Made by a program: the position numbers and the translations under genes. The notes under the pieces were generated by a model. It was not told where the DNA came from. It saw only the letters and a list, made by a program, of their open reading frames with translations, and made no database searches. A DNA stretch of 64,000 bases, from contig CAVZQC010000005.1 in assembly GCA_963777315.1 (NCBI GenBank), positions 64,001 through 128,000 of the forward strand, given 5' to 3'. The stretch is from Vulcanimicrobiota bacterium (lineage in GTDB: Bacteria; Vulcanimicrobiota; Vulcanimicrobiia; Vulcanimicrobiales; Vulcanimicrobiaceae). How positions within the stretch are numbered: position 1 is the first letter of the stretch; every line of letters starts with the position of its first letter. Positions 1 through 64,000 of the stretch are shown here, piece by piece.

Positions 1-590
1 GGGCCGCCGGACGCAAACGCCGCATCGTAGGCTGAAAAAAGCAGTTCGGCGTTCTTGCGCCGTTCGCAACCGCCCAAAAACAGCATGTAGGCTTGTTCGC
101 ACAGCACCGTGGGCGGATGCCAGAACGGCGAGGGCGCGTTGGGGACGATGTCGATGCGCGCCGGATGCACGCCGGTTGCCTCCTGGAGCGCTCGCGACGT
201 CCAGCGCGAAACGGCGAAGATTCGGTCGGAGCGTGCGAGCGCGCGGCGGATCGGCACCTGCTCGCGGCGCCGTCCGATAAAATCACGGCGCGGAAAGGTA
301 AAAGCGAACGGATCGTGGATCGTGACGACGCTTGGCGCATGCGGCGCAAAGCGCATGCCGTTCCAAGGATACCACATGGCATCGAATCGTTCTGCGCGCA
401 ACTCGCGTGCGGCGACGGTGCGGTACGGAAATTCCCGGCCAAGCGCGCGGGCTTGCGCGTTCGTGCGCGCGACGAGCGCTATTTCGCTGCCGTCCAAGCG
501 TCCCAAACTCTGCAGCGTTTGGCGTACGAGCCGTCCCATGCCGCGCCGGTCCGACGCAAGGTTCCAGGCGTCGACGCCTAGACGGATCAC
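1..590 (-). CDS. Glycosyltransferase family 4 protein (partial, runs off window start)
   Basis: GTG at 590-588 overlaps the upstream stop; translates VIRLGVDAWNL...VVTIHDPF...IFAVSRWT...MLFLGGCERRKNAELL, typical GT-B/GT4 motifs; absent from the ORF track because truncated. Confidence 0.85.
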   Translation of the reverse strand, partial: MIRLGVDAWNLASDRRGMGRLVRQTLQSLGRLDGSEIALVARTNAQARALGREFPYRTVAARELRAERFDAMWYPWNGMRFAPHAPSVVTIHDPFAFTFPRRDFIGRRREQVPIRRALARSDRIFAVSRWTSRALQEATGVHPARIDIVPNAPSPFWHPPTVLCEQAYMLFLGGCERRKNAELLFSAYDAAFASGG

Positions 591-1375
591 TTGGCCAGCT
601 GCGGCGCTACCGTGATCAGCAGTAAAGATAGACCGTTAAACGCGGCGTGCGTAATCATGTTCGACCACGCGCTGCCCGTCCGTACGTAGACGATGCACAG
701 GATGATTCCTCCGACGGCCAGCGGTAAACTGAGCGCAACGAGCATTGCCGGCGTAAACGGCTGCTGGGCGTGAGCCAGTCCGAAAAGAATCGAGCTGACG
801 ATCGCGCCCGGCCAGAAACCCCACCACTTGCGCATCGCGTTGAACAAAAAGATGCGAAACACGAACTCTTCGGTGACCGGCCCGACGACGATCGCGAACA
901 CCGCAAAGAGCAGTTTTTCCCAGCCTTTCATGTGCAAAAAGATGGCCACGGCGAGCTCTTGAATCTTCAAGTGCAGCACGCTCGTCAGAATGGATCCCAG
1001 CGCCGTAACGACGACGAACATCGCGATGACGGCCAGCACGATTTTGCCGGTATCCCGAGCGGCCGGCCACTGCAGGCCCAGGCCGCGCAATCCCGTCTTG
1101 GCGATCGCCGGCAAAACCAGCAACAAGTACAGCACGAGCACGACTTCGGCGGCGGACTGCAGCTCGATCCCGAACAGGCCCATGAGCGATCGCTGCAGGC
1201 CCGCGACGTCGACGCCGCGTCCGACGAACCAAACGATGCCGCCGACGATGATCACCGCCAGAAACACGATCGCGCCGCCGAGCAGCGTGAGGATCGCGGC
1301 CGCCGGCCGGAAGGCGTTAGGCGCGAAGGCGATCCGCCAGGCGGGCGAAGTCGGCGATGGCGAGCTGTTCTCCAC
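587..1375 (-). CDS. CPBP (CAAX protease-like, Abi) family intramembrane metalloprotease
   Basis: Multiple TM helices; motifs EEFVFR, FGLAH, HAAFN; GTG start at 1375 with GGAG upstream, overlapping the rsmA 3' end. Confidence 0.85.
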   Translation of the reverse strand: MENSSPSPTSPAWRIAFAPNAFRPAAAILTLLGGAIVFLAVIIVGGIVWFVGRGVDVAGLQRSLMGLFGIELQSAAEVVLVLYLLLVLPAIAKTGLRGLGLQWPAARDTGKIVLAVIAMFVVVTALGSILTSVLHLKIQELAVAIFLHMKGWEKLLFAVFAIVVGPVTEEFVFRIFLFNAMRKWWGFWPGAIVSSILFGLAHAQQPFTPAMLVALSLPLAVGGIILCIVYVRTGSAWSNMITHAAFNGLSLLLITVAPQLAK

Positions 1376-2153
1376 GTATCTCCGTATCCAGGCCGACGTC
1401 TCGTAATGCCTGCGCAGCCGACGCGCGCGGAACGCGCAGCGAGAGCGCAAGACTGTTGGCCAGTGTTTTCCGGCGGTACGCGAACGCCGCGCGCGCGACC
1501 TGCAGAAACCAGCGTTCGTCGCTCACGGCAACCGCGGGCGCCTCTCTTCGTACCAAAAGCAGCACCGCCGATTCGATCTTGGGGCGGGGGTAAAACGCGT
1601 CGGGACTCAAGCTGAAGACTTTCTCGATGCGCATTGCGTACTGCGCGGCAACGCTCAAGCTTCCGTATGCGGGCGTCGACGGCCGCGCGCGCAAGCGGTC
1701 CGCAACCTCTTTTTGAACCATCACGGCGAGCAGCCGCGGCCCGTTGCGCAATTCGATCAGCCGCATGATCAGCGGCGTTGCGATGTTGTACGGCAGATTG
1801 CCGGCCATGCGCCAGGGCTGATCCTGCGCGAAAGCGGCGTAGTCGAACGCAAGCGCATCGGCTTGCACGATATGCGCCGCGCGCAGTTCCGGGCGCGATC
1901 GCACGATGCGCACCATGCCTGGATCGACTTCGATCGCAGTGACGTGCGCGCCGGCATCCAAGAGCGCTTGGGTAAGCTGTCCGGTTCCGGGGCCGATCTC
2001 AAGCACGCGCACTTCGCCGGACGGTTCGCGATCGCCGCCGCTGCACGCGAGCTGCGCGATACGCGCCGCCGCACCGCGATCCACGAGAAAGTGCTGCCCT
2101 AGGCGTTTCTTGGGCCGGTATCCGAACTGCTCGAGCAGCGCTCGCGGATGCAT
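1317..2153 (-). CDS. rsmA: 16S rRNA adenine dimethyltransferase KsgA/RsmA
   Basis: PKKRLGQHFL, VLEIGPGTG, GNLPYNI, MVQKEVADRL, RRKTLAN motifs. Confidence 0.95.
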   Translation of the reverse strand: MHPRALLEQFGYRPKKRLGQHFLVDRGAAARIAQLACSGGDREPSGEVRVLEIGPGTGQLTQALLDAGAHVTAIEVDPGMVRIVRSRPELRAAHIVQADALAFDYAAFAQDQPWRMAGNLPYNIATPLIMRLIELRNGPRLLAVMVQKEVADRLRARPSTPAYGSLSVAAQYAMRIEKVFSLSPDAFYPRPKIESAVLLLVRREAPAVAVSDERWFLQVARAAFAYRRKTLANSLALSLRVPRASAAQALRDVGLDTEIRGEQLAIADFARLADRLRA

Positions 2154-2172
2154 GTGAGAGCGCCGCTTCTCG

Positions 2173-3207
2173 TCAGCGCAGTTTAAAGACCTTTACTGCG
2201 CGCCGTCCGAACGCCATGGCATCGGACAGCGAGTTGAACCCCAAATCGATGCGATGCCCGACGATTGCGCCGCCCGTGTCGCCTGCAATCGCGAATCCAT
2301 AACCGGGAATGTAGAGTTTGCTGCCGAGCGGGATTATGCGCGGATCGACCGCGACGATTCCCTGTCCGGCGCGATAGCCCCCCGCGGTGTATCCGTCGCA
2401 CCCACTGCACTGCGCGGTGTAAGCGGTCGCCACCATATCGAGCGCGGCTGCCGCCAGATACGACGTTTTTTGCAGTCCGTGCCGGCCGAACTGCGCGATG
2501 GCGGCGTTGGTTCCGACGCCGTCGGCGACCACGCGCGCTCGCGGTTTGCGAACGAGTCGCCGGCTGACGACGTGCTTATGCAGCGTGCCGTCGGTTTTGG
2601 TGTAATCGACCATCGTGAGCGTCAAACCGGCTTGCCCGGCATTGACGATTTTGCTGCGTCCGGGCGGCAGAGAAAAATCGATCTCGTGCACCGTGCGCTG
2701 GGCGACGTGGTGCTTTTCGGTCGCAACCCATCGCACTATGCGCGCGATGCGAATCGTCGCGCCCGCCACAATCGGATCGGCCAGCGAGGGCCGAACGATG
2801 TCGTGCGGACCCAGCTGGATGCCTTGCTGTTCGAGCAGCGCGCCGACGTCGCCGGCGTTCGTGACGATAGTCGTAGTGCCGGACGCAGTTCTCAATTTGA
2901 CGGACACCGCGGGAGAATAGTCTATCGTCAAATTATCCGTCACCGGCGTATCCAAAGCCGGGTGCACGTAGTCTTGCGCACCGGGCGCGATGCCTCGCTC
3001 CGTGAGAAAATCCCCGACGGTTTTCGCTGCGGTGACGTGCCGGCTGGCAGTTCCCTGCGACTCGAAAATCACCACGTGGCCGGCGTTCGCCTGGAGCGCC
3101 GCGGCTGCGGCCAACGCCGGCTCACCGACGAAACACGCGCTTGCCAAAGCTATGCCCAGAACGGCGGCGAGAAGATGATTGATGCGGTTGACGCTGCGTC
3201 CGAGCAA
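2173..3207 (-). CDS. YabE-like cell wall protein (DUF348 repeats, G5 domain, 3D lytic transglycosylase domain)
   Basis: Signal/TM segment, TVGDFLTERGI and VGALLEQQGI repeats, C-terminal ATAYT...AVDPRIIP...GDTGGAI...RIDL; TTG start with AGGAG RBS; adjacent to rsmA as in Firmicutes. Confidence 0.88.
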   Translation of the reverse strand: MLGRSVNRINHLLAAVLGIALASACFVGEPALAAAAALQANAGHVVIFESQGTASRHVTAAKTVGDFLTERGIAPGAQDYVHPALDTPVTDNLTIDYSPAVSVKLRTASGTTTIVTNAGDVGALLEQQGIQLGPHDIVRPSLADPIVAGATIRIARIVRWVATEKHHVAQRTVHEIDFSLPPGRSKIVNAGQAGLTLTMVDYTKTDGTLHKHVVSRRLVRKPRARVVADGVGTNAAIAQFGRHGLQKTSYLAAAALDMVATAYTAQCSGCDGYTAGGYRAGQGIVAVDPRIIPLGSKLYIPGYGFAIAGDTGGAIVGHRIDLGFNSLSDAMAFGRRAVKVFKLR

Positions 3208-3405
3208 CCCAACTCCTTTCCTGGCGGAACGCACGGCGGGGCCGAGGGCCGCTCCAAACCGGCAAGCCGGAGGGAGGGCCGGAAAGCGGCGATGCGATCC
3301 GTGGAGACAGTACATTGGCGGCGCGTCACCGGCGCATACCGACGCGCCGTGGCGACCACGAGCTCCTGTCCCGGCACTGTGCGGCCGGACAGGACTGACC
3401 CGCGG

Positions 3406-3414
3406 ACTATATCA
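3406..3414 (-). promoter_or_regulatory. Extended -10 promoter (TG-A-TATAGT) for the yabE-like gene, giving a ~190 nt leader
   Basis: Minus strand reads gcgTGaTATAGT. Confidence 0.5.
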
Positions 3415-3528
3415 CGCCTTTACAAAGCGGCGTATACGGCTAAAGTCACAGCACTGCTCGGGACCAAGCTTGCGGTTTGCGTGCGTTCCGAGGCCTGCGC
3501 CGGGCGGGTACATAACCTTCGGCCAAGC

Positions 3529-4692
3529 ATGCGCGTCGGATTTTTCACCGAGGTCTACCACCCCATCGTCAACGGCATCGTCGCTTCAATCGACGGTCTG
3601 GCCGAGGGTTTGCGCGCGCTGGGGCACCAAGTGTACTGCTTCACCCCGCGCGTTCCGGGCTACGTCGAAAACGACGGCCCCGTTTACCGCATGCCTTCGC
3701 TGCCGCTTCCGATTTCCACGCCGTATCGTTTGACGGTGCCGCTGGTGAGCCGCCGCAACCGGCATGCGATCGTCAATCGTCTGAACGTGCTGCACGCGCA
3801 TTCCCCATTCGTGACGGGCTGGATGGCGGTGCGCTACGCTCGCCGGCTGCGCATTCCGTTGGTCTACACCTATCACACGCGCTTGGAAGAGTACGCGCAT
3901 TACGTGCCCTTCGACGCAAATGCCACGCGGCGCGCCGCGGCTACGCTCACGCGAAACTTTGCCAATCTGGCCGACGCAGTCATCGTTCCGACGCCGGCGA
4001 TGCGCGAACGCTTGGCCGAGCTGGGCGTTACCTCCGCGGTCGAGGTCGTTCCCAGCGGAATCGATCTGCGCCGGTTCGGAGCCGGAAAGCGCAGCGCCAA
4101 ACTGCGGGCTTCGCTCAACGTCGGGCCCGGCGAGCGGCTCTTCGTTTTCGTTTCGCGCTTAGCGCGCGAAAAGAACATCGAAGTTCTCATCGAAGCGCTT
4201 GCGCTTTGCCCGATTCCGGCGCGTCTGGCCCTCGCGGGCGACGGCCCGGAGCGCCAAGCGCTGGCGGATTTGGCGTCCCGCCTGGGGGTCCTGGACCGCG
4301 TGGCTTTCCTAGGCTCGATAGAGCGAGAGCGCCTGCCCGACCTGTACGCGAGCGCGGACGCTTTCGTGTTCGCGAGCATGACCGAAACGCAGGGTCTGGT
4401 TTTGGCCGAAGCGCTTGCGGCCGGGGCCCTCGTGGTAGCGGCGGACGCCCCGCAGATTCGCGAAGTGCTCGGGGACGCAGGCCGGGTAGTAGAGCCGTCC
4501 GCAAAGGCGCTCGCGGCTGCGATGGCCGCCGTTCCCGTCGAGCCGGACGGCGTGAAAGCGGTCGCGGCACGGGCTGCCGCCGGGCGCTTCGGCATCGAGG
4601 AGCAAGCTCGTAAAGTCGCCGCGATCTATGCCAGGCTTCACGAGCCGGCCTTGGGGACTTCGGTAGTTGACTCGAACATATGTTCGATATAA
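3529..4692 (+). CDS. Glycosyltransferase family 4 (diacylglycerol glucosyltransferase-like)
   Basis: MRVGFFTEVYHPIVNGI, HAHSPF, YTYHTR, SRLAREKN, ETQGLVLAEA; real start is the ATG at 3529 within the longer called ORF. Confidence 0.88.
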   Translation: MRVGFFTEVYHPIVNGIVASIDGLAEGLRALGHQVYCFTPRVPGYVENDGPVYRMPSLPLPISTPYRLTVPLVSRRNRHAIVNRLNVLHAHSPFVTGWMAVRYARRLRIPLVYTYHTRLEEYAHYVPFDANATRRAAATLTRNFANLADAVIVPTPAMRERLAELGVTSAVEVVPSGIDLRRFGAGKRSAKLRASLNVGPGERLFVFVSRLAREKNIEVLIEALALCPIPARLALAGDGPERQALADLASRLGVLDRVAFLGSIERERLPDLYASADAFVFASMTETQGLVLAEALAAGALVVAADAPQIREVLGDAGRVVEPSAKALAAAMAAVPVEPDGVKAVAARAAAGRFGIEEQARKVAAIYARLHEPALGTSVVDSNICSI

Positions 4693-4695
4693 AAT
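4667..4695 (+). promoter_or_regulatory. Sigma70-type promoter TTGACT-17bp-TAAAAT with a LexA-type SOS box (TCGAACATATGTTCGA, 4672-4687) in the spacer
   Basis: Perfect 16-bp palindrome matching the Gram-positive/actinobacterial CGAAC-N4-GTTCG LexA consensus, between near-consensus -35 and -10. Confidence 0.85.
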
Positions 4696-4701
4696 ACGTC
4701 C

Positions 4702-5136
4702 ATGGACCATTTTTCAGCTTCGGGCAAGGGCGGCGTGACGGCCGTCGGCATCGGTTTCGCGGCGGATGCGCACGGCAACGGCGTATGTTACGTGCGCATG
4801 GGCGGGTCCGCCGGGCAAGTCCTTCGGGTGCCGTTCTCGGTCAAGCGCTGTCCCGCACTCTGCGAGCGGGAAGTCGGCTATGCGGCCCTGCAGAGCGCGC
4901 TGACAGCGCTGCGGCGGCTCGGCCCGCACCGAATCCGGGTAGTCGTCGACGACGCGCGTTTGGCCGGAGACCTGCGCGAGCGTCGCGACGTGCCGGCGGC
5001 TCTGGGTCTGGCGTACGTGAAGTTGCGGTGTGCGCTCAACCAATTTCACGAGTACGCAATCGACGGTTCATCCAAAAGCGCGCGCGATCTCACCGCGCGC
5101 GCCCGATCCGAGATCGCGATGCAGGCGGCGGCCTAA
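4702..5136 (+). CDS. Hypothetical protein with degenerate RNase HI-like fold
   Basis: REVGYAALQSALTALRRLGPHRIRVVVDDARLAGDL...ARDLTARAR resembles the NEAEYxAL...VxVxGDSxLV...ADxLA pattern of RNase HI-like proteins, with several catalytic acids absent. Confidence 0.55.
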   Translation: MDHFSASGKGGVTAVGIGFAADAHGNGVCYVRMGGSAGQVLRVPFSVKRCPALCEREVGYAALQSALTALRRLGPHRIRVVVDDARLAGDLRERRDVPAALGLAYVKLRCALNQFHEYAIDGSSKSARDLTARARSEIAMQAAA

Positions 5137-5180
5137 CGCGAGTCTTGCCCGGCGCGTCGCCGAGCGCAACGCGTTAGCGC

Positions 5181-5780
5181 GTGCCGCGGTACCGTCGCCT
5201 GGGAACGGCGGAACTGCCCGTGGGTACCGTCGCGCTCGCCAAAGCTTTGATCGGATGCGCGCTCGTCCGTGACTGCCCGGAAGGGCGCACCGCGGGCCGG
5301 ATCGTCGAAACGGAAGCGTACGTCCTCGGCGATCCGGCCTCGCACGCGTATTCGGGACCGAGCAAACGCAACGCGTCGATGTTCCTTTCGCCGTTTCACG
5401 CCTATGTGTACAAGATCTACGGCACGTCGTTCTGCGTGAACGTGTCCAGCGAACCGGCCGGGCTTGGTGCGGCGGTCTTGATTCGCGCGTTGGAACCGCT
5501 CGAAGGCCTTCGTATAATGGAAGATCGCCGCAGCACGACGCGCGTGCGCGATCTCGCGCGCGGGCCGGGACGCTTGTGTCAAGCGCTCGACGTCGACTTA
5601 CGGCTCGACGGCGCGAACCTGATCGACGACCGCGGGCTATGGTTGGCAGCCGCCCCGGCGACCTCGCCGGACGTCGGCGCCGGCGTTCGCATCGGTTTGA
5701 CCAAGGCCGCGGAACGTTTGCTGCGATTTTACGAACGCGGCAACCCGTTCGTATCGGGCCCAAAGCGCCTCTCGCCCTAG
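5181..5780 (+). CDS. mpg: DNA-3-methyladenine glycosylase (MPG/AAG family)
   Basis: GRIVETEAY, DPASHAY, AYVYKIYG, AVLIRALEP, GPGRLCQAL, RIGLTKA motifs. Confidence 0.95.
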   Translation: MPRYRRLGTAELPVGTVALAKALIGCALVRDCPEGRTAGRIVETEAYVLGDPASHAYSGPSKRNASMFLSPFHAYVYKIYGTSFCVNVSSEPAGLGAAVLIRALEPLEGLRIMEDRRSTTRVRDLARGPGRLCQALDVDLRLDGANLIDDRGLWLAAAPATSPDVGAGVRIGLTKAAERLLRFYERGNPFVSGPKRLSP

Positions 5781-5803
5781 GGAACCTCTATTGCCTCGAA
5801 GCG

Positions 5804-5832
5804 TTGCGCGCCGGCTGGGGCTGTGTTATAGT
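5804..5832 (+). promoter_or_regulatory. Putative rho promoter TTGCGC-17bp-TATAGT with extended TG
   Basis: Direct reading; 17-bp spacing. Confidence 0.6.
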
Positions 5833-5936
5833 TTGCTCGTTCCTCACCGCTCACGTCACGACGAAATCTCGCGGCAGCCTCGCCCGATCTTTTTTCGCGT
5901 ATGCGGCGTGTGCGACTCTACGAGAGAGATAGTCCA

Positions 5937-7361
<1,425 letters not shown>

Positions 7362-7391
7362 TCCTCGTTGGAGCACGTTCGCCATCGAATC

Positions 7392-7423
7392 GCAAAACCG
7401 CATCCGTGCGGTTTTGCTGCTTT
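7392..7423 (+). terminator. Stem-loop after rho (possible terminator)
   Basis: GCAAAACCGCA-TCCG-TGCGGTTTTGC perfect 11-bp stem with a weak T tail. Confidence 0.5.
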
Positions 7424-7438
7424 AGTGGTTAGGGCTCG

Positions 7439-8167
7439 TTGAGCGATCGGATGCGGCTGCACAAATTCCTCGCGCATGCCGGCGTCGCGTCGCGGCGCGC
7501 CGCGGAGCAGCTGATCGCCGCGGGCAAAGTCCGCGTGAACGGCACGGTCGTGCGCGAGCTCGGAACGATCGTCGGCAGCGAAGATCGCGTCGACGTCGGC
7601 GGCGCTGCCGTCGCGCTCGCGGCGCAGCCGACGTACCTCGTCATGCACAAGCCGGCGGGCGTCATGACGACGATGCGCGATCCGCAAGGGCGGCGCACCG
7701 TCGCGGATCTGCTGCCCAAAGGGCTCGCGCGCATCGTCCCGGTCGGCCGTTTGGATTACGAAACCTCGGGCGTGCTGCTGCTCACCAACGACGGCGAGCT
7801 GGCCAACGTCCTCACCCACCCGCGTTTCGGCGTCGAGAAGACGTACCGCGCCGTGGTGCGGGGGCGGCTCGAGCCTGAGGCGATCCGACGGCTGCAAAGC
7901 GGGGTATGGCTTGACGAGTTCCGCGCGGGCGGCGCGCGCGTGCGCGTCGTCGCAGTTCGTCGAGACGCCTGCGTTTTGGATATAACGATTCATGAAGGCA
8001 AAAACCGGCAGGTACGCCGGATGTTTGAAGCCGTAGGACATCCGGTGGCGGCGCTGGCGCGTTTGCGCTTCGGTCCGCTCAAACTGGGAAATTTGCCTGC
8101 GGGGCACACCCGCGAACCGACGGATCGGGAACTCGCAAAACTGCGCCGTCTGCTTACGCCGCCATAG
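7439..8167 (+). CDS. rluB: rRNA pseudouridine synthase (RluB/RsuA family)
   Basis: S4 domain [24 protein letters not shown] catalytic motif, [10 protein letters not shown]. Confidence 0.88.
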
Positions 8168-8174
8168 GAAATCA

Positions 8175-9038
8175 ATGGATCGTCTGACCGCCCTTCCGCA
8201 CGCATACAAACTCGCGCGCCGCGACGCGCGAACGTCCCGCACGGTCGTGCGCTTGCCAAACGGCGCCTCGTTCGGCGGCGACGTGGTGGCGATCTGCGCG
8301 GGGCCGTGCAGCGTGGAGTCGCGCGAACAGATCGAAACGACGGCCAAAGCGGTCGCTGCACAGGGTGCGAACGTCCTTCGCGGGGGCGCGTTCAAGCCGC
8401 GCACGTCGCCCTACTCGTTTCAAGGTTTGGGCGCGGAAGGCCTCAAGCTGCTGCGCGCGGCGGCGGACCGCTACGGCATGGCCGTCGTGACCGAAGTGAT
8501 CGATCCGCGCGAGGTCGAGCTGGTCTGCGCGTATGCGGACATGCTGCAGATCGGAGCGCGCAACATGCAGAATTTCAGCTTGCTGCGCGAGGTGGGCGAG
8601 TCGTCAAGACCCGTGCTGCTCAAGCGCGGTTTTTCGGCAACGATCGAAGAGTGGGTCATGGCTGCGGAATACCTGCTCGTTGCGGGCAACGGCGACGTCG
8701 TGCTGTGCGAGCGCGGCATTCGATCGTTCGATAGCGCGACGCGCAATCTGCTGGACATCGCCGCTGTTCCACTCCTGCACGGTTTAACGCACCTGCCGGT
8801 GGTCGTGGACCCTTCGCACGGTACCGGCGTAGCCAAGCTCGTCGGACCGATGGCGCTCGCAGCTGTGGCATGCGGTGCCGACGGCCTGCTGGTCGAAGTT
8901 CATCCGGACCCGCCCGCGGCCGCGTCGGACGGACCCCAGTCGCTCACGTTCGAGCAATTCCAAGCGCTGATGCCGCAAATCGACGTAATAGCGCGTGCGT
9001 TGGGCCGCAGCGTTCCTTCCGCGACGCTGGCCGCTTAG
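8175..9038 (+). CDS. aroF: 3-deoxy-7-phosphoheptulonate (DAHP) synthase, class I-beta
   Basis: [41 protein letters not shown]. Confidence 0.93.
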
Positions 9039-9172
9039 CGCCTGCCGGTCCGCTAGTCCGCTGGGGTGCCCGGCCGACGAAAGCCGTTTGAGTTGCGTTG
9101 AAGGGCGGTAGAAGGGAGGCGCCTTAGTCCTCCTTCATCTCGTACACAGCACTTCGAGGTAGGAACATAAGC

Positions 9173-10534
9173 ATGATTCGCACTTCTGGTCCGGCAGCGG
9201 CCCTTATCGCTTTCGCGGCGTGCGCGGCGTTCGCGCTGCCGGCGTCCGCGCAGTACGCGAACGAGTATTCGCCGCCCAAGTTAGTTCATCGCGGCAGCAC
9301 TTCCAAAGGGATTGCCGGCACCGGTACCGTGATCGTACAAGTTCAGGTCAACGCAGACGGCTCGCACAAAGCGCTGCGCGTGATCCATTCGAGCAATGCG
9401 GGCAACAATGCCGCGGCGCTCGACATCGCCCAGAACTCTTCGTACCGGCCCGCGCATCGCGGTGCGAAGGCCGTTACGGCATTCTACGACTTCACGCTCA
9501 AATTCACCGGAAAATCGGTGGCGGCGCAGGGTTCGAGCGTAGCCGGCGGATCTTCGGTGAGCGCGCAGATCGATCGCATGATCCGCGCGGGCAATTACTC
9601 GGGCGCGCAGGCCAAGGCTCAGCAGGCTCTGCAGAGCGCTCCGGACGATCCGGTCTTGTATTCGGAGTTGGGAGCCGCCAACTACTTCATGGCGCAGTAT
9701 CCCGAGGCCGCCGAGGCGTTTTCCAAAGCCTCCAACTTACCGCACGAGTTTACGCAGGTCGCGGCCAACGCGTACGTGCTGGCATCGCAAAAGCTGGTCA
9801 ACACCAATCCTTCGCAGTCGCTGGCCTACGCGCAGAAAGCGCTTGCGCTCTCGCCGCACAGCGGTGGCGCGTATTACGCTCTGGGTGCTGCGGAACTGGC
9901 TTCCGGCAATGCCGCGCAAGCCGCAACGGATCTGAAAAAAGCGCGCGACATCGTTTTTGCCGATCCCAAAACCGACGTCAAGTCCCGCGTCAACGTCGAC
10001 TCGGAGCTCTTCAGCGCCTATACCAAAGCGGGCGACGCCGCGCAGGCGCAAGCCACGATGAACGAGATCAAAAAACTCGATCCGAACAATGCAGCGGTCG
10101 GCACGATCATGACCAACTCGTACTTGACGCAGGGACAGGCAGCCGAGAAAGCCGGCAAGTACGACGAGGCAATCTCGTACTTCGAACAAGCCGCGGCCAG
10201 CGGCGGAAAGCAGGCGCAGGTCACAGCTTACACCTCGGCGGCGTTCGCATTTAACGAGATGCTCCAGAAGCAAAAGAATCCGGCGACGGTGCAGGACTAC
10301 GCCAAGATGAAGGGCTACGCCGACAAAGCCGTGGCAGCCGATCCAAACGACGCGCAAGCCAACTTTGCACAAGGCGTCGCGCTGGGCGGGGAGTACCTGG
10401 TGGGGGGCAAGGCGGACTCGTCGCTCAAGACGCAGGCACTGGCAGCGCTGGCCAAAGCCAAGTCCGGAGCGCAGTCGTCCCATAATTCCGCGCTGGCGCA
10501 GGCCATCGACAATTTCGTCAAACAGCTGCAGTAG
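9173..10534 (+). CDS. Secreted protein with N-terminal TonB C-terminal-type domain followed by TPR repeats
   Basis: Signal peptide ending ASA-Q; GTVIVQVQVNADGS...AAALDIAQNSSYRPA TonB_C pattern; Ala-rich helical repeats. Confidence 0.75.
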   Translation: MIRTSGPAAALIAFAACAAFALPASAQYANEYSPPKLVHRGSTSKGIAGTGTVIVQVQVNADGSHKALRVIHSSNAGNNAAALDIAQNSSYRPAHRGAKAVTAFYDFTLKFTGKSVAAQGSSVAGGSSVSAQIDRMIRAGNYSGAQAKAQQALQSAPDDPVLYSELGAANYFMAQYPEAAEAFSKASNLPHEFTQVAANAYVLASQKLVNTNPSQSLAYAQKALALSPHSGGAYYALGAAELASGNAAQAATDLKKARDIVFADPKTDVKSRVNVDSELFSAYTKAGDAAQAQATMNEIKKLDPNNAAVGTIMTNSYLTQGQAAEKAGKYDEAISYFEQAAASGGKQAQVTAYTSAAFAFNEMLQKQKNPATVQDYAKMKGYADKAVAADPNDAQANFAQGVALGGEYLVGGKADSSLKTQALAALAKAKSGAQSSHNSALAQAIDNFVKQLQ

Positions 10535-10675
10535 CAGGGGAGGGAAAGTACGAGGACTTTGCGGGGGGCTGGCCTAATGGTCCGCCTTCACGGAACGGGG
10601 GCGCCTGCCCCGTAAATTTTTGTACTGTCTAAGCGCACAATACGTTCCCGTAAAACGGGAGGGGTCGAAAAAATA

Positions 10676-11335
10676 GTGTTTGGCGGTTTTTGGGCATTCA
10701 TGCAGCAGGGCGGCTGGGACATGTGGCTGCTGCTGCTCCTTTCCATCGTGGGTCTGGCGGTCGTCATCGAGAGGCTCTACTTCTTCGCCATGCAGCATGG
10801 CGACACGAAGGGGCTATTGCGCTCGATCGGCCAGAAAATCGCGCAAGACGACGTCGAAGGCGCGATCAAGGTATGCCGGGCGCAGCGCGGCATGCTGCCG
10901 CGCATTCTCGAGTTCGGCTTGCTGCGCGGAGAGAAAAATCGCGCCGACATCACGGACGCGCTCTCCATCGCGCTCATGGAGCATCTGAACTCGCTCGAAC
11001 GTAATTTGGGCATCGTCGGCACCATCGCCGTCATCGCACCCTTCGTGGGTCTGTTCGGTACGGTGCTCGGCATCATCCGAGCGTTCCAGGACATCGCGCT
11101 CAAGGGCAATTCCACTCCGGCGGTAGTCGCGGCCGGCGTCTCGGAAGCGCTCATCACCACGGCGTCCGGACTGATCATCGCCGTCATCGCGGTGGTGTTC
11201 TTCAACTACTTCAAGACGCGCATCAAAGCGTACAATCAAGAGATGATCGTCGCGGCCAACCAGATGGCCGAGATGCTGCACTTCCACAACACCGGCGCTC
11301 CCATCCCCACCGACCTGTACCAGCCGGTCAAGTAG
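10676..11335 (+). CDS. exbB: MotA/TolQ/ExbB proton channel
   Basis: GTIAVIAPFVGLFGTVLGII, GVSEALITTASGL. Confidence 0.9.
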   Translation: MFGGFWAFMQQGGWDMWLLLLLSIVGLAVVIERLYFFAMQHGDTKGLLRSIGQKIAQDDVEGAIKVCRAQRGMLPRILEFGLLRGEKNRADITDALSIALMEHLNSLERNLGIVGTIAVIAPFVGLFGTVLGIIRAFQDIALKGNSTPAVVAAGVSEALITTASGLIIAVIAVVFFNYFKTRIKAYNQEMIVAANQMAEMLHFHNTGAPIPTDLYQPVK

Positions 11336-11348
11336 CGGGAGCACTTCG

Positions 11349-11759
11349 GTGAGCCTTCTCTCGGCAAAGCAGGACGAAGAGGTGATGGCGGAGATCAACA
11401 TCACGCCGTTCACCGATGTCCTGCTCGTGCTGCTCATCATCTTCATGATCCTGGCCGCGCTCGTTACGCCGCCGGGCTTCGAAAAAGAGCTGCCCAACAA
11501 CAACAATTCGCAGCCGCAGACGCAAAAGCAGCATAACGACATCGAAATCGACGTCAACAACAAGGGCGTGATCTTCGTCGACGGCCAAAAGACCGACGAG
11601 AACGGCATCTATGGCGTGATGTTGACGGAGCGCGCCAAACGCGGAAACAAGCACGTCTCGATCATCGCCGACGCCAAGGCGCCGTACGGCATCATCATCC
11701 GCATCCTCGACGCCGCGAAGGTGGCAGGGCTCGAGGACGTGGGTTTCGTTACTTCGTAG
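11349..11759 (+). CDS. exbD: ExbD/TolR biopolymer transporter
   Basis: EINITPFTDVLLVLLIIFM, IIADAKAPYG. Confidence 0.9.
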   Translation: MSLLSAKQDEEVMAEINITPFTDVLLVLLIIFMILAALVTPPGFEKELPNNNNSQPQTQKQHNDIEIDVNNKGVIFVDGQKTDENGIYGVMLTERAKRGNKHVSIIADAKAPYGIIIRILDAAKVAGLEDVGFVTS

Positions 11760-11780
11760 TGGAGGTTTAAGAAGTAAGTC

Positions 11781-12194
11781 GTGGCCGTTTCAACGGGTCA
11801 AGGCGAAGAAGAAGTCATGTCGACCATCAACATCACGCCGTTCACCGACGTGCTGCTGGTCCTGCTGATCATCTTCATCATTCTCGCCTCAGTCACTAAA
11901 GAGCCGCCGCTCCCCTTGGCCAAAAACCGGGACAAGGTGCTGCCCTCGCAAATCGTCGTGATCATCGACGACAAGAACACGATTCAAATCGGCTCGAACA
12001 CCGTCGACATCCAGCAAGCCAAAGGCGCCTTCGCCGACCTGCAGGCAAACACGGGCAATCACTTCAAGAGCGTGATCATCAAGGCGGACCCCAAGGCGAA
12101 CTACGGCACGATTTTGGAGGTGATGGACGCGGCCAAGTCCGTCAATCTCACGGAGTTCGGCCTGGCGAATAAGATCGAGGGAAGCAAGACCTAA
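11781..12194 (+). CDS. exbD: ExbD/TolR biopolymer transporter (second copy)
   Basis: TINITPFTDVLLVLLIIF, IKADPKANYG. Confidence 0.9.
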   Translation: MAVSTGQGEEEVMSTINITPFTDVLLVLLIIFIILASVTKEPPLPLAKNRDKVLPSQIVVIIDDKNTIQIGSNTVDIQQAKGAFADLQANTGNHFKSVIIKADPKANYGTILEVMDAAKSVNLTEFGLANKIEGSKT

Positions 12195-12196
12195 CC

Positions 12197-12937
12197 GTGG
12201 CAAAGAAAAACGGTTCGCCCTTCATTACGTCGGGCGAGCACATCCGCAGTTTCATCGGCTGGGCATTCGTAATCTCGATCGCCCTGCATTTTGTCGCGGC
12301 GCCGTTCTTGCGCAACATGACGCAGCATACCGAAGAGCAGACGGTCGAAAAGGTGTCGGTGACCAAGAAGATCACCGTCAAACCTCCGACGCCGCCGCCG
12401 CCCACGCCCACGCCGCCGCCGCCGAAAACCACCCCGCCTCCCCAGCAAAAACCGCAGCAGCAGCCTCAGCCCAAACTCAAGGTCGAACCGCCCAAGACGA
12501 CCAGCAACAACGCGTCGACGACCTCGAGCGAAAACAAGTATATTCCGCCGCAGAAGGGCACTGAGAACGGTGTACCGGCAGGGACCGTCGCCAGCGCTGC
12601 ACCCGCGCCGGCGGCACCGACCGCGCCGCCCGGCACGCCGAAACCCGCGTGCCAAACGCCGTATCAGGATGCGACGGCAGTTCAGGCCGTCACTCCAGAT
12701 TATCCGGAGGCCGCGCGCGAACAAGGCTTGGGACAGGTCGAAGTCAACGTCATCGTAACGCTGTCGGCGTCCGGCGCGCCGATCGGCGTTACGCTGCAGA
12801 ACTCCTCGGGCAACATGTCGATCGATCAGGCGGCAAAACAGGCGGCCATGGGATCGACGTATGCTCCGAAAATCGTCAATTGCCAGAAAGTGCAATCGCA
12901 GTACATTTACAAAGTCACCTTCGATCCCAATAGCTGA
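12197..12937 (+). CDS. tonB: Energy transducer TonB
   Basis: TM with SIALH motif, Pro-rich linker, PDYPEAAREQGLGQVEVNV TonB_C domain. Confidence 0.88.
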   Translation: MAKKNGSPFITSGEHIRSFIGWAFVISIALHFVAAPFLRNMTQHTEEQTVEKVSVTKKITVKPPTPPPPTPTPPPPKTTPPPQQKPQQQPQPKLKVEPPKTTSNNASTTSSENKYIPPQKGTENGVPAGTVASAAPAPAAPTAPPGTPKPACQTPYQDATAVQAVTPDYPEAAREQGLGQVEVNVIVTLSASGAPIGVTLQNSSGNMSIDQAAKQAAMGSTYAPKIVNCQKVQSQYIYKVTFDPNS

Positions 12938-12970
12938 TCGCGCGCTCGCACCGAGCGCAGCATCTTCGAA

Positions 12971-13624
12971 ATGTACGTCAAGCGTTCGCGAACGCTGCTG
13001 ATCGCCGCCGCGGTCGTTTCCCTGCTGGTCCATCTCATTCTGGCCGGGTACGTCAGATGGCCGGTGTTCGACCGGTCTCCCGAGCAAGAACGGCTCACGC
13101 GAATACGCATTCTGCGCGTCGCGCGCCGGGTACCGCAGACGCCGCAACCTACGCCGGCACCCACTCCGATTCGAACGCCGGCCGTGCGCGCGAGCATCGT
13201 TCCGCCTGCGATCGCCGCGCGCGGTTCGAAGGGACTCGCGCCGGCCAAAACGCTTGCCGTTCCGGCCGCCGGCACGCCTCCTCCTCGCGCCAAGCCGGCT
13301 CCGACCCCGGCTGCCACGGCTACGGCGTCCGGGCCGTGCGCCGGCCATGCCGACACCGACCCGACAGTCGCCGCAACGCCGGATGCCGCGGACATCCCGC
13401 CGCAGGCGCGCGCGAGCAAAGCGAGCGGAACTGCAGCGGTACGTGTGTCGCTGGACGCAGAGGCGCGCGTGCTGCAGGCGAACCTGACGGTGTCTTCAGG
13501 CAATGCGGGGCTGGATGCGGTCGCCGTGCAGATGGCGCGCGGCGCATCGTACACTCCCAAGTACGTCGGCTGCAAAGCCGTTGCGGGCGATTACACGTTC
13601 ACGGTAAAATTCGTCGCTTGGTAA
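12971..13624 (+). CDS. TonB family protein (second)
   Basis: TM with SLLVH, Pro/Thr/Ala linker, SGTAAVRVSLDAEARV...SSGNAGLDAVAV TonB_C domain. Confidence 0.82.
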   Translation: MYVKRSRTLLIAAAVVSLLVHLILAGYVRWPVFDRSPEQERLTRIRILRVARRVPQTPQPTPAPTPIRTPAVRASIVPPAIAARGSKGLAPAKTLAVPAAGTPPPRAKPAPTPAATATASGPCAGHADTDPTVAATPDAADIPPQARASKASGTAAVRVSLDAEARVLQANLTVSSGNAGLDAVAVQMARGASYTPKYVGCKAVAGDYTFTVKFVAW

Positions 13625-13637
13625 CGGGTTGCCGTTT

Positions 13638-13821
13638 GGACGCCGGTGTCGCGCGCCTACGCGGACCTCGTGCCGGACCGTTCGAAAATCAACATCGTGT
13701 TGATTTTCTACTCGCGCCGCTTTTTCGAGAGAACGAAGTTTTGAAGTCGACATCGTGTCGAACTCGAAAAAGTCGGAGCGTCCCGCAACGAGGTCCGCGT
13801 AGGCGTGCAACACCGGCGTCC
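13638..13821. repeat. 184-bp palindromic element with 34-bp terminal inverted repeats and two internal ACATCGTGT-centred palindromes
   Basis: Arms 13638-13671 and 13788-13821 match at 32/34; internal palindromes at 13684-13708 and 13747-13761. Confidence 0.85.
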
Positions 13822-13847
13822 GTGGGCGCTCGCATGCGCGGTTCCGG

Positions 13848-14279
13848 CTAAATGACTCCCATGTCGCGAAGCAATCGAAGCGTATCGATGTAGCGCGTGA
13901 GGTCCTTTTGCGTTTCTTCGTCGACGTCCACGAAAGCGACCCCGGTGCGATGCCGCTGCAGCATCGGATCGAAATGTGACCAGCGCACCATGCCGTTGAG
14001 GCGAATCATCGGGCGCGTGTCGCCGCGCAGCTCCAGGGTGACCGTGATCGGCGCTTCTTTTTGCAGCTCCGCATTGGTGATCATCGCCATGCCGCCCAGC
14101 GCGATGTCGTACGTTTCGGTGAATTCCGGAGCGAAGTCTCCGGAGATGCTGTACGACACGAGCAGCGTGTCGCCCAGGCGCTCGAATTCGCGCTGGTGGC
14201 CGTACTGCTCGCGCTCTTCGGAATCGCGCGAGTCCGATTCTGGCTCCACGCTTTGCGCCTTAGGCGTCTCAAGGAGCAA
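13848..14279 (-). CDS. PilZ domain protein (putative c-di-GMP receptor)
   Basis: QREFER (RxxxR) and DIALGG (D/NxSxxG-like) motifs, GMVRWS...TGVAF; start TTG 14279 or GTG 14249. Confidence 0.8.
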   Translation of the reverse strand: MLLETPKAQSVEPESDSRDSEEREQYGHQREFERLGDTLLVSYSISGDFAPEFTETYDIALGGMAMITNAELQKEAPITVTLELRGDTRPMIRLNGMVRWSHFDPMLQRHRTGVAFVDVDEETQKDLTRYIDTLRLLRDMGVI

Positions 14280-14306
14280 TCCTTCCAGCGACGTATCCAG
14301 GGCAGC

Positions 14307-15167
14307 GTGACGTTCGTCCAGGCCATGACGCTCGCGCTGCTGCAAGGCGTGAGCGAACTTTTTCCCGTCAGCAGCCTGGGCCAGACCATCCTGATTCCCG
14401 CGCTGCTGCATTGGCGCAACGTCGACCGCGCCGACCCCACTTTTCTGGCCTTCGTGACGGTGCTGCATCTGGGAACGGCAGTTGCGCTGATGATTTTTTA
14501 CCGGCGCGCGTGGGTGAGAATCATCCGGGCTTTCGTCGGGAGCATCATTCGAGGACGAATCGGCACGGATCCCGACGAGCGCCTCGCGTGGCTGCTCGTG
14601 GTGGGCAGCATTCCGGTGGGATTGCTGGGCGTGCTGCTCAAAGACCCGGTACGGCATTTTTTCGGAAGCGCTCGGCTGGCGGCGGCGTTTTTGATTTTCA
14701 ACGCGCTCATCATGTTTTTCGGCGAATTTTTGCGGCGGCGGCAAAAAGCGCAATTTCACCGCCCCGACAAAAAGATCGCCCAGCTGAGCTGGGCCGAAAG
14801 CGTGGGCGTCGGATTCGGGCAGTCCTTTGCGTTGTTTCCGGGCATTTCGCGCTCGGGCGCTTCGATGGTCGCCGGGCTACTGGCCAACCTCAATCATGAG
14901 GATGCGGCCAATTATTCATTTTTGCTCGCAACGCCGGTTATTTTGGCGGCCGGCCTGCTGGAAGTGCCGGATCTGATCGGGCCGGGAAGACACTTGGTGC
15001 TTGTCCAAGCAGTGATCGGCGGCGTTGTCGCAGGCATTGCAGCGTACGCTTCGGTCGCGTTTCTGGTTCGGTACTTCCAAAACAACGATCTGCGCCCGTT
15101 CGGCTGGTACTGTTTGATCTTCGGCGCAGTGTGTTTGGCGCTGGCCGCCAAAGGGGTCATTCAATGA
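14307..15167 (+). CDS. uppP: Undecaprenyl-diphosphatase
   Basis: LQGVSELFPVSSLG, LHLGT, PGISRSG, multi-TM. Confidence 0.92.
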   Translation: MTFVQAMTLALLQGVSELFPVSSLGQTILIPALLHWRNVDRADPTFLAFVTVLHLGTAVALMIFYRRAWVRIIRAFVGSIIRGRIGTDPDERLAWLLVVGSIPVGLLGVLLKDPVRHFFGSARLAAAFLIFNALIMFFGEFLRRRQKAQFHRPDKKIAQLSWAESVGVGFGQSFALFPGISRSGASMVAGLLANLNHEDAANYSFLLATPVILAAGLLEVPDLIGPGRHLVLVQAVIGGVVAGIAAYASVAFLVRYFQNNDLRPFGWYCLIFGAVCLALAAKGVIQ

Positions 15168-15358
15168 AAATCGTCGCCATCGTTCTGGGCATTATCTTCG
15201 TCATTTTGGCCATCCTCACGTGGACCGGCGGGGCGCACGTGCTGCCCGCGATCGGACTGGACGGTAAACATCACACCAAGCATACGATCTTGTATGCGAT
15301 TATCGCCGTGCTGTGTTTCGTATGGGCGCGCATGTCCACCGAACCGGCGCGCGTGTAG
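15164..15358 (+). CDS. Small two-TM membrane protein
   Basis: ATGA overlap with uppP stop; two hydrophobic helices around a His-rich loop. Confidence 0.65.
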   Translation: MKIVAIVLGIIFVILAILTWTGGAHVLPAIGLDGKHHTKHTILYAIIAVLCFVWARMSTEPARV

Positions 15359-15360
15359 TT

Positions 15361-16275
15361 CTATTTCTTGCCGATGAGATATGCTTCGTTCGGGTGCGGC
15401 GCGAATACTTCGACGTGCGCGCGCGCGTTGCGAAGATGCGGTTCGAACTCACGCAGGCGCTGCTGGGTCGTTTGTATGATAACCACCGGATAGTCGGCGG
15501 CGTTGGACAGCACGCTCGCCACCGCGCGCGCGTACCCATGCTCGTCGGCGCTGCGCTGGCCGAACAGCGAATCGCGGTAGACGTGCTCGATGTTGTAATA
15601 CGGATTGCCCTGCCACCAGGCTTCCCACATCCAAATGCGGGCGTCGGCGCTGCGGAATGAATTGCGGGCCGGCGGCGCGATAAACAGCGCATCGGCCTGA
15701 TGCGCGCCGATCGTTGCCAAAACGTCGCCGCGGCGCACGGTGTTGCGGCGCAGGTTCGTAGCCACCCAGCGATCCGTTTTGCTGATGTAGTCCCATGCCA
15801 GCTCGCTTGGGGGAACGTCCGGCATATCGTCGGGGTAGTGCGCTTTCTGCAGCCAGTAACACAAGACGTTCCAGAGCCCCACGATGGCAAGTCCGGTTTG
15901 GCCGTCGCTGCGCAGATTGTGCACGTTATCGTGCCACACGCCCAAATAGACGCACTGTTCTTCGGTAAAAAAGACGCCTTCCCAAGCTTTGAACAGGTCG
16001 ACGGAGTAGATGCGTCCCGGGAGCATTTCCACGATTTCGGCCACTTCGTTGTCGCGCAGCACGGTGAAGTCGTTGACCACCAGGCCTTCGCCGGCGCGCA
16101 CGAACCATTCGACCAAGTCGCCGCCGTGAGCCGCCAAGCCGTGGCGTTTGAGATAATTGAGATGCGTCGGAATGCCCATGAAGGGATCGACGACGCTGCT
16201 GCATCCGTATTTGCGCAGGATCTCTTCCAGCCGGGACGAGGAGATACGGCGCGTTCGCTCGTGCAGTTCGATCAC
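15361..16275 (-). CDS. Hypothetical protein, degenerate DNA adenine methyltransferase-like (D12/alpha class)
   Basis: VVDPFMG...GGD (motif I-like), GVFFTEEQC, NTVRRGDVL...ADALFIAPP where DPPY would be; GTGA overlap with the upstream gene. Confidence 0.55.
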   Translation of the reverse strand: MIELHERTRRISSSRLEEILRKYGCSSVVDPFMGIPTHLNYLKRHGLAAHGGDLVEWFVRAGEGLVVNDFTVLRDNEVAEIVEMLPGRIYSVDLFKAWEGVFFTEEQCVYLGVWHDNVHNLRSDGQTGLAIVGLWNVLCYWLQKAHYPDDMPDVPPSELAWDYISKTDRWVATNLRRNTVRRGDVLATIGAHQADALFIAPPARNSFRSADARIWMWEAWWQGNPYYNIEHVYRDSLFGQRSADEHGYARAVASVLSNAADYPVVIIQTTQQRLREFEPHLRNARAHVEVFAPHPNEAYLIGKK

Positions 16276-17456
16276 GTCCGCGCCTTGAGCACTTCGGCCA
16301 ATGCCCGCACGGCTTTGGGATCGAATTGCGTGCCTGCTGCGGTTTCGAGGCGAACGATCGGCAGGATGCGATGCTCGGCAACGCGCGTCCGGTACGCTTC
16401 GTCCAGCGCTTCGTATGCAATGGCAAGAGCGAGCACGTGTGCCGCCGGCGGGATAGCATCGTGCCGCAACCCGTCGGGCGCTCCGGTGCCATCATACCAC
16501 TCGGCGCGCGCGCGCACGATTGGAGCGGCACCCTGCAGGAAGGGGCATCGCGCGATCGATTCGGCGGCGCGCACGGCATTGTCGGCGCGCGTCTGTATGC
16601 CCAAACGCCCGAGCGCGTCGAACGCGGCGGACTCGCTCCGGGGCGAGCGCAGCTCGCCCAGACCGTACACTGCGCTCGCGAGCTGCAAACTGCGCAACGT
16701 TTCGGCGGACAATGCGAGGGCGCAGCCGATATCGTTCGCGCGTGCAGCCACGCGTTGCGCCCGCTCGGGCGTGCCGTTGTGCTCGTCGATCAGCTGCGAC
16801 AGGATCGTCACGATCTCGTCGGGAGTGCTGCGGCCGGCGTTCAGCGCCGCATGCGGAACATCGATGGGCTCGATCGTGCCGCCGAACGTATGAAACCACA
16901 TGACGAACGCGCGAACTTGCTCGGGCGCGAACGTCCTTCCGCTCCCGGCGGATATTCCGGCCAGCGCTTCTTCCGGTTCTGCGAACGCAACGAAACTGGC
17001 GGCAAGGTGCAGCAATTGCGCCGGCTTTGGAATGCCGGACCAGCGCAATTGGTCCGGAAATCCGGTGCCGTCCCAACATTCGGATTGCCAGCGCACGATA
17101 TCGGCGGTTGCATCCGGCAGAGCGGCGATGCGCTCGCACACCCGCGCGCCATGCGCCGGAATGTCCCAGCGAGCAATTGCGGCCGTGCGTTCATTTTGCG
17201 GTTCGCCCTTGGCAAAAGCCGCGTTTCCCAATGCGCCGGCGTTGCGAAGCTGCGCTGCAAAGTAGAGCGCATCGCAATCCTGTGATGCCAATCCGGCAAG
17301 GCGCGCCATGGCGACCGCCAGAGCGGCAACGCGTTCGCCGTCTTGCGGCGCTCCGCCGGCGGCGTGATCGGCTACGTTTCCGAAGAACGAGAGTGCTTGA
17401 CCGAGGGCCACGGACTCGGGGCTCGAACTCCCGTCAGAACCTTCGCTGAAGGACAT
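16272..17456 (-). CDS. Tandem HD-GYP-like domain protein, both domains degenerate
   Basis: ECWDGTGFPD and EWYDGTGAPDGL motifs, GTQFDPKAV end; HD positions read RN and YG. Confidence 0.8.
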   Translation of the reverse strand: MSFSEGSDGSSSPESVALGQALSFFGNVADHAAGGAPQDGERVAALAVAMARLAGLASQDCDALYFAAQLRNAGALGNAAFAKGEPQNERTAAIARWDIPAHGARVCERIAALPDATADIVRWQSECWDGTGFPDQLRWSGIPKPAQLLHLAASFVAFAEPEEALAGISAGSGRTFAPEQVRAFVMWFHTFGGTIEPIDVPHAALNAGRSTPDEIVTILSQLIDEHNGTPERAQRVAARANDIGCALALSAETLRSLQLASAVYGLGELRSPRSESAAFDALGRLGIQTRADNAVRAAESIARCPFLQGAAPIVRARAEWYDGTGAPDGLRHDAIPPAAHVLALAIAYEALDEAYRTRVAEHRILPIVRLETAAGTQFDPKAVRALAEVLKART

Positions 17457-17480
17457 TCTTTCGTCCGTTTTTCTATTACC

Positions 17481-17948
17481 GTGCCGAAACCCTCACATAT
17501 CGCCGACGACGGCAGCATTTTTATGGTCGACGTCTCGCAAAAAACGCCGACGCCGCGAACCGCTCGGGCGCAGGCCCGCGTCCATTTAGGCGCGGCAGCT
17601 GCGGCCGCGCTGCGGAGCGCGACGCTGGTCAAGGGCGATGCATTCGCGGCCGCTCAGCTGGCCGGCATCATGGCGGCGAAGCACACCTCTACGCTCATTC
17701 CACTCACGCACGTCATCCCGCTTTCCGCCGTCGACGTGGCGCTGCGTTGGAAGGACGACGTGCTCGTTATCGAGGCTGAGGCGAAAACCGTTGCAGTGAC
17801 CGGCGTCGAAATGGAAGCGATGGTCGCTGCGGCGGTGAGCGCGCTCACGATTTACGACATGGCAAAAGCCGTTTCGAAAGACATCACGATTGAATCGGTG
17901 CGCTTGCTGCGCAAGACCGGCGGCAAGAGCGGTACGTATGAACGCTAA
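17481..17948 (+). CDS. moaC: Cyclic pyranopterin monophosphate synthase
   Basis: MVDVSQK, AGIMAAKHTSTLIPLTH, TGVEMEA, KTGGKSG. Confidence 0.93.
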   Translation: MPKPSHIADDGSIFMVDVSQKTPTPRTARAQARVHLGAAAAAALRSATLVKGDAFAAAQLAGIMAAKHTSTLIPLTHVIPLSAVDVALRWKDDVLVIEAEAKTVAVTGVEMEAMVAAAVSALTIYDMAKAVSKDITIESVRLLRKTGGKSGTYER

Positions 17949-18420
17949 GGCTGCGCTCGTCGTGCTTTCGGACCGGGCGGCTTCGGGCTCGCGTGCGGAT
18001 CTCTGCTTGCCGGTGATGCGCGAACGTTTGGGACCGGCGTACGAAATCGTGCGCGAAACGGTGCTTCCCGACGACGCATCGGCGCTGCAGGCCGAACTGA
18101 TCGATCTCTGCGACCGCGGCGCCGCATCGCTGATACTCACCAGCGGAGGCACCGGCCTTGGACCGCGCGACCGCACGCCGCAGGCCACGGCGGCAATTCT
18201 GGACTACGAAGTTCCCGGCATCGCCGAAGCGATTCGGGCCGCCTCGATGAAGATCGTCAAAAGCGCCATGCTTTCGCGCGCGCTTGCCGGCGTGCGCCAT
18301 CGTACGCTGATCGTCAATCTTCCCGGCAGCCCCAAAGCGGTGGGCGAATCGCTCGACGTCATTTTGCCGGTTTTGCCGCACGCCGTCGAACTGCTTGCCG
18401 GAGACGTCGTCGACGGCTGA
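17938..18420 (+). CDS. mog: Molybdopterin adenylyltransferase MogA/MoaB
   Basis: VLSDRA, TSGGTGLGPRDRTP, NLPGSPKAV. Confidence 0.88.
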   Translation: MNAKAALVVLSDRAASGSRADLCLPVMRERLGPAYEIVRETVLPDDASALQAELIDLCDRGAASLILTSGGTGLGPRDRTPQATAAILDYEVPGIAEAIRAASMKIVKSAMLSRALAGVRHRTLIVNLPGSPKAVGESLDVILPVLPHAVELLAGDVVDG

Positions 18421-18423
18421 TCC

Positions 18424-19749
18424 ATGGATTTCTCACAAGCGCAAACCTATTTGCTGGGAACGGTCAACGAAACGGCGTCTCGCCGCGAGCCGTATCGGCT
18501 GGATCGCATGCGTGCGTTCATGCACGAATTGGGCGATCCGCAGGACCGCTACCCGACGGTGCACGTCGGAGGAACCAGCGGAAAAGGCTCGACCTCGACG
18601 ATGATCGGGGCTGCGCTGAGCGCTTCGGGCAAGCGGACCGGCCTGCACACCAAGCCGCATCTGCGTTCGATGACCGAACGTGCCCGGATCGACGGCGCGG
18701 ACGTGCCCGAAGAACGGTTTGCCGAGCTGCTTGAGCAGATGATGCCCGCGATTCGACGCATTACCGACGAATACTCGCGTCCCTCGTACTATGAAACGCT
18801 GCTCGCGCTGGCGTTTTTGTATTTTGCGCAGGAACGGGTCGATGCCGCGGTCATTGAAGTGGGCATCGGCGGCAAACTCGACGGGACGAACATTTTGCTC
18901 CCGCGCGTGTGCGTCATTACGAACATCGGCTTGGACCACACCGAAATTCTGGGCGATTCGCTCGAAGAGATCGCTCTGGACAAAGCCGGTATCGCCAAGC
19001 CCGGCGTGCCGCTGGTCACCGCAGTCGATCGCCCCGGCCCGCGCGCCGTGATTGAAGCGCGCTGCCGCGAAGCCGGCGCACCGCTGGTCGCGGTCTTGGA
19101 CGTAACGGCCGTCAGCAAGCTCGAACTGGCGCAACGGGGACAGCGCTTTGCTTTGCGTACGCCGCAGCAAACCTACGACGTGACGTTGCCGCTGCTCGGG
19201 GAGTTTCAGCAGCGTAATGCGGCCACCGCTATCGTCGCGCTCGAACAGCTCGACGCGAAGCTGCGTCCCGGCAAGGACGCCATCGAACGCGGCCTTGCGA
19301 ATATGACTTTGGCGGGACGAATGGAATATTTCCCTTCACATCCCGGCATAGTGTTCGACGTGGCGCACAATCCCGACAAAGCCGCGCATTTGGCGCAATC
19401 CCTCATGATAACGTTTCCGGGCAGACGCTTTGCCTTCGTGATCGCCGTCGGCGCCGGCAAAGATGCGCCCGAAATCCTGCGCGCCTTCGCCGATTTGCCG
19501 GCTTCGTACGTCTTTACGTCGTTCGAAGCGCAGGGACGGACGGCATCCAAACCGCAGCGCCTGGCGGCGATCGCCGAAACGCTCGGAATATGGGGGCGTT
19601 CCATTGCGGATCCGATTGAAGCGCTGGCCATCGCCAGACGCAACGCTTCGAGCGAAGAAGTGATCGTGGTCACGGGTTCGACGTTCGTGGTTGCGGAGCT
19701 GCGCGAATGGTGGATCGAGAACGTCCTTGCCGGTCAGTTTGCGCGATAA
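18424..19749 (+). CDS. folC: Folylpolyglutamate synthase/dihydrofolate synthase
   Basis: HVGGTSGKGS, EVGIGGKLDGTN, DVAHNP. Confidence 0.93.
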   Translation: MDFSQAQTYLLGTVNETASRREPYRLDRMRAFMHELGDPQDRYPTVHVGGTSGKGSTSTMIGAALSASGKRTGLHTKPHLRSMTERARIDGADVPEERFAELLEQMMPAIRRITDEYSRPSYYETLLALAFLYFAQERVDAAVIEVGIGGKLDGTNILLPRVCVITNIGLDHTEILGDSLEEIALDKAGIAKPGVPLVTAVDRPGPRAVIEARCREAGAPLVAVLDVTAVSKLELAQRGQRFALRTPQQTYDVTLPLLGEFQQRNAATAIVALEQLDAKLRPGKDAIERGLANMTLAGRMEYFPSHPGIVFDVAHNPDKAAHLAQSLMITFPGRRFAFVIAVGAGKDAPEILRAFADLPASYVFTSFEAQGRTASKPQRLAAIAETLGIWGRSIADPIEALAIARRNASSEEVIVVTGSTFVVAELREWWIENVLAGQFAR

Positions 19750-20587
19750 CGCGCGCGGCGCGTTACGAGCGCGCGGTCGCGTGTTGCCATGGGGCGAGCG
19801 AACGTACGTAATGGGCGTAGTAAACGTCACCCCGGATTCGTTTTCGGGCGACGGCATGCCCAATGCGCCCGAAGCGATCGCACACGCGATCGAGCAATCG
19901 TGTCTGGGCGCGGACATCGTCGACATAGGCGCCGAATCCACGCGGCCCGGATACGTACCCGTCGACGAGCAAACCGAGCTGCAGCGGCTCCTGCCGGTCT
20001 TGCACGCGGTGCGCCAACGTCTGCCCGGCGCCATCGTTTCCGTCGACACCCACAAGCCGGCGGTTTTTCTTGCCGCGCGCGCCGCAGGCGCCGACATGCT
20101 CAACTCGGTGTGGGGTCTGCCCGAAGAGCTGCTTGCGGTGGCAGCGCAAGCCCGCGTGCCGGTCGTGATCATGCACAACCAGGCGCGCGCGCATTACGCG
20201 GGCGGCGTGATGAACGAGGTGCTGGCGTTTTTGCAGGAAGCGGCCGCGCGCGCGCTGAGCGCGGGACTCGAGCGCGACGGCATCATCGTGGATCCCGGGA
20301 TTGGATTCGGCAAAACCGCCGATCACAACATTGCGGTCTTGCGCGAGTTGCCGCGGTTGACGGCGCTGGGATTCCCCACGCTGATCGGTACGTCGAGAAA
20401 ATCGACGATCGGGAAATTGACCGGCAAAGCGCCGCTGCGGCGCGTTGCGGGCACGACGGCGACGACTGCCCTTGCGGCCGCTGCCGGCATCGATATCGTC
20501 CGCGTTCACGACGTGGACGAAGCGATCGACGCGGTTCGCGTCAGCGACGCTATCGTTCGCGGTTGGCGCCCTGCGCAATGGACGTGA
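19739..20587 (+). CDS. folP: Dihydropteroate synthase (start approximate)
   Basis: MGVVNVTPDSFSGDG, GAESTRPG, DPGIGFGK, SRKS, IVRVHDV. Confidence 0.95.
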   Translation: MRDNARGALRARGRVLPWGERTYVMGVVNVTPDSFSGDGMPNAPEAIAHAIEQSCLGADIVDIGAESTRPGYVPVDEQTELQRLLPVLHAVRQRLPGAIVSVDTHKPAVFLAARAAGADMLNSVWGLPEELLAVAAQARVPVVIMHNQARAHYAGGVMNEVLAFLQEAAARALSAGLERDGIIVDPGIGFGKTADHNIAVLRELPRLTALGFPTLIGTSRKSTIGKLTGKAPLRRVAGTTATTALAAAAGIDIVRVHDVDEAIDAVRVSDAIVRGWRPAQWT

Positions 20588-20940
20588 TCGCACTTGCCCG
20601 AATGCGCGTTGCGGGCCGTCACGGCGCCTTTGCCGCCGAGCGCGCTTGCGCGCAGCCGTTCGATCTGGACGTCGTCGTCGAACTCGATCTGCGGCGCGCT
20701 GCAGCCAGCGACGATCTTGCCGATACGCTCGATTACGCGCAGCTGCACCGGCGCATAACGCAGGTCGTTGGGTCGACCTCCTTCGCGCTGCTCGAGCGGC
20801 TCGCCGGCGAAATTCTGGACGTCATCTTTTCGGATCCTCGCGTAGCGCGCGCCGAAGTGGCAATCGCCAAACCCGCGCTATTGGAAGGCGCCACGCCGAG
20901 CGTGCGTTTGCGGCGGGACAATCCCGGCTATCGCGACTAG
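20578..20940 (+). CDS. folB: Dihydroneopterin aldolase
   Basis: MDVIAL...GRHGAFAAER...SDDLADTLDY...LLERLA. Confidence 0.92.
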   Translation: MDVIALARMRVAGRHGAFAAERACAQPFDLDVVVELDLRRAAASDDLADTLDYAQLHRRITQVVGSTSFALLERLAGEILDVIFSDPRVARAEVAIAKPALLEGATPSVRLRRDNPGYRD

Positions 20941-20947
20941 CAGTCCG

Positions 20948-21811
20948 ATGGCGCGCGCTGCGATCGGCATCGGTTCGAACCTGTGCGATCCGGTTGCAAA
21001 AGTGCGGCGAGCATTTCGCGAGCTCGCGATCGTCGGCACGATCGTCGCGCGCTCGCCGCTCTACCGCACCCGAGCGTGGGGCCGAACCGATCAGCCGGAT
21101 TTTTGCAATGCCGTCGCTCTGTTGGAAACCACGCTCTCGCCGCGCGAACTTCTTTCGGCGCTTCAGATGCTGGAAGTGCGGCTCGGCCGCGAGCCGGGCG
21201 AACGTTGGGGGCCCAGGGCGATCGACTTAGACATCCTGCTGTATGGCGAGCAGCGTCTCGACGAACCCGGATTGACCGTTCCGCACGCGCGCCTGTTCGA
21301 GCGCGCATTCGCTCTCGTTCCGCTGGCCGACGTAGACGAGCGGTACCGGGAGGCGGTCGCGGGGCTTCCCGGCGCCGAGCGCGAATCGGTATCGCTCATG
21401 TCGGAGCAGCAGCTGGTCGGCCGCGTGCGCATGCTTGCGCGGGCTTTCTTAGAAACGGACCTGATGCGGCTGCGCATCCAAGATGAAAACGACGATGCGG
21501 TCGAGTTCCGCCGCAAGGCGGTGCCGGCGGCGCGCAGTTCGACGCAGGCTTCCCAGGCGTGGGACGCCCCCGCGCCGGTCGCCCACATCGAGCCGATAAA
21601 GGCCGACTTAGTCGGCATCTTCCATTTGAGCCGGCGTCCGGTCACCGAGGGCGAACGCTTGGACGACGATCGGGAGCTGGCATACGTCGAAGCGCTGGGA
21701 ATCCGCAATCCGGTACGCTCTCGGGGCTCGGGGCGAATCGTCAGCGTGCTGTGCAAGGACGGCCAGCCCGTCGAGTACGGCCAGGTTCTTTTCGAGATCG
21801 ATCGCGGCTAA
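20948..21811 (+). CDS. folK: FolK (HPPK) fused to an AccB/BCCP-like protein lacking the biotinyl lysine
   Basis: N-terminal IGIGSN, QPDFCNAV, RWGPRAIDLDIL, ERAFALVPL; C-terminal IKADLVGIFH...YVEALGIRN...DGQPVEYGQVLFEI. Confidence 0.88.
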   Translation: MARAAIGIGSNLCDPVAKVRRAFRELAIVGTIVARSPLYRTRAWGRTDQPDFCNAVALLETTLSPRELLSALQMLEVRLGREPGERWGPRAIDLDILLYGEQRLDEPGLTVPHARLFERAFALVPLADVDERYREAVAGLPGAERESVSLMSEQQLVGRVRMLARAFLETDLMRLRIQDENDDAVEFRRKAVPAARSSTQASQAWDAPAPVAHIEPIKADLVGIFHLSRRPVTEGERLDDDRELAYVEALGIRNPVRSRGSGRIVSVLCKDGQPVEYGQVLFEIDRG

Positions 21812-21832
21812 CGTGCCCGACGATGCCGCTGC

Positions 21833-23191
21833 GTGATGCTTAAAAAAGTTCTCATCGCCAACCGCGGAGAGATCGCGTTGCGCATCAATCGCGCATGCCG
21901 CGAGCTCGGCGTGCAGACCGTGGCGATATTTTCCGAAGCGGATCGCAACTCGCTTCACGTGCGTCATGCCGACGAAGCGTTTTGCGTGGGTCCAGGGCCG
22001 GCCGGCCTTTCGTATTTGAGCATCCCGAACATCATCTCGACCGCGCTCATCACGGGCTGCGACTCCGTGCATCCGGGTTACGGTTTCTTGGCGGAAAACG
22101 CGCGTTTTGCGGAAATCTGCGCGGACCACGGGCTCACGTTCATCGGTCCGCGCCCGGAAGTGATCGCGGCAATGGGGGACAAGGCGACCGCCAAGCGCGT
22201 GATGCAGCAGGCCGGCATTGCGACGACTCCGGGAACCGATATTTTGCCCTCGTTCGAGCAGGCCCGCGCTGCGGCCGACCGGATCGGCTATCCGGTGCTG
22301 CTCAAAGCCACGGCGGGCGGAGGCGGCAAAGGGATGCGCTCGGTGCATGCGCCCGACGAACTCGAACGCGCGTATGCGTCCGCGACGGCCGAAGCCGAGG
22401 CGAGTTTCAAAGACGGCCGCGTCTACATGGAGAAGCTGATCGTCAAACCGCGGCACATCGAAGTGCAGATCATGGCGGACGACTTCGGCAACGTCGTGCA
22501 TTTGGGCGAACGCGACTGCTCGGTGCAAAAGCCGTCGCATCAAAAGCTCATCGAAGAGGCGCCCGCGCCCAATTTGTCCGAGGCGGTTCGCAACGAGCTG
22601 CACGCGATGGCGGTGACGGCAGCGAAAGCCGTCGGCTACAGCAACGCGGGAACGCTCGAGTTTCTCGTCAACGGCGATCGGGTGTACTTCATGGAGATGA
22701 ACACGCGCATTCAAGTCGAGCATCCGGCCACGGAGATGGTCTACAGCATCGATTTGGTCAAAGAGCAGATTCTCGTGGCGGGCGGCGAACAATTGGGATA
22801 CACGCAAAGCGACCTCAAGCCGGTGGGACACGCCATCGAGTGCCGCATCAACGCGGAGGATCCGCGCAGCAATTTCGCCCCGGCGGCCGGCACGCTCACG
22901 AACGTCGTGTTTCCGGGCGGCCCGGGGATCCGCGTCGACACCCACGTGTATTCAGGCTCGGTCGTGCCGCCGTTCTACGATTCGATGATCGCCAAGATCA
23001 TCGCGCTGGGCAGCAGCCGCGAAGCGGCGATCGTGCGCATGGAGCGCGCTCTTGCAGAAACCGCGATCGAGGGCGTCAAGACCACGATCGACCAGTGCCT
23101 GGAGATTCTTGCCAGCCCGCCGTTTCGCAGCGGGCATTATGCCGTCGACTTTTTGCCGAACCTGCTGGCTTCGGCCGCATCGGTTGCATAG
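21833..23191 (+). CDS. accC: Biotin carboxylase
   Basis: KKVLIANRGEIA, HPGYGFLAEN, GGGGKGM, EMNTRIQVEH, YDSMIAK. Confidence 0.95.
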   Translation: MMLKKVLIANRGEIALRINRACRELGVQTVAIFSEADRNSLHVRHADEAFCVGPGPAGLSYLSIPNIISTALITGCDSVHPGYGFLAENARFAEICADHGLTFIGPRPEVIAAMGDKATAKRVMQQAGIATTPGTDILPSFEQARAAADRIGYPVLLKATAGGGGKGMRSVHAPDELERAYASATAEAEASFKDGRVYMEKLIVKPRHIEVQIMADDFGNVVHLGERDCSVQKPSHQKLIEEAPAPNLSEAVRNELHAMAVTAAKAVGYSNAGTLEFLVNGDRVYFMEMNTRIQVEHPATEMVYSIDLVKEQILVAGGEQLGYTQSDLKPVGHAIECRINAEDPRSNFAPAAGTLTNVVFPGGPGIRVDTHVYSGSVVPPFYDSMIAKIIALGSSREAAIVRMERALAETAIEGVKTTIDQCLEILASPPFRSGHYAVDFLPNLLASAASVA

Positions 23192-23193
23192 CC

Positions 23194-23601
23194 GTGCCCA
23201 CCCGCCGCATGAGCCGCGAGCTCGCATTGCAAGCCCTGTTTTCCGTTGAAATCGGCCACCGCGATCCGGGCGAAGTACTCGAAGAATACCTGGCGACGTT
23301 CGGTGACGGCTCGCACCGGCTGTTCGTCAAGGATCTCGTGCTCGGAACGATCGAAAACGCGAGCGAAAGCGACGATGCGATCGGGCCGCTGCTGCAGGGC
23401 TGGACGATCGAACGTCTGCCGACGATCGACCGGCTGCTGTTGCGCATGGGGACGTTCGAACTGCGTCATCGGCCGCAGACGCCGCGGCCCGTCATCATCA
23501 ATGAAGCGGTCGAACTGGCCAAGCGGTTCTCCACCGAGGATTCCGGCCGTTTCGTAAACGGCGTCCTTTCCACGCTCAGCAAGGCCAACGGACATGCGTA
23601 G
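23194..23601 (+). CDS. nusB: Transcription antitermination factor NusB
   Basis: RRMSRELALQALF, GWTIERL, INEAVELAKRF, FVNGVL; GTG start at 23194. Confidence 0.93.
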   Translation: MPTRRMSRELALQALFSVEIGHRDPGEVLEEYLATFGDGSHRLFVKDLVLGTIENASESDDAIGPLLQGWTIERLPTIDRLLLRMGTFELRHRPQTPRPVIINEAVELAKRFSTEDSGRFVNGVLSTLSKANGHA

Positions 23602-25732
23602 AGCACTGCGGGTGCTGCTGGTACTGCTGCTGCTGGTCGTGCTGTTCGTCGCCGGTTCCGTCGCCGGCATCGTGGCGGCATACTCGCGAAACTTGCCCGA
23701 CATCTCGCGCATGGCGGATTATCAGCCGGCGCGTTCGACGCGCATCTATGCGCGCGACGGCTCGCTGCTGGCCTCGCTGTACAAAGAGAATCGCATTTGG
23801 GTGCCGATCGGCAAGATTCCCCAGCCGGTTCGCGAGGCGTTCATCGCCAATGAAGATCACAATTTCTACCATCATCACGGCGTGGATTTCGGGGGTATCG
23901 TTCGCGCGTCGTTCGCAGACCTCACGCATCACCATATCGAGCAGGGCGCCTCCACGATTACCCAGCAGCTCGCCCGCGGGCTCTTTCTCACCGACAAACA
24001 GTCGATCTCGCGCAAGATCCAAGAAGCGCTGCTCGCGATGGAGATCGAGCGCTACTACACCAAAGACGAGATCCTCGAACGGTATTTGAATCTGATCTAT
24101 TTGGGCTCGGGCGCGTACGGCGTCGACGCGGCCGCTCACACGTACTTCGGACGCAGCGTGGGCAGCCTGACCTTGGGCCAAGCGGCAATGCTCGCGGGCC
24201 TGGTGGCGGCACCCTCCGATTATTCGCCGTACGTCAACCGGCCGCTGGCGCGCGAGCGCCAGCTCCACGTGCTCCAACGCATGGCCGACAGCGGATACAT
24301 TACCGGCGATCAGGTGGCCGAAGCGTACGACGCGCCGCTGCAGCTGGCCGGACAGCGACCCGCAGGACTCCAGGGCTTCAGCGCGCCGTGGTTCACCACA
24401 TATACGGTCGCGCAGCTCGAGCGCGCGTTCGGCAAACAGGCCGCGTACGAAGGCGGTCTGCAAGTGTACACCACGGTCGATCCGCGCATGGAAAAAATCG
24501 GGCAAGAAGCCGTCGATTGGGGCATGAACGAGGCCAAACTCGAAGGCATCGGCGCCGACCAAGCCGCGCTGGTTGCGATTCGTCCGTCGACGGGCGAGAT
24601 CATGGCGATGATCGGCGGCACGCATTTTTCTTTGACCAATCAATTCAACCGCGCGTGGCAAGCGCATCGCCAGCCGGGCTCTTCCTTCAAAGTTTACGTG
24701 TACACCGCCGCCATCGATAGCGGAATGCCGGCGTCGACCATCATCGACGATTCCCCGGTCAGCTATCCCGACGGCACGGGCGGGACGTGGTCCCCGCAAG
24801 ACGACGACCACAGTTATATGGGGCCGGTCACCCTGCGCGTAGGGCTTGCGCAAAGCCGAAACATCGTCGCGGTCAAACTGCTCGAGCAAGTGGGCGTGGA
24901 TCGGGTTATCCAGTATGCGCACCGCATGGGCGTCAGCTCGAATCTGGAAGCGAACCTTTCGCTCGCGCTGGGAACGTCGGTGATCACGCCGCTCGATCAA
25001 GCCACCGGTTACGCCACGCTGGCAAATCAAGGCGTGCACATCCCGGCCTCGCCGTTCCGATTGGTCAAGGACTCGCTGGGAAACCCGGTGCTGGACAATC
25101 AGTACCCCGAACAAACCGAAGTGGTCAGCGCAGGCACCGCATACATCATGACCACGATGATGGAAGACGTGGTCAACCACGGCACCGGGTATCCCAATGC
25201 CGTAATCGGGCGCCCCGCCGCTGGAAAAACCGGTACGACGTCGGACTTTCGCGATGCCTGGTTCGTCGGTTTCACCCCGGATTTGGTCACCGCGGTATGG
25301 ATCGGCAACGACAACTATCATCCGATGAACGAGTCGTACGGAGGCAACATCCCCGCGCGCATCTGGGCACGTTTTATGAAAAGTGCGCTGGAAAACGTGG
25401 CAAAGCACGACTTTGTTTTTCCCGGTGACGAGGTCAAGAAAGTTGCCGCGTGCGGCGGCGGCTACGGGCCGTACGAATACTATTTAACCGGAACCGAACC
25501 GCTCACTCCGTGCGGCTCCCCGCAATTACCGCAAGCTGCTGCGTTCGGCGGTCCGCTTCACGCGTCCAACGGTTCGAGCGACATGCCGCCCGCGCCCACG
25601 TTTTCGCCGCCGCCGACCGCGCCGCCGCCGCGTGAGGCAGCGCAGCCCCCCGACAGCGTCGGCGATGGTACGAATTACGTTCCGTTGGACTCTCCGGCGC
25701 CGGTGGTCAGCACGCAGCCCCGGAATAGGTAG
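23594..25732 (+). CDS. Class A penicillin-binding protein (PBP1A family)
   Basis: TG motifs EDHNFYHHHG, GASTITQQL, RKIQE; TP motifs SSFK, SRN, KTGT. Confidence 0.93.
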   Translation: MRRALRVLLVLLLLVVLFVAGSVAGIVAAYSRNLPDISRMADYQPARSTRIYARDGSLLASLYKENRIWVPIGKIPQPVREAFIANEDHNFYHHHGVDFGGIVRASFADLTHHHIEQGASTITQQLARGLFLTDKQSISRKIQEALLAMEIERYYTKDEILERYLNLIYLGSGAYGVDAAAHTYFGRSVGSLTLGQAAMLAGLVAAPSDYSPYVNRPLARERQLHVLQRMADSGYITGDQVAEAYDAPLQLAGQRPAGLQGFSAPWFTTYTVAQLERAFGKQAAYEGGLQVYTTVDPRMEKIGQEAVDWGMNEAKLEGIGADQAALVAIRPSTGEIMAMIGGTHFSLTNQFNRAWQAHRQPGSSFKVYVYTAAIDSGMPASTIIDDSPVSYPDGTGGTWSPQDDDHSYMGPVTLRVGLAQSRNIVAVKLLEQVGVDRVIQYAHRMGVSSNLEANLSLALGTSVITPLDQATGYATLANQGVHIPASPFRLVKDSLGNPVLDNQYPEQTEVVSAGTAYIMTTMMEDVVNHGTGYPNAVIGRPAAGKTGTTSDFRDAWFVGFTPDLVTAVWIGNDNYHPMNESYGGNIPARIWARFMKSALENVAKHDFVFPGDEVKKVAACGGGYGPYEYYLTGTEPLTPCGSPQLPQAAAFGGPLHASNGSSDMPPAPTFSPPPTAPPPREAAQPPDSVGDGTNYVPLDSPAPVVSTQPRNR

Positions 25733-25738
25733 AGCGCC

Positions 25739-27109
25739 GTGCAAGACTCCCTGTTTTCGCCGCTTCGCACGCCGCCCGGCCCTCCCATGGAAACCGTGCA
25801 GGGCGTCAGCCGCGTCGTCGATTACATTCGCCGGCTGATCGCACAGAATAAAACGCTCGCCGGCATTCGCGTGCGCGGCGAGGTTTCCGGTTTGAGCGCC
25901 AAGGACGGCAGGCTGTATTTCGATCTCAAAGAGAACGCCGACGTCCTCAAGTGCATCGCGTGGGCGGCTGATGCGGCAAAGCTCCCGCCGTTCAAAGACG
26001 GCGAGGAAATCGTGTGCACCGGTGACTACGGTACGTTCCCGCAGCGCAGCCTGTATCAGATGTTCGTCAAAAGCGTCGAACTGAGCGGCATAGGCGCGCT
26101 CTACGCGCAATTCGAAGCTCTCAAAGAGCGGTTTCGCAAAGAGGGCCTTTTCGAAAAGGAGCGCAAGCGCGCGCTGCCGGTGTTTCCGACGAGGGTCGCG
26201 GTGGTATCCGCGCGCGGCAAAGGGGCCGAAGATTTCCTGGCGACCATTGCCAAGCGCGCGCCCTTTATCGACGTGCGCTTCGTCGAGACGCGCGTTCAAG
26301 GGGACGGTGCGCAAATGGACATCGGCGAGGCTATCGACAAAGCCTCGCGGCTGGACGTCGACCTCATCGTGCTCACTCGCGGCGGCGGTTCCTACGAGGA
26401 TCTGTTTGCTTTCAATCTCGAACCGGTGGTGCGTGCCATCGTTCGCTCGCGGCACCCGGTTCTCTCGGCGATCGGGCACACCGGCGACGTTCACGTTTGC
26501 GACTACGTTGCCGACCACGTGTGCGAGACGCCTTCCAATGCCGCCCAGTATTTCGGCGAAATTGCGGATCGCTTTGCGCTGCGCATCCAACGCGCAAACG
26601 ACGTCATCGAACGCTCCGTCCGCGCGCTGGCCGCCAACGCCGCCCAACGCTTCGATGCCGCCGACAAAGAGCTTGCGCATGCCCGGCAGACGCACGTTCC
26701 GCAGCGTGCCCGCACGCTGCATGCACTCGAGCGCCGGCTCACCGAACACGCCCCGCACGCGCGCCTGGCGCAGCGCGTAAAACGCCTGAGCGGGCTGCGT
26801 TCGAAGCTCGGTACCCTAGCGCGTTACTATGCCGTGCCGCGCATCAACCGCATCGCGCGCGCGAGCGAAGCACTCGAGCGTTTTGCGCGCTCGGGTTTAC
26901 GCTCGTTCAACGAGCGTTTGCGGCATATGGACACGCAGCTGATCGGCTTGGATCCGCAAGCGCCGCTCTCGCGCGGCTATGCAATCGTCACGCTGAACGG
27001 TATGGCGGTGCGTGACGCCGGCGCCGTTCCGCAAGGAGCTCGAATTCAAGCGCAGCTGCAGCACGGCAAACTCGTAGCGCGCGTCGAAGGAACGGATTGC
27101 AATGGCTGA
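25739..27109 (+). CDS. xseA: Exodeoxyribonuclease VII large subunit
   Basis: VRGEVSG, LYFDLKE, RGGGSYEDL, SAIGH, RGYAIV. Confidence 0.93.
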   Translation: MQDSLFSPLRTPPGPPMETVQGVSRVVDYIRRLIAQNKTLAGIRVRGEVSGLSAKDGRLYFDLKENADVLKCIAWAADAAKLPPFKDGEEIVCTGDYGTFPQRSLYQMFVKSVELSGIGALYAQFEALKERFRKEGLFEKERKRALPVFPTRVAVVSARGKGAEDFLATIAKRAPFIDVRFVETRVQGDGAQMDIGEAIDKASRLDVDLIVLTRGGGSYEDLFAFNLEPVVRAIVRSRHPVLSAIGHTGDVHVCDYVADHVCETPSNAAQYFGEIADRFALRIQRANDVIERSVRALAANAAQRFDAADKELAHARQTHVPQRARTLHALERRLTEHAPHARLAQRVKRLSGLRSKLGTLARYYAVPRINRIARASEALERFARSGLRSFNERLRHMDTQLIGLDPQAPLSRGYAIVTLNGMAVRDAGAVPQGARIQAQLQHGKLVARVEGTDCNG

Positions 27110-27347
27110 TCACAAACCGGGGGCTTTCGAGCAAAAGGTGGCGCGCCTCGAAGCGATCGTCAAGGAACTCGAGAACGGTAACGTCGAGCTGGATCGCGCG
27201 GTCGCGCTGTTCAAGGAAGGCAAGACGATCGCGAGCGAGTGCGAGCAGCTGCTCAAGGGCGCCCAGGCGCAGATCGATCGCACGATAGAGCAAACTCCCT
27301 CCTCCGGGCAGGCCGATGACGCTATGAGCGAGGACGTGCCTTTTTGA
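27102..27347 (+). CDS. xseB: Exodeoxyribonuclease VII small subunit
   Basis: FEQKVARLEAIVKELE...LDRAVALFKEG. Confidence 0.93.
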   Translation: MADHKPGAFEQKVARLEAIVKELENGNVELDRAVALFKEGKTIASECEQLLKGAQAQIDRTIEQTPSSGQADDAMSEDVPF

Positions 27348-27373
27348 GCCGTGTCGACTGAACGACCACTGCG

Positions 27374-28157
27374 GTGACCGAGCGCCTCGACACGCTGGTT
27401 GCGCAGCGTGAAGGCATCACGCGCTCGCAGGCGCGCAGCCTGATTATGGAGGGCCGGGTGACCGTCGACGGGACGCCGGCGAGGAAGGCGGGCGCGAACG
27501 TGCAAGCCGATTCGCGGGTCGAGATCGAACGGCCGCGCCGTTTCGTCAGCCGAGGCGGGGAAAAGCTCGAGCACGCGCTGGCCGTCTTCCAGATAGACAC
27601 CGAGGGCAAATCGAGCTCTGGACGTGGGAGCGTCGACGGGCGGTTTCACCGATTGCCTGCTGCAGCGCGGCGCGGCGCGCGTCGTGGCCGTCGACGTGGG
27701 CTACGGGCAATTGGACTGGCGTCTTCGCAACGATTCCCGCGTGACGGTAATGGAACGCACCAATTTCCGGCACTTGCGCGATGATGCGTTCGCCGACCCG
27801 TTCGATCTCATCGTCGTCGATGCGTCGTTCATTTCTCTGCAAACGATCGTTGCGCGCGCGTCGGCATATCTAGCGGACGATGGCGATATCGTCGCACTGG
27901 TCAAACCGCAATTCGAAGCGGGACGCGAACGGGTCGGGCGCGGCGGGGTGGTGCGCGATCCGGACGTGCATCGCGCGGTGCTGCGGGAAGTTCGCTTCGC
28001 TGCAGCGCAGCTGAGTTTGAGCGCGGTAGGGTTGACGCCTTCGCCGCTGCTGGGCCCCGCGGGAAACCGCGAATTCCTCATGCACCTGCGGCGCGGCGGG
28101 TCTGCCCTTGCCGATGAAGTGATCGACGCGGTGGTAGCGAAGCGCCATTCAGCATGA
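27374..28157 (+). CDS. tlyA: TlyA family rRNA 2'-O-methyltransferase; +1 frameshift near 27611 (likely sequencing error)
   Basis: S4 domain and FVSRGGEKL in one frame, [11 protein letters not shown]...VKPQFE...GNREF in the next; removing one base restores [10 protein letters not shown]. Confidence 0.88.
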
Positions 28158-28996
28158 CGGTTTCGGTGAAAAAGCGCAGCGTGGCGCTGTACGTGGACGC
28201 CGAACGTGAGAATGCCCGTTCGCTAGCCGCCCGCGTCGGGAGCGGCTTTCGCGAAAGCGGTTATGCCGTTTCGTCCGTTGCCGACGGCGCACGCCTGGAC
28301 GACGCAGCGCTTCTGGTTACCATCGGCGGTGACGGAACGCTGCTGCGGGCGGCGCGCATGGCCGTCGACAAAGGCATTCCGATCATCGGCATCAATACCG
28401 GCCGTCTCGGCTTTCTGACCGAGTTCGACGAAAACGACGAACGCATCGACGAGCTGCCCGAGCTGCTCGAACGAGGTCTGGTGATCGAGGAGCGCCTGGC
28501 CCTACAGGCAACCTCGAACGGCAAAGCGTTTTTCGCTCTCAACGACGTGGTCGTCCGCAAAGGCGGGGTTTCGCACCTCGTACCCTTCGGTTTGTGCCTG
28601 AACGACGAACAGGCCGCGCACGTGCCGGCCGACGGCATCTGCGTGGCGACACCGACAGGGTCGACGGCGTATTTTTTGTCGGCGGGCGGCTCGATTATTT
28701 CCCCGCACGTAGAGGCGTTCGGCGTCGTTCCGCTGCTGCCGCACACGCTGTTTTCGCGTCCGCTGATCGTTCCGGCGACTTCGCAAATGTCGATCACGTG
28801 CGACAACGAGCTGCTGCACGCGAACCTGGAATGCGACGGCAACGTCGTGAGCGATCTTGCCGGCGGCTCTACGGTCGTGATCGAGCGCTATCCGCACGCG
28901 GTTCGCTTTGCCCGCATCCAGCGGTTGCGATTCTTCGAGCGTTTGGAGGAAAAGTTGCGCTGGGGCGTGTCGATCAAGGACCAGCGTTTTCGATAG
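28154..28996 (+). CDS. nadK: NAD kinase
   Basis: [25 protein letters not shown]. Confidence 0.93.
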
Positions 28997-28998
28997 GT

Positions 28999-30669
28999 AT
29001 GCTGCGGCGGCTGACGATCCAAGATTACGGCCTGATACCGCGCGCCGAGATCGCCTTTTCCGAGCGCGCGACGATGTTCACCGGCGAAACCGGTTCGGGA
29101 AAAACGATGGTGCTGGGCGCATTGGCGTTCGCTTTGGGCGAGCGCGCCAGCGTCGAAGTCGTCCGGCGCGGCCGTCCGCGCGCGACCGTCACCTTGGAGT
29201 TCGAACTCGACGACGCGATGCGCGAGCGCCTGGGCGCGGACGGATTCGATCTCGACCCCGACGAGGATGCAACGATATCGCGGGAAATCTCAGCCGAAAC
29301 GGGCAAGTCGTCCGTGCGGCTCAACGGCCACCCGGCTACGGCAGCGTACGTGCGCGAGGTGGGCGCCCTGCTGGTCGACATTGCCGGACAGCATGAAGCG
29401 CAGCGCCTTCTCGCACCGAGCTATCATGTCGAACTCCTGGATCGGTTCGCCGGCCGGGAAGCGCTGCAAGCGGGCGAACGCGTTGGTTTTCTGCACGCGC
29501 GGCGAGTGGAGGCCGCCAAAGCGCTCGCGTCGCTGGATAGCGACGAGCGCCGAGCGCAGGAGCAATTCGCGTACGCAGAATTCGCGCTTGAAGAGATCAA
29601 AGGCGCCGCGCCGCAACCCGATGAGGACGAGCGGCTCACCGCGCGGCGCCGCGTTCTGGACAACGCGGAAAAAATCGTGAGCGCGCTGCACGCGGCGCAC
29701 GAAGCGCTGGCGGGAGACATGGGCGCTGCATCCGATGCGCTGGGCGTTGCCGGCGCAGCGCTCGGGCATATTTCCGATATCGCGCCGGACTTTGCGCAAA
29801 TCGCCCAGACCGCACAAGGCCTGCAAAGCGAAATCCACGATTTGGCCGCGCGCATAGCGCGCGAATCGGATGCGGTGGAGTTCGATCCGAACGAGCTCGA
29901 GTCGATCAATGCACGCCTGAATACGCTCGACGCGCTCAAACGCAAATACGGCGGATCCGTCCGCACCGTTCTTGAATCGGCACAGGAGTTTCGTTCGACG
30001 ATCGAGCTTTACGGCAACGCCGGTGAGCGCAAAGCGCAACTGGAGCGCGAACTGAAAGAGGCCGCCGTACAGCTCGAGGATGCCGCCGCGCACCTTTCGC
30101 GCATCCGCCGCGGCGCGGCCGACCGGCTGCAAAAAACCGTGGAAATCGAACTTAAAGACCTTGCGCTTGCATCGGCGCGCTTGGGCGTCCAGTTCGAACC
30201 GCTGGCGGAAACCGGCGCAAACGGCGCAGAGGCCGTCGAGTTCACCTTTGCCGCGAACAAGGGGCAGACGCAGCGGCCGCTCGCGCGCGTGGCATCGGGA
30301 GGAGAGATTACGCGCGTGCTTCTCGCGCTCATCGTCGTGCTGGCACAAGCGCGCGGCGGTACGGCGCTGGTCTTCGACGAGATCGATGCCGGCGTGGGCG
30401 GCGTTACCGCAACGGCGGTCGGCGTGCGGCTAGGGCGGCTGGCACGCCACGCCCAAGTCGTATGCGTGACGCATCTGGCACAGATCGCCGCGTGGGCCGA
30501 CGCCCATTACGTGCTCGAAAAAAACGAGAACGGCAGCGCGACCGCGATCGAGGTTCGCGCCGTCGGCAGCATCGAGGAGCGCGCGGCGGAGCTGGCGCGC
30601 ATGCTTTCGGGGCAAGCGCACGACGTTGCGCTGCAGCACGCGCGCGCGCTGTTGGAGCAGGCGGGTTAA
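28999..30669 (+). CDS. recN: DNA repair protein RecN
   Basis: TGETGSGKT Walker A, coiled coil, ASGGE signature, FDEIDAG, VTHLAQIA; ATG at 28999. Confidence 0.95.
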   Translation: MLRRLTIQDYGLIPRAEIAFSERATMFTGETGSGKTMVLGALAFALGERASVEVVRRGRPRATVTLEFELDDAMRERLGADGFDLDPDEDATISREISAETGKSSVRLNGHPATAAYVREVGALLVDIAGQHEAQRLLAPSYHVELLDRFAGREALQAGERVGFLHARRVEAAKALASLDSDERRAQEQFAYAEFALEEIKGAAPQPDEDERLTARRRVLDNAEKIVSALHAAHEALAGDMGAASDALGVAGAALGHISDIAPDFAQIAQTAQGLQSEIHDLAARIARESDAVEFDPNELESINARLNTLDALKRKYGGSVRTVLESAQEFRSTIELYGNAGERKAQLERELKEAAVQLEDAAAHLSRIRRGAADRLQKTVEIELKDLALASARLGVQFEPLAETGANGAEAVEFTFAANKGQTQRPLARVASGGEITRVLLALIVVLAQARGGTALVFDEIDAGVGGVTATAVGVRLGRLARHAQVVCVTHLAQIAAWADAHYVLEKNENGSATAIEVRAVGSIEERAAELARMLSGQAHDVALQHARALLEQAG

Positions 30670-32099
30670 TCCGGAATCTGATGGATCTTCAACAGGTTCG
30701 TTCCGCCGGCGCCAACCGGCATTCCCGTGGTGAATGCCACGCAATCGCCGGGCACGAGCAGGCCATCGCCGAGCATACGCTGCTCGGTGATGTGCAGCAG
30801 CACGTCGATCGAAGAATAGCGTTCGATTAAGATCGATTCCACGCCCCAGAGCAGCGCTAGACGGCGGGCCACTGCAGGGTCGGGCGTGAGAGCGATGATT
30901 CTGGCTCTGGGCCGAAATGCGCTGATGTGGTGCGCGGCGTTGCCGGTCGTCGTCCCGGTGACGATGTACGCAAGGTTCAACTCGGCGCTCGCGCGCGTTG
31001 CGGCTTCGGCTATCGACGTTGCAATGTCGCGCGTCGCGCCCTCCAGGCGCCGAAGCTGCAGGATCTCGTGCGGGTATTGTTTTTCGACCTCGCGGGAAAT
31101 CCCGGCCATCACGCGGACCGCCTCGGCGGGATACCGGCCGCGCGCCGTTTCGCCGGAAAGCATTACCGCGTCGGTTCCATCCAGAATCGCATTGGCGACG
31201 TCGGTCGTTTCGGCCCGCGTCGGACGCGGATTGAACGTCATGGATTCGAGCATCTGCGTAGCGGTTACGACGGGCTTGCTGGCGCGGTTGCAGCGCGCAA
31301 TCAAATCCTTTTGAATCATCGGCACTTGTTCGAGCGGAACCTCGATGCCTAAATCGCCGCGCGCTACCATGATGCCGTCGGCGGCCAAGATGATGTTGTC
31401 GATGTCCTGCAGCGCTTCGTGTTTTTCGATTTTTGCCAGCACGGGAACGCTCTTGCCGCGCTCTTTCATGAAGGCTTTGACGCGATGGATGTCGTCGGCG
31501 CTGCGTACGAAAGACACCGCGACGTAGTCGACGCCTTTGTCCAATCCGAACGACAGAAACTCGAGATCGCGATCGGAAACCGCCGCGATGTTGAGCGTTC
31601 CGTCGGGGTAGTTGATCCCTTGCTGCGCGCGCAGTTCGCCGCCCACTTCCACCGTCGTGCGGATTTCGGTAGCGCTCTTGTCCAGAATGCGCAGCGTGAT
31701 GGCGCCGTCCTGCAGGTACAGGCGCCTGCCCACCGCCACGTCCGCGGGCAGATCGTGATACGAAACCGAGACGCGCTCGGCGCTGCCCTCGATCGGTTCG
31801 CTGGTGAGCACGAACGGATTCCCGCGTTCCAAACGTACGCAAGCGGTACCGTTTTGAAGCGTTCCGGTTCGCACTTTGGGCCCGGGCAGATCTTGGAGAA
31901 TGGCGATGTGCTCGTTCAGTTCGGACGCTATTGAGCGAATGCGGTCGGCGCTTTCGCCATGCTCTTGCGGAGTCGCGTGCGAGAAATTGAGCCGGAATAC
32001 GTTGGTGCCTGAAACGATGAGCGCGCGAATGATCTCGGGATCGCGCGACGCCGGTCCGATCGTAGCGACGATCTTCGTTCGTTTTTGAATCTTATCCAT
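30666..32099 (-). CDS. pyk: Pyruvate kinase
   Basis: TKIVATIGPAS, RLNFSH, AKIEK, MVARGDLG, ATQMLESM, LSGETA. Confidence 0.97.
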   Translation of the reverse strand: MDKIQKRTKIVATIGPASRDPEIIRALIVSGTNVFRLNFSHATPQEHGESADRIRSIASELNEHIAILQDLPGPKVRTGTLQNGTACVRLERGNPFVLTSEPIEGSAERVSVSYHDLPADVAVGRRLYLQDGAITLRILDKSATEIRTTVEVGGELRAQQGINYPDGTLNIAAVSDRDLEFLSFGLDKGVDYVAVSFVRSADDIHRVKAFMKERGKSVPVLAKIEKHEALQDIDNIILAADGIMVARGDLGIEVPLEQVPMIQKDLIARCNRASKPVVTATQMLESMTFNPRPTRAETTDVANAILDGTDAVMLSGETARGRYPAEAVRVMAGISREVEKQYPHEILQLRRLEGATRDIATSIAEAATRASAELNLAYIVTGTTTGNAAHHISAFRPRARIIALTPDPAVARRLALLWGVESILIERYSSIDVLLHITEQRMLGDGLLVPGDCVAFTTGMPVGAGGTNLLKIHQIPD

Positions 32100-32143
32100 G
32101 AGCTCGTAGGCGCTTGCGCGGCAAGCCCCGAAGGCTCCTGCGT

Positions 32144-33403
32144 TTGAACCGGGATCCTGACGATCGAAACGCTTCGCAGCGCAACGTATTCAGCTTTGTC
32201 GCCTCATTGCTGCTGCACGCGCTTGCGGCGTATTTTGTGTTTTCATTGGCGACGTCGTCGTCGCAGCAGGCCGCATCGGAATCGTTCTCGGGCAGTGCCG
32301 TCGTTACCGTTACGCGCGAAACTCCCAAGAAAACTGCTCCGGCCACGGTCGCGCGTGCGGCGGTTCCGGTTCCCAAAGCGCCGCCTGCCGCGCCCCCCCG
32401 CATACTGCACGAGCTTGCCAAGTTTGCCCCGACCGCACCGCCCAACCCCACGCCGGTTCCGCAGCGAACGCCCGCGCCCAGACCGGTGCCTACGCAGGTT
32501 GCGTTGGCCGCTACGCCGGCCCCGCTTCCCTCGACCGCTCCTACGACGGCGCCCATCCGTATCGCCGCCGCCGTTCGGACCGCCGCGCCGAAGGCCGTCG
32601 CTACCGTCGCGCCGCCCACCGCGGCGCCGACGGCCGCTCCCAAGCCGGCCCCTACGGCGCTTCCGACTTCGGCCCCGACGCCACGGCCTGAGCCTTCGGC
32701 ACTCTCGGCGACGCAGGCGCCGCTGTTGGCAGTCAACCCGCAGCCTCTCATCACGCCCGGGGCCCCGTCGCAGATTCGAATTCCGCATCCGGCAGCAACG
32801 TCTGCCCACGGCAAAGCGCCTCGACCCGGACCGACTGCCGTGGGCTCACCCGGTCCGCGCGGCTTCAAGGCGGTAAAAGGCCCGAGCGTCGTTCGGCCCG
32901 TTCAAGCCGCCACTCCCCGGCCCGTCCGAGTTCGGCCGGCGCCGCCGAAAAAACGTCAGTCGCTCGAGCAGCGGCTCAAAAGCCTGTTGCCGACGGCGGG
33001 TCCCTCGTTTACCCCCGAGCCTCCCAAGCACTACTCGTTCCTAGGCAACCTCAAGCCGACCCCGGAGCCCGAGCCGACTCCGCCCCCGCAAGTCATCGCG
33101 GCGACCAAATATCTCTACGTAGAAAACGTCGGCAGCCAGCGCTGGAAACAGTCTTTTCTGGGCACGGCGCCGGAAGAGGCATACGTGAAGATGTACGTCA
33201 CGCGGGTCAAGCGCATCGGCTTCGTCAACTGGTGCACCGGTTGGGTCGTGCGCGCGCCCATTGCCGGAAATCAGCACTGGATCGTCGAGGACAACGTCAG
33301 CTACATTTGCGCCGGGCACTTAGAGCCGTTCACGCCCCCTGCAGCGCAACCAACCGTGCGCAGTCCAGAGCCTGCGATAAGCGCCCAGCCGAAGGGTCCT
33401 TGA
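32144..33403 (+). CDS. Membrane-anchored Pro/Ala/Thr-rich protein with TonB/TolA-like anchor and an unrecognised C-terminal domain (start approximate)
   Basis: TM with SLLLH motif, long P/A/T linker, compact beta-rich C-terminal domain with two Cys. Confidence 0.65.
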   Translation: MNRDPDDRNASQRNVFSFVASLLLHALAAYFVFSLATSSSQQAASESFSGSAVVTVTRETPKKTAPATVARAAVPVPKAPPAAPPRILHELAKFAPTAPPNPTPVPQRTPAPRPVPTQVALAATPAPLPSTAPTTAPIRIAAAVRTAAPKAVATVAPPTAAPTAAPKPAPTALPTSAPTPRPEPSALSATQAPLLAVNPQPLITPGAPSQIRIPHPAATSAHGKAPRPGPTAVGSPGPRGFKAVKGPSVVRPVQAATPRPVRVRPAPPKKRQSLEQRLKSLLPTAGPSFTPEPPKHYSFLGNLKPTPEPEPTPPPQVIAATKYLYVENVGSQRWKQSFLGTAPEEAYVKMYVTRVKRIGFVNWCTGWVVRAPIAGNQHWIVEDNVSYICAGHLEPFTPPAAQPTVRSPEPAISAQPKGP

Positions 33404-33428
33404 TACCGGGCATTTGTCGGCGTACAAT
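33400..33428 (+). promoter_or_regulatory. Strong sigma70-type promoter TTGATA-17bp-TACAAT
   Basis: Near-consensus hexamers with 17-bp spacing. Confidence 0.8.
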
Positions 33429-33434
33429 GACGGA

Positions 33435-33594
33435 GTCTCACAAGACCAGTGAGCATCGACATAAGGAGGGCGGTTGGAACCGCAAGATCCACCGGGCGAC
33501 GCAGCCCGAAAGAGCGCGCCGTAACAAGAGCGCTAGACAAGCGCTCGGCGGCAGCCGGACGTAACCGGTATTCGGGCGCGCTCCATGTTGAGAC
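33435..33594 (+). ncRNA. Putative structured small RNA (6S-like or novel)
   Basis: Starts at the expected TSS; ends pair (GTCTCA/TGAGAC); several internal helices; followed by an intrinsic terminator; no convincing long ORF. Confidence 0.55.
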
Positions 33595-33606
33595 ACGATA
33601 GAACAA

Positions 33607-33650
33607 GACGAGGGGCTGCACCCACTGGGGTTGCGGCCCGTCGTGTTTTT
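33607..33650 (+). terminator. Intrinsic terminator
   Basis: ACGAGGGGCTGCACCC...GGGGTTGCGGCCCGTCGT imperfect stem followed by GTTTTT. Confidence 0.7.
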
Positions 33651-33727
33651 ACGGTAGTCTATGTCAAGGTTGATCGGTATGAGCGTGGGCAGGTCCCGCG
33701 CTTCATTGTTGATAGGGGATCGCTGCA

Positions 33728-34234
33728 GTGCAGCTCACTTTGGCGCAGGCATTCGGACGTGCGGTCGACGAAATCGCGCATGACGCCGGTTTTCCCGGCG
33801 TCGAAATCGTGCAGCACGCCGCGCGGCGCGCGCGCCATTCCACGTCGCTTTCGCTCACGATCGATCGCGAGGGCGGGATCGATTTGGCGACGTGCGAACG
33901 CGTCGCCGGGGCAATCAATAAACGGCTGGACGATCGCGAAGAACCGTATACCCTGCAAGTCGAATCGGCCGGCCTGAACCGTGCGCTGACCAAGCCCGGA
34001 GACTACCAGCGCTTTGCCGGACGCAATGCGAAGATCGTCACCTCGCTGCTCGTGCAGGGCGGCAAAACGCACCGGGGCGTCCTGCGCGGCGTTCGCGGAA
34101 CGAACGTCATTTTGCAAACGGACGACGGCGAACTTCCGTTGCCGATAGCAACGATCGAAAAGGCCAACCTGGAATACGACATCCGCGCGGATCTCAAACG
34201 TGCCAAAGAGGAGCGCAAACAGCACAATGCCTGA
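33728..34234 (+). CDS. rimP: Ribosome maturation factor RimP
   Basis: LTIDREGGIDLATCERV, YTLQVESAGLNRAL; upstream of nusA. Confidence 0.92.
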   Translation: MQLTLAQAFGRAVDEIAHDAGFPGVEIVQHAARRARHSTSLSLTIDREGGIDLATCERVAGAINKRLDDREEPYTLQVESAGLNRALTKPGDYQRFAGRNAKIVTSLLVQGGKTHRGVLRGVRGTNVILQTDDGELPLPIATIEKANLEYDIRADLKRAKEERKQHNA

Positions 34235-35459
34235 AGCCGCAACCGAAGAAAAACTCATCGACGTACTGCAATTCATCTCGAGGGAGCGCAACATTCCGTT
34301 CGAGATGCTGGTCGAAGCGCTGGAAGCCGCGCTGCTCACGGCGTACAAGCGTCACTTCGGCAGCGAAGCCAACGCGATCGTCACGGTCGATCGGCAAAGC
34401 GGCGAATACAAGGTGTTCCACCGGCGCACCGTGGTCGACGAAGTCGCCGATCCCAAGCTCGAAGTCATGCCCTCGGAAGCCGGTCCGCAGTATCAGGTCG
34501 GCGATTTCTTCGACGAAGAGGTCACTCCCAAAGACTTCGGTCGCATCGCAGCGCAAACCGCAAAGCAAGTCATCGTGCAGCGCATTCGAGAAGCCGAGCG
34601 CGACACGGTCTACAACAAATATGCGGCCAAACTCAACGACGTCGTCAAAGGAACCGTTCAGCGGTTCGAGCAGCGTAACATGTACGTGCTGCTCGAAGGC
34701 AAGGACGAAGCGATGCTCCCGCTGTCCGAACAGGTCCCACGCGAAAATTTCCGCATCAACGACTTCATTCGCGCGTACGTGCTCGACGTTCGCAAATCGC
34801 CCAAGGGTCCCAGCGTGATCCTTTCGCGCGCGGCCGAAGGGCTCGTGCAGCGTCTGCTCGAGTTCGAAGTTCCGGAAATCGAAGACGGTATCGTGGAGAT
34901 CATGGCGATCTCGCGCGAACCGGGGAGCCGCTCCAAGGTCGCCGTGCGCACGAACCGGCCGGAAATCGATCCGATCGGTGCGTGCCTTGGTCCCAAATCC
35001 AGCCGCATCGCCAACGTTTCCGACGAGTTGCGCGGGGAAAAAATCGACGTCATCCGCTGGGAACCCGATCACGTCGCCTTCATCATGAATGCGCTCCAGC
35101 CCGCCAAAGTGCTGGCCGTGGAGCTGTTCGACGACGACGGGGTCGCGCTCGTCGTCGTGCCGGATTATCAACTGTCGCTGGCAATCGGCCGCGAGGGCCA
35201 GAACGTACGCCTTGCCGCGCATTTGACCGGCTGGCGCCTGGACATTGCCAGCGAATCGGAGGCCGACGAGGCGCGCGAACGGTACTTGGCCGAAAGGGCG
35301 CAGCCGGCTGCAGCCGAGGTTCCGGCAGCCGAAGAGCCTGCGGCCGAGGTCGAAGAGCTCGCCGCAGAGCCGGCCGCTGAGCCGCCGGTCGGAATCGACG
35401 AGGAGCTCATCCGCAAGTTGGAAGAGTTCAAGCGCGAGCGTTTGGGGGAAGCGGAATAG
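34227..35459 (+). CDS. nusA: Transcription termination/antitermination factor NusA
   Basis: FGRIAAQTAKQVIVQRIREAER, EVPEI, REPGSRSK, AIGREGQNVRLA. Confidence 0.97.
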   Translation: MPEAATEEKLIDVLQFISRERNIPFEMLVEALEAALLTAYKRHFGSEANAIVTVDRQSGEYKVFHRRTVVDEVADPKLEVMPSEAGPQYQVGDFFDEEVTPKDFGRIAAQTAKQVIVQRIREAERDTVYNKYAAKLNDVVKGTVQRFEQRNMYVLLEGKDEAMLPLSEQVPRENFRINDFIRAYVLDVRKSPKGPSVILSRAAEGLVQRLLEFEVPEIEDGIVEIMAISREPGSRSKVAVRTNRPEIDPIGACLGPKSSRIANVSDELRGEKIDVIRWEPDHVAFIMNALQPAKVLAVELFDDDGVALVVVPDYQLSLAIGREGQNVRLAAHLTGWRLDIASESEADEARERYLAERAQPAAAEVPAAEEPAAEVEELAAEPAAEPPVGIDEELIRKLEEFKRERLGEAE

Positions 35460-35692
35460 CCGCACCGGTGCGGCAGTGCGCGGGCTGCCGCGAGCGCAAA
35501 CCTCAAGCCGCGATGCAGCGGTTCGTCCGAGCCGCCCAGTCGCGGACGTGGCTACCCGACAGGGGTTCCAACCGGAGTGCCGGCAGAGGCGTGTACCTGT
35601 GTTCGGCGGCATGCGCGCTGCGCGCCGAAAAAAACCGCAAGTATCCGGGGCTTGCATCCTCGGCCGCCGAATACGGGTTTGAAGTAGGTTAA
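35456..35692 (+). CDS. ylxR: YlxR family RNA-binding protein (start ATA 35456 or GTG 35468)
   Basis: PVRQCAGCRE, GRGVYLC motifs; conserved position after nusA. Confidence 0.85.
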   Translation: MAAPVRQCAGCRERKPQAAMQRFVRAAQSRTWLPDRGSNRSAGRGVYLCSAACALRAEKNRKYPGLASSAAEYGFEVG

Positions 35693-35879
35693 CGCCGCGA
35701 CCGCACGCCAAGGGGTTATGTGAAGTGACATGTTAAGCTCGCACAATGCGTAATCGTTTCGGCTGCTCGTCCTCGATGCAATCGGGGAGGGAGCGCGCCA
35801 TGAACTGAGGGGAAAAGCAGGCACCCTCGGCTTCCCGCTCCGAGGGAATCAACCGGCCTGCAATGACGAAAGGCAGATT

Positions 35880-38603
35880 TTGGCTACCGGAAAAGTTCGC
35901 ATCTTTGAACTTGCGAAAGAGGTAGGGCTCTCCTCGAAAGAGCTTGTTACGCTCTTCAACGAACGGCTCGGCGGCATCTTCGAGGCGAAGAACCAGCTCA
36001 GCGTCGTGCCCGATCACATCGCCGACCTCGTGCGTAGCGTGCTGCTCAAAGCGGCGCCGGCGGCCAAACCGCCCGCTGCGCAGCCTGCGGCTGCACCCAA
36101 ACGCAGCCCGGCAAAAACGTCCGGACCGCGCGCGGCGGCGCCTCCCAAAGAAGAAACTCCCGCAGAACCCATCCCGACGCTCAAGCCGGTTGCGGCCACT
36201 TCACGCCGGTCGGCCGCCTCTACGGTCAAGCCCGCGGCGGCGCCTCCCGAGCCCGCGCCCGATGCAGGCCCCCCCGCCGAGCAGCCCGCTCCGGTGAAGC
36301 CCGCCGCCGCGCGCCGTCCTGCGCCGGCGGCTCAAGCGCCGAAGGTTCCTGCGGCGCCGGCAACGGCCATTACGCGCCTGCGCCCGGTTCCGGATGGTCA
36401 GACTTCGATTTTGCCTCGGCGTGCGGCGCCCCCGCCCACCACCTCCGCTTCGGCGTCTCCAGGCCCCCAGACGGGTCTTCCGGGACGGCCCGGGGTTGCG
36501 CCTCGCCCCGGACAAGCCGGAACGCCCGCGCAATCCGCAGGCCCGCGCACGCCGCAGCCCGGGCGATTGATCGCGCCCGCGCCCCAGCAGCGCCGCCCTC
36601 AGGGCAATGGTCCCTTTCGCCCCCTCACGCCGCCGGGCAATCGCCCTTTCACCGCGCGCCCCGGCGTGCCGCCGTCGGCCACCGAGATGCCCACCCCGAG
36701 TTCCGGGGGGCGCCCCGGCGATCGCACGCGCGACCGCGACGACAAGATCAACAAAAAAGACCGCGAGAAGGAGCTGCTGCTCGAAAAGGAGCGCAATCGT
36801 AAAAAGCGTCCGGACTCCGCGCCCGCGCCCGTAGCGGCAAAGCTCGAAACGATCGAAATTCCCGATCTGCTTACGGTTCAGGAATTGGCGACGACGATGA
36901 TCGTTCCGGCCAAAGACATCATCAAAGAGTTGATCAAGATGGGCACGATGGCGACGATCAACCAAAACATTTCCAGCGACGTCGCGATCCAGGTTGCCAA
37001 AAAATTCGGTTTCAGCGCGGTCGTGAAGGAAGCGGGCGAAGAAGTCACCGTCGAGCAAGAGGAAGACAAGCCCGAAATGCTTACCGGTCGTCCGCCCGTG
37101 GTGACCGTGCTCGGCCACGTGGATCACGGCAAGACCTCGCTGCTGGATAAAATTCGACGGGCGGACGTGGCCGGCGGCGAAGCCGGCGGCATCACGCAAC
37201 GCATCGGCGCGTACACGGTGGAACGGAACGATCGCAAGATCACGTTCATCGACACGCCGGGCCACGAAGCATTTACGCAGATGCGCGCACGCGGTGCGAA
37301 GGTGACCGACGTCGCGGTGCTCGTGGTCGCGGCCGACGACGGCGTCATGCCGCAAACGAAAGAAGCGATCGCGCACGTTCGCGCCGCCGGCGTTCCGATC
37401 GTCGTTGCGGTCAACAAGATCGACAAAGCCGACGCACAGCCCGAACGCGTCAAACAGCAGCTCGCCGAAGAAGGCCTGCAATCCGTCGATTGGGGCGGGA
37501 CGATCGAAATGGTCCCCGTTTCCGCAAAGACGGGCACCGGCATCGACAAACTGCTCGAAACGGTGCTGCTCGAAGCCGACATTCGCGATCTGAAGGCCAA
37601 CAAGAACCGGCGCGCAACCGGCGTCGTGATCGAGTCCGCGCTCGATCGCGGACGCGGCGCAGTTGCAACGGTGCTGGTCCAGAACGGCACGCTTCGGGTG
37701 GGCGACATCGTCGTAGCCGGCGGCACGTTCGGAAAAGTTCGAGCGCTGGTCGACGACAAGGGCAAACAAGTCAAAAAAGCCGGCCCCTCGATTCCGGTCG
37801 AGATCATGGGCTTGGGCGACGTGCCGGCCGCGGGCGACACGTTGATGGTGGTTTCCGACGAGCGCGTTGCCCGGGAAACGGCCGACAAACGCAAGACGCG
37901 CCGGCGCGACGTTCGCATCGCCGCAGCGGGCGGTCAGCGCGTTTCGCTCGAGACGTTCATGCAGATGCCCGCGGAGGGCACTAAGACGCTCAACATCATC
38001 GTCAAGGCCGACGGTCAAGGCTCGGTGGAAGCGCTGCGGGCGCGCATGGAATCGCTTTCGACCGAAGAGGTGGAGATTCGCGTGATCCACGGCGGCGTGG
38101 GCGCCATCACGCCCAACGACGTCAATCTGGCCAGCGCGTCGAATGCCGTTCTGATCGGATTCAACATCCGTCCGGACGAAACGGTCAAGCGCCTTGCCGA
38201 AAACGAAGGCGTCGACTTGCGGTTCTACCAAGTGATCTACGACGTCGAAGACGACTTGCGCAAGGCAATGCGCGGCATGCTTGCGCCGGTTCAGCGCGAG
38301 ATCACGCTCGGACAAGCCGAGGTTCGCGAAGTCTTCAAGGTCAGCAAAGTCGGTTCCATCGCAGGCTGCTACGTCAAGGGCGGCAAGATCGTGCGCAATG
38401 CCAAGGTCCGCGTGCTGCGGGATCAAGCCGTCATTTTCGACGGCGAGCTCGAGTCGCTTCGCCGCTTCAAGGACGACGTGCGCGAAGTGGCCGAAGGGTA
38501 CGAGTGCGGCATTCAGGTCGCCCGCTATCAGGACCTCAAAGTCGGCGACATCATCGAGGCTTACTCGGTCGAGACGGTCGCAGCGGAGCTCGCTCATGCA
38601 TAA
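35880..38603 (+). CDS. infB: Translation initiation factor IF-2
   Basis: KVRIFELAKE, GHVDHGKTS, DTPGHEAF, NKID, SLRRFKDDV. Confidence 0.98.
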   Translation: MATGKVRIFELAKEVGLSSKELVTLFNERLGGIFEAKNQLSVVPDHIADLVRSVLLKAAPAAKPPAAQPAAAPKRSPAKTSGPRAAAPPKEETPAEPIPTLKPVAATSRRSAASTVKPAAAPPEPAPDAGPPAEQPAPVKPAAARRPAPAAQAPKVPAAPATAITRLRPVPDGQTSILPRRAAPPPTTSASASPGPQTGLPGRPGVAPRPGQAGTPAQSAGPRTPQPGRLIAPAPQQRRPQGNGPFRPLTPPGNRPFTARPGVPPSATEMPTPSSGGRPGDRTRDRDDKINKKDREKELLLEKERNRKKRPDSAPAPVAAKLETIEIPDLLTVQELATTMIVPAKDIIKELIKMGTMATINQNISSDVAIQVAKKFGFSAVVKEAGEEVTVEQEEDKPEMLTGRPPVVTVLGHVDHGKTSLLDKIRRADVAGGEAGGITQRIGAYTVERNDRKITFIDTPGHEAFTQMRARGAKVTDVAVLVVAADDGVMPQTKEAIAHVRAAGVPIVVAVNKIDKADAQPERVKQQLAEEGLQSVDWGGTIEMVPVSAKTGTGIDKLLETVLLEADIRDLKANKNRRATGVVIESALDRGRGAVATVLVQNGTLRVGDIVVAGGTFGKVRALVDDKGKQVKKAGPSIPVEIMGLGDVPAAGDTLMVVSDERVARETADKRKTRRRDVRIAAAGGQRVSLETFMQMPAEGTKTLNIIVKADGQGSVEALRARMESLSTEEVEIRVIHGGVGAITPNDVNLASASNAVLIGFNIRPDETVKRLAENEGVDLRFYQVIYDVEDDLRKAMRGMLAPVQREITLGQAEVREVFKVSKVGSIAGCYVKGGKIVRNAKVRVLRDQAVIFDGELESLRRFKDDVREVAEGYECGIQVARYQDLKVGDIIEAYSVETVAAELAHA

Positions 38604-38612
38604 ATACGCCCA

Positions 38613-38954
38613 ATGAAACGCGAACGGATGCAGCGCATCGATCACGAGATGCAAAAAGTGCTCGGAGCGCTGATCTCGCAAGAGCTCAAGGATCCGCGTC
38701 TGGGTTTCACGACCGTTACGCGCGTGCAGATCACGCAGGATCTGCAGCATGCCAAAGTCTTCGTGTCGATCATCGGCGATCGCCACGTCGCCAGGCAGAC
38801 GATGGATGCGCTCGCGCACGCGTCGCGTTTTTTGCGCGGAGAATTGGGACAGCGAATCGCGTTGCGCCACACCCCGCAGCTGGAGTTCGTGGAAGATCGC
38901 TCCACCGAACGCGCCATCAACCTGACCAAGGCGCTTCGCGAGAGCAACGCGTGA
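38613..38954 (+). CDS. rbfA: Ribosome-binding factor A
   Basis: ELKDPRL, DLQHAKVFVS, LRHTPQLEF. Confidence 0.95.
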   Translation: MKRERMQRIDHEMQKVLGALISQELKDPRLGFTTVTRVQITQDLQHAKVFVSIIGDRHVARQTMDALAHASRFLRGELGQRIALRHTPQLEFVEDRSTERAINLTKALRESNA

Positions 38955-39931
38955 TCGAGCAAGCGCGCACTATCGCATCGACCGCGGAAGTGGTACGGGA
39001 ACTGCGGCGGCGCCCCGCGTTCGTGATGGTGAGTCACGTCAAACCCGACGGCGACACGCTGGGCGCGGGTTTGGCGCTGGGGCTTGCGCTGAAAAAAATC
39101 GGCAAGCGCGTCCAGTATTTTCAACAGGACCCGGTGCCGCGCAACCTGCGGTTTCTTCCCGACACGCAGTACGTTTCGCGCGAGATCCCTGCGGATCTGC
39201 CGCCCGACACCCTGTGGGTGTTCGGCGACATGAGCAGCACCTCGCGCGCGGGCGAATTTCTTCCCGCGGTAAAGCGCGAAAACATCCTGGACATCGATCA
39301 TCACTTAGGCAACGACCATTTCGGCGCGTTCAACTACGTTCTGACCGACGAATGTTCGACCGGCGCGTGCGTTATGCACCTGCTGCGGGGATTGGGTACC
39401 GAAATCGACGCGCAGATCGCCACCTGTCTGCTTACGACGATCATGACCGACACGGGCGGCTTCATGCACAGCAACACGACGCCCGGCGTGCTGCGCCTAT
39501 CCGCGGAATTGATGGAGCTGGGTGCCGACAAAGAACGGATCACCGAAGAGATCTTTGCCAACAAACGGCTCGCGGCCATTCTGCTGCTCGGACATTCGCT
39601 CAGCCAGGCCCAAACGGCTCACGGCGGCCGCTACATCTGGTCGTACGTCGACGAAGCAATGCTCGCGCAGTGTGGGGCGGACGGCGAAGACGCCGAGGAA
39701 ATCATCAGCCATCTGCGCTCGGTCGAAGGCGTCGAGGCTGCGGCGCTGTTCAAGGCGTACGACGGCGACATTCGCGTGAGCTTGCGCAGCAGCGGGCGCA
39801 TCAACGTGCAAGCGGCAGCGGCGCGGCTCGGCGGAGGCGGACACTTTCGGGCATCCGGCCTGACGTTCGCCGGTTCGCTGCCGAACGCGATTGCGGCCGT
39901 CGAAGGGGCGCTGGTAGCGGAAGGGCTTTAG
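38951..39931 (+). CDS. nrnA: DHH family bifunctional oligoribonuclease/PAP phosphatase NrnA
   Basis: HVKPDGD, IDHH, TDTGGF, GGGGH; GTG overlapping the rbfA stop. Confidence 0.9.
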   Translation: MIEQARTIASTAEVVRELRRRPAFVMVSHVKPDGDTLGAGLALGLALKKIGKRVQYFQQDPVPRNLRFLPDTQYVSREIPADLPPDTLWVFGDMSSTSRAGEFLPAVKRENILDIDHHLGNDHFGAFNYVLTDECSTGACVMHLLRGLGTEIDAQIATCLLTTIMTDTGGFMHSNTTPGVLRLSAELMELGADKERITEEIFANKRLAAILLLGHSLSQAQTAHGGRYIWSYVDEAMLAQCGADGEDAEEIISHLRSVEGVEAAALFKAYDGDIRVSLRSSGRINVQAAAARLGGGGHFRASGLTFAGSLPNAIAAVEGALVAEGL

Positions 39932-39934
39932 GCC

Positions 39935-40183
39935 GTGAAAATCATCCTCGTTCTCGCGCTCGTGCTGGGCGTGGGCGCACTCATCGGAACGCGCCGCGAT
40001 ACCCCGTTCATTCGGTGGGGCATCGTCATCACGCTCGCCGGCATGCTGCTGATGGTGACGTCGGCGCTCTTCACGTTTCGCGGCGTAACGGCCGGCATCG
40101 TTTTGGCAATCGCCGGAGTATGCGCGTACTATTACGGCCGTCTGGTTCGGCGCGAGCAACTGTTCGTTTCGCGACCCAAGTAG
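39935..40183 (+). CDS. Small membrane protein (3 TM), hypothetical
   Basis: Hydrophobic ORF filling the nrnA-truB gap in the operon. Confidence 0.65.
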   Translation: MKIILVLALVLGVGALIGTRRDTPFIRWGIVITLAGMLLMVTSALFTFRGVTAGIVLAIAGVCAYYYGRLVRREQLFVSRPK

Positions 40184-40187
40184 CGGC

Positions 40188-41081
40188 GTGCTCGGATTCG
40201 CGAACGTGTTCAAGCCGGCGGGTCCCTCATCGGCTCAGACGGTCGCGCGTTTGCGCCGCATCTACGGAATTTTCGCCGGCGACCGGCACATCGCCGTCGG
40301 ACATTTGGGAACGCTCGATCCGCAAGCGGCCGGCGTGCTGCCCGTCGCCATCGGAAAAGCAACCCGGCTGATTCCGCTGCTGGACGACCGGCGCAAAGCG
40401 TATGTCTGCACCTTCGTTGCCGGTGCGAGTACGACGACCGGCGACGCCATGGGCGAAATCGTCGATCGCGTACCGCCGCCTCGGGGATGGGAACGGCGCC
40501 TGAGCGGCGTGCTGGCGCAATTCACTGGAAGGCTGGAGCAGACTCCTCCGATGTTCAGCGCCCTGCACCACGAAGGAAAGCGCTTGTACGAATTGGCGCG
40601 AGAGGGAAAAAGCCTGGAACGGCGTCCGCGGCCCATTACGATTTACGGCTTGCAGATTCTGGGTGTCGAACCTGGAACCGACGGCGCGCAAACCGGCGTT
40701 GCGCGGCTGCGCATTGCATGCAGTGAAGGAACGTACGTGCGTACGCTGGTGGAGGATCTCGGAAAAGCGATCGACGTGCCCTCCCACATGGGCGCGCTCG
40801 TACGCGAGGGCTCGGGTCCGTTCGTGCTGTACGAAAGCCGCACGCTGGACGAAATCGCCGACCGGCCGCAGCAGGCCGTCGTCGCGCCCGAGCACATCAT
40901 ACCGTTTCCGACGATCGTTCTGGATCTTCGCCGTTCGGCGGATTTCCGCGCCGGGCGCATCGTGCCGCTCCCATCCGGCGCCGGCAGCAAGCACGTCTTC
41001 GTTCGAGACGAATCGCGCACGCTCGTCGGCGTAGGCGAGGCGCACGGATCGCTTCTGGCACCGCGCAAGGTCTTCGTGTAG
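40188..41081 (+). CDS. truB: tRNA pseudouridine(55) synthase
   Basis: GHLGTLDPQAAGVL, QTPPMFSA, GKRLYELAR, CSEGTYVR. Confidence 0.95.
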   Translation: MLGFANVFKPAGPSSAQTVARLRRIYGIFAGDRHIAVGHLGTLDPQAAGVLPVAIGKATRLIPLLDDRRKAYVCTFVAGASTTTGDAMGEIVDRVPPPRGWERRLSGVLAQFTGRLEQTPPMFSALHHEGKRLYELAREGKSLERRPRPITIYGLQILGVEPGTDGAQTGVARLRIACSEGTYVRTLVEDLGKAIDVPSHMGALVREGSGPFVLYESRTLDEIADRPQQAVVAPEHIIPFPTIVLDLRRSADFRAGRIVPLPSGAGSKHVFVRDESRTLVGVGEAHGSLLAPRKVFV

Positions 41082-41088
41082 CGCACCG

Positions 41089-42007
41089 ATGAAGCTGCAT
41101 TATCGAGCTCGCGCGCACGGCGCACTCGCCGTTGGCCGTGGCCATCGGGTTCTTCGACGGCATGCACCGCGGCCATCAAGACATCGCGCGCCGCACGCTG
41201 CGCTTGCGCAAGCGGGGCCGGCTCGCGGCAGCGATCACGTTTGCGAATCACCCCGCCGCGTTTTTGCGCCCGGGAACGGAGCCGCCGCTGATCTGCACGC
41301 CGGAAGAGCGCCTGGATCTCATCGCGCGCGCCGGCTTTGACGAATGTTTCTTCGTTCCGTTCGACGATCGCATCGCCTCGCAGGACGCGGTGCATTTCGT
41401 GCGGCAGACCTTGGTTCGCGATTTGGACGCGCGCGCAGTGGTGGTGGGCCGAAATTTTCGGTTCGGACACAAACGGGCGGGAGATACGACGCTTATGGGA
41501 CGGTTGCTCGACGAAGCGGGCTTGGAATTCGAGCCGGTGGAAAATACGACCGATCGAAACGGCGAAAGGATATCGAGCACGCGTATTCGCGCGTATATCG
41601 CCGCGGGCGACATGGCCACCGCCGACGAGCTGCTCGGCCATAGCTACGAGCTGCGCGGCAGCGTGCAGCGGGGTGCGGGGCGCGGTCACGATCTCGGATT
41701 CCCGACCGCCAACATCGCCGTGCCTTCGAAACTGCTGCCAAAAGACGGCGTGTATTCGGCCATTGCGCGTCACGAGGGACGCGACTATGCCGCGCTGGTC
41801 TCCATCGGCGCCAATCCGACCTTCGCAGGCACGCAGCGTACGGTTGAAGCGTGGTTGCGCGATTTCCATGAAACTATCTACGGGAAGGAACTGGCCATTC
41901 GCGACCTGCGGTTCGTTCGCGAGCAGCAGCGTTTCGATTCGGCCGAAGAACTGCTCGCGCGCATGAACGAGGACCGCAATGCGGTGGCGTACCCTTCCTA
42001 TGGATAG
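41089..42007 (+). CDS. ribF: Bifunctional riboflavin kinase/FAD synthetase; apparent +1 frameshift near 41104
   Basis: IGFFDGMHRGH, ISSTRIR, GFPTAN; ATG 41089 joins the main frame if one base is removed. Confidence 0.92.
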
Positions 42008-42518
42008 CGCGCGCATCACGAATAGGCTTTTGGCCGCAGCGACGGCGGCAATAGGTTTGTGCGCGTGCTCGGGTTCGAGCACCGGCCATGGCAACTCCGC
42101 CATCGCCCGCGTCGGCCAAGCTGCGCCCGATTGGACTGCGCCAACCACGAGCGGGACGAAGCTGTCGCTGCATGAGATGGCAGGCAAAGCGGTGTACCTG
42201 AACTTTTTTGCGACCTGGTGCCCCCCGTGCAATGAAGAAGCGCCGGCGATCAACAACCTGCAAAAACAGTACGCGTCGCGCGGTTTGCGGATCGTCGGTA
42301 TCGACGAACTCGAGAATGCGGGAAAAGCGCGCGAGTTCGTGCGCAAGTACGGTTTGGTGTACCCGGCAGTGGTGGACGACGGCACTATCGGCTCGCAATA
42401 CGAGGTCAACGGGCTGCCCGTGCACGTGTTCATCGACCGCAACGGCATCGTCAAGAAAATCGTGGTCGGAGAGATGGCCGGTCCGGAGATCGCATCGGCG
42501 GTCCGTTCGATGCTTTAA
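42000..42518 (+). CDS. TlpA/ResA family thiol-disulfide oxidoreductase, lipoprotein
   Basis: Lipobox LCAC, NFFATWCPPC, GLP-HVFID. Confidence 0.9.
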   Translation: MDSARITNRLLAAATAAIGLCACSGSSTGHGNSAIARVGQAAPDWTAPTTSGTKLSLHEMAGKAVYLNFFATWCPPCNEEAPAINNLQKQYASRGLRIVGIDELENAGKAREFVRKYGLVYPAVVDDGTIGSQYEVNGLPVHVFIDRNGIVKKIVVGEMAGPEIASAVRSML

Positions 42519-42682
42519 GGAGTTTGGCGGATTTGGGCCATTTTCGGATTCGTCGCTGAATTTTGCTCGAAGAAGAGGCGCGAGGACGGACGCAATGCAG
42601 CGCATTGTGGCCGCCGCAGCAACGAAGTATTCGAGCAAAAGGCGGCGCGAAGGCGGAAACGCGCCTAAGTCCGACAGACTCC
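42519..42682 (+). repeat. 164-bp long imperfect hairpin (MITE-like palindromic element or structured RNA)
   Basis: 42519-42538 pairs with 42663-42682; TTTTGCTCGAA (42561-71) pairs with TTCGAGCAAAA (42630-40); inner GCAATGC/GCATTGT stem. Confidence 0.75.
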
Positions 42683-42752
42683 TAGAGGATTCTTAATCTT
42701 ACCGGAACTCTTTACGGGACGTCCCTCGTTAGCATATCGAGGTACGACGTCC

Positions 42753-44828
42753 ATGCATCCGAACAAGAAAATTCTCGCAGGATCGCTTGCGCCGGCGCTG
42801 GCCCTGGTGGGCATGTTTGCATCGGCGGCTCCGGCGAATGCTCAAGCATACGGCTACGATTCGAACAGTTCGGGAGTGGCCAATGTCAGCGTCATCAACG
42901 GCAGCGCCGAGATCGTTCGCGGCGACAGCGGCGTTCAGACGGCCGCCAACATCAACGCGCCGCTGGTTGCCGGAGACTATATCGCGACGGCACCCGGTTC
43001 GACGGCCGAAGTGCAATTCGACGGCATCTCGATGCTGCGGCTTGCGTCCAATACGCAAGTGCGGTTCATCAGTCTGAGTCAGAACTCGCGGGAAACTCAG
43101 CTCGCGCAGGGCACGGTCGAGCTCGCCGAACTGCAAGGCGCCGACGGCGGCCCGCAAATCGATACGCCGTCGCTCACGGTGCGCCCGAATCAAAGCGGTG
43201 ACTACCGCGTCTCGGTATCGAGCAGCGGCGAAACGCTCGTGACGGTCCGCAGCGGTTCGGCCAGCGTGGCTACGGGAGCCGGTTCGCGGACGCTCGCTCC
43301 CGGAAGCACGCTGGTCGCATACGGGCCGTACTCGAATCCCTCGATCGATATGCGCGACGCGATCGCCTTCGATTCATTCGATCAATTCAACAGCTCCCGC
43401 GATCAGGCCACGGTTACCGCGTACAACGCCAATCCGTATCTTGCGCCGGGTCTGGCGGGATACTCCAACTTCGCAAACTACGGCCGCTGGCAAAACGTGC
43501 CCGGCTACGGCTATGCGTGGGCGCCGTACAATCAGAATCAAACCAACTTCGCGCCGTATCAAAACGGTCAATGGGTATGGGAACCCGGTTACGGTTACAC
43601 GTGGGTCGACAACGCACCCTACGGGTACGCAACGTCCCACTACGGCACGTGGTTCAACAACGCCAACTACGGCGGATGGCTCTGGCAGCCGCCGGCCTAC
43701 CAAAACCAAAACGGCGGCTCACTGTTGTCGACGTGGCTGCCGGCGGTCGTCTCATTCTTCCTGACCGGATCGAATGGAAATAGCGGCAACGTCGGCTGGA
43801 TTCCGCTGGCGCCCGGTGAGCAATATCAGCCCTGGTACGGGCAAAACTATTCGTATCCGCCGACCGGTTTGACCAACGTATCCAATATCACGAACGTCTA
43901 CAATTACTACAGCAATGCGCGGTATTACCGCGGCGTCACGATGGTGCCCGTGAGCGCATGGCGCAACGGCAACTTCAGGCGGTTGATCGTCGAGCGTCCG
44001 CAGCAGCTGCGGCGCATCAATCTGGTTCGCGGCGCGCTTCCGATCGTCCCAACCGCAGCCAATCTGCATTACAGGCCGGCGGTTGCGGTTCAACGCCGGA
44101 TCGTTCTTTCGCGCACGTTCGCCGCTCCCCGGTTTGCCTCCAAGTCGCGGCTTCTCGCACGCCCGTCATTCGCAGCACAACGAGCGCGTATCACGTCGAT
44201 AGCGGCCGCTAAACCGCGCATCGTGCGCCTGCCGAGCCGCGTAGCGGCGCATCCCATCTATCATCCGGCAGCCCATCCGCCGATTCGTCTAACCGCGATC
44301 AAGCCGATCGCAAGGCCTCACCTTTCACCGATCGTCAAACGCAACGCCGTAGTCAAACACAACGCTGTAGTCAAACACAACGCTGTAGTCAAACACAACA
44401 CCGTAACGGTAACGCATGCTGCGGCTCCCGTTAGGCGCGTCGAACGCGCTACACGGCCTGCACCGCAAGTGCGCGCCGTTCGCGTGGTGCGTCCCGCGCC
44501 GCAAGTGCGTGCGGTTCGCGTAGTGCGTCCCACGCCGCAAGTGCGTGCCGTTCGCGTGGTGCGTCCCGCGCCGCAGGTGCGTGCGGTTCGCGTAGTGCGT
44601 CCCACGCCGCAAGTGCGTGCCGTTCGCGTGGTGCGTCCCGCGCCGCAGGTGCGTGCGGTTCGCGTAGTGCGTCCCGCACCGCAAGTGCGTGCCGTTCGCG
44701 TGGAGCGTCCCGCACCGCAAGTGCGTGCCGTTCGCGTGGAGCGTGCCGCGCCGCAAGTGCGTGCCGTTCCGGAATCGCGGCCGGCTGAGCACGCGCGGCC
44801 CAGGCCGGCAGCCACACCGCGTCCGTGA
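42753..44828 (+). CDS. Secreted FecR-like/DUF6600 domain protein with C-terminal tandem repeats
   Basis: Signal peptide, NAPLVAGD...AEVQFDG...LRL FecR-like beta region, YGRWQNVPGYG...PYQNGQW...HYGTW...GWIPLAPGE DUF6600-like region. Confidence 0.75.
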   Translation: MHPNKKILAGSLAPALALVGMFASAAPANAQAYGYDSNSSGVANVSVINGSAEIVRGDSGVQTAANINAPLVAGDYIATAPGSTAEVQFDGISMLRLASNTQVRFISLSQNSRETQLAQGTVELAELQGADGGPQIDTPSLTVRPNQSGDYRVSVSSSGETLVTVRSGSASVATGAGSRTLAPGSTLVAYGPYSNPSIDMRDAIAFDSFDQFNSSRDQATVTAYNANPYLAPGLAGYSNFANYGRWQNVPGYGYAWAPYNQNQTNFAPYQNGQWVWEPGYGYTWVDNAPYGYATSHYGTWFNNANYGGWLWQPPAYQNQNGGSLLSTWLPAVVSFFLTGSNGNSGNVGWIPLAPGEQYQPWYGQNYSYPPTGLTNVSNITNVYNYYSNARYYRGVTMVPVSAWRNGNFRRLIVERPQQLRRINLVRGALPIVPTAANLHYRPAVAVQRRIVLSRTFAAPRFASKSRLLARPSFAAQRARITSIAAAKPRIVRLPSRVAAHPIYHPAAHPPIRLTAIKPIARPHLSPIVKRNAVVKHNAVVKHNAVVKHNTVTVTHAAAPVRRVERATRPAPQVRAVRVVRPAPQVRAVRVVRPTPQVRAVRVVRPAPQVRAVRVVRPTPQVRAVRVVRPAPQVRAVRVVRPAPQVRAVRVERPAPQVRAVRVERAAPQVRAVPESRPAEHARPRPAATPRP
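44330..44402 (+). repeat. 18-bp coding tandem repeat (VVKHNA, about 4 copies)
   Basis: GTAGTCAAACACAACGCT-type units. Confidence 0.85.
44454..44777 (+). repeat. 36-bp coding tandem repeat, 9 copies (RPAPQVRAVRVV)
   Basis: Head-to-tail units without spacers, in frame. Confidence 0.95.
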
Positions 44829-44852
44829 CACGGCGCTAAGGTCGAAAAGGCC

Positions 44853-46802
44853 CTAAGCCGCTCGCACCACCAGGGATTCGCCCTCCAGCCGAACGTCGGC
44901 GCTCCCGCCTTTGCGCAGTTCGCCGCGCAAAATCGCCGAGGAAAGCGGCGTGCTCACGTGCCGCGCGACGATGCGGTGAACGTACCGCGCACCGCTTCCG
45001 GCGTTCATCGCCTCGCGCGCCAAATATGCCCGAGCCGGCTCGTTCAAATGCAGGCGCACTTCGCGCGCGCCTAAACGCGCGGCGAGCGCTTCGACGTGGA
45101 TGGCCACGATATGCTCGATATCTTCCAAACGCAGATCGTTGAAGCGAACGACGTCGTCGATGCGGTTGAGAAACTCGGGCCGGAATGCCATTGGGAGTTC
45201 CTCATCGCTCAGGTTGGTCGTCATGATGATGAGCGCGTGCCGGAAATCGACCGTGCGCCCTTTGGCGTCGGTCACGCGGCCGTCGTCGAGAATCTGCAGC
45301 AGCACTGCGGCTACGTCCGGGTGGGCCTTTTCTAATTCGTCGAAGAGCACGACGCAATACGGCCGCCGGCGCACGGGCTCGGTGAGTTGGCCGGCCTCTT
45401 CGTGGCCTTGATACCCCGGAGGCGCTCCCAGCAGCCGAGAGATCGTATGCGCTTCGGTGTACTCGGAAAGATCGATGCGCACGAGCGCTTCTTCGGTGCC
45501 GAAGAGCGCTTCGGCAAGCGCTTTGGCCAGTTCGGTTTTGCCCACGCCGCTCGCCCCCATGAACAAAAAACTTCCCAGCGGTTTGCGCGGATCGTGCAAG
45601 CCTGCGCGCGCGCGGCGAATCGCTTCGCTCACGGCGGAAATCGCTTGGCTTTGGCCGATAACGCGCTTGGCGAGCGTTTCCTCGAGCGACAGCAAGTTGT
45701 TGGCTTGCGACTCGGTCAACGTCGCCTGCGGAATACCCGTCCATTTCGTTACGACGGCTGCAACGTGCTCGGCCGTGACGGGCGGAGGCGAGCCCGAGCG
45801 TTTATTGCTCAGCGCAACCGCAGCCGCGGCTTCGTCCATCAGATCGATGGCCTTGTCGGGCAAAAAGCGATCGGCGATATAGCGCGCCGAAAGCGCCGAC
45901 GCCGCGCGAACGGCTTCATCGGTGATCTCGACGGTGTGGTGCTCGGCATACCGGGCCCGCAAACCGGTCAAAATCCGCTCGGTTTCTTCGATCGACGGTT
46001 CGTTCACCATGACCGGCTGAAACCGGCGCTCGAGTGCCGAATCGGACTCGATGTACTTGCGGTATTCGTCGAACGTCGTCGCGCCGATGCACTGCAGATC
46101 GCCGCGCGCGAGTTCGGGTTTGATCATCGAACTCAAATCCAGCGAACCTTCCGCAGCTCCCGCGCCCACGAGCGTGTGCAATTCGTCGATGAACAGCACG
46201 ATGTCGCGCGCGGCTTTGCGCACTTCGTCGAGAATGCGTTTCACGCGTCCTTCGAATTCGCCCCGGTACTTCGTGCCTGCCACGAGCGGCCCGAGCGATA
46301 ACGCCAGCACGCGTTTGCGGCGCAGCGCCTGCGGCACTTTGCCGGCAACGATTCGCTGCGCGAGGCCTTCGACGATCGCCGTTTTGCCGACGCCGGGTTC
46401 CCCGACGAGCACGGGATTGTTCTTGCTGCGGCGCGCAAGAATTGCGACCACACGCTCGACTTCGTCCTCGCGGCCGATGACCGGATCCAATTTGCCGGTG
46501 CGCGCAAGCTCGGTCAGATCGCGCGAAAAGGCCGCCAAGGTCGGCGTCGCGGTGCGCAGACCGCGGGCCCAGTTTTCAAGCGGATTGCCGCCGGATTGGC
46601 CTTGCTGCTCGCCGAGCCGTTCCATGAGCAGCGCGCCTCCGGCGACCAGTGCCGCGGCCGTGAGCGCGGCGCCTACGTACGGCAGCGCGGCTCGGGTCGC
46701 CTGACGGCGTGCCGAGCACAGCGCGCAGTAGCGAGCTTGCCCCGTGGCAGGATCGGTTACCGTCGCCGGCCGCAGCGCGCAGATCTCGCACAATGTCGTC
46801 AT
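44853..46802 (-). CDS. Clp/Hsp100 double-AAA+ ATPase with N-terminal CxxC-CxxC ribbon and hydrophobic helix
   Basis: [47 protein letters not shown]. Confidence 0.9.
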
Positions 46803-46842
46803 CTAACCGATGCTACCGCCGCACGCCGCAAGGGGTTTCGAC

Positions 46843-47502
46843 TCACTGCGCTTCGTAGGTTACCGTGACGGTCGCGCTTACCTCGACGTCGCTGGGCTCG
46901 ATGGTCGTCGGCGCCGGAGCGGGCGCCTGCATCTTCGCTTCCATCATCATTCGCGGTACCGGCCCGGTTTCATATCCCTGCTGCATGCTCCTCACGCGCA
47001 CGACGTGCAAACCCGCGGCCGCAGCCATCGCTTCGGCTTGCGTGCGCGCGTCGGCCACGGCCGACCGCAGCGCGCGCGCAAACTGCGCACGATTGTCCCG
47101 CACCCCGAAGCTGATCGAGCCGATGTCGGTCACTCCGGAAGCCACGGCGGTATCGATCGCTTTGCCCACCAGATCCAAACGGTCGAGCGTGACTTGAATG
47201 TTGCGGTTGACCGAATAGCCGTAACGTTGCGTCACCGGCGCAATCGGCGCGCCGGGCTGGGGCTGCGGCGGCGGCGCGTAGTTCAGATTGTAAAACGTCG
47301 TGCGAACGTCCGAATGCGCGATGCCCAGCGCTTCAAGCGCGCCGGTCATGCGATCGTACCGGGAATTGTTGTCCGAGGTTGCCGCCGCGGCGGTGTCGGC
47401 ATTGGTTGCGATGGTGAAATTTTCGGTAGCCGTGTCGGGCGGTGCGCTCGCTCTACCCTGGGCGCTGACGGTGATGAGCACAGCAAGCAAAAAAACGTGC
47501 AT
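46843..47502 (-). CDS. SIMPL (DUF541) domain protein
   Basis: ITVSAQGRASAPPD, GYSVNRNI, AVADARTQAEAMA, VSATVTVTY; AGGAG RBS. Confidence 0.88.
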   Translation of the reverse strand: MHVFLLAVLITVSAQGRASAPPDTATENFTIATNADTAAAATSDNNSRYDRMTGALEALGIAHSDVRTTFYNLNYAPPPQPQPGAPIAPVTQRYGYSVNRNIQVTLDRLDLVGKAIDTAVASGVTDIGSISFGVRDNRAQFARALRSAVADARTQAEAMAAAAGLHVVRVRSMQQGYETGPVPRMMMEAKMQAPAPAPTTIEPSDVEVSATVTVTYEAQ

Positions 47503-47553
47503 CAGACTTCTCCTCGAGCGGTCAACGGGCAAAAGACGGGAAAATACGGCAAT

Positions 47554-47808
47554 ATGCTGGTGGAAGTCGTCGTGGGGTTCTGCGTGGGCGTGATTGCCCG
47601 CTACGTCGTTCCGGACTCTACGGGCATCGGTGCGGACACCCTGTTCGGCATCGTCGGGGGCGCCCTGGGCTCCTTCATCTACAAGCTGTTCGGGCACAAG
47701 CCTGCTTTCGACGACTGGAACGGATGGAGCATGGCCAGCGCGGCGGCGGGGGCGCTGGTGATGATACTGGTGCTGCGGGCAACCGCCGGAAGGCGTACCA
47801 TCGCTTAG
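47554..47808 (+). CDS. GlsB/YeaQ/YmgE family membrane protein
   Basis: GVIARYVVP...GIVGGALG...AAAGALV. Confidence 0.75.
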   Translation: MLVEVVVGFCVGVIARYVVPDSTGIGADTLFGIVGGALGSFIYKLFGHKPAFDDWNGWSMASAAAGALVMILVLRATAGRRTIA

Positions 47809-47828
47809 GAGGGTACAAAGCCAGAATC

Positions 47829-48092
47829 ATGCTCTGGGCCATCATCGTTTGGATTGTCTTCGGATTCATCGTCGGGCTCATCGCGCGCTGGATCGTTCCC
47901 GGCGCGGTGGGCGGCGGCGTTTTGACCGACATCATCGTGGGCATCGTCGGCGCGCTGATTGGAGGCTGGGTATACCGTGCCTTCGGCCACGGCGGCCCCA
48001 CGCCGCTGTGGAGTTTTCTCTACGCGCTGATCGGCGCGGTCGTCTTGCTGCTGATTCTTCGGGCGCTCACCGGCCGCAGGCGGGCCATTTAG
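47829..48092 (+). CDS. GlsB/YeaQ/YmgE family membrane protein
   Basis: WIVFGFIVGLIARWIVPG...GIVGALIGG...ALIGAVVLL. Confidence 0.88.
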   Translation: MLWAIIVWIVFGFIVGLIARWIVPGAVGGGVLTDIIVGIVGALIGGWVYRAFGHGGPTPLWSFLYALIGAVVLLLILRALTGRRRAI

Positions 48093-48099
48093 CGTACCC

Positions 48100-48345
48100 A
48101 TGACGTACATCATTACCGAGCCGTGCATCGGAACCAAGGACAAGTCGTGCGTCGACGTTTGCCCCGTCGACTGCATCCACGGCAAGGACGAAGACGAGAT
48201 GCTCTACATCGACCCCGAAGTGTGCATCGACTGCGGGGCTTGCGTTTCGGCGTGTCCGGTCGAAGCGATATTTGCCGATTCCGACGTGCCGCAGAAGTGG
48301 GAGAACTTCGTCGAAATCAACGCGGACTATTTCAAGAACGCGTAG
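48100..48345 (+). CDS. fdxA: Dicluster (7Fe-type) ferredoxin
   Basis: MTYIITEPC...CVDVCPVDCI...CIDCGACVSACPV. Confidence 0.92.
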   Translation: MTYIITEPCIGTKDKSCVDVCPVDCIHGKDEDEMLYIDPEVCIDCGACVSACPVEAIFADSDVPQKWENFVEINADYFKNA

Positions 48346-48351
48346 CAAGTA

Positions 48352-49485
48352 ATGCCGGCGATGGCGCAGCGCTTCGACGTTGCCGTCGTGGGGGCGGGGC
48401 CGGCCGGTGCATCGACTGCGCAGCTGATCGCGCGCCTGGGGCTGGACGTTGCGTTGATCGAGCGCTGCGAATTTCCACGCAGCAAGGCGTGCGGCGAATA
48501 TTTGAGCGCCGGCACGGTACGCATTCTCGAGCAGATCGGCGTCGCGTCGGAACTTTCGTCCGCAGCGCTTTGCGTGGACGGCATCGAGACTTTCGGGCCC
48601 GGCGCCCACGCGCGGCTGCGTTTCACGTCCGGCGGGTGGTCGCTGCCGCGTGCTACGCTGGATGCCGCGCTGCTCGCAGCGGCGCGCAACTGCGGTGCGA
48701 GGGTGATCCACGCACGAGCGGAGGGTTTCGCCCGCGAACGGGGCGGCGTTCGCGTCGACGTGCGCGCGCCTAGCGGCGAAATAACGGCGCTGCACGCTAA
48801 AGTGCTCGTCGGAGCCGACGGCGCACACTCTCTGGTTGCGCGTGAATTCGGACTGACCCGAGCGGTTCGCGGCCCGCGGCGATTTGCTTTGGGCGGACAC
48901 TATGCCGGCGTGCGCGGTCTGGACCGTTACGTGCGCATGTTCGTCGATGGCGCAACGTACTTCGCCGTCAATCCGCTCTCGCCCGGCAGCGCCAACGCCA
49001 TGCTGATCGTCGACGAACGCGAGCTTCGCCGCCGGCGCGGCGACGTCGACGCCTTCATGCGCGAACGTGCAGCGGCGTTGACGCGCGGGCGCATTCGTTT
49101 GGACGGAATGCGGCTGGAAACGAAGCGTATCGCAATCGGGCCGCTCGCTCACAGCACGCGCGGTTACTGCGCCGAAAACGTGCTATTGACCGGCGATGCC
49201 GCCCATTTTCTGGATCCGTTCACCGGTCAAGGCGTGTACCTTGCGCTGCGTTCCGGGCAACTCGCAGCGCGCGCCATTTTCGAGAGCTCGAGCGGAGTGC
49301 ACGCGCAGCGCGCGGCGTGGCGGGCTTACGAAAAACGCCTTGGGAGTGAGATCGCCCGGCGCAAACGGCTCTGCGCGCTGGTGTCCTTTTTGGTGCGCTT
49401 CCCGCCGGCGGCCAAAGCGGCCGCCGCGCTGTTCGAGAGGGATTCGCGGGCGTTCCGGCCGCTGATCGACGCGGTGACGTCGTAA
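48352..49485 (+). CDS. FAD-dependent oxidoreductase (geranylgeranyl reductase/halogenase-like)
   Basis: GAGPAG, KACGEYL, VGADG, GDAAHFLDPFTGQG. Confidence 0.85.
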   Translation: MPAMAQRFDVAVVGAGPAGASTAQLIARLGLDVALIERCEFPRSKACGEYLSAGTVRILEQIGVASELSSAALCVDGIETFGPGAHARLRFTSGGWSLPRATLDAALLAAARNCGARVIHARAEGFARERGGVRVDVRAPSGEITALHAKVLVGADGAHSLVAREFGLTRAVRGPRRFALGGHYAGVRGLDRYVRMFVDGATYFAVNPLSPGSANAMLIVDERELRRRRGDVDAFMRERAAALTRGRIRLDGMRLETKRIAIGPLAHSTRGYCAENVLLTGDAAHFLDPFTGQGVYLALRSGQLAARAIFESSSGVHAQRAAWRAYEKRLGSEIARRKRLCALVSFLVRFPPAAKAAAALFERDSRAFRPLIDAVTS

Positions 49486-49492
49486 AACGCCG

Positions 49493-49915
49493 GTGAAGAT
49501 GCGCAACGGGATCGTGATGAACGCTCCTGCGCAGCGTATTTATCAGCACGCGTGCGCGACGGAGCGCTGGCCTGATATTTTGCCGCATTACCGGTTCGTG
49601 CGCATACTGTCCGGCGACCAGGCGCGGCGTACGGTGGAGATGGCGGCACGCACGCCGCTCGGAATCCCCGTGCGCTGGCGCGCCGAGCAGATCAACGATC
49701 CCGCAAAACCGCAAATCTCGTTCCGGCATTTGGGCGGATGGACCCGCGGAATGCAGGTGCGCTGGCATTTTGAAACGCAGGGCGCTCAAACCCGAGTGTC
49801 GATCGATCACGAACTGCATTCTCCGCTGGCGCCGATCATCGGCGCGTATTTCATCGATCCGATCGCCAACCGCACTTTACGCTGCATCAAAGCGCTCGTC
49901 GAGGGCTCGGCATGA
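49493..49915 (+). CDS. SRPBCC/polyketide cyclase-dehydrase family protein
   Basis: IVMNAPAQRIY...ERWPDILPHY...GMQVRWHF. Confidence 0.8.
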   Translation: MKMRNGIVMNAPAQRIYQHACATERWPDILPHYRFVRILSGDQARRTVEMAARTPLGIPVRWRAEQINDPAKPQISFRHLGGWTRGMQVRWHFETQGAQTRVSIDHELHSPLAPIIGAYFIDPIANRTLRCIKALVEGSA

Positions 49916-51150
49916 GCGCGCACCGCGTGGCCGTCACCGGGTTGGGCATGATAACGCCGTTAGGCATCGGCGCGCAGACGATGTGGAGTAATTTACTGGA
50001 CGGGCGTGTTGCCGTTGAGCCGCTCAGCCGGTTCGACGCGGCCGAATATCCCTCGCGGATGGCCGCGCAAGTCGACGATTTCGACCCTGCCGCCTTCCTT
50101 TCTCGCCGGCGCGCGCAGTGGATGGATCGCTTCTCTCAGTTTGCCGTTGCCGCAGCTCGATTGGCGGTCGAGGACGCCGGCCTGCAAACCGGTGCGTTGG
50201 CGCAGGAGATGGGCGTTTTCACCGGCTCGGCGCTGGGCGGCGTTGCGCTGGCCGAAGATCAGATGGACGTTTTTCATCGCCAAGGGCTTCGCGCGGTGCG
50301 TCCCCTGCTCACGATATCGGTGTTCGGAGGCGCGGCGGCCAGCAACATCGCCATCGAGTTCGGGCTCACCGGGCCCGCCGGCGCCAATGCGAATTCGTGC
50401 GCGTCCGGAGCGATGGCGATCGGCGATGCGTTTCGCGCGGTACGGCGCGGCGAAGTGCGCGCCGCCATCGCAGGCGGCGTCGAAGCGCCGCTCGCACCGC
50501 TGACGTACGGCGCTTTCAACGTCGCTCGCGCGATGTCGACGTGCAACGACGATCCGCAGCGCGCGAGCCGTCCGTTCGATGCCGACCGCGACGGGTTCGT
50601 CATGGCCGAGGGCGCGGGAATGATCGTACTGGAGCGCTACGCCGATGCCGTCGCTCGCGGTGCAGCGATTTACGGCGAGATCGCCGGGTACGGCGCTTCC
50701 AACGACGCGCATCACATGTCGGCGCCGCTGGAAGACGGACGGCAGACCGCGAGCGCGCTCGAACGCGCGCTGCACGACGCGTCGACGTCTGCCCGGGAGA
50801 TAGAAGCGATCAACGCCCACGGTTCCTCGACTCGACTTGGCGATCGCGCCGAAGTTCGCGCCTACGAACGCGTTTTCGGCGATCGGCTCGCGCAAGTTCC
50901 GATCTGCACCACCAAGGCTCAGCACGGACACGCGCTGGGTGCTACCGGCGCCTGGGAGATCGGCATCGCCTTGCTGGGCATGCGCGACGCGGTGTTGCCG
51001 GGCGCGGTCAATTTGCGTCATCGCGATCCGCACTGCGATGTCAATTGCACGCCGCAAGCGCGGCATCTGCGCGTGCGCCGCGTTCTTTCCAATTCGTCCG
51101 GGTTCGGCGGCATCAACGCCGCGGTGGTCCTGAGCGCTCCGACGCCGTGA
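49912..51150 (+). CDS. Beta-ketoacyl-ACP synthase (FabF/KS-alpha-like)
   Basis: VAVTGLG, catalytic SCASG, NAHGSST, GHALGA, SSGFGG. Confidence 0.9.
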   Translation: MSAHRVAVTGLGMITPLGIGAQTMWSNLLDGRVAVEPLSRFDAAEYPSRMAAQVDDFDPAAFLSRRRAQWMDRFSQFAVAAARLAVEDAGLQTGALAQEMGVFTGSALGGVALAEDQMDVFHRQGLRAVRPLLTISVFGGAAASNIAIEFGLTGPAGANANSCASGAMAIGDAFRAVRRGEVRAAIAGGVEAPLAPLTYGAFNVARAMSTCNDDPQRASRPFDADRDGFVMAEGAGMIVLERYADAVARGAAIYGEIAGYGASNDAHHMSAPLEDGRQTASALERALHDASTSAREIEAINAHGSSTRLGDRAEVRAYERVFGDRLAQVPICTTKAQHGHALGATGAWEIGIALLGMRDAVLPGAVNLRHRDPHCDVNCTPQARHLRVRRVLSNSSGFGGINAAVVLSAPTP

Positions 51151-51214
51151 GTGTGCGCTGCCTTATCGGCGCGCAAACAGGCGCCGGAGGGCGGCGGGGC
51201 TAACTTACGCGCCC

Positions 51215-51451
51215 ATGACCGGCCATATCATTGAGATGGTGTTTGCGTGGCTGCCGCTGGCGATCTTTATCTTCTTGCTGTTCGTGCTCTATTTCTCCAA
51301 ACGGCACGAGCGCGCGGTCGCCGTGGTGCATGGTAAGACGTATGCCTGCGCCCGGTGCGGGCGTCGCGGCAAGCACGAACACATGGTGCCGGTCACGCAC
51401 GAAGGCGCCGTGGTCTGGTATTGCGGCAACTGCGCGGCGCGTGCTTCTTGA
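51215..51451 (+). CDS. Small membrane protein with CxxC...CxxC zinc ribbon
   Basis: N-terminal TM, YACARCG and WYCGNC. Confidence 0.65.
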   Translation: MTGHIIEMVFAWLPLAIFIFLLFVLYFSKRHERAVAVVHGKTYACARCGRRGKHEHMVPVTHEGAVVWYCGNCAARAS

Positions 51452-52370
51452 CAAGCCCTTACGAGCTGCGATACTGAGCGCGGCCGACAATGCGTCGGTG
51501 CGCCGTTTTGTCGATCGCTACGGCTTCTCCTTAGGAGCGCAGCGGTTCGTCGCGGGCCGCAGTGGTCAGGAGTTTTTGCAAGTCGCCAAGGCGGTCAACG
51601 CGCAGGGCTTCGCCGTGGCGTGCGGCATCCTGGGTGAGGGTGTGCGTACGGCCGGCGAAGCAACGGCGGCGGCCGAGCAGTATTGCGAACTGCTGCGCAC
51701 GTTTGCGGCGCAAGGCATCGATGCCAACGTCGCGTTCAAGCTCACGCACGTGGGTCTGGACATCGACCCGGCGTTCGCGCTGGAAAATGCCGTTCACATC
51801 GCACAAACCGCGCAAACCACGCGCAACACGATGCGCTTGGATATGGAACAGTCGCAGTACGTGGACGCAACGCTGAAAACGTACCGCCGGCTGCGGGAGC
51901 GATTCGACTGCGTGGGATTGGCTTTGCAATCTTATCTGCGCCGCAGCATGGACGATCTGCGCGCGCTTTTACCGCTTGCGCCCAACGTGCGCGTCGTCAA
52001 AGGCGCATACCTGGAGCCTGCGGCGATTGCCTATGCGGATAAAAGAGACGTGGACGCGAATTATCTGCGCCTGGTCGAAACTGCGCTCGATGCAGAAGGC
52101 TATACTGCCGTCGCAACGCACGATCGCCGGATCGTCGAGCGCGTAGTGCAGATCGCGCAGCGTCGCGGCATTGCGCAAACCGGCCGTTTCGAATTTCAAA
52201 TGCTGTACGGCATCGCCGGCGGACTGGCAGGCGAATTGGTTCGATCCGGATACCGCGTGCGGTTGGCCGTCCCGTTCGGGACCGATTGGTTTCCGTACCT
52301 GATGCGGCGCTTGGCGGAAAGGCCGGCCAATCTGGCATTTTTCCTCAAGGGAGCGGTAACGCGCCGTTGA
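51441..52370 (+). CDS. Monofunctional proline dehydrogenase
   Basis: AQRFVAG, KLTHVGL, RLDME, RVVKGAY, ATHD, EFQMLYG, YLMRRLAERPAN. Confidence 0.92.
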   Translation: MLLDKPLRAAILSAADNASVRRFVDRYGFSLGAQRFVAGRSGQEFLQVAKAVNAQGFAVACGILGEGVRTAGEATAAAEQYCELLRTFAAQGIDANVAFKLTHVGLDIDPAFALENAVHIAQTAQTTRNTMRLDMEQSQYVDATLKTYRRLRERFDCVGLALQSYLRRSMDDLRALLPLAPNVRVVKGAYLEPAAIAYADKRDVDANYLRLVETALDAEGYTAVATHDRRIVERVVQIAQRRGIAQTGRFEFQMLYGIAGGLAGELVRSGYRVRLAVPFGTDWFPYLMRRLAERPANLAFFLKGAVTRR

Positions 52371-53221
52371 TCGAGCCGGCGAGCCCAGCGGGCGTGTATT
52401 GCGCGGTCCTTACGCCGTTCGATGCGGACCTGCGTCCCGATGCCGGCAAAGCGATACCGTACTATCGCGCTCTGTTGCATCGCGGATGCGACGGCTTGAA
52501 CGTTTTGGGAACGACCGGAGAAGCGATGTCCGTGGGCCTCTCCGACCGCTTGCACTTTATGGAGTCCGTCGCGGGCGCCTTACCCCGCGAACGGCTCATG
52601 GTCGGTACCGGCGCTTGCGCGCTCGCCGATGCAGCGATCTTGACGCGGGCGGCATTCGATTTGGGATACGCGTTTGCGCTCGTCATTCCGCCGTTTTATT
52701 TTCGGGACGCCGACGACGAGGGCATCGTACGTTTTTTCGACGCGCTGTTCGAGCGCGCAGCGCCTCCACGACGCAGCATCTTGCTCTACAATTTTCCGCG
52801 CATGAGCGGCATCACGTTCCACGGCGATCTGTACGAGCGGCTAACGGCGCAGTTTCCCGGCATCATTCGCGGGCTCAAGGACAGTTCGAATACGCAAGCC
52901 TTGGAACGCGAACTGCACGAACGCCGGCCCGAGTCCGCGATATTTCCCGGCTCGGAAGCGCTGCTTCCGGCGGCGCGAGAAAGCGGACTTGCAGGCTGCA
53001 TTTCGGGCACCGTGTGTTTATGGCCGCAGCTCGCGTCGCGGGCTTGGCATGAGGGCCGGCGTGGGGACTGCGAACAGGTCGTGGCATTGCGCCGCGGCCT
53101 CGACGGTGCGCCGCTGATTCCCGCCGTCCGGGGCCGCGTCGCGCGCGAAACCGGCGATTCGGACTGGCTGCGCAGCGTTCCGCCGCTGCACGGAACTCGC
53201 GCGGCGGCAGCCGACGTATAA
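52367..53221 (+). CDS. Dihydrodipicolinate synthase family aldolase
   Basis: LTPFD, GTTGE, LYNFP, GLKDSS (Schiff-base Lys). Confidence 0.85.
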   Translation: MIEPASPAGVYCAVLTPFDADLRPDAGKAIPYYRALLHRGCDGLNVLGTTGEAMSVGLSDRLHFMESVAGALPRERLMVGTGACALADAAILTRAAFDLGYAFALVIPPFYFRDADDEGIVRFFDALFERAAPPRRSILLYNFPRMSGITFHGDLYERLTAQFPGIIRGLKDSSNTQALERELHERRPESAIFPGSEALLPAARESGLAGCISGTVCLWPQLASRAWHEGRRGDCEQVVALRRGLDGAPLIPAVRGRVARETGDSDWLRSVPPLHGTRAAAADV

Positions 53222-53226
53222 GGAGT

Positions 53227-53652
53227 GTGATGAAGAACGTGATAACGGGCTGCGCGTTGCTGGCGGCTTTCGCCCTGGGGGGCGTCGTGGTCTTTGGACA
53301 AGAAGCCGGCGGTTCGGTTTCGGATGCGTCCGCGGCATTCGCGCAGCTCAGTGCCGATCCGCAAGGTACGGTCTGGCGCAACATCGTGCACGCGCCCGCG
53401 GGCGACGTTTTGGCAATGTATATCGGCCATGCGCCGCGGCAGGTGTACGCCAAGCAGGACGAACTCATCTACGTCGTGAGCGGTCGTGGAACCGCAGCGG
53501 TCGGCTATCCTTCGTACGACATCCAGCCGGGTTCGGTCATTTCGATTCCGCGGAACACTGCGTTTGAGATATCGTCGACCGGAACGACGCCGATCAAAGC
53601 GCTCGTCATTGCCTCACCCAACAACGATCCGGCGGACAAGCGAATTTTGTAG
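53227..53652 (+). CDS. Secreted cupin domain protein
   Basis: Signal peptide, DELIYVVSGRG...IQPGSVISIPRNT; AAGGAG RBS. Confidence 0.75.
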   Translation: MMKNVITGCALLAAFALGGVVVFGQEAGGSVSDASAAFAQLSADPQGTVWRNIVHAPAGDVLAMYIGHAPRQVYAKQDELIYVVSGRGTAAVGYPSYDIQPGSVISIPRNTAFEISSTGTTPIKALVIASPNNDPADKRIL

Positions 53653-53660
53653 CGGTTCGT

Positions 53661-53909
53661 TCAGATCTGTACGACTTGCGCGATTTCCGGCACGTCGGCG
53701 CAGACGATTTGCTCGATCGCGCCTTTGAGCGTCATGTTCGAAGCTGGACATCCTCCGCACGCGCCGAGCATTTGAACGAATGCCGTGCCGTTCTCGACTT
53801 TTATGAGCCACACTTCGCCGCCGTCCATCTGAATGCCGGGGCGAACTTTATCGAGCGCCTGATTGACGCGTTCTTCGATGGATGGCTGCTCTATTGCGTT
53901 ATTGCCCAT
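53661..53909 (-). CDS. NifU/NfuA-like Fe-S carrier domain protein
   Basis: VRPGIQMDGG, GACGGCPAS, TLKGAIE. Confidence 0.9.
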   Translation of the reverse strand: MGNNAIEQPSIEERVNQALDKVRPGIQMDGGEVWLIKVENGTAFVQMLGACGGCPASNMTLKGAIEQIVCADVPEIAQVVQI

Positions 53910-54807
53910 ACCCCTTCATCAATTCGTGCATTCGCCCGGCCACCGCAAGCGCATCGTTCCAATCGCGCTGCCACATGTTGCGGCCGAAAATCAGGCCCAC
54001 GCAGCCGGCTTCCATTGCGATCCCGGCTTTGTGAAGCGTGTCCTCGTCGCTTATTTTGCTTCCGCCGGAAACCAGCACCAGCGAGCGCCCCGCCGATTTG
54101 ACCACTTTGCGCAGTCCATCCAGCTCCGACAGCTCCAACGTGCTGTAAGGTTTCGGCATTTTGTCCGCGGTGGCCGCATCCCATTTGGGCACGTTGAGCT
54201 TGATGACGTCCGCTCCCACTTCGCAGGCCGCGCGCGCTGCGTAATCGACGGCATACAGCGAATCAACGCCGCCCTTGGCCTTGACGGCCGCTCCGCGCGG
54301 GTACGCCCACACGATGAGCGGCATGCCGTACTTTTCGCAATCGCGGCGCACTTCGTTGCACTGCGCGATATCGACGTCTTGCGACGGGCTTCCGACGTAT
54401 AGCGTGTAGCCCACCGCATCCGCTCCCAGCCGCACGGCATCTTCGACCGACGAGGTGAGCGAACTGAATGCATCATCGTCGCTGGGCACGTTGGTCTTGC
54501 CGTTGACCTTCAATACGAGCGGAACCGTACCGGCGTACGCCTTGTGGTATTTTTCTGCCAAACCGACATGCAGAGCGATGCCGGAAAATTCGCCTTCAAC
54601 GACAAGGCGGTAAATCCAATCGGTGTCGACGGACTCGGGGTTGCTGAAGAAATCGACCGGTCCGTGCTCCAAACCCTGATCGATGGGCAGGAACATCAGC
54701 GTGCCGTTGGCGGGACCGTGCTCGTACATCATGCGATGCAGTCGTACGCGTTTTCCGGTGGAAAGATTCATTTCGTCGAACGTGGGGCGGCGCACGGCGG
54801 TCAACAT
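53899..54807 (-). CDS. Class I fructose-bisphosphate aldolase (DhnA family)
   Basis: LPIDQGLEHGP, VEDAVRLGADAVG, WAYPRG, GADVIK, SGG, IFGRN; AGGAG RBS before ATG 54807. Confidence 0.9.
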   Translation of the reverse strand: MLTAVRRPTFDEMNLSTGKRVRLHRMMYEHGPANGTLMFLPIDQGLEHGPVDFFSNPESVDTDWIYRLVVEGEFSGIALHVGLAEKYHKAYAGTVPLVLKVNGKTNVPSDDDAFSSLTSSVEDAVRLGADAVGYTLYVGSPSQDVDIAQCNEVRRDCEKYGMPLIVWAYPRGAAVKAKGGVDSLYAVDYAARAACEVGADVIKLNVPKWDAATADKMPKPYSTLELSELDGLRKVVKSAGRSLVLVSGGSKISDEDTLHKAGIAMEAGCVGLIFGRNMWQRDWNDALAVAGRMHELMKGYGQ

Positions 54808-54922
54808 TTGAGCGGTCTCCTCTAAACTGCGGTCGGGAAGGCTACCGTTCGGCGGCGTCCGGGTCCTTCGCTTTTGTCCCGCTCCGGCATGACAAAACCG
54901 GCGAAGCGGATAATCCCCGGGC

Positions 54923-55807
54923 GTGACTTCACCCGCCATAGGCTTCATGGGAATCGGCGCTATGGGCGAGCCGATGTCGGTTGCGCTGCTGCGGGCGGGC
55001 TACGCAGTCAGCGCGTGCGCGCACCGCAATCGCGAGCGTCTGGAACGCGTCATCGGCCAGGGGGTTGCCGAGCTTGCCGATCCGGGCTCGGTAGCGGCGG
55101 CATGCGACATTGTGATCACGTGCCTGCCGGATGCGCCGCAGGTGGAAGAAGTCATCTTCGGCGATCGCGGTGCTGCCTCAGGCGCAAAAACCGGCACCAC
55201 CTTCGTCGACATGTCGACCATTTCACCGGTTGCGGCGCGGGCGATCGCCGAGCGCTTGGACGCGCGCGGCATGCATTTTGCCGACGCGCCGGTCAGCGGA
55301 GGGCCCGCGCGGGCTGCATCCGCGACGCTCACGATCATGGTCGGCGCCTCCGCGAAGGATTTCGCGCGGATAGAACCCGTCCTCGGTGCGATGGGCACCC
55401 CGCACCACATCGGGGCGGTGGGACTGGGAGCGACGACGAAACTGGTCAATCAACTCATCATTGCGAGCGTCATGATTGCCGACGTAGAGGCGCTCACGTT
55501 CGCGCGTAACGCCGGCGCAGACGTCCAGGCGGTTCGCAAAGTGCTTTCGACGGCGACGGCGTCGAACTATCTACTCGAACAATGGCTGCCGAAAACGTGG
55601 TTTGCAGGTACGTTCAAAGAAGGCTTCGCCCTTGATCTTCTCCGCAAGGACTTGGGAGCGGCTCTCGACGCCGCTCGCGCAATGAACATGCCGATGCCGG
55701 CATCGGCCTTGGCGTATCAATTGTACACGCTCAGGTCCGCGCAAGGCGACGGCGCGCTCGACTACAGTGCGGTAGCGAAATTATATGAGCACGTCGCCGG
55801 GACCTAA
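54923..55807 (+). CDS. NAD(P)-dependent beta-hydroxyacid dehydrogenase (3-hydroxyisobutyrate/tartronate semialdehyde reductase family)
   Basis: GFMGIGAMG, DMST, DAPVSGG, KLVNQ, KDL. Confidence 0.88.
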   Translation: MTSPAIGFMGIGAMGEPMSVALLRAGYAVSACAHRNRERLERVIGQGVAELADPGSVAAACDIVITCLPDAPQVEEVIFGDRGAASGAKTGTTFVDMSTISPVAARAIAERLDARGMHFADAPVSGGPARAASATLTIMVGASAKDFARIEPVLGAMGTPHHIGAVGLGATTKLVNQLIIASVMIADVEALTFARNAGADVQAVRKVLSTATASNYLLEQWLPKTWFAGTFKEGFALDLLRKDLGAALDAARAMNMPMPASALAYQLYTLRSAQGDGALDYSAVAKLYEHVAGT

Positions 55808-56525
55808 CAAACGGGGAACGTTTAACAAACACCCCGACTTCAACAAGAAGATCCTCGTCGTAGACGACGAGGCTGCGATACTGCAAACTCTGCGGTACAA
55901 TTTGGAGCGCAGCGGTTACGCCGTCGTCACCGCCGGCGACGGCCGCAGCGCGGTCGCGATGGCGCAACGCGAACAGCCCGACCTCATCGTGCTGGACATC
56001 ATGCTGCCCGTGCTCGACGGTGTCGAAGCGTGCAAAGAAATCCGCAAGACCAGCGGCGTGCCGATCATCATGCTCACGGCAAAAGACCAAGAGATCGACA
56101 AGGTTCTCGCGCTGGAGCTGGGCGCGGACGATTACGTGACCAAGCCGTTCGCGCTGCACGAATTTCTCGCGCGCGTGAAAGCCCGATTGCGCCGTCCGCT
56201 CCCCGTTTCGGCAAACGACCACGATCGGGCCATTGCGCTGGGCGGAATCGTTTTGGATCCTTCGCGCCAGCATCTGACCGTGCGCGGCAAAGACGTTTCC
56301 CTTGCGCCCAAAGAGTTCGCGCTGCTTCGGGTGCTGATGGAAAATGCCGGCCGCGTGGTCACGCGCCAAACATTGCTCGACAAGGTTTGGGGATACGACT
56401 TTGAAGGCGAACAGCAAACGGTAAGCGTGCACGTCCGCTGGCTGCGCGAGAAGATCGAAGAAGATTCGCGCACTCCGGGCCACATCATTACGGTGCGCAG
56501 CCGCGGCTACATGTTCAAGGAGTAA
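55785..56525 (+). CDS. OmpR/PhoB family response regulator
   Basis: ILVVDDE, LDIMLP, LTAK, GADDYVTKPF, winged helix; upstream of a kinase and pst genes. Confidence 0.92.
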   Translation: MSTSPGPNKRGTFNKHPDFNKKILVVDDEAAILQTLRYNLERSGYAVVTAGDGRSAVAMAQREQPDLIVLDIMLPVLDGVEACKEIRKTSGVPIIMLTAKDQEIDKVLALELGADDYVTKPFALHEFLARVKARLRRPLPVSANDHDRAIALGGIVLDPSRQHLTVRGKDVSLAPKEFALLRVLMENAGRVVTRQTLLDKVWGYDFEGEQQTVSVHVRWLREKIEEDSRTPGHIITVRSRGYMFKE

Positions 56526-56528
56526 TGC

Positions 56529-57719
56529 ATAGACGTTGAAGTCGTCGCGCTCGGAACGTTCGCAGCAGGTATCGCAGGCGGATTGCTGCTGCGCCGGTAC
56601 GTTCGCCCCCCCAATTCCGGCGACGCCCCCATCGAACTGCAGCCCCAGCCGCCCCCCGACAACCGGTTCGACGTGCTCGCGCGGGCTTTGCCGCTGGGTG
56701 TCATGATGCTCGATCGGCGCTTGCGCGTGCGCTTTGCCAATCGGGCGGCAGCGGCGATCTTCGGGTTCGATCGGGCTCGCGTGCGTGGAACGCATATCAT
56801 CGAGGCGATTCCTTCGATCGAACTCGAGCGGCGCGCCGGTGCAGCGCTGCGCCTGGAATATCCGCCCGGACCGCTGATCGTGAGCGGAAAGGCCGTCAAT
56901 CGTTCGTACGCGGTTTCGACCTATCCGCTGGTCGCGGAAGCCGAAGACGAAGAAGACGAAACCGGGCGCGAGGCGAGCGGCGTGCTGATCGTCGCCGAGG
57001 ACCAGACCGACCTGCTGGCGCTCGAACGCGCGCGCCAAGAATTTCTCACCAACGTTTCGCACGAGCTGCGTACGCCGCTTTCATCCATCAAAGTGATGCT
57101 GGAAACCGTTACGGAATCGGGCGACGAGGAAGCTCGCAAGCTGTTTTTGCCGCAAGCGCTGGGCCAAGTGGATCGCCTGGCTACGCTCGTGCAGCGCCTG
57201 CTGGAACAAGCGCGTGCTGAATCCGGACAGATGGTGCTTCAAATAACCGAACTCGACCTGGAAGAAGTCGCGCGGCCGATCGTAGCGTCGTTTGCGCACC
57301 AAGCTGCGGCAGCGGGTGTGACCTTAGAACTGCGTTCCTTACGGCCGGCCGTCGTCGAGGCCGACGAGCACCGGCTCGGACAGATTTTCGTGAACCTGAT
57401 CGATAACGCGCTTCGATTCACGCCCGAGAAAGGCAGCGTTACCGTTGCGCTGGACGTCGATGACGGGTACGCCGTCATTCGGGTCGCCGACACCGGCATC
57501 GGCATACCGTACAAGGATCTACCGTACGTTTTTGAACGCTTCTACGTCGTGGACCGGTCGCGTACGCGCGCCGCCCGCCGCGCCGGCGGCGCGGGCTTAG
57601 GACTCTCAATCGTTAAACAGATCGCCGAAGCGCACGGCGGCGTTGCGCACGCGCAGTCGGCGCTGAACAGCGGCGCCACCTTTACGGTCCGCATACCGCT
57701 CGTCGCAGCTGGCCCTTAA
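56529..57719 (+). CDS. PhoR-like sensor histidine kinase with PAS domain (start ATA 56529 or frameshifted ATG 56525)
   Basis: N-terminal TM, PAS-like region, SHELRTPL, NLIDNA, DTGIG, GAGLGL. Confidence 0.9.
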   Translation: MDVEVVALGTFAAGIAGGLLLRRYVRPPNSGDAPIELQPQPPPDNRFDVLARALPLGVMMLDRRLRVRFANRAAAAIFGFDRARVRGTHIIEAIPSIELERRAGAALRLEYPPGPLIVSGKAVNRSYAVSTYPLVAEAEDEEDETGREASGVLIVAEDQTDLLALERARQEFLTNVSHELRTPLSSIKVMLETVTESGDEEARKLFLPQALGQVDRLATLVQRLLEQARAESGQMVLQITELDLEEVARPIVASFAHQAAAAGVTLELRSLRPAVVEADEHRLGQIFVNLIDNALRFTPEKGSVTVALDVDDGYAVIRVADTGIGIPYKDLPYVFERFYVVDRSRTRAARRAGGAGLGLSIVKQIAEAHGGVAHAQSALNSGATFTVRIPLVAAGP

Positions 57720-57753
57720 CTTTCCTTAATGTCCATTTAAGGAGGCCTTAGGT
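57715..57753 (+). promoter_or_regulatory. Putative Pho box (tandem TTAA/TTAG half-sites, 10-11 bp period)
   Basis: TTAA at 57716, 57726, 57737 and TTAG at 57748 in an AT-rich patch before pstC. Confidence 0.55.
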
Positions 57754-57777
57754 TGGGCTTGCTTAGATGAAGCTGTC

Positions 57778-58659
57778 TTGATCGCCGCACGCCGTCCAAC
57801 GGTCGCTCGGGCGCACGAGCGAATCGCTTCGAGCGTATTATTCGCCGCCAGCGCGTTCGTGGTCGTCGTGATGGGTGCGCTGATTGCGTACTTAGCATAC
57901 ATGGGGCTGAAGATCGTCTTTATCGATCGCGTCAACCCGCTGCATTTCTTGTTCTCGGCGGACTGGACGTCCGATCCCAGTCATCCAGGCGCGCTGGTCT
58001 TCATCGTCGGATCGCTGGCGATCACGCTGTTTGCCATCGGCGTCGGCGGCCCGTTCGGCGTCGCGGTCGGCATTTTTCTTTCACAGCTCGCGCCCGCGCG
58101 GCTGGCTGGACTCATGAAACCTGCGATCGAAATATTGGTCGGCATACCTTCGGTGGTCTACGGCTGGCTGGGCTTGACGCTTCTCGTGCCGCTCATTCGC
58201 CAGTGTTCGTCTACGACCGGTTTCGGACTGCTCACCGCCGGCATCGTGCTCTCGATCATGATCTTGCCGACCGTCATCGCGCTCTCTGAAGACGCACTGC
58301 GTGCCGTGCACGTCTCACTCAAGGAAGGATCGATGGCGCTGGGCGCAACCCGCTGGCAAACGATTTGGAGCGTGATGCTTCCCGCGGCGCGCAGCGGTCT
58401 GGCCGTAGCGATCATCTTGGGCATCGCGCGCGCAATCGGTGAAGCGCTGGCAGTGCAAATGGTCATCGGAAACAGCGCGGTGCTGCCGCGCGGGCTGCTC
58501 GCGCCAACGGCGTCGCTGACGACGGAAATCGTTACCGATATGGGAAGCGCCCAGGAAGGCACGGTGCTCTATCACGCGTTGTTTTCGCTGGCGTTCATAC
58601 TCTTGTTGATTGCGATGGCGCTCATACTGGCCGTGCGCTTCGCGCTGCGCCGAGCGTGA
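57778..58659 (+). CDS. pstC: Phosphate ABC transporter permease PstC
   Basis: GIPSVVYG, MILPT, EGSMALGATRWQT, RAIGEALAV. Confidence 0.93.
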   Translation: MIAARRPTVARAHERIASSVLFAASAFVVVVMGALIAYLAYMGLKIVFIDRVNPLHFLFSADWTSDPSHPGALVFIVGSLAITLFAIGVGGPFGVAVGIFLSQLAPARLAGLMKPAIEILVGIPSVVYGWLGLTLLVPLIRQCSSTTGFGLLTAGIVLSIMILPTVIALSEDALRAVHVSLKEGSMALGATRWQTIWSVMLPAARSGLAVAIILGIARAIGEALAVQMVIGNSAVLPRGLLAPTASLTTEIVTDMGSAQEGTVLYHALFSLAFILLLIAMALILAVRFALRRA

Positions 58660-59574
58660 GCGCCGTGGTAACTGCTGCAGCGGCTGCCCGCAATGCCCGT
58701 TCCGGTACCGCAGCGCAGCGGCGTGCCGTCGATTACGCCATGACCGGCGTGCTTTGGAGCGCGGCTCTGGCCATCATCGTGCTGCTCGCGTTTTTCATCG
58801 GCTATATCGTGTATTTGGGCGCTCCGGCGATTTCGTGGCATTTTTTGACCGCTCCACCGAGCGAAATACGGGCCGGCGGCGGCATCGGACCGGAGATTTT
58901 CAATTCGTTCTATATTTTGGTGCTCACGCTGCTGTTCACCACGCCGATCGCCGCAGCCGGCGGAATCTATCTGCAGGAATATGCGCGGCCTGGCATCTTT
59001 ACCTCGCTGGTTCAGTTTTGTGCAGAATCGCTTTCGACGATCCCTTCGATCGTGATGGGGCTGTTCGGACTGCTCGTATTCGTCACGTATCTGCATTGGA
59101 AATTCACCGCATTGGGCGGCGCGCTTACCCTCACGCTTCTCAACCTGCCCGCACTCATGCGGGTGACGCAAGAAGCGGTTCTGAGCGTCCCTGGGGCCCT
59201 TCGGGAAGCGTCGATGGCGCTCGGAGCAACCAAATGGCAAACGATTCGCCGCGTCGTCGTGCCCAGCGCCATCGCACCGCTTACGACGGGCATCGTGCTG
59301 ATTGCCGGACGCATCTTTGGGGAAACGGCGGCGCTGATCTACACCGCCGGGGTGAGTGTGAGCGCGGGCACGTCGGCATACGACTTCAGCTCTGTTTCAC
59401 CAAGCGGAAACGCTTTCTGTTCACCTCTGGTATACGCATTCCGAGGGGCTCATTCCGGATGCCGAACGCGTAGGCAACGGTTCGGCGCTCGTCCTGCTGG
59501 CGATGGTACTGCTGTTCAACATCTCCGCGCGCCTGTTGGGCGGCGCATTCAGTAAACGCCTGAGCGGAAGATGA
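58656..59574 (+). CDS. pstA: Phosphate ABC transporter permease PstA; +1 frameshift near 59391
   Basis: [36 protein letters not shown]; the shifted frame supplies ETLSVHLWY...final TM and ends in an ATGA overlap with pstB. Confidence 0.9.
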
Positions 59575-60341
59575 GAAACCGCAACGGCGAAACCAAACTC
59601 TGCGTTGCCGATCTGAACGTTTGGTACGGAACGTTTCAAGCGATCAAAAACGCTTCACTGCGGGTGCGCAAGAACCGCGTAACTGCGCTGATCGGGCCGT
59701 CCGGGTGCGGCAAGTCGACGTTCATCCGCGCACTCAACCGTATGCACGACCTAGCCCCCGACGTTCGCGTGCAAGGTGAGGTAACCTTGGACGGCGAGGA
59801 CATCTACGCAAAGGACGTCGATCCGGTTACCATTCGTCATCGCATCGGCATGGTGTTTCAACGCGCAAACCCGTTTCCGAAGTCGATCTTCGAAAACGTG
59901 GTGTACGGCCCGAAGATCCACGGCGTGCGCTCGCGCAAACACCTCATGGAGATCGCCGAACGAAGCCTGCATCAGGCCGCGCTGTGGGACGAGGTAAAGG
60001 ACCGGCTCGACCGGTCCGCGCTCGATCTTTCGGGAGGACAGCAGCAGCGTCTGTGCATCGCGCGCGTGCTTGCAGTGGAACCGGAAGTCATTCTGATGGA
60101 CGAGCCGGCTTCGGCGCTCGATCCGATTGCTACCAGCAAGATCGAAGACCTCATCGGTGCTCTAAAGGAGCACTATACGGTAGTCATCGTCACGCACTCT
60201 ATGCAGCAAGCGGCACGCATATCCGATTACACGGCATTTTTCCTGATGGGGGAGCTGATAGAGGTAGGCAACACGCGCGATATCTTTTTCAAGCCGCGCG
60301 ACAAACGGACCGAGGACTACATTACGGGCCGCTACGGCTAA
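59571..60341 (+). CDS. pstB: Phosphate ABC transporter ATP-binding protein
   Basis: [42 protein letters not shown]. Confidence 0.96.
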
Positions 60342-60404
60342 GCCATTGCGGACTGCGTGATGGCGCATGAACCGGGCCGGCTCGGCTAGAATAGGCCGCC
60401 CGCC

Positions 60405-61460
60405 ATGGTTGCACAGAAGATGAGAGCGCTTCGCAAAACTAAGCCGCAGCCCGGTTTCGTTCAGCAAGAGCTGCCGGTCCCGCAGATTGGGCCGTCCGAC
60501 GTGCTGATTCGCGTACAGAAGGTCGGCATATGCGGCACGGACGCGCACATCTACGACTGGGACAAATGGGCGCAGCATCGCGTGCATCCGCCGCTCACCG
60601 TCGGTCATGAGTTCATGGGGAAGGTCGCAGCGATCGGTTCGGCCGTGCAGATGGTCGGCGTGGGCGATCGGGTTTCGGCCGAAGGACACATTGCGGACGG
60701 CACGTGTTTGCTGTGCCGTACCGGCGAGGCACACATTTGCGAACGCGTCGAAATCATCGGGGTCGATCGCGACGGCGCGTTTGCCGACTACATCGCTATG
60801 CCGCAAGTCAACGTTTGGAAAATCGATCCGGTCATTCCGGACGAGTTCGCCGCGGTGTTCGACCCGCTCGGCAATGCGGTTCATACCGTGATGGCGGCCG
60901 GCGTGAGCGTGAAGTCGGTCGTTATTACCGGCGTGGGATCGATCGGGTTGATGGCGATACCCGTTGCACGCGCGGCCGGCGCATCGGCCGTGTACGCCGT
61001 CGACGTCAATCCGGCAAAACTGGAGCTCGCACGCAAACTCGGCGCCGACGAAACGTTTTCGGCCGCCGACCCCGGCTTGGTGCAGGCGATCCTGCAGCGC
61101 ACCGGCGGCGATGGGGTCGACGTGCTGCTGGAGATGTCGGGAAGCGGGCAGGCCATCGACGTCGGGCTGCGCATGGTGCGCAACGGCGGCAGAGCTGCGC
61201 TGCTGGGGATTCCCAGCGACAACATCAACATCAATTTGGCCGAACGGATCATTTTCAAGGGATTGACGGTTCTGGGCATAAATGGGCGGCGCATGTTCGA
61301 AACGTGGTACGAAACGCAAGCGCTGGTACGCAGTGGGCGAGTCGATCTGGGCCGGATCATCACGCACGTGCTGCCCTTCGAGCAGTTCGATCGTGCTTTT
61401 GAATTGATGCACAGCGGTGAAGCCGCGAAAATCGTTTTGGATTTGGGAGGCGGACAATGA
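60405..61460 (+). CDS. tdh: L-threonine 3-dehydrogenase
   Basis: GICGTDAHIYDWDKWA, GHEF, DPLGNAVHT, GINGRRMFETW. Confidence 0.93.
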   Translation: MVAQKMRALRKTKPQPGFVQQELPVPQIGPSDVLIRVQKVGICGTDAHIYDWDKWAQHRVHPPLTVGHEFMGKVAAIGSAVQMVGVGDRVSAEGHIADGTCLLCRTGEAHICERVEIIGVDRDGAFADYIAMPQVNVWKIDPVIPDEFAAVFDPLGNAVHTVMAAGVSVKSVVITGVGSIGLMAIPVARAAGASAVYAVDVNPAKLELARKLGADETFSAADPGLVQAILQRTGGDGVDVLLEMSGSGQAIDVGLRMVRNGGRAALLGIPSDNININLAERIIFKGLTVLGINGRRMFETWYETQALVRSGRVDLGRIITHVLPFEQFDRAFELMHSGEAAKIVLDLGGGQ

Positions 61461-62654
61461 ACGCGACGTTCGAGCGCAAGCTTCGCGCAGATATCAACGA
61501 TCTCAAAGCCGCGGGAACGCACAAATCGCTGCGCCATCTCACTACGCCGATGGCTCCCGAAGTGCATATGGAAGAAGCAGGCGACGTCATCGTGCTTTCG
61601 AGCAACAACTATCTCGGGCTTTCGGACGAGCCTTCAGTGATCGAGGCAGGCAAAACCGGATTGGATCGGTACGGTGCGGGCACGGCGTCCGTGCGCTTTA
61701 TCTGCGGCACGTTCGACATTCACCGTACGCTGGAAGACCGCATCGCGCGGTTTTTGAGCACGGAGGCTTCCCTCACGTACGTCTCGTGCTGGAATGCCAA
61801 TACGGGGTTGTTTCCGGTAGTGTGCGAAGATGGCTCGGCAATTCTTTCCGACGAGCTCAATCACGCATCGATCATCGACGGCTGCCGGTTGGCGAGCAAG
61901 TCCCGGCGCGAACGTTACAAACACGGCGACATGCGGGACTTGGAGGAAAAACTCAAATCGCTGCATGGTGCGGCTCCTCTGCTCATCGTCACCGACGGCG
62001 TGTTTTCCATGGAAGGCAGCCTTGCGAAATTGCCCGATATCGTCGAATTGGCTAAACGCTACGACGCAGTTACGGTCGTCGACGATTCCCACGGTACCGG
62101 CGTTATGGGTAAGAACGGTCGCGGAACGATCGAGCATTTCGGTCTGGAAGGCCAGGTCGACATCATCACCGGCACGTTGGGAAAAGCGCTCGGCGGTGCG
62201 GCCGGAGGTTTCGTGGCGGGCAGCGGCGCGCTCATCGACACGTTGATTCAAAAATCGCGCCCGCAACTTTTTTCAAACGCATTACCCGCAACCGTGGCAT
62301 GCAGCTCGCTGGCCGCGCTCGATTATCTGGAGAAGCATCCCGAAAGAGTCGAACGGCTGCGAGCAAACGTCGCGTATTTTCGCACTCAGCTCGAGCGCCT
62401 TGGCTTCAAACCGCTGGAAGGGGAGAGCGCCATCGTTCCGATCATCGTCGGCGATACGGCGTTTGCCATTGCAATGAGCAACAAACTGCTCCAACGCGGC
62501 GTCTTCGTAACGGGTTTCGGCTACCCGGTAGTTCCCGAAGGCACCGCGCGGATCCGCGTGCAGATGAGCGCCAAGCTTAACGCAGGAAGAAATGGATCGG
62601 GCCTTGCAGGCGTTTTCCGCCGTAGGCAAAGAAGTCGGATTGCTGAAGGAGTAG
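61457..62654 (+). CDS. kbl: Glycine C-acetyltransferase (2-amino-3-ketobutyrate CoA ligase); +1 frameshift near 62580
   Basis: SNNYLGL, SVRFICGT, NHASIIDG, DDSH, TLGKALGG; the shifted frame gives the normal end QEEMDRALQAFSAVGKEVGLLKE. Confidence 0.92.
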
Positions 62655-62656
62655 GG

Positions 62657-63523
62657 CTAGGCCGCTGCCTTCGATCCGTGGCGCTGAGCGTACACGTTTG
62701 TAAACTGCGCTCCGAGCAGCATGATTTGCGCGGAGTAGTTGACCCAAATCAGGAAAACCACCAGTGAACCAAAGGCGCCGTAGCCCGAACTGACTCCGGC
62801 TCTGCCCAAATACCATCCAAGCAGAAATTGACCAACGACGAAAAGGAACGACGTGAATGCTGAACCAATCCACACGTCGCTCCATTCGATGTGGCAATCG
62901 GGCAAATATTCGAATAGCACCGCGAATCCCAGCCATATGACGGCGAACGAGATCACGAAGTCCACGATCTTGATGACCGTTGGGAAAAACGGCGCAATGT
63001 GGATGAGCCAGCCCGATGCGGCGGTGAGCAGCGCATTGACGCCTATCGAAATCAGCAGCAGCAGCGCGATCAGCATCATCACGCCAAAGCCGGTGATGCG
63101 CTGCTTTATCGCTTGCCAAATGCCCATTTTTTGCGGCGTGAGATCCCATATGGTGTTCAAAGCAAACTGTACCGCGTTGAAAAGGCCGATCGACGCGATG
63201 ATAAATACGATCCAGCCGACGATTTCGGCGAGAATACCTTTGCGCGGGGCGTTGAACGTCGCGGAAACGATCTGCTTGACCGCGCCTGCTCCTGCTCCGG
63301 CATCGCGCTGCAAATATCCAAAGATGTCGTTGAGAACCCGTTGGTGATTCCCCACCACCAAGCCGGCAATTTCGACGAGTACGATGATGAGCGGCGCGAC
63401 GGCGAAGGCGGCGAAATAGGCCAGAGCCGCAGCGAGCCATTGACCGTTGTGACGCCCGAATTCTTGCCATGTCTGCTTCGCAAGGGGCACCGCGTCTTGC
63501 CGCAGTTGCGTCCACGCACTCAT
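62657..63523 (-). CDS. YihY/virulence factor BrkB family membrane protein
   Basis: AAALAYFAAFAVAP, LNTIW, EYLPD, YGAFGSLVVFLIWVNYSAQIMLLGA. Confidence 0.9.
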   Translation of the reverse strand: MSAWTQLRQDAVPLAKQTWQEFGRHNGQWLAAALAYFAAFAVAPLIIVLVEIAGLVVGNHQRVLNDIFGYLQRDAGAGAGAVKQIVSATFNAPRKGILAEIVGWIVFIIASIGLFNAVQFALNTIWDLTPQKMGIWQAIKQRITGFGVMMLIALLLLISIGVNALLTAASGWLIHIAPFFPTVIKIVDFVISFAVIWLGFAVLFEYLPDCHIEWSDVWIGSAFTSFLFVVGQFLLGWYLGRAGVSSGYGAFGSLVVFLIWVNYSAQIMLLGAQFTNVYAQRHGSKAAA

Positions 63524-63634
63524 AATGCCAACGCATTTACCCCGAACCGGAACGGGCAGCATGCGGGCGGCCGCTCTGAGGTTCCAGACCCGCCTGCTAA
63601 GGGGCTGCGCCTGCCTTTTCCGAAAAAGCGTGCC

Positions 63635-64000
63635 ATGCGCGAGAACCTGCGTTTCGAGGGACTGACGCTCACGGTCGAGAGCGTCGAAGAGTCGCTGCGT
63701 TTTTACCGGGACAAGATCAAACTCGACGTCGCTTTCGTTTCGCTGCCGGCGTTCGCGTTGTTACGCGCCGGCGAAGGGACCGTCGGTCTGCTTTCGCTCC
63801 AGGAAGCGGTCAAGGAGGGTGCGGCACGGACCACGCCCGAGCATAGACGCGGCATTCACATCGAGTTCAGTACCGACGACGTCGACGTCTTGTACGCGAG
63901 CCTTTCGGCAGACGGCGTTGAATTCGTCGAACCTCCGCATGACGAACCGTGGGAACGCTCTATGACGGCGCTGGATCCCGACGGGTACTCCGTTGAATTC
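63635..64000 (+). CDS. VOC/glyoxalase family protein (partial, runs off window end)
   Basis: LTVESVEESLRFYRD...HIEFSTDDVD...EPPHDEPWERSMTALDPDGYSVEF. Confidence 0.85.
   Translation, partial: MRENLRFEGLTLTVESVEESLRFYRDKIKLDVAFVSLPAFALLRAGEGTVGLLSLQEAVKEGAARTTPEHRRGIHIEFSTDDVDVLYASLSADGVEFVEPPHDEPWERSMTALDPDGYSVEF

Follow-up and report, generated by a model that had tools for sequence, protein, structure and literature searches.

The gene just upstream of accC in this genome encodes a paralogue of the biotin carrier BCCP (AccB) that has no biotinyl-lysine. We propose that this protein, which we call AccB*, is probably a non-biotinylated and non-catalytic anchor subunit of acetyl-CoA carboxylase (ACC), similar to the BADC proteins of plants. 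The proposal draws on sequence comparisons and structural models: AccB* keeps the predicted docking surface of BCCP without the lysine, and the canonical AccB of the same genome shows the converse, which makes a plant-style anchor subunit the likely role. In the window (the whole 64,000-nucleotide stretch of DNA that we analysed), AccB* is the C-terminal part of a fusion with the folate enzyme FolK, and the fusion is likely to be incidental.

The FolK fusion and its lysine-less module

A single stop-free frame on the forward strand (20948-21811) encodes a protein of 287 amino acids, with an intact HPPK (FolK) at its N-terminus and an AccB-like module at its C-terminus (Table 1). The earlier note had described one open reading frame in which HPPK continues into an AccB-like protein, and both the profile matches and the uninterrupted frame uphold this: the HPPK profile and the biotinyl-domain profile (PF00364) each score above their cut-offs. 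The internal ATG at 21398, the EALGI motif with its GGA codon, and the sequence DGQPVEYGQVLFEI are also as the note had them. In the AlphaFold2 model of the fusion, HPPK (residues 1-145) is followed by a helix-strand-strand element (154-188), a disordered stretch (190-208), and a biotinyl barrel (214-285). The pTM of this model is 0.53, which suggests that there is no fixed packing between the HPPK and AccB-like domains.

Table 1. Features of the fusion locus, in positions of the window
Feature	Positions	Strand	Basis or remark
folC-folP-folB, upstream	18424..20940	+	folC has Mur-ligase domains and is named from its context
folK part, HPPK domain, no stop codon	20948..21397	+	profile matches, AlphaFold2 model, homologue alignment
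Bipartite promoter-like element, within the end of folK	21359..21386	+	conserved motif; putative function
GCGGGG box	21359-21364	+	first box of the promoter-like element
GCGAAT box	21381-21386	+	second box, after the spacer
accB* module, 137 aa, lysine-less BCCP paralogue	21398..21811	+	from the internal ATG; profile, alignment, and structure matches
N-terminal helix-strand-strand, module residues 3-38	21404..21511	+	model; resembles the N-terminus described for E. coli BCCP (PMC11160672)
Biotinyl-domain barrel, module residues 64-135, thumb ~5 residues short	21587..21802	+	match to 1BDO
GGA (Gly) at the biotinyl-lysine position	21698..21700	+	HMM alignment to E. coli BCCP
P-V-E-Y docking patch (E. 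coli P145-V146-E147-F148)	21767..21778	+	predicted AccC interface, with V72 and L100
accC, predicted partner of AccB*	21836..23191	+	no other stand-alone biotin carboxylase was found in the genome
nusB	23209..23601	+	next come a gene for a penicillin-binding protein and xseA

Its family score, its fold, and the conservation of its active-site residues identify the N-terminal part as a FolK. It scores 128.7 bits against TIGR01498 (cut-off 54.1; residues 5-130) and has E = 2.8e-36 against PF01288; its fold and motifs are complete, and its model matches solved HPPK structures. Across 62 fused homologues, N11, Q49, F52, N54, E76, R81, R90, D93, D95, H113, R119, and F121 are invariant; these correspond to active-site residues of E. 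coli HPPK. HPPK-DHPS and DHNA-HPPK are known fusions of FolK. In contrast to those, the fused partner here lies outside the folate pathway and retains its own start.

The AccB-like part has the biotinyl/lipoyl barrel fold: it scores 28.8 bits against PF00364 (cut-off 22.1), and its barrel model matches 1BDO (E = 9e-6, rmsd 2.1 Å). It resembles E. coli AccB in its helix-strand-strand N-terminus, its Ala/Pro linker, its barrel, its place before accC, and a docking face of the V88/E147/F148 type. Unlike E. coli AccB, it has glycine in place of Lys122 (on which the Gly of EALGI falls in an HMM alignment), Leu/Ile in place of the flanking methionines, and a thumb that is shortened by a deletion of about 5 residues (a feature that is less clear in other classes); the lysine comes from a second gene. 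Its match to TIGR00531 (E = 2.4e-10, 41.1 bits) is far under the cut-off of 115.2. AccB* thus lacks the marks of a carrier, which are the A-M-K-M hairpin with the biotinyl-lysine, the full thumb of ACC carriers, and a TIGR00531 score above the cut-off. We also considered K218 as an alternative acceptor and rejected it, as this lysine lies off the hairpin and is conserved in the close fusions but not family-wide.

The coding frame of the fusion ends 24 nt before the start of accC, and nusB is next. The relatives are Vulcanimicrobiota (Eremiobacterota), and within the class the module is present in all 94 genomes (E ≤ 2.2e-33; unpublished G036 is counted). Glycine occupies the lysine site in 79 of 80 species loci (the remaining locus is frameshifted and unreadable), accC lies immediately 3' of AccB* in 79 of 80, and the lysine is missing from 73 of 80 aligned AccB* copies. 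These counts support the idea that a conserved BCCP paralogue that cannot be biotinylated sits in the accB slot. The slot copies of family f3 have Lys (7/10) or Arg (3/10) at the site, so biotinylation may persist there. The f3 copies (L125-L134) also have a C-terminal extension with a conserved terminal EPPR[LIM] motif; 8 of these 10 loci have no folK between folB and accB*.

In other classes, 37 genomes have a match to AccB*. We inspected 18 of these loci: all 18 precede accC and all 18 lack the lysine, with Asn, Ser, Arg, or Gly at the site. Another 20 genomes have no match to the AccB* profile, and 19 of them also have no AccA over the cut-off and no strong AccB; these assemblies are incomplete, so absence here means "not found." The 19 other-class genomes in which AccA over the cut-off, canonical AccB, and AccB* were all not found are mostly over 90% complete (they are G042, G050, G055, and G060 with ten further f5 genomes, G041, and four f12 genomes), and their lineage may be without the heteromeric carboxylase.

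Beyond the phylum, lysine-less carriers occur in sources from Armatimonadota, Capsulimonadales, Armatimonas, Ktedonobacteraceae, or Chloroflexota, where they lie after efp and before xseA or, beyond a pilin-like gene, accC. Some similar copies outside the phylum retain the lysine. (The ancestral order in Bacillota is efp-accB-accC-nusB-xseA.) In Ktedonobacteria/Chloroflexota (L200:3941-4486, L214:3917-4468, L236:3926-4435, and L255:3941-4468), the order is efp, a lysine-less accB with Asn at the site, and xseA, and accC does not adjoin. In Armatimonadota-like loci, a small prepilin-like ORF (L207:3597-3965, L210:448-816, L243:3134-3523, and L249:4368-4811) separates the accB-slot gene from accC. 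In a tree of 72 carrier proteins (141 columns), slot copies from three groups cluster away from ordinary AccBs; the grouping is weak (SH-aLRT 70-81), one slot copy strays, and the tree is no proof of a single origin, with outside rows chosen by likeness and several taxon labels inferred. P0172, P0182, P0189, and P0262 have what by eye is a TIR-like N-terminus, with two to four biotinyl domains after it in which the lysine is variably present.

Docking residues and the proposed anchor subunit

The earlier note had suggested a search of the genome for a canonical accB, and we found one elsewhere, beside hisS. A six-frame search of the source genome identified nine biotinyl/lipoyl domains at E < 1e-6, and one of these is a stand-alone AccB with the motif EAMKL (G000:C2:553345-553563, behind hisS). 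The genome assembly, which is 89.9% complete, also contains accA, accD, and birA, so AccB* occurs in a genome that has a catalytic BCCP and the full gene set for heteromeric ACC as well. A canonical, lysine-bearing AccB is present in 40 of 41 genomes (counting unpublished G019, G021, and G036), and its locus includes hisS in 27 of 30 cases by one count and in 20 of 30 by another.

In E. coli BCCP, V88, M121, M123, P145, E147, and F148 are described as the contact residues of the non-catalytic site at which it docks on BC and AccD, with P145 and E147 nearly fully conserved (PMC11160672). We found that 80 of 80 AccB* rows have an aromatic residue (Tyr/Phe) at position 148; position 147 is acidic in 79/80, V88 is present in 77/80, and P145 is present in 45/80. 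In contrast, none of the 56 canonical copies (26 from the class and 30 from other classes) has an aromatic residue at 148 or P145, while Glu147 is found in 0/26 within the class and in 21/30 from other classes. The canonical copies do keep the biotinyl-lysine (56/56) and, within the class, the full thumb (27/27). The two carrier paralogues look complementary: AccB* keeps the docking face, and the canonical copy keeps the lysine and the thumb. The 80 AccB* rows include 41 from a scan with the C-terminal peptide among its six patterns, which biases those rows toward the docking motif; the other 38 rows and the window, which were chosen without the C-terminal peptide, have the same docking residues. 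Metagenome loci were kept outside these counts because they were selected on the PVEYG pattern. Furthermore, the best-conserved columns of AccB* (V72, G73, V125, G128, and L131) lie on the docking face of the barrel and not in the N-terminus.

Arabidopsis BCCP1 is reported not to bind BC without BADC (PMC11926652). By our own mapping of the residue numbers in that paper (an offset of 43 from Lys165, and the numbering of G186-V189 and S190), Ser190 of BCCP1 lies at the E147 position, and 15 of 26 canonical copies from the class likewise have Ser at this position.

We also modelled a complex of AccC with residues 60-137 of AccB*. The ipSAE was 0.83, as compared to 0.00 for the best of 3 controls; the runs shared 100% of contacts; and the pLDDT of the partner was at least 90. 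(Of solved pairs, 116 of 157 reach the ipSAE mark, as do 2 of 215 mismatched pairs; close relatives of a true partner pass it too.) The predicted interface joins AccC residues 34, 49-53, 59, and 64-73 to AccB* residues 71-74, 99-100, 124, and 126-129, and it coincides with the docking site in E. coli. Because similar complexes have been solved (4HR7 and 8UXZ), the score may be a memory of them, and it shows likeness and not binding. The value of the model is that the predicted contact residues are those that AccB* kept and that the canonical AccB lost. An AccB* that could tether HPPK to the adjacent biotin carboxylase, or regulate that enzyme, had been envisaged in the earlier note, with a complex model as a check. 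The contact with AccC is indeed predicted; a regulatory role is possible, but the loss of docking residues from the catalytic copy is a better fit to a constitutive anchor.

As an anchor, AccB* would stay on the docking site of AccC. The canonical AccB, without a docking face, would be held in the complex via the N-terminal helix-strand-strand that it shares with AccB*, in a putative co-assembly, and would swing its biotin between the active sites. In the E. coli tube, ten copies of the N-terminal motif of BCCP have been modelled as forming a barrel (PMC11160672), and for Chloroflexus BC1, the BCCP hairpin is reported to form an eight-stranded barrel (PMC11077971).

Alternatively, AccB* might be an inhibitor or tunable regulator: in line with the competition model for plant BADC, it would vie with the biotinylated carrier for the same BC site and reduce flux. 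We consider this unlikely because the catalytic copy is without the docking residues, which would leave little competition at that site, and because accB* nearly abuts accC in most loci and is missing together with the enzyme, as would be expected for a stoichiometric subunit. Nevertheless, the sequence and model support for binding AccC applies equally to an inhibitor, separate control could come from its own promoter-like element, which is of a minor class, and negative regulation by plant BADCs has been reported (PMC12706156, PMC13585458).

The fusion to FolK and the internal start

The two other families of the class, like the other classes that we examined, encode AccB* as a gene of its own. 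We saw the fusion in 0/5 genomes of family f2 and 0/11 genomes of family f3, and it is missing from 13 of 24 relatives in family f1; the identical in-frame junction is present in 11 of these 24 (counting unpublished G019, and with 2 frameshifted elsewhere). Overall, 57 of the 77 species loci that hold folK have an in-frame junction, in a sample dominated by one clade. Thus, where conservation of both the fusion and the lysine-to-glycine change had been in question, the glycine is nearly universal (79/80 loci) and the fusion is common (57/77) but absent from f2 and f3.

On a tree of AccC (91 rows, excluding three further fused genera), the fusion label needs at least 4 changes and the outgroups are unfused, which implies a repeated origin; on this evidence, the fusion is a derived state that has arisen several times. 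One clade of 43 rows is fused throughout, and the fused loci have 14 junction lengths, each in frame. This implies that neutrality is not a full explanation. We found no case in which a plain folK runs through out of frame, although the tails to be expected in such cases are short (medians of 23 and 42.5 codons).

The FolK of family f2 instead has a methyltransferase-like extension (as seen from sequence only). FolK with a domain that by eye resembles a class I SAM-dependent methyltransferase, with a DVGCGTGR-type motif, is encoded at L039:727-2556, L040:748-2442, and L042-L044 (family f2) and at L041:607-2004 (G040). The f2 frame stops 11-17 nt beyond the start of accB*. To judge from these extensions, the FolK of this lineage is one that readily acquires C-terminal partners.

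At the internal start, 12 nt separate CGAA from the ATG (21398), with no Shine-Dalgarno sequence between them. Ahead of the start, 52 of 62 fused loci and 41 of 49 unfused loci have [C/G]GAA at 10-14 nt, with a GG-rich box at about 35 nt. The DNA that encodes the ESVSL-M "linker" (GCGAATCGGTAGCGCTC-ATG here) is nearly the same before the starts of copies whose folK is 1-5 kb away, so it seems to be conserved as DNA. Among fused homologues, 53 of 55 retain the internal Met; in 4 of 67 fused loci we found no start with the motif. Within the source genome, the two-box pattern precedes 16 of 1555 called starts, versus 19 of 12101 internal ATGs (p = 3.6e-7, or about 6.6-fold enrichment, with gene starts that are crude calls); an earlier genome-wide motif test gave a weak rise at 8-12 nt only. 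The 16 starts that follow the element (GG-rich, 15-17 nt, [C/G]GAA, 11-13 nt, ATG) include those of alaS-, proS-, and rpsC-like genes.

A scan for sigma-70 sites across 17900-24000 gave 0 sites, with 1.0 expected, so the element is not of the sigma-70 type. We take it to resemble sigma-H promoters, and it may represent a class of promoters for an alternative sigma factor whose transcripts are nearly leaderless. With the internal Met kept in fused homologues and the element kept in fused and unfused loci alike, separate production of AccB* is probable in the fused genomes too. In the window, AccB* would be made from its own start at 21398, from a nearly leaderless transcript together with accC, and a FolK-AccB* read-through product would also be made from the folate operon.

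Could the fusion have been selected, so that HPPK is tethered to the carboxylase and folate and fatty-acid synthesis are coupled? This would be compatible with an anchor role for AccB*. The 57 fused loci out of 77, the repeated origin, the in-frame junctions, the missing out-of-frame run-through (for which tails would be short), and the invariant HPPK residues all favour selection. We doubt it because those 57 loci are mostly of one clade, the fusion is dispensable in f2, f3, and over half of the f1 relatives, folK does not adjoin AccB* in several f3 loci and in other classes, the internal start and the promoter-like element are kept, and the low pTM suggests no fixed packing of the domains. 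Also, HPPK and ACC are not known to have an intermediate in common. The link between folate and fatty-acid synthesis that the earlier note had drawn is thus doubtful, as AccB* is often unfused and has its own start element, with folK 1-5 kb off in places.

Other readings and known systems

We think it quite unlikely that AccB* works away from acetyl-CoA carboxylase, as a leftover paralogue with another job such as transcriptional control of accBC by its N-terminus or PII binding. The N-terminus of E. coli AccB is reported to repress accBC (PMC11160672), plant BADC and BCCP are reported to interact with PII (PMC12706156), and the lysine-less copy in Ktedonobacteria-like loci lies between efp and xseA without an adjoining accC. 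However, conservation peaks at the docking face of the barrel rather than at the N-terminus, and AccB* and AccA are absent together. Finally, the ORF is almost certainly not a sequencing error or a decaying pseudogene: although the source assembly is incomplete and the locus is frameshifted in 2 relatives, the EALG motif and the junction recur in dozens of independent genomes, E/D-A-L-G is found in 120 of 120 best protein matches, and the module homologues, whose decay would have spoken for this reading, have open, stop-free frames in 94 class genomes, so conservation refutes it.

The preferred reading of AccB* as an anchor has parallels in known systems. BADC1-3 of the Arabidopsis plastid heteromeric ACCase are described as BCCP homologues without the biotinylation motif, which bind BC and the N-terminal region of BCCP and act as glue or as inhibitors (PMC11926652, PMC12706156). 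Which of these roles the non-biotinylated plant subunits have is disputed, according to PMC11926652, and BADC is termed there unique to the plant enzyme. Like plant and algal BADC, AccB* has no biotinylation motif and exists beside a catalytic BCCP; unlike BADC, it is bacterial, has 137 amino acids, sits in the accB-accC-nusB slot, and is often in frame with FolK. On testable features, AccB* is like plant BADC by analogy, which is a functional likeness and not membership by descent. No BADC was seen among the PDB matches listed for the AccB* module. AccE and PccE are not known to be homologues of BCCP, and they bind the carboxyltransferase side. These actinobacterial epsilon subunits are reported as non-catalytic glue in acyl-CoA carboxylases (PMC11926652), and AccB* is likewise a candidate for a non-catalytic glue subunit in bacteria.

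Our literature searches, which took in a minority of subscription journals, listed no bacterial lysine-less accB. The new findings are a carrier gene linked to hisS, a loss of docking residues that makes the two paralogues look complementary, an element at the internal start, and a fusion that arose more than once. A wider picture, which we offer as a tentative possibility, is that of an ancient family of biotin-free carriers in Vulcanimicrobiota, Armatimonadota, and part of Chloroflexota, with a five-subunit ACC, the same division in plant BCCP/BADC, and HPPK on the carboxylase in the fused lineages. If this is true, docking and biotin carriage are split over two genes, and the BADC principle is an old bacterial design. 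A single-copy bacterial counterpart of BADC would provide a simple five-protein system for the glue/inhibitor question, and the residue-level prediction (the F148/E147/P145 face) would be transferable to plant BCCP/BADC, which is a target for oilseed engineering. Annotations would also change: in these phyla, BCCP or folK is the usual label for the gene that precedes accC, and the real carrier adjoins hisS.

Elsewhere in the window, a TlyA-like gene (by eye, an S4 domain and then a methyltransferase) is split over the overlapping frames 27374-27784 and 27624-28157, which is a probable frameshift or assembly error.

Follow-up and report, generated by a model that had tools for sequence, protein, structure and literature searches.

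The window, that is, the whole 64,000-nucleotide stretch of a 2.83-Mb genome analysed here, contains a genuine stand-alone gene whose product is a folded RNA of ~200 bases. The RNA is frequent among the members of one soil-bacterial family, and we infer that it probably acts by engaging ribosomes. With a probability of roughly 0.5, we propose that it is a mini-mRNA of the rre kind that stands alone and would work through its contact with the ribosome and not through its peptide. The stand-alone unit, its conserved fold, the translational selection on its mini-ORF and its complementarity to the 16S rRNA tail are the parts of this reading that come from comparison. The RNA lies between a 429-aa Pro/Ala-rich ORF and rimP-nusA (Table 1). 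This ORF (window 32114-33403) has no Pfam match, and its stop codon falls within the −35 box of the RNA.

Table 1. Features of the RNA unit and of the adjoining rimP region, by position in the window
Feature	Position	Strand	Basis
Sigma-70-type promoter of the RNA, −35 TTGATA (33400-05) / 17 nt / −10 TACAAT (33423-28)	33400..33428	+	promoter scan
5′-terminal hairpin GTCT/AGAC, loop variable in relatives	33435..33446	+	by eye; probability 0.22
Shine-Dalgarno (SD); pairs with own 16S over 7 contiguous positions as first half of the tail complement	33462..33469	+	
4-bp stem GCGG/CCGC, start codon TTG (33474-76) in loop	33470..33483	+	
16-codon mini-ORF, TTG start, (M)EPQDPPGDAARKSAP	33474..33524	+	
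GATCCACCG, which encodes Asp-Pro-Pro and forms the second half of the tail complement	33486..33494	+	
CGGGC/GCCCG hairpin inside the ORF, seen in the rimP-linked subfamily	33493..33508	+	
3′ three-way domain: closing stem and hairpins 33528-33546, 33554-33569	33512..33583	+	fold, covariation
Intrinsic-terminator-like hairpin and short U tail	33607..33650	+	fold, covariation
Putative separate rimP promoter TTGCGG / 18 nt / TAGTCT, over the terminator 3′ arm	33631..33660	+	
Conserved rimP leader hairpin, part of rimP and not of the RNA	33681..33703	+	
rimP (neighbour, followed by nusA)	33728..34234	+	

As in the stand-alone transcripts of the rre kind, the unit has both a promoter and a terminator, its ends being predicted from the sequence. 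The near-consensus promoter of the original prediction was confirmed, with a 10/12 consensus match and one site found versus 0.2 in shuffles; the transcript start would be expected near 33434-36, and a promoter-like site lies at most 170 nt upstream in 120/129 family loci versus 3/99 control windows. The predicted intrinsic terminator stood in part: its hairpin (33607-33642) is present and covarying, with two-sided changes in 4/11 pairs, though it has a short U tail, and a simple scan did not list the terminator. This terminator is placed 83 nt past the stop codon of the mini-ORF, and in an equilibrium model of one sequence its probability stays at 0.888 with ribosome footprints forced unpaired. 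Five rimP loci without the RNA keep a promoter-like site similar to the putative rimP promoter, at 17-18 nt spacing. Based on the promoter-like sites, the varied and convergent neighbours, the rimP promoter-like site at loci without the RNA, and the unresponsive terminator, we infer that the unit is a gene of its own; the stand-alone unit foreseen upstream of rimP-nusA-infB, with its own promoter and terminator, was thus upheld, and the same unit occurs at unrelated loci. The rimP leader itself carries a highly conserved hairpin with a T-rich tail, which is also found in one sister-family genome (L430) and is absent in the more distant family, whose rimP lies inside an operon.

This locus included, the unit occurs in 23/28 aligned rimP-upstream regions. 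A strict pattern found the core in 158/263 family genomes and in 0/5 and 0/32 genomes of the two sister families, and matched twice in controls, and a covariance model found it in 32/47 further family genomes, which had been chosen for lacking strict matches, and in 0/13 sister-family genomes. The same model gave four weak matches in other classes (E 0.003-0.04), and no credible match appeared in any of five negatives that were re-searched, four of them 92-96% complete. Most genomes have one locus, and 18/131 loci have a tandem pair of cores. Members are positioned before rimP, after a gene that we take from its translation to be VKOR-like, or divergent from a pyruvate-dehydrogenase-like gene; the same-strand next genes at non-rimP loci are NUDIX, TetR, amtB or oxidoreductase genes, and the convergent next genes are rpiB (L127, L129), an M16 peptidase (L092) and an aspartyl protease (L115). 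A metagenome scan returned 119 matches, mostly by chance. Members were retained on the evidence of SD plus stem, and L138, L308 and one match of L030 were discarded as fortuitous; viral contigs returned 90 pattern matches, none credible among the matches listed. Loci L010, L017, L019, L029, L323 and L338 and a few tally rows come from unpublished genomes (set G028, G019, G021, G029, G234, G262, G367, G384 and G396), and no conclusion relies on these alone. No paper on this RNA in the phylum was found in the literature searched, in which coverage of subscription journals was thin.

Contigs of relatives cover 33458-33583 in four RNA-library runs from four soil metatranscriptome studies, at depths of up to 12,151 (X10), 6,169 (X1) and 120 (X11), and run X9 is flat at depth 3-5 and DNA-like. 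As the contigs in question derive from other strains, their depths establish that the RNA is present in RNA libraries and hint that it is abundant in relatives, and do not give strand, ends or rank. The lack of contig cover on the flanking genes was not counted, since the genes of the relatives may be below 80% identity.

The region folds far better than shuffled sequences (z −5.6 with the terminator and −4.5 without it), and the three stems named in the original prediction are present in the sequence. In the alignments of relatives the unit is conserved, and 12/34 tested pairs show two-sided changes among 26 rimP-linked RNAs, where shuffles give 3.5 and slid controls 1-6; kinship among the RNAs inflates such counts. 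Within the 3′ three-way domain, which is missing from the shortest family member (L345), the pairs of the two hairpins were scored, and two-sided changes occur in 4/6 pairs of the first and 2/5 of the second. The start-codon stem is 95.7% paired across 47 cores, and its loop-closing pair covaries (GC 25, AU 13, GU 7, UA 1). Supportive variation is absent from the remaining three pairs in these 47 cores; later matches add the stem variants GCAG/CUGC and GCAA/UUGC. Other parts of the fold first drawn gave way: the covarying fold is multi-stem and not a single 6S-like rod with a bubble, the end-to-end GTCTCA/TGAGAC pairing has an ensemble probability of ~0.11 versus 0.22 for the local 5′ hairpin, which recurs in relatives, and the proposed sequestration of the SD by the 3′ segment CTCCATGTTGA amounts to 0.01 expected pairs in an unconserved segment.

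The SD-like TAAGGAGG and the 16-codon TTG ORF had been noted before and are confirmed in the sequence, and the core of the family runs in the order SD, 4-bp stem with the start codon in its loop, X-Pro-Pro-X and early stop. Altogether 149 distinct units were collected, which are kin and whose collection motifs required CC-N-CC; 95 of them came from searches without a start-codon demand, all 95 still being found by likeness to TTG-bearing members. In these 95 units, an in-frame near-cognate start lies between SD and core in 95/95 (82 NTG, of which TTG 60 and CTG also used, the rest being ATT, ATA, ATC and ACG), where the two alternative frames have 14 and 6, and a stop within 19 codons occurs in 95/95 in frame, versus 36 and 35 out of frame and 0.35 in composition shuffles. 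All three stop codons are used among the 149 units (TAG 71, TAA 55, TGA 23), the frames of 3/149, from one genus, run on for 27-30 codons beyond the core, and 3-nt insertions in L127 and L335 preserve the frame. Peptide conservation is limited to the N-terminal X-Pro-Pro-X core, with lengths of 8-34 codons and unconserved tails read in shifting frames. When three mismatches were free anywhere, the matches, judged by eye, had the first and second bases of the Pro codons unchanged in 86/86 and the third bases varying, and Gly follows Pro-Pro in 123/149 units through all four Gly codons. The Asp codon is GAT in 134 of the 149 units and GAC in 1; the first Pro codon is CCA in 123/149, a codon that makes up 7.7% of Pro codons genome-wide here, and the other third bases at this position are G 21 (able to pair with the 16S U as well), C 5 and T 0. 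These preferences point to constraint at the RNA level. Judged from these sequence comparisons, the mini-ORF is under translational selection, and therefore the RNA is a mini-mRNA, with a short ORF behind an SD and a weak start codon, as is required of rre RNAs. The earlier suggestion of a novel sRNA holds as regards a conserved stand-alone small transcript with no Rfam match, and has to be amended in that the mini-ORF is selected for translation. Second tandem units in L021, L119, L127, L129 and L329, in frame by eye and kept outside the unit counts, start at GTG, 9-10 codons ahead of Pro-Pro, and have a longer hairpin.

The complement of the own 16S tail begins AAAGGAGG-T-GATCCA-G-CCG, and the RNA lays it out in two halves, as AAGGAGG, the start-codon hairpin, a linker of usually two purines, and GATCCA-CCG. 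In the second half, GATCCA is exact, CCG pairs after a one-base bulge, and TCC is also able to pair with the SD. Minimum-energy dimers with the 16S tail of this genome have both halves paired in 146/149 units, and the mean net energy over 50 units is −7.7 kcal/mol for the anti-SD alone, −9.0 for the single-stranded tail and −11.5 with two more bases. By position, 144-149 of the 149 units are 16S-compatible at positions 2-8, 136 at position 1 and 111 at position 9, where the CC positions were demanded by the collection rule and independent support comes from the 86/86 matches unchanged with three free mismatches. In this genome, GATCCA lies 8-45 nt after 17/2650 GGAGG sites. A looser split pattern gave 10 matches in 22 outside genomes, none like the unit, and contiguous rre-like sites, considered as a complementary distribution, are merely scattered (35/206 family and 4/25 sister-family genomes). 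Several observations temper the 16S pairing. The strictly single-stranded tail adds merely ~1.3 kcal/mol, and a larger gain would require the opening of helix 45 in the 30S structure. No 16S covariation was seen, as A stands at GATCCA base 1 in 13/149 units and the 16S is unchanged in 5/5 checked genomes with such a variant. Self-pairing of TCC with the SD, predicted in 84/149 units, is a partial alternative account of TCC, and the CCA preference could instead reflect a rare codon or inheritance.

Among known RNAs, the closest likeness is to rreB and rreR of Alphaproteobacteria, which share with the present RNA the stand-alone form of 165-210 nt, an ORF of 14-18 codons with a weak non-ATG start, an SD partly closed by structure, a clade-restricted peptide, a variable gene neighbourhood, and both 16S-tail elements, AAGGAGG and GATCCA. 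As far as the available sections of the describing paper go, rreB has 165 nt and 14 codons, is weakly translated, co-sediments with 30S and has a turnover tied to initiation, and its supplementary oligonucleotides give the site as SD + T + GATCCA + GTG (PMC5711450). However, in rre RNAs 16-17 contiguous complementary bases run up to the start codon, whereas here the start-codon hairpin splits the halves, the second half stands inside the ORF and reads Asp-Pro-Pro, and tandem double units occur; the rre hallmark of at least 16 contiguous 16S-complementary nt is replaced by 7, then 6 (+3 after the bulge) past the hairpin. The likeness is one of design, and 30S binding is predicted here from sequence. 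Our best reading is that the RNA works like rre and yet is not to be filed as an rre member, as it fails the defining contiguity test, which would make it an RNA of known kind and unsolved function; for rre-type mini-mRNAs, too, the describing paper, in the sections available, states the function to be unknown (Hahn et al., RNA Biol 14:1353, PMC5711450). The family would extend the rre kind to a distant phylum, and its split form, invisible to searches for contiguous 16S complements, suggests that the rre-type class is undercounted. It also suits clean tests, since the pairing, the start codon and Pro-Pro are separately changeable and minimal, tandem and core-less variants exist naturally. Rfam gave no match at the locus to E 10, none at the gathering score in the window and nothing credible in 11 homologous loci, and Ms_IGR-5 (RF02471) gave no covariance-model match at the element in 4/4 carrier genomes to E 10.

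For this rre-like mini-mRNA we propose the following steps, in which 30S docking via both halves, weak initiation, the Pro-Pro pause and ribosome-linked turnover are conjectural. In the resting RNA, the SD would be partly closed by the downstream UCC. Upon binding of a 30S subunit to the SD, GAUCCA(CC) past the hairpin could add to the pairing with the 16S tail in the form of a three-way junction, which would hold the 30S without initiation; opening of the hairpin would then let the weak start be read, the second half leaving the 16S tail, and the ribosome would pause at Pro-Pro, codons 6-7, before early termination. As its likely output, the RNA would hold or sample ribosomes, and its turnover would be coupled to initiation, as reported for rreB. 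By the geometry of the ribosome, the second half is barred from 16S pairing while the frame is read, so the docking model needs two states. A stronger form, in which the RNA clamps the whole 16S 3′ tail with the start codon in an extruded loop and toggles between a parked 30S and a short translation pausing at Pro-Pro, we consider rather unlikely; if true, it would be an RNA device storing or testing ribosomes in slow-growing soil bacteria, and one stretch would at once pair with rRNA, act as anti-SD and stall the ribosome. Weighing against this clamp or storage is that 20-fold overproduction of rreB left growth unaffected, which its authors, in the sections available, take as evidence against simple ribosome sequestration (PMC5711450).

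The conserved Pro-Pro codons also allow the main rival explanation, a possible, though doubtful, one that can hold together with rre-like docking, namely that the RNA reports diprolyl stalling. Ribosomes short of EF-P or prolyl-tRNA would pause at Pro-Pro, and the pause would alter the fate of the RNA (stability, processing or exposure of the 3′ domain), with the 16S likeness as a by-product of the anti-SD stem. The constant first and second bases of the Pro codons (86/86), the Gly that follows in 123/149 units through four codons, and an encoded EF-P with a PGKG loop fit this explanation, as do published excerpts in which DPP and PPG count among the arrest motifs that EF-P relieves (PMC6544042, PMC4140641) and proline-plus-acidic leaders serve as sensors (MgtL, PMC12856214). 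However, amino-acid selection leaves GAT over GAC and CCA over CCG unexplained, E. coli without EF-P paused at 2.8% of PPX motifs only, by the available part of PMC4140641, and no downstream output was found, the terminator being unresponsive in silico and the 3′ domain absent in L345. By the accessible portions of PMC12856214 and PMC8092293, MgtL and MgtQ resemble the present RNA in that prolines and acidic residues lie early in a short ORF, but are cis-leaders of Mg2+ transporter genes, whereas this RNA is self-terminating with no fixed downstream gene.

That the peptide itself is the product, as a short proline-rich effector, is improbable: the conserved N-terminal M-x-(P/S)-Q-D-P-P-(G/K) and the maintained frame would fit it, but the starts are weak, the SD is mostly paired in 133/149 units, the tails of 8-34 codons shift frames, and conservation acts at the codon level. 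The leader-peptide attenuator of rimP-nusA-infB that had been suggested, sensing initiation capacity, would make sense of the weak start beside IF2 and RimP and of the presence in 23/28 rimP-upstream regions; it becomes quite improbable with other members preceding TetR, amtB, NUDIX or oxidoreductase genes or facing convergent ones, a separate rimP promoter-like site that is kept without the RNA, and a terminator far past the stop codon and indifferent to ribosome position, so that comparison of loci and the one-sequence equilibrium model gave neither a ribosome-dependent terminator nor a fixed regulon. Titration of CsrA through GGA motifs is very improbable, even though CsrA is found in this genome and in 2/2 family genomes tested, several GGA motifs occur and cores are in tandem at 18/131 loci: the loop-exposed GGA, a motif repeated in CsrB/Rsm decoys, is confined to the rimP-linked subfamily and gone from most members at other loci, the remaining GGAs are predicted to be paired, the frame signature is left unexplained, and one sister-family genome has CsrA without the RNA. 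The divergent 6S RNA of the original prediction can practically be dismissed, as size and apparent abundance in RNA libraries resemble 6S (RF00013) but the locus has no match to E 10, a multi-stem covarying fold in place of a rod with a central bubble, and a coding signature, and the best match of the genome lies elsewhere.

That match is a 6S-like RNA with conserved 6S motifs on another contig (G000:C2:535300-535484, minus strand; L031), which adjoins an rpiB-like gene, scores 21.5 bits, below the Rfam cut-off, and is kept in 3/4 relatives tested (L369-L371; 21.5-43.1 bits, all below the cut-off, over four family genomes). A T-box likeness of the loop was rejected, as it is lost in many members and just ~35 nt lie upstream. 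A substitute for tmRNA was rejected as well, since a normal tmRNA and SmpB are encoded elsewhere in the genome and the locus has neither a tRNA-like domain nor a tag frame without SD, the features by which tmRNA is recognised. The tmRNA lies at G000:C1:138750-139103, minus strand (L373), with 118 bits in Rfam, and was missed by ARAGORN. Protection of 16S from RNase R also found no support, as 5/5 genomes searched (G000, G005, G024, G037 and G044) gave only S1-domain fragments of RNase R and no RNase R over the cut-off; an SD oligonucleotide is described, in the available part of the source, as protecting 30S (PMC10901742).

A second small promoter-hairpin-terminator unit follows the VKOR-like gene at G000:C2 ~819020-819190, minus strand (L312, L435). 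It has a GCTGAG-loop hairpin and no SD/ORF core, and is conserved in four further genomes (G020, G011, G007 and G002), while the copy in G016 (L322) retains the core; this unit is possibly a core-less sibling RNA with a function of its own.
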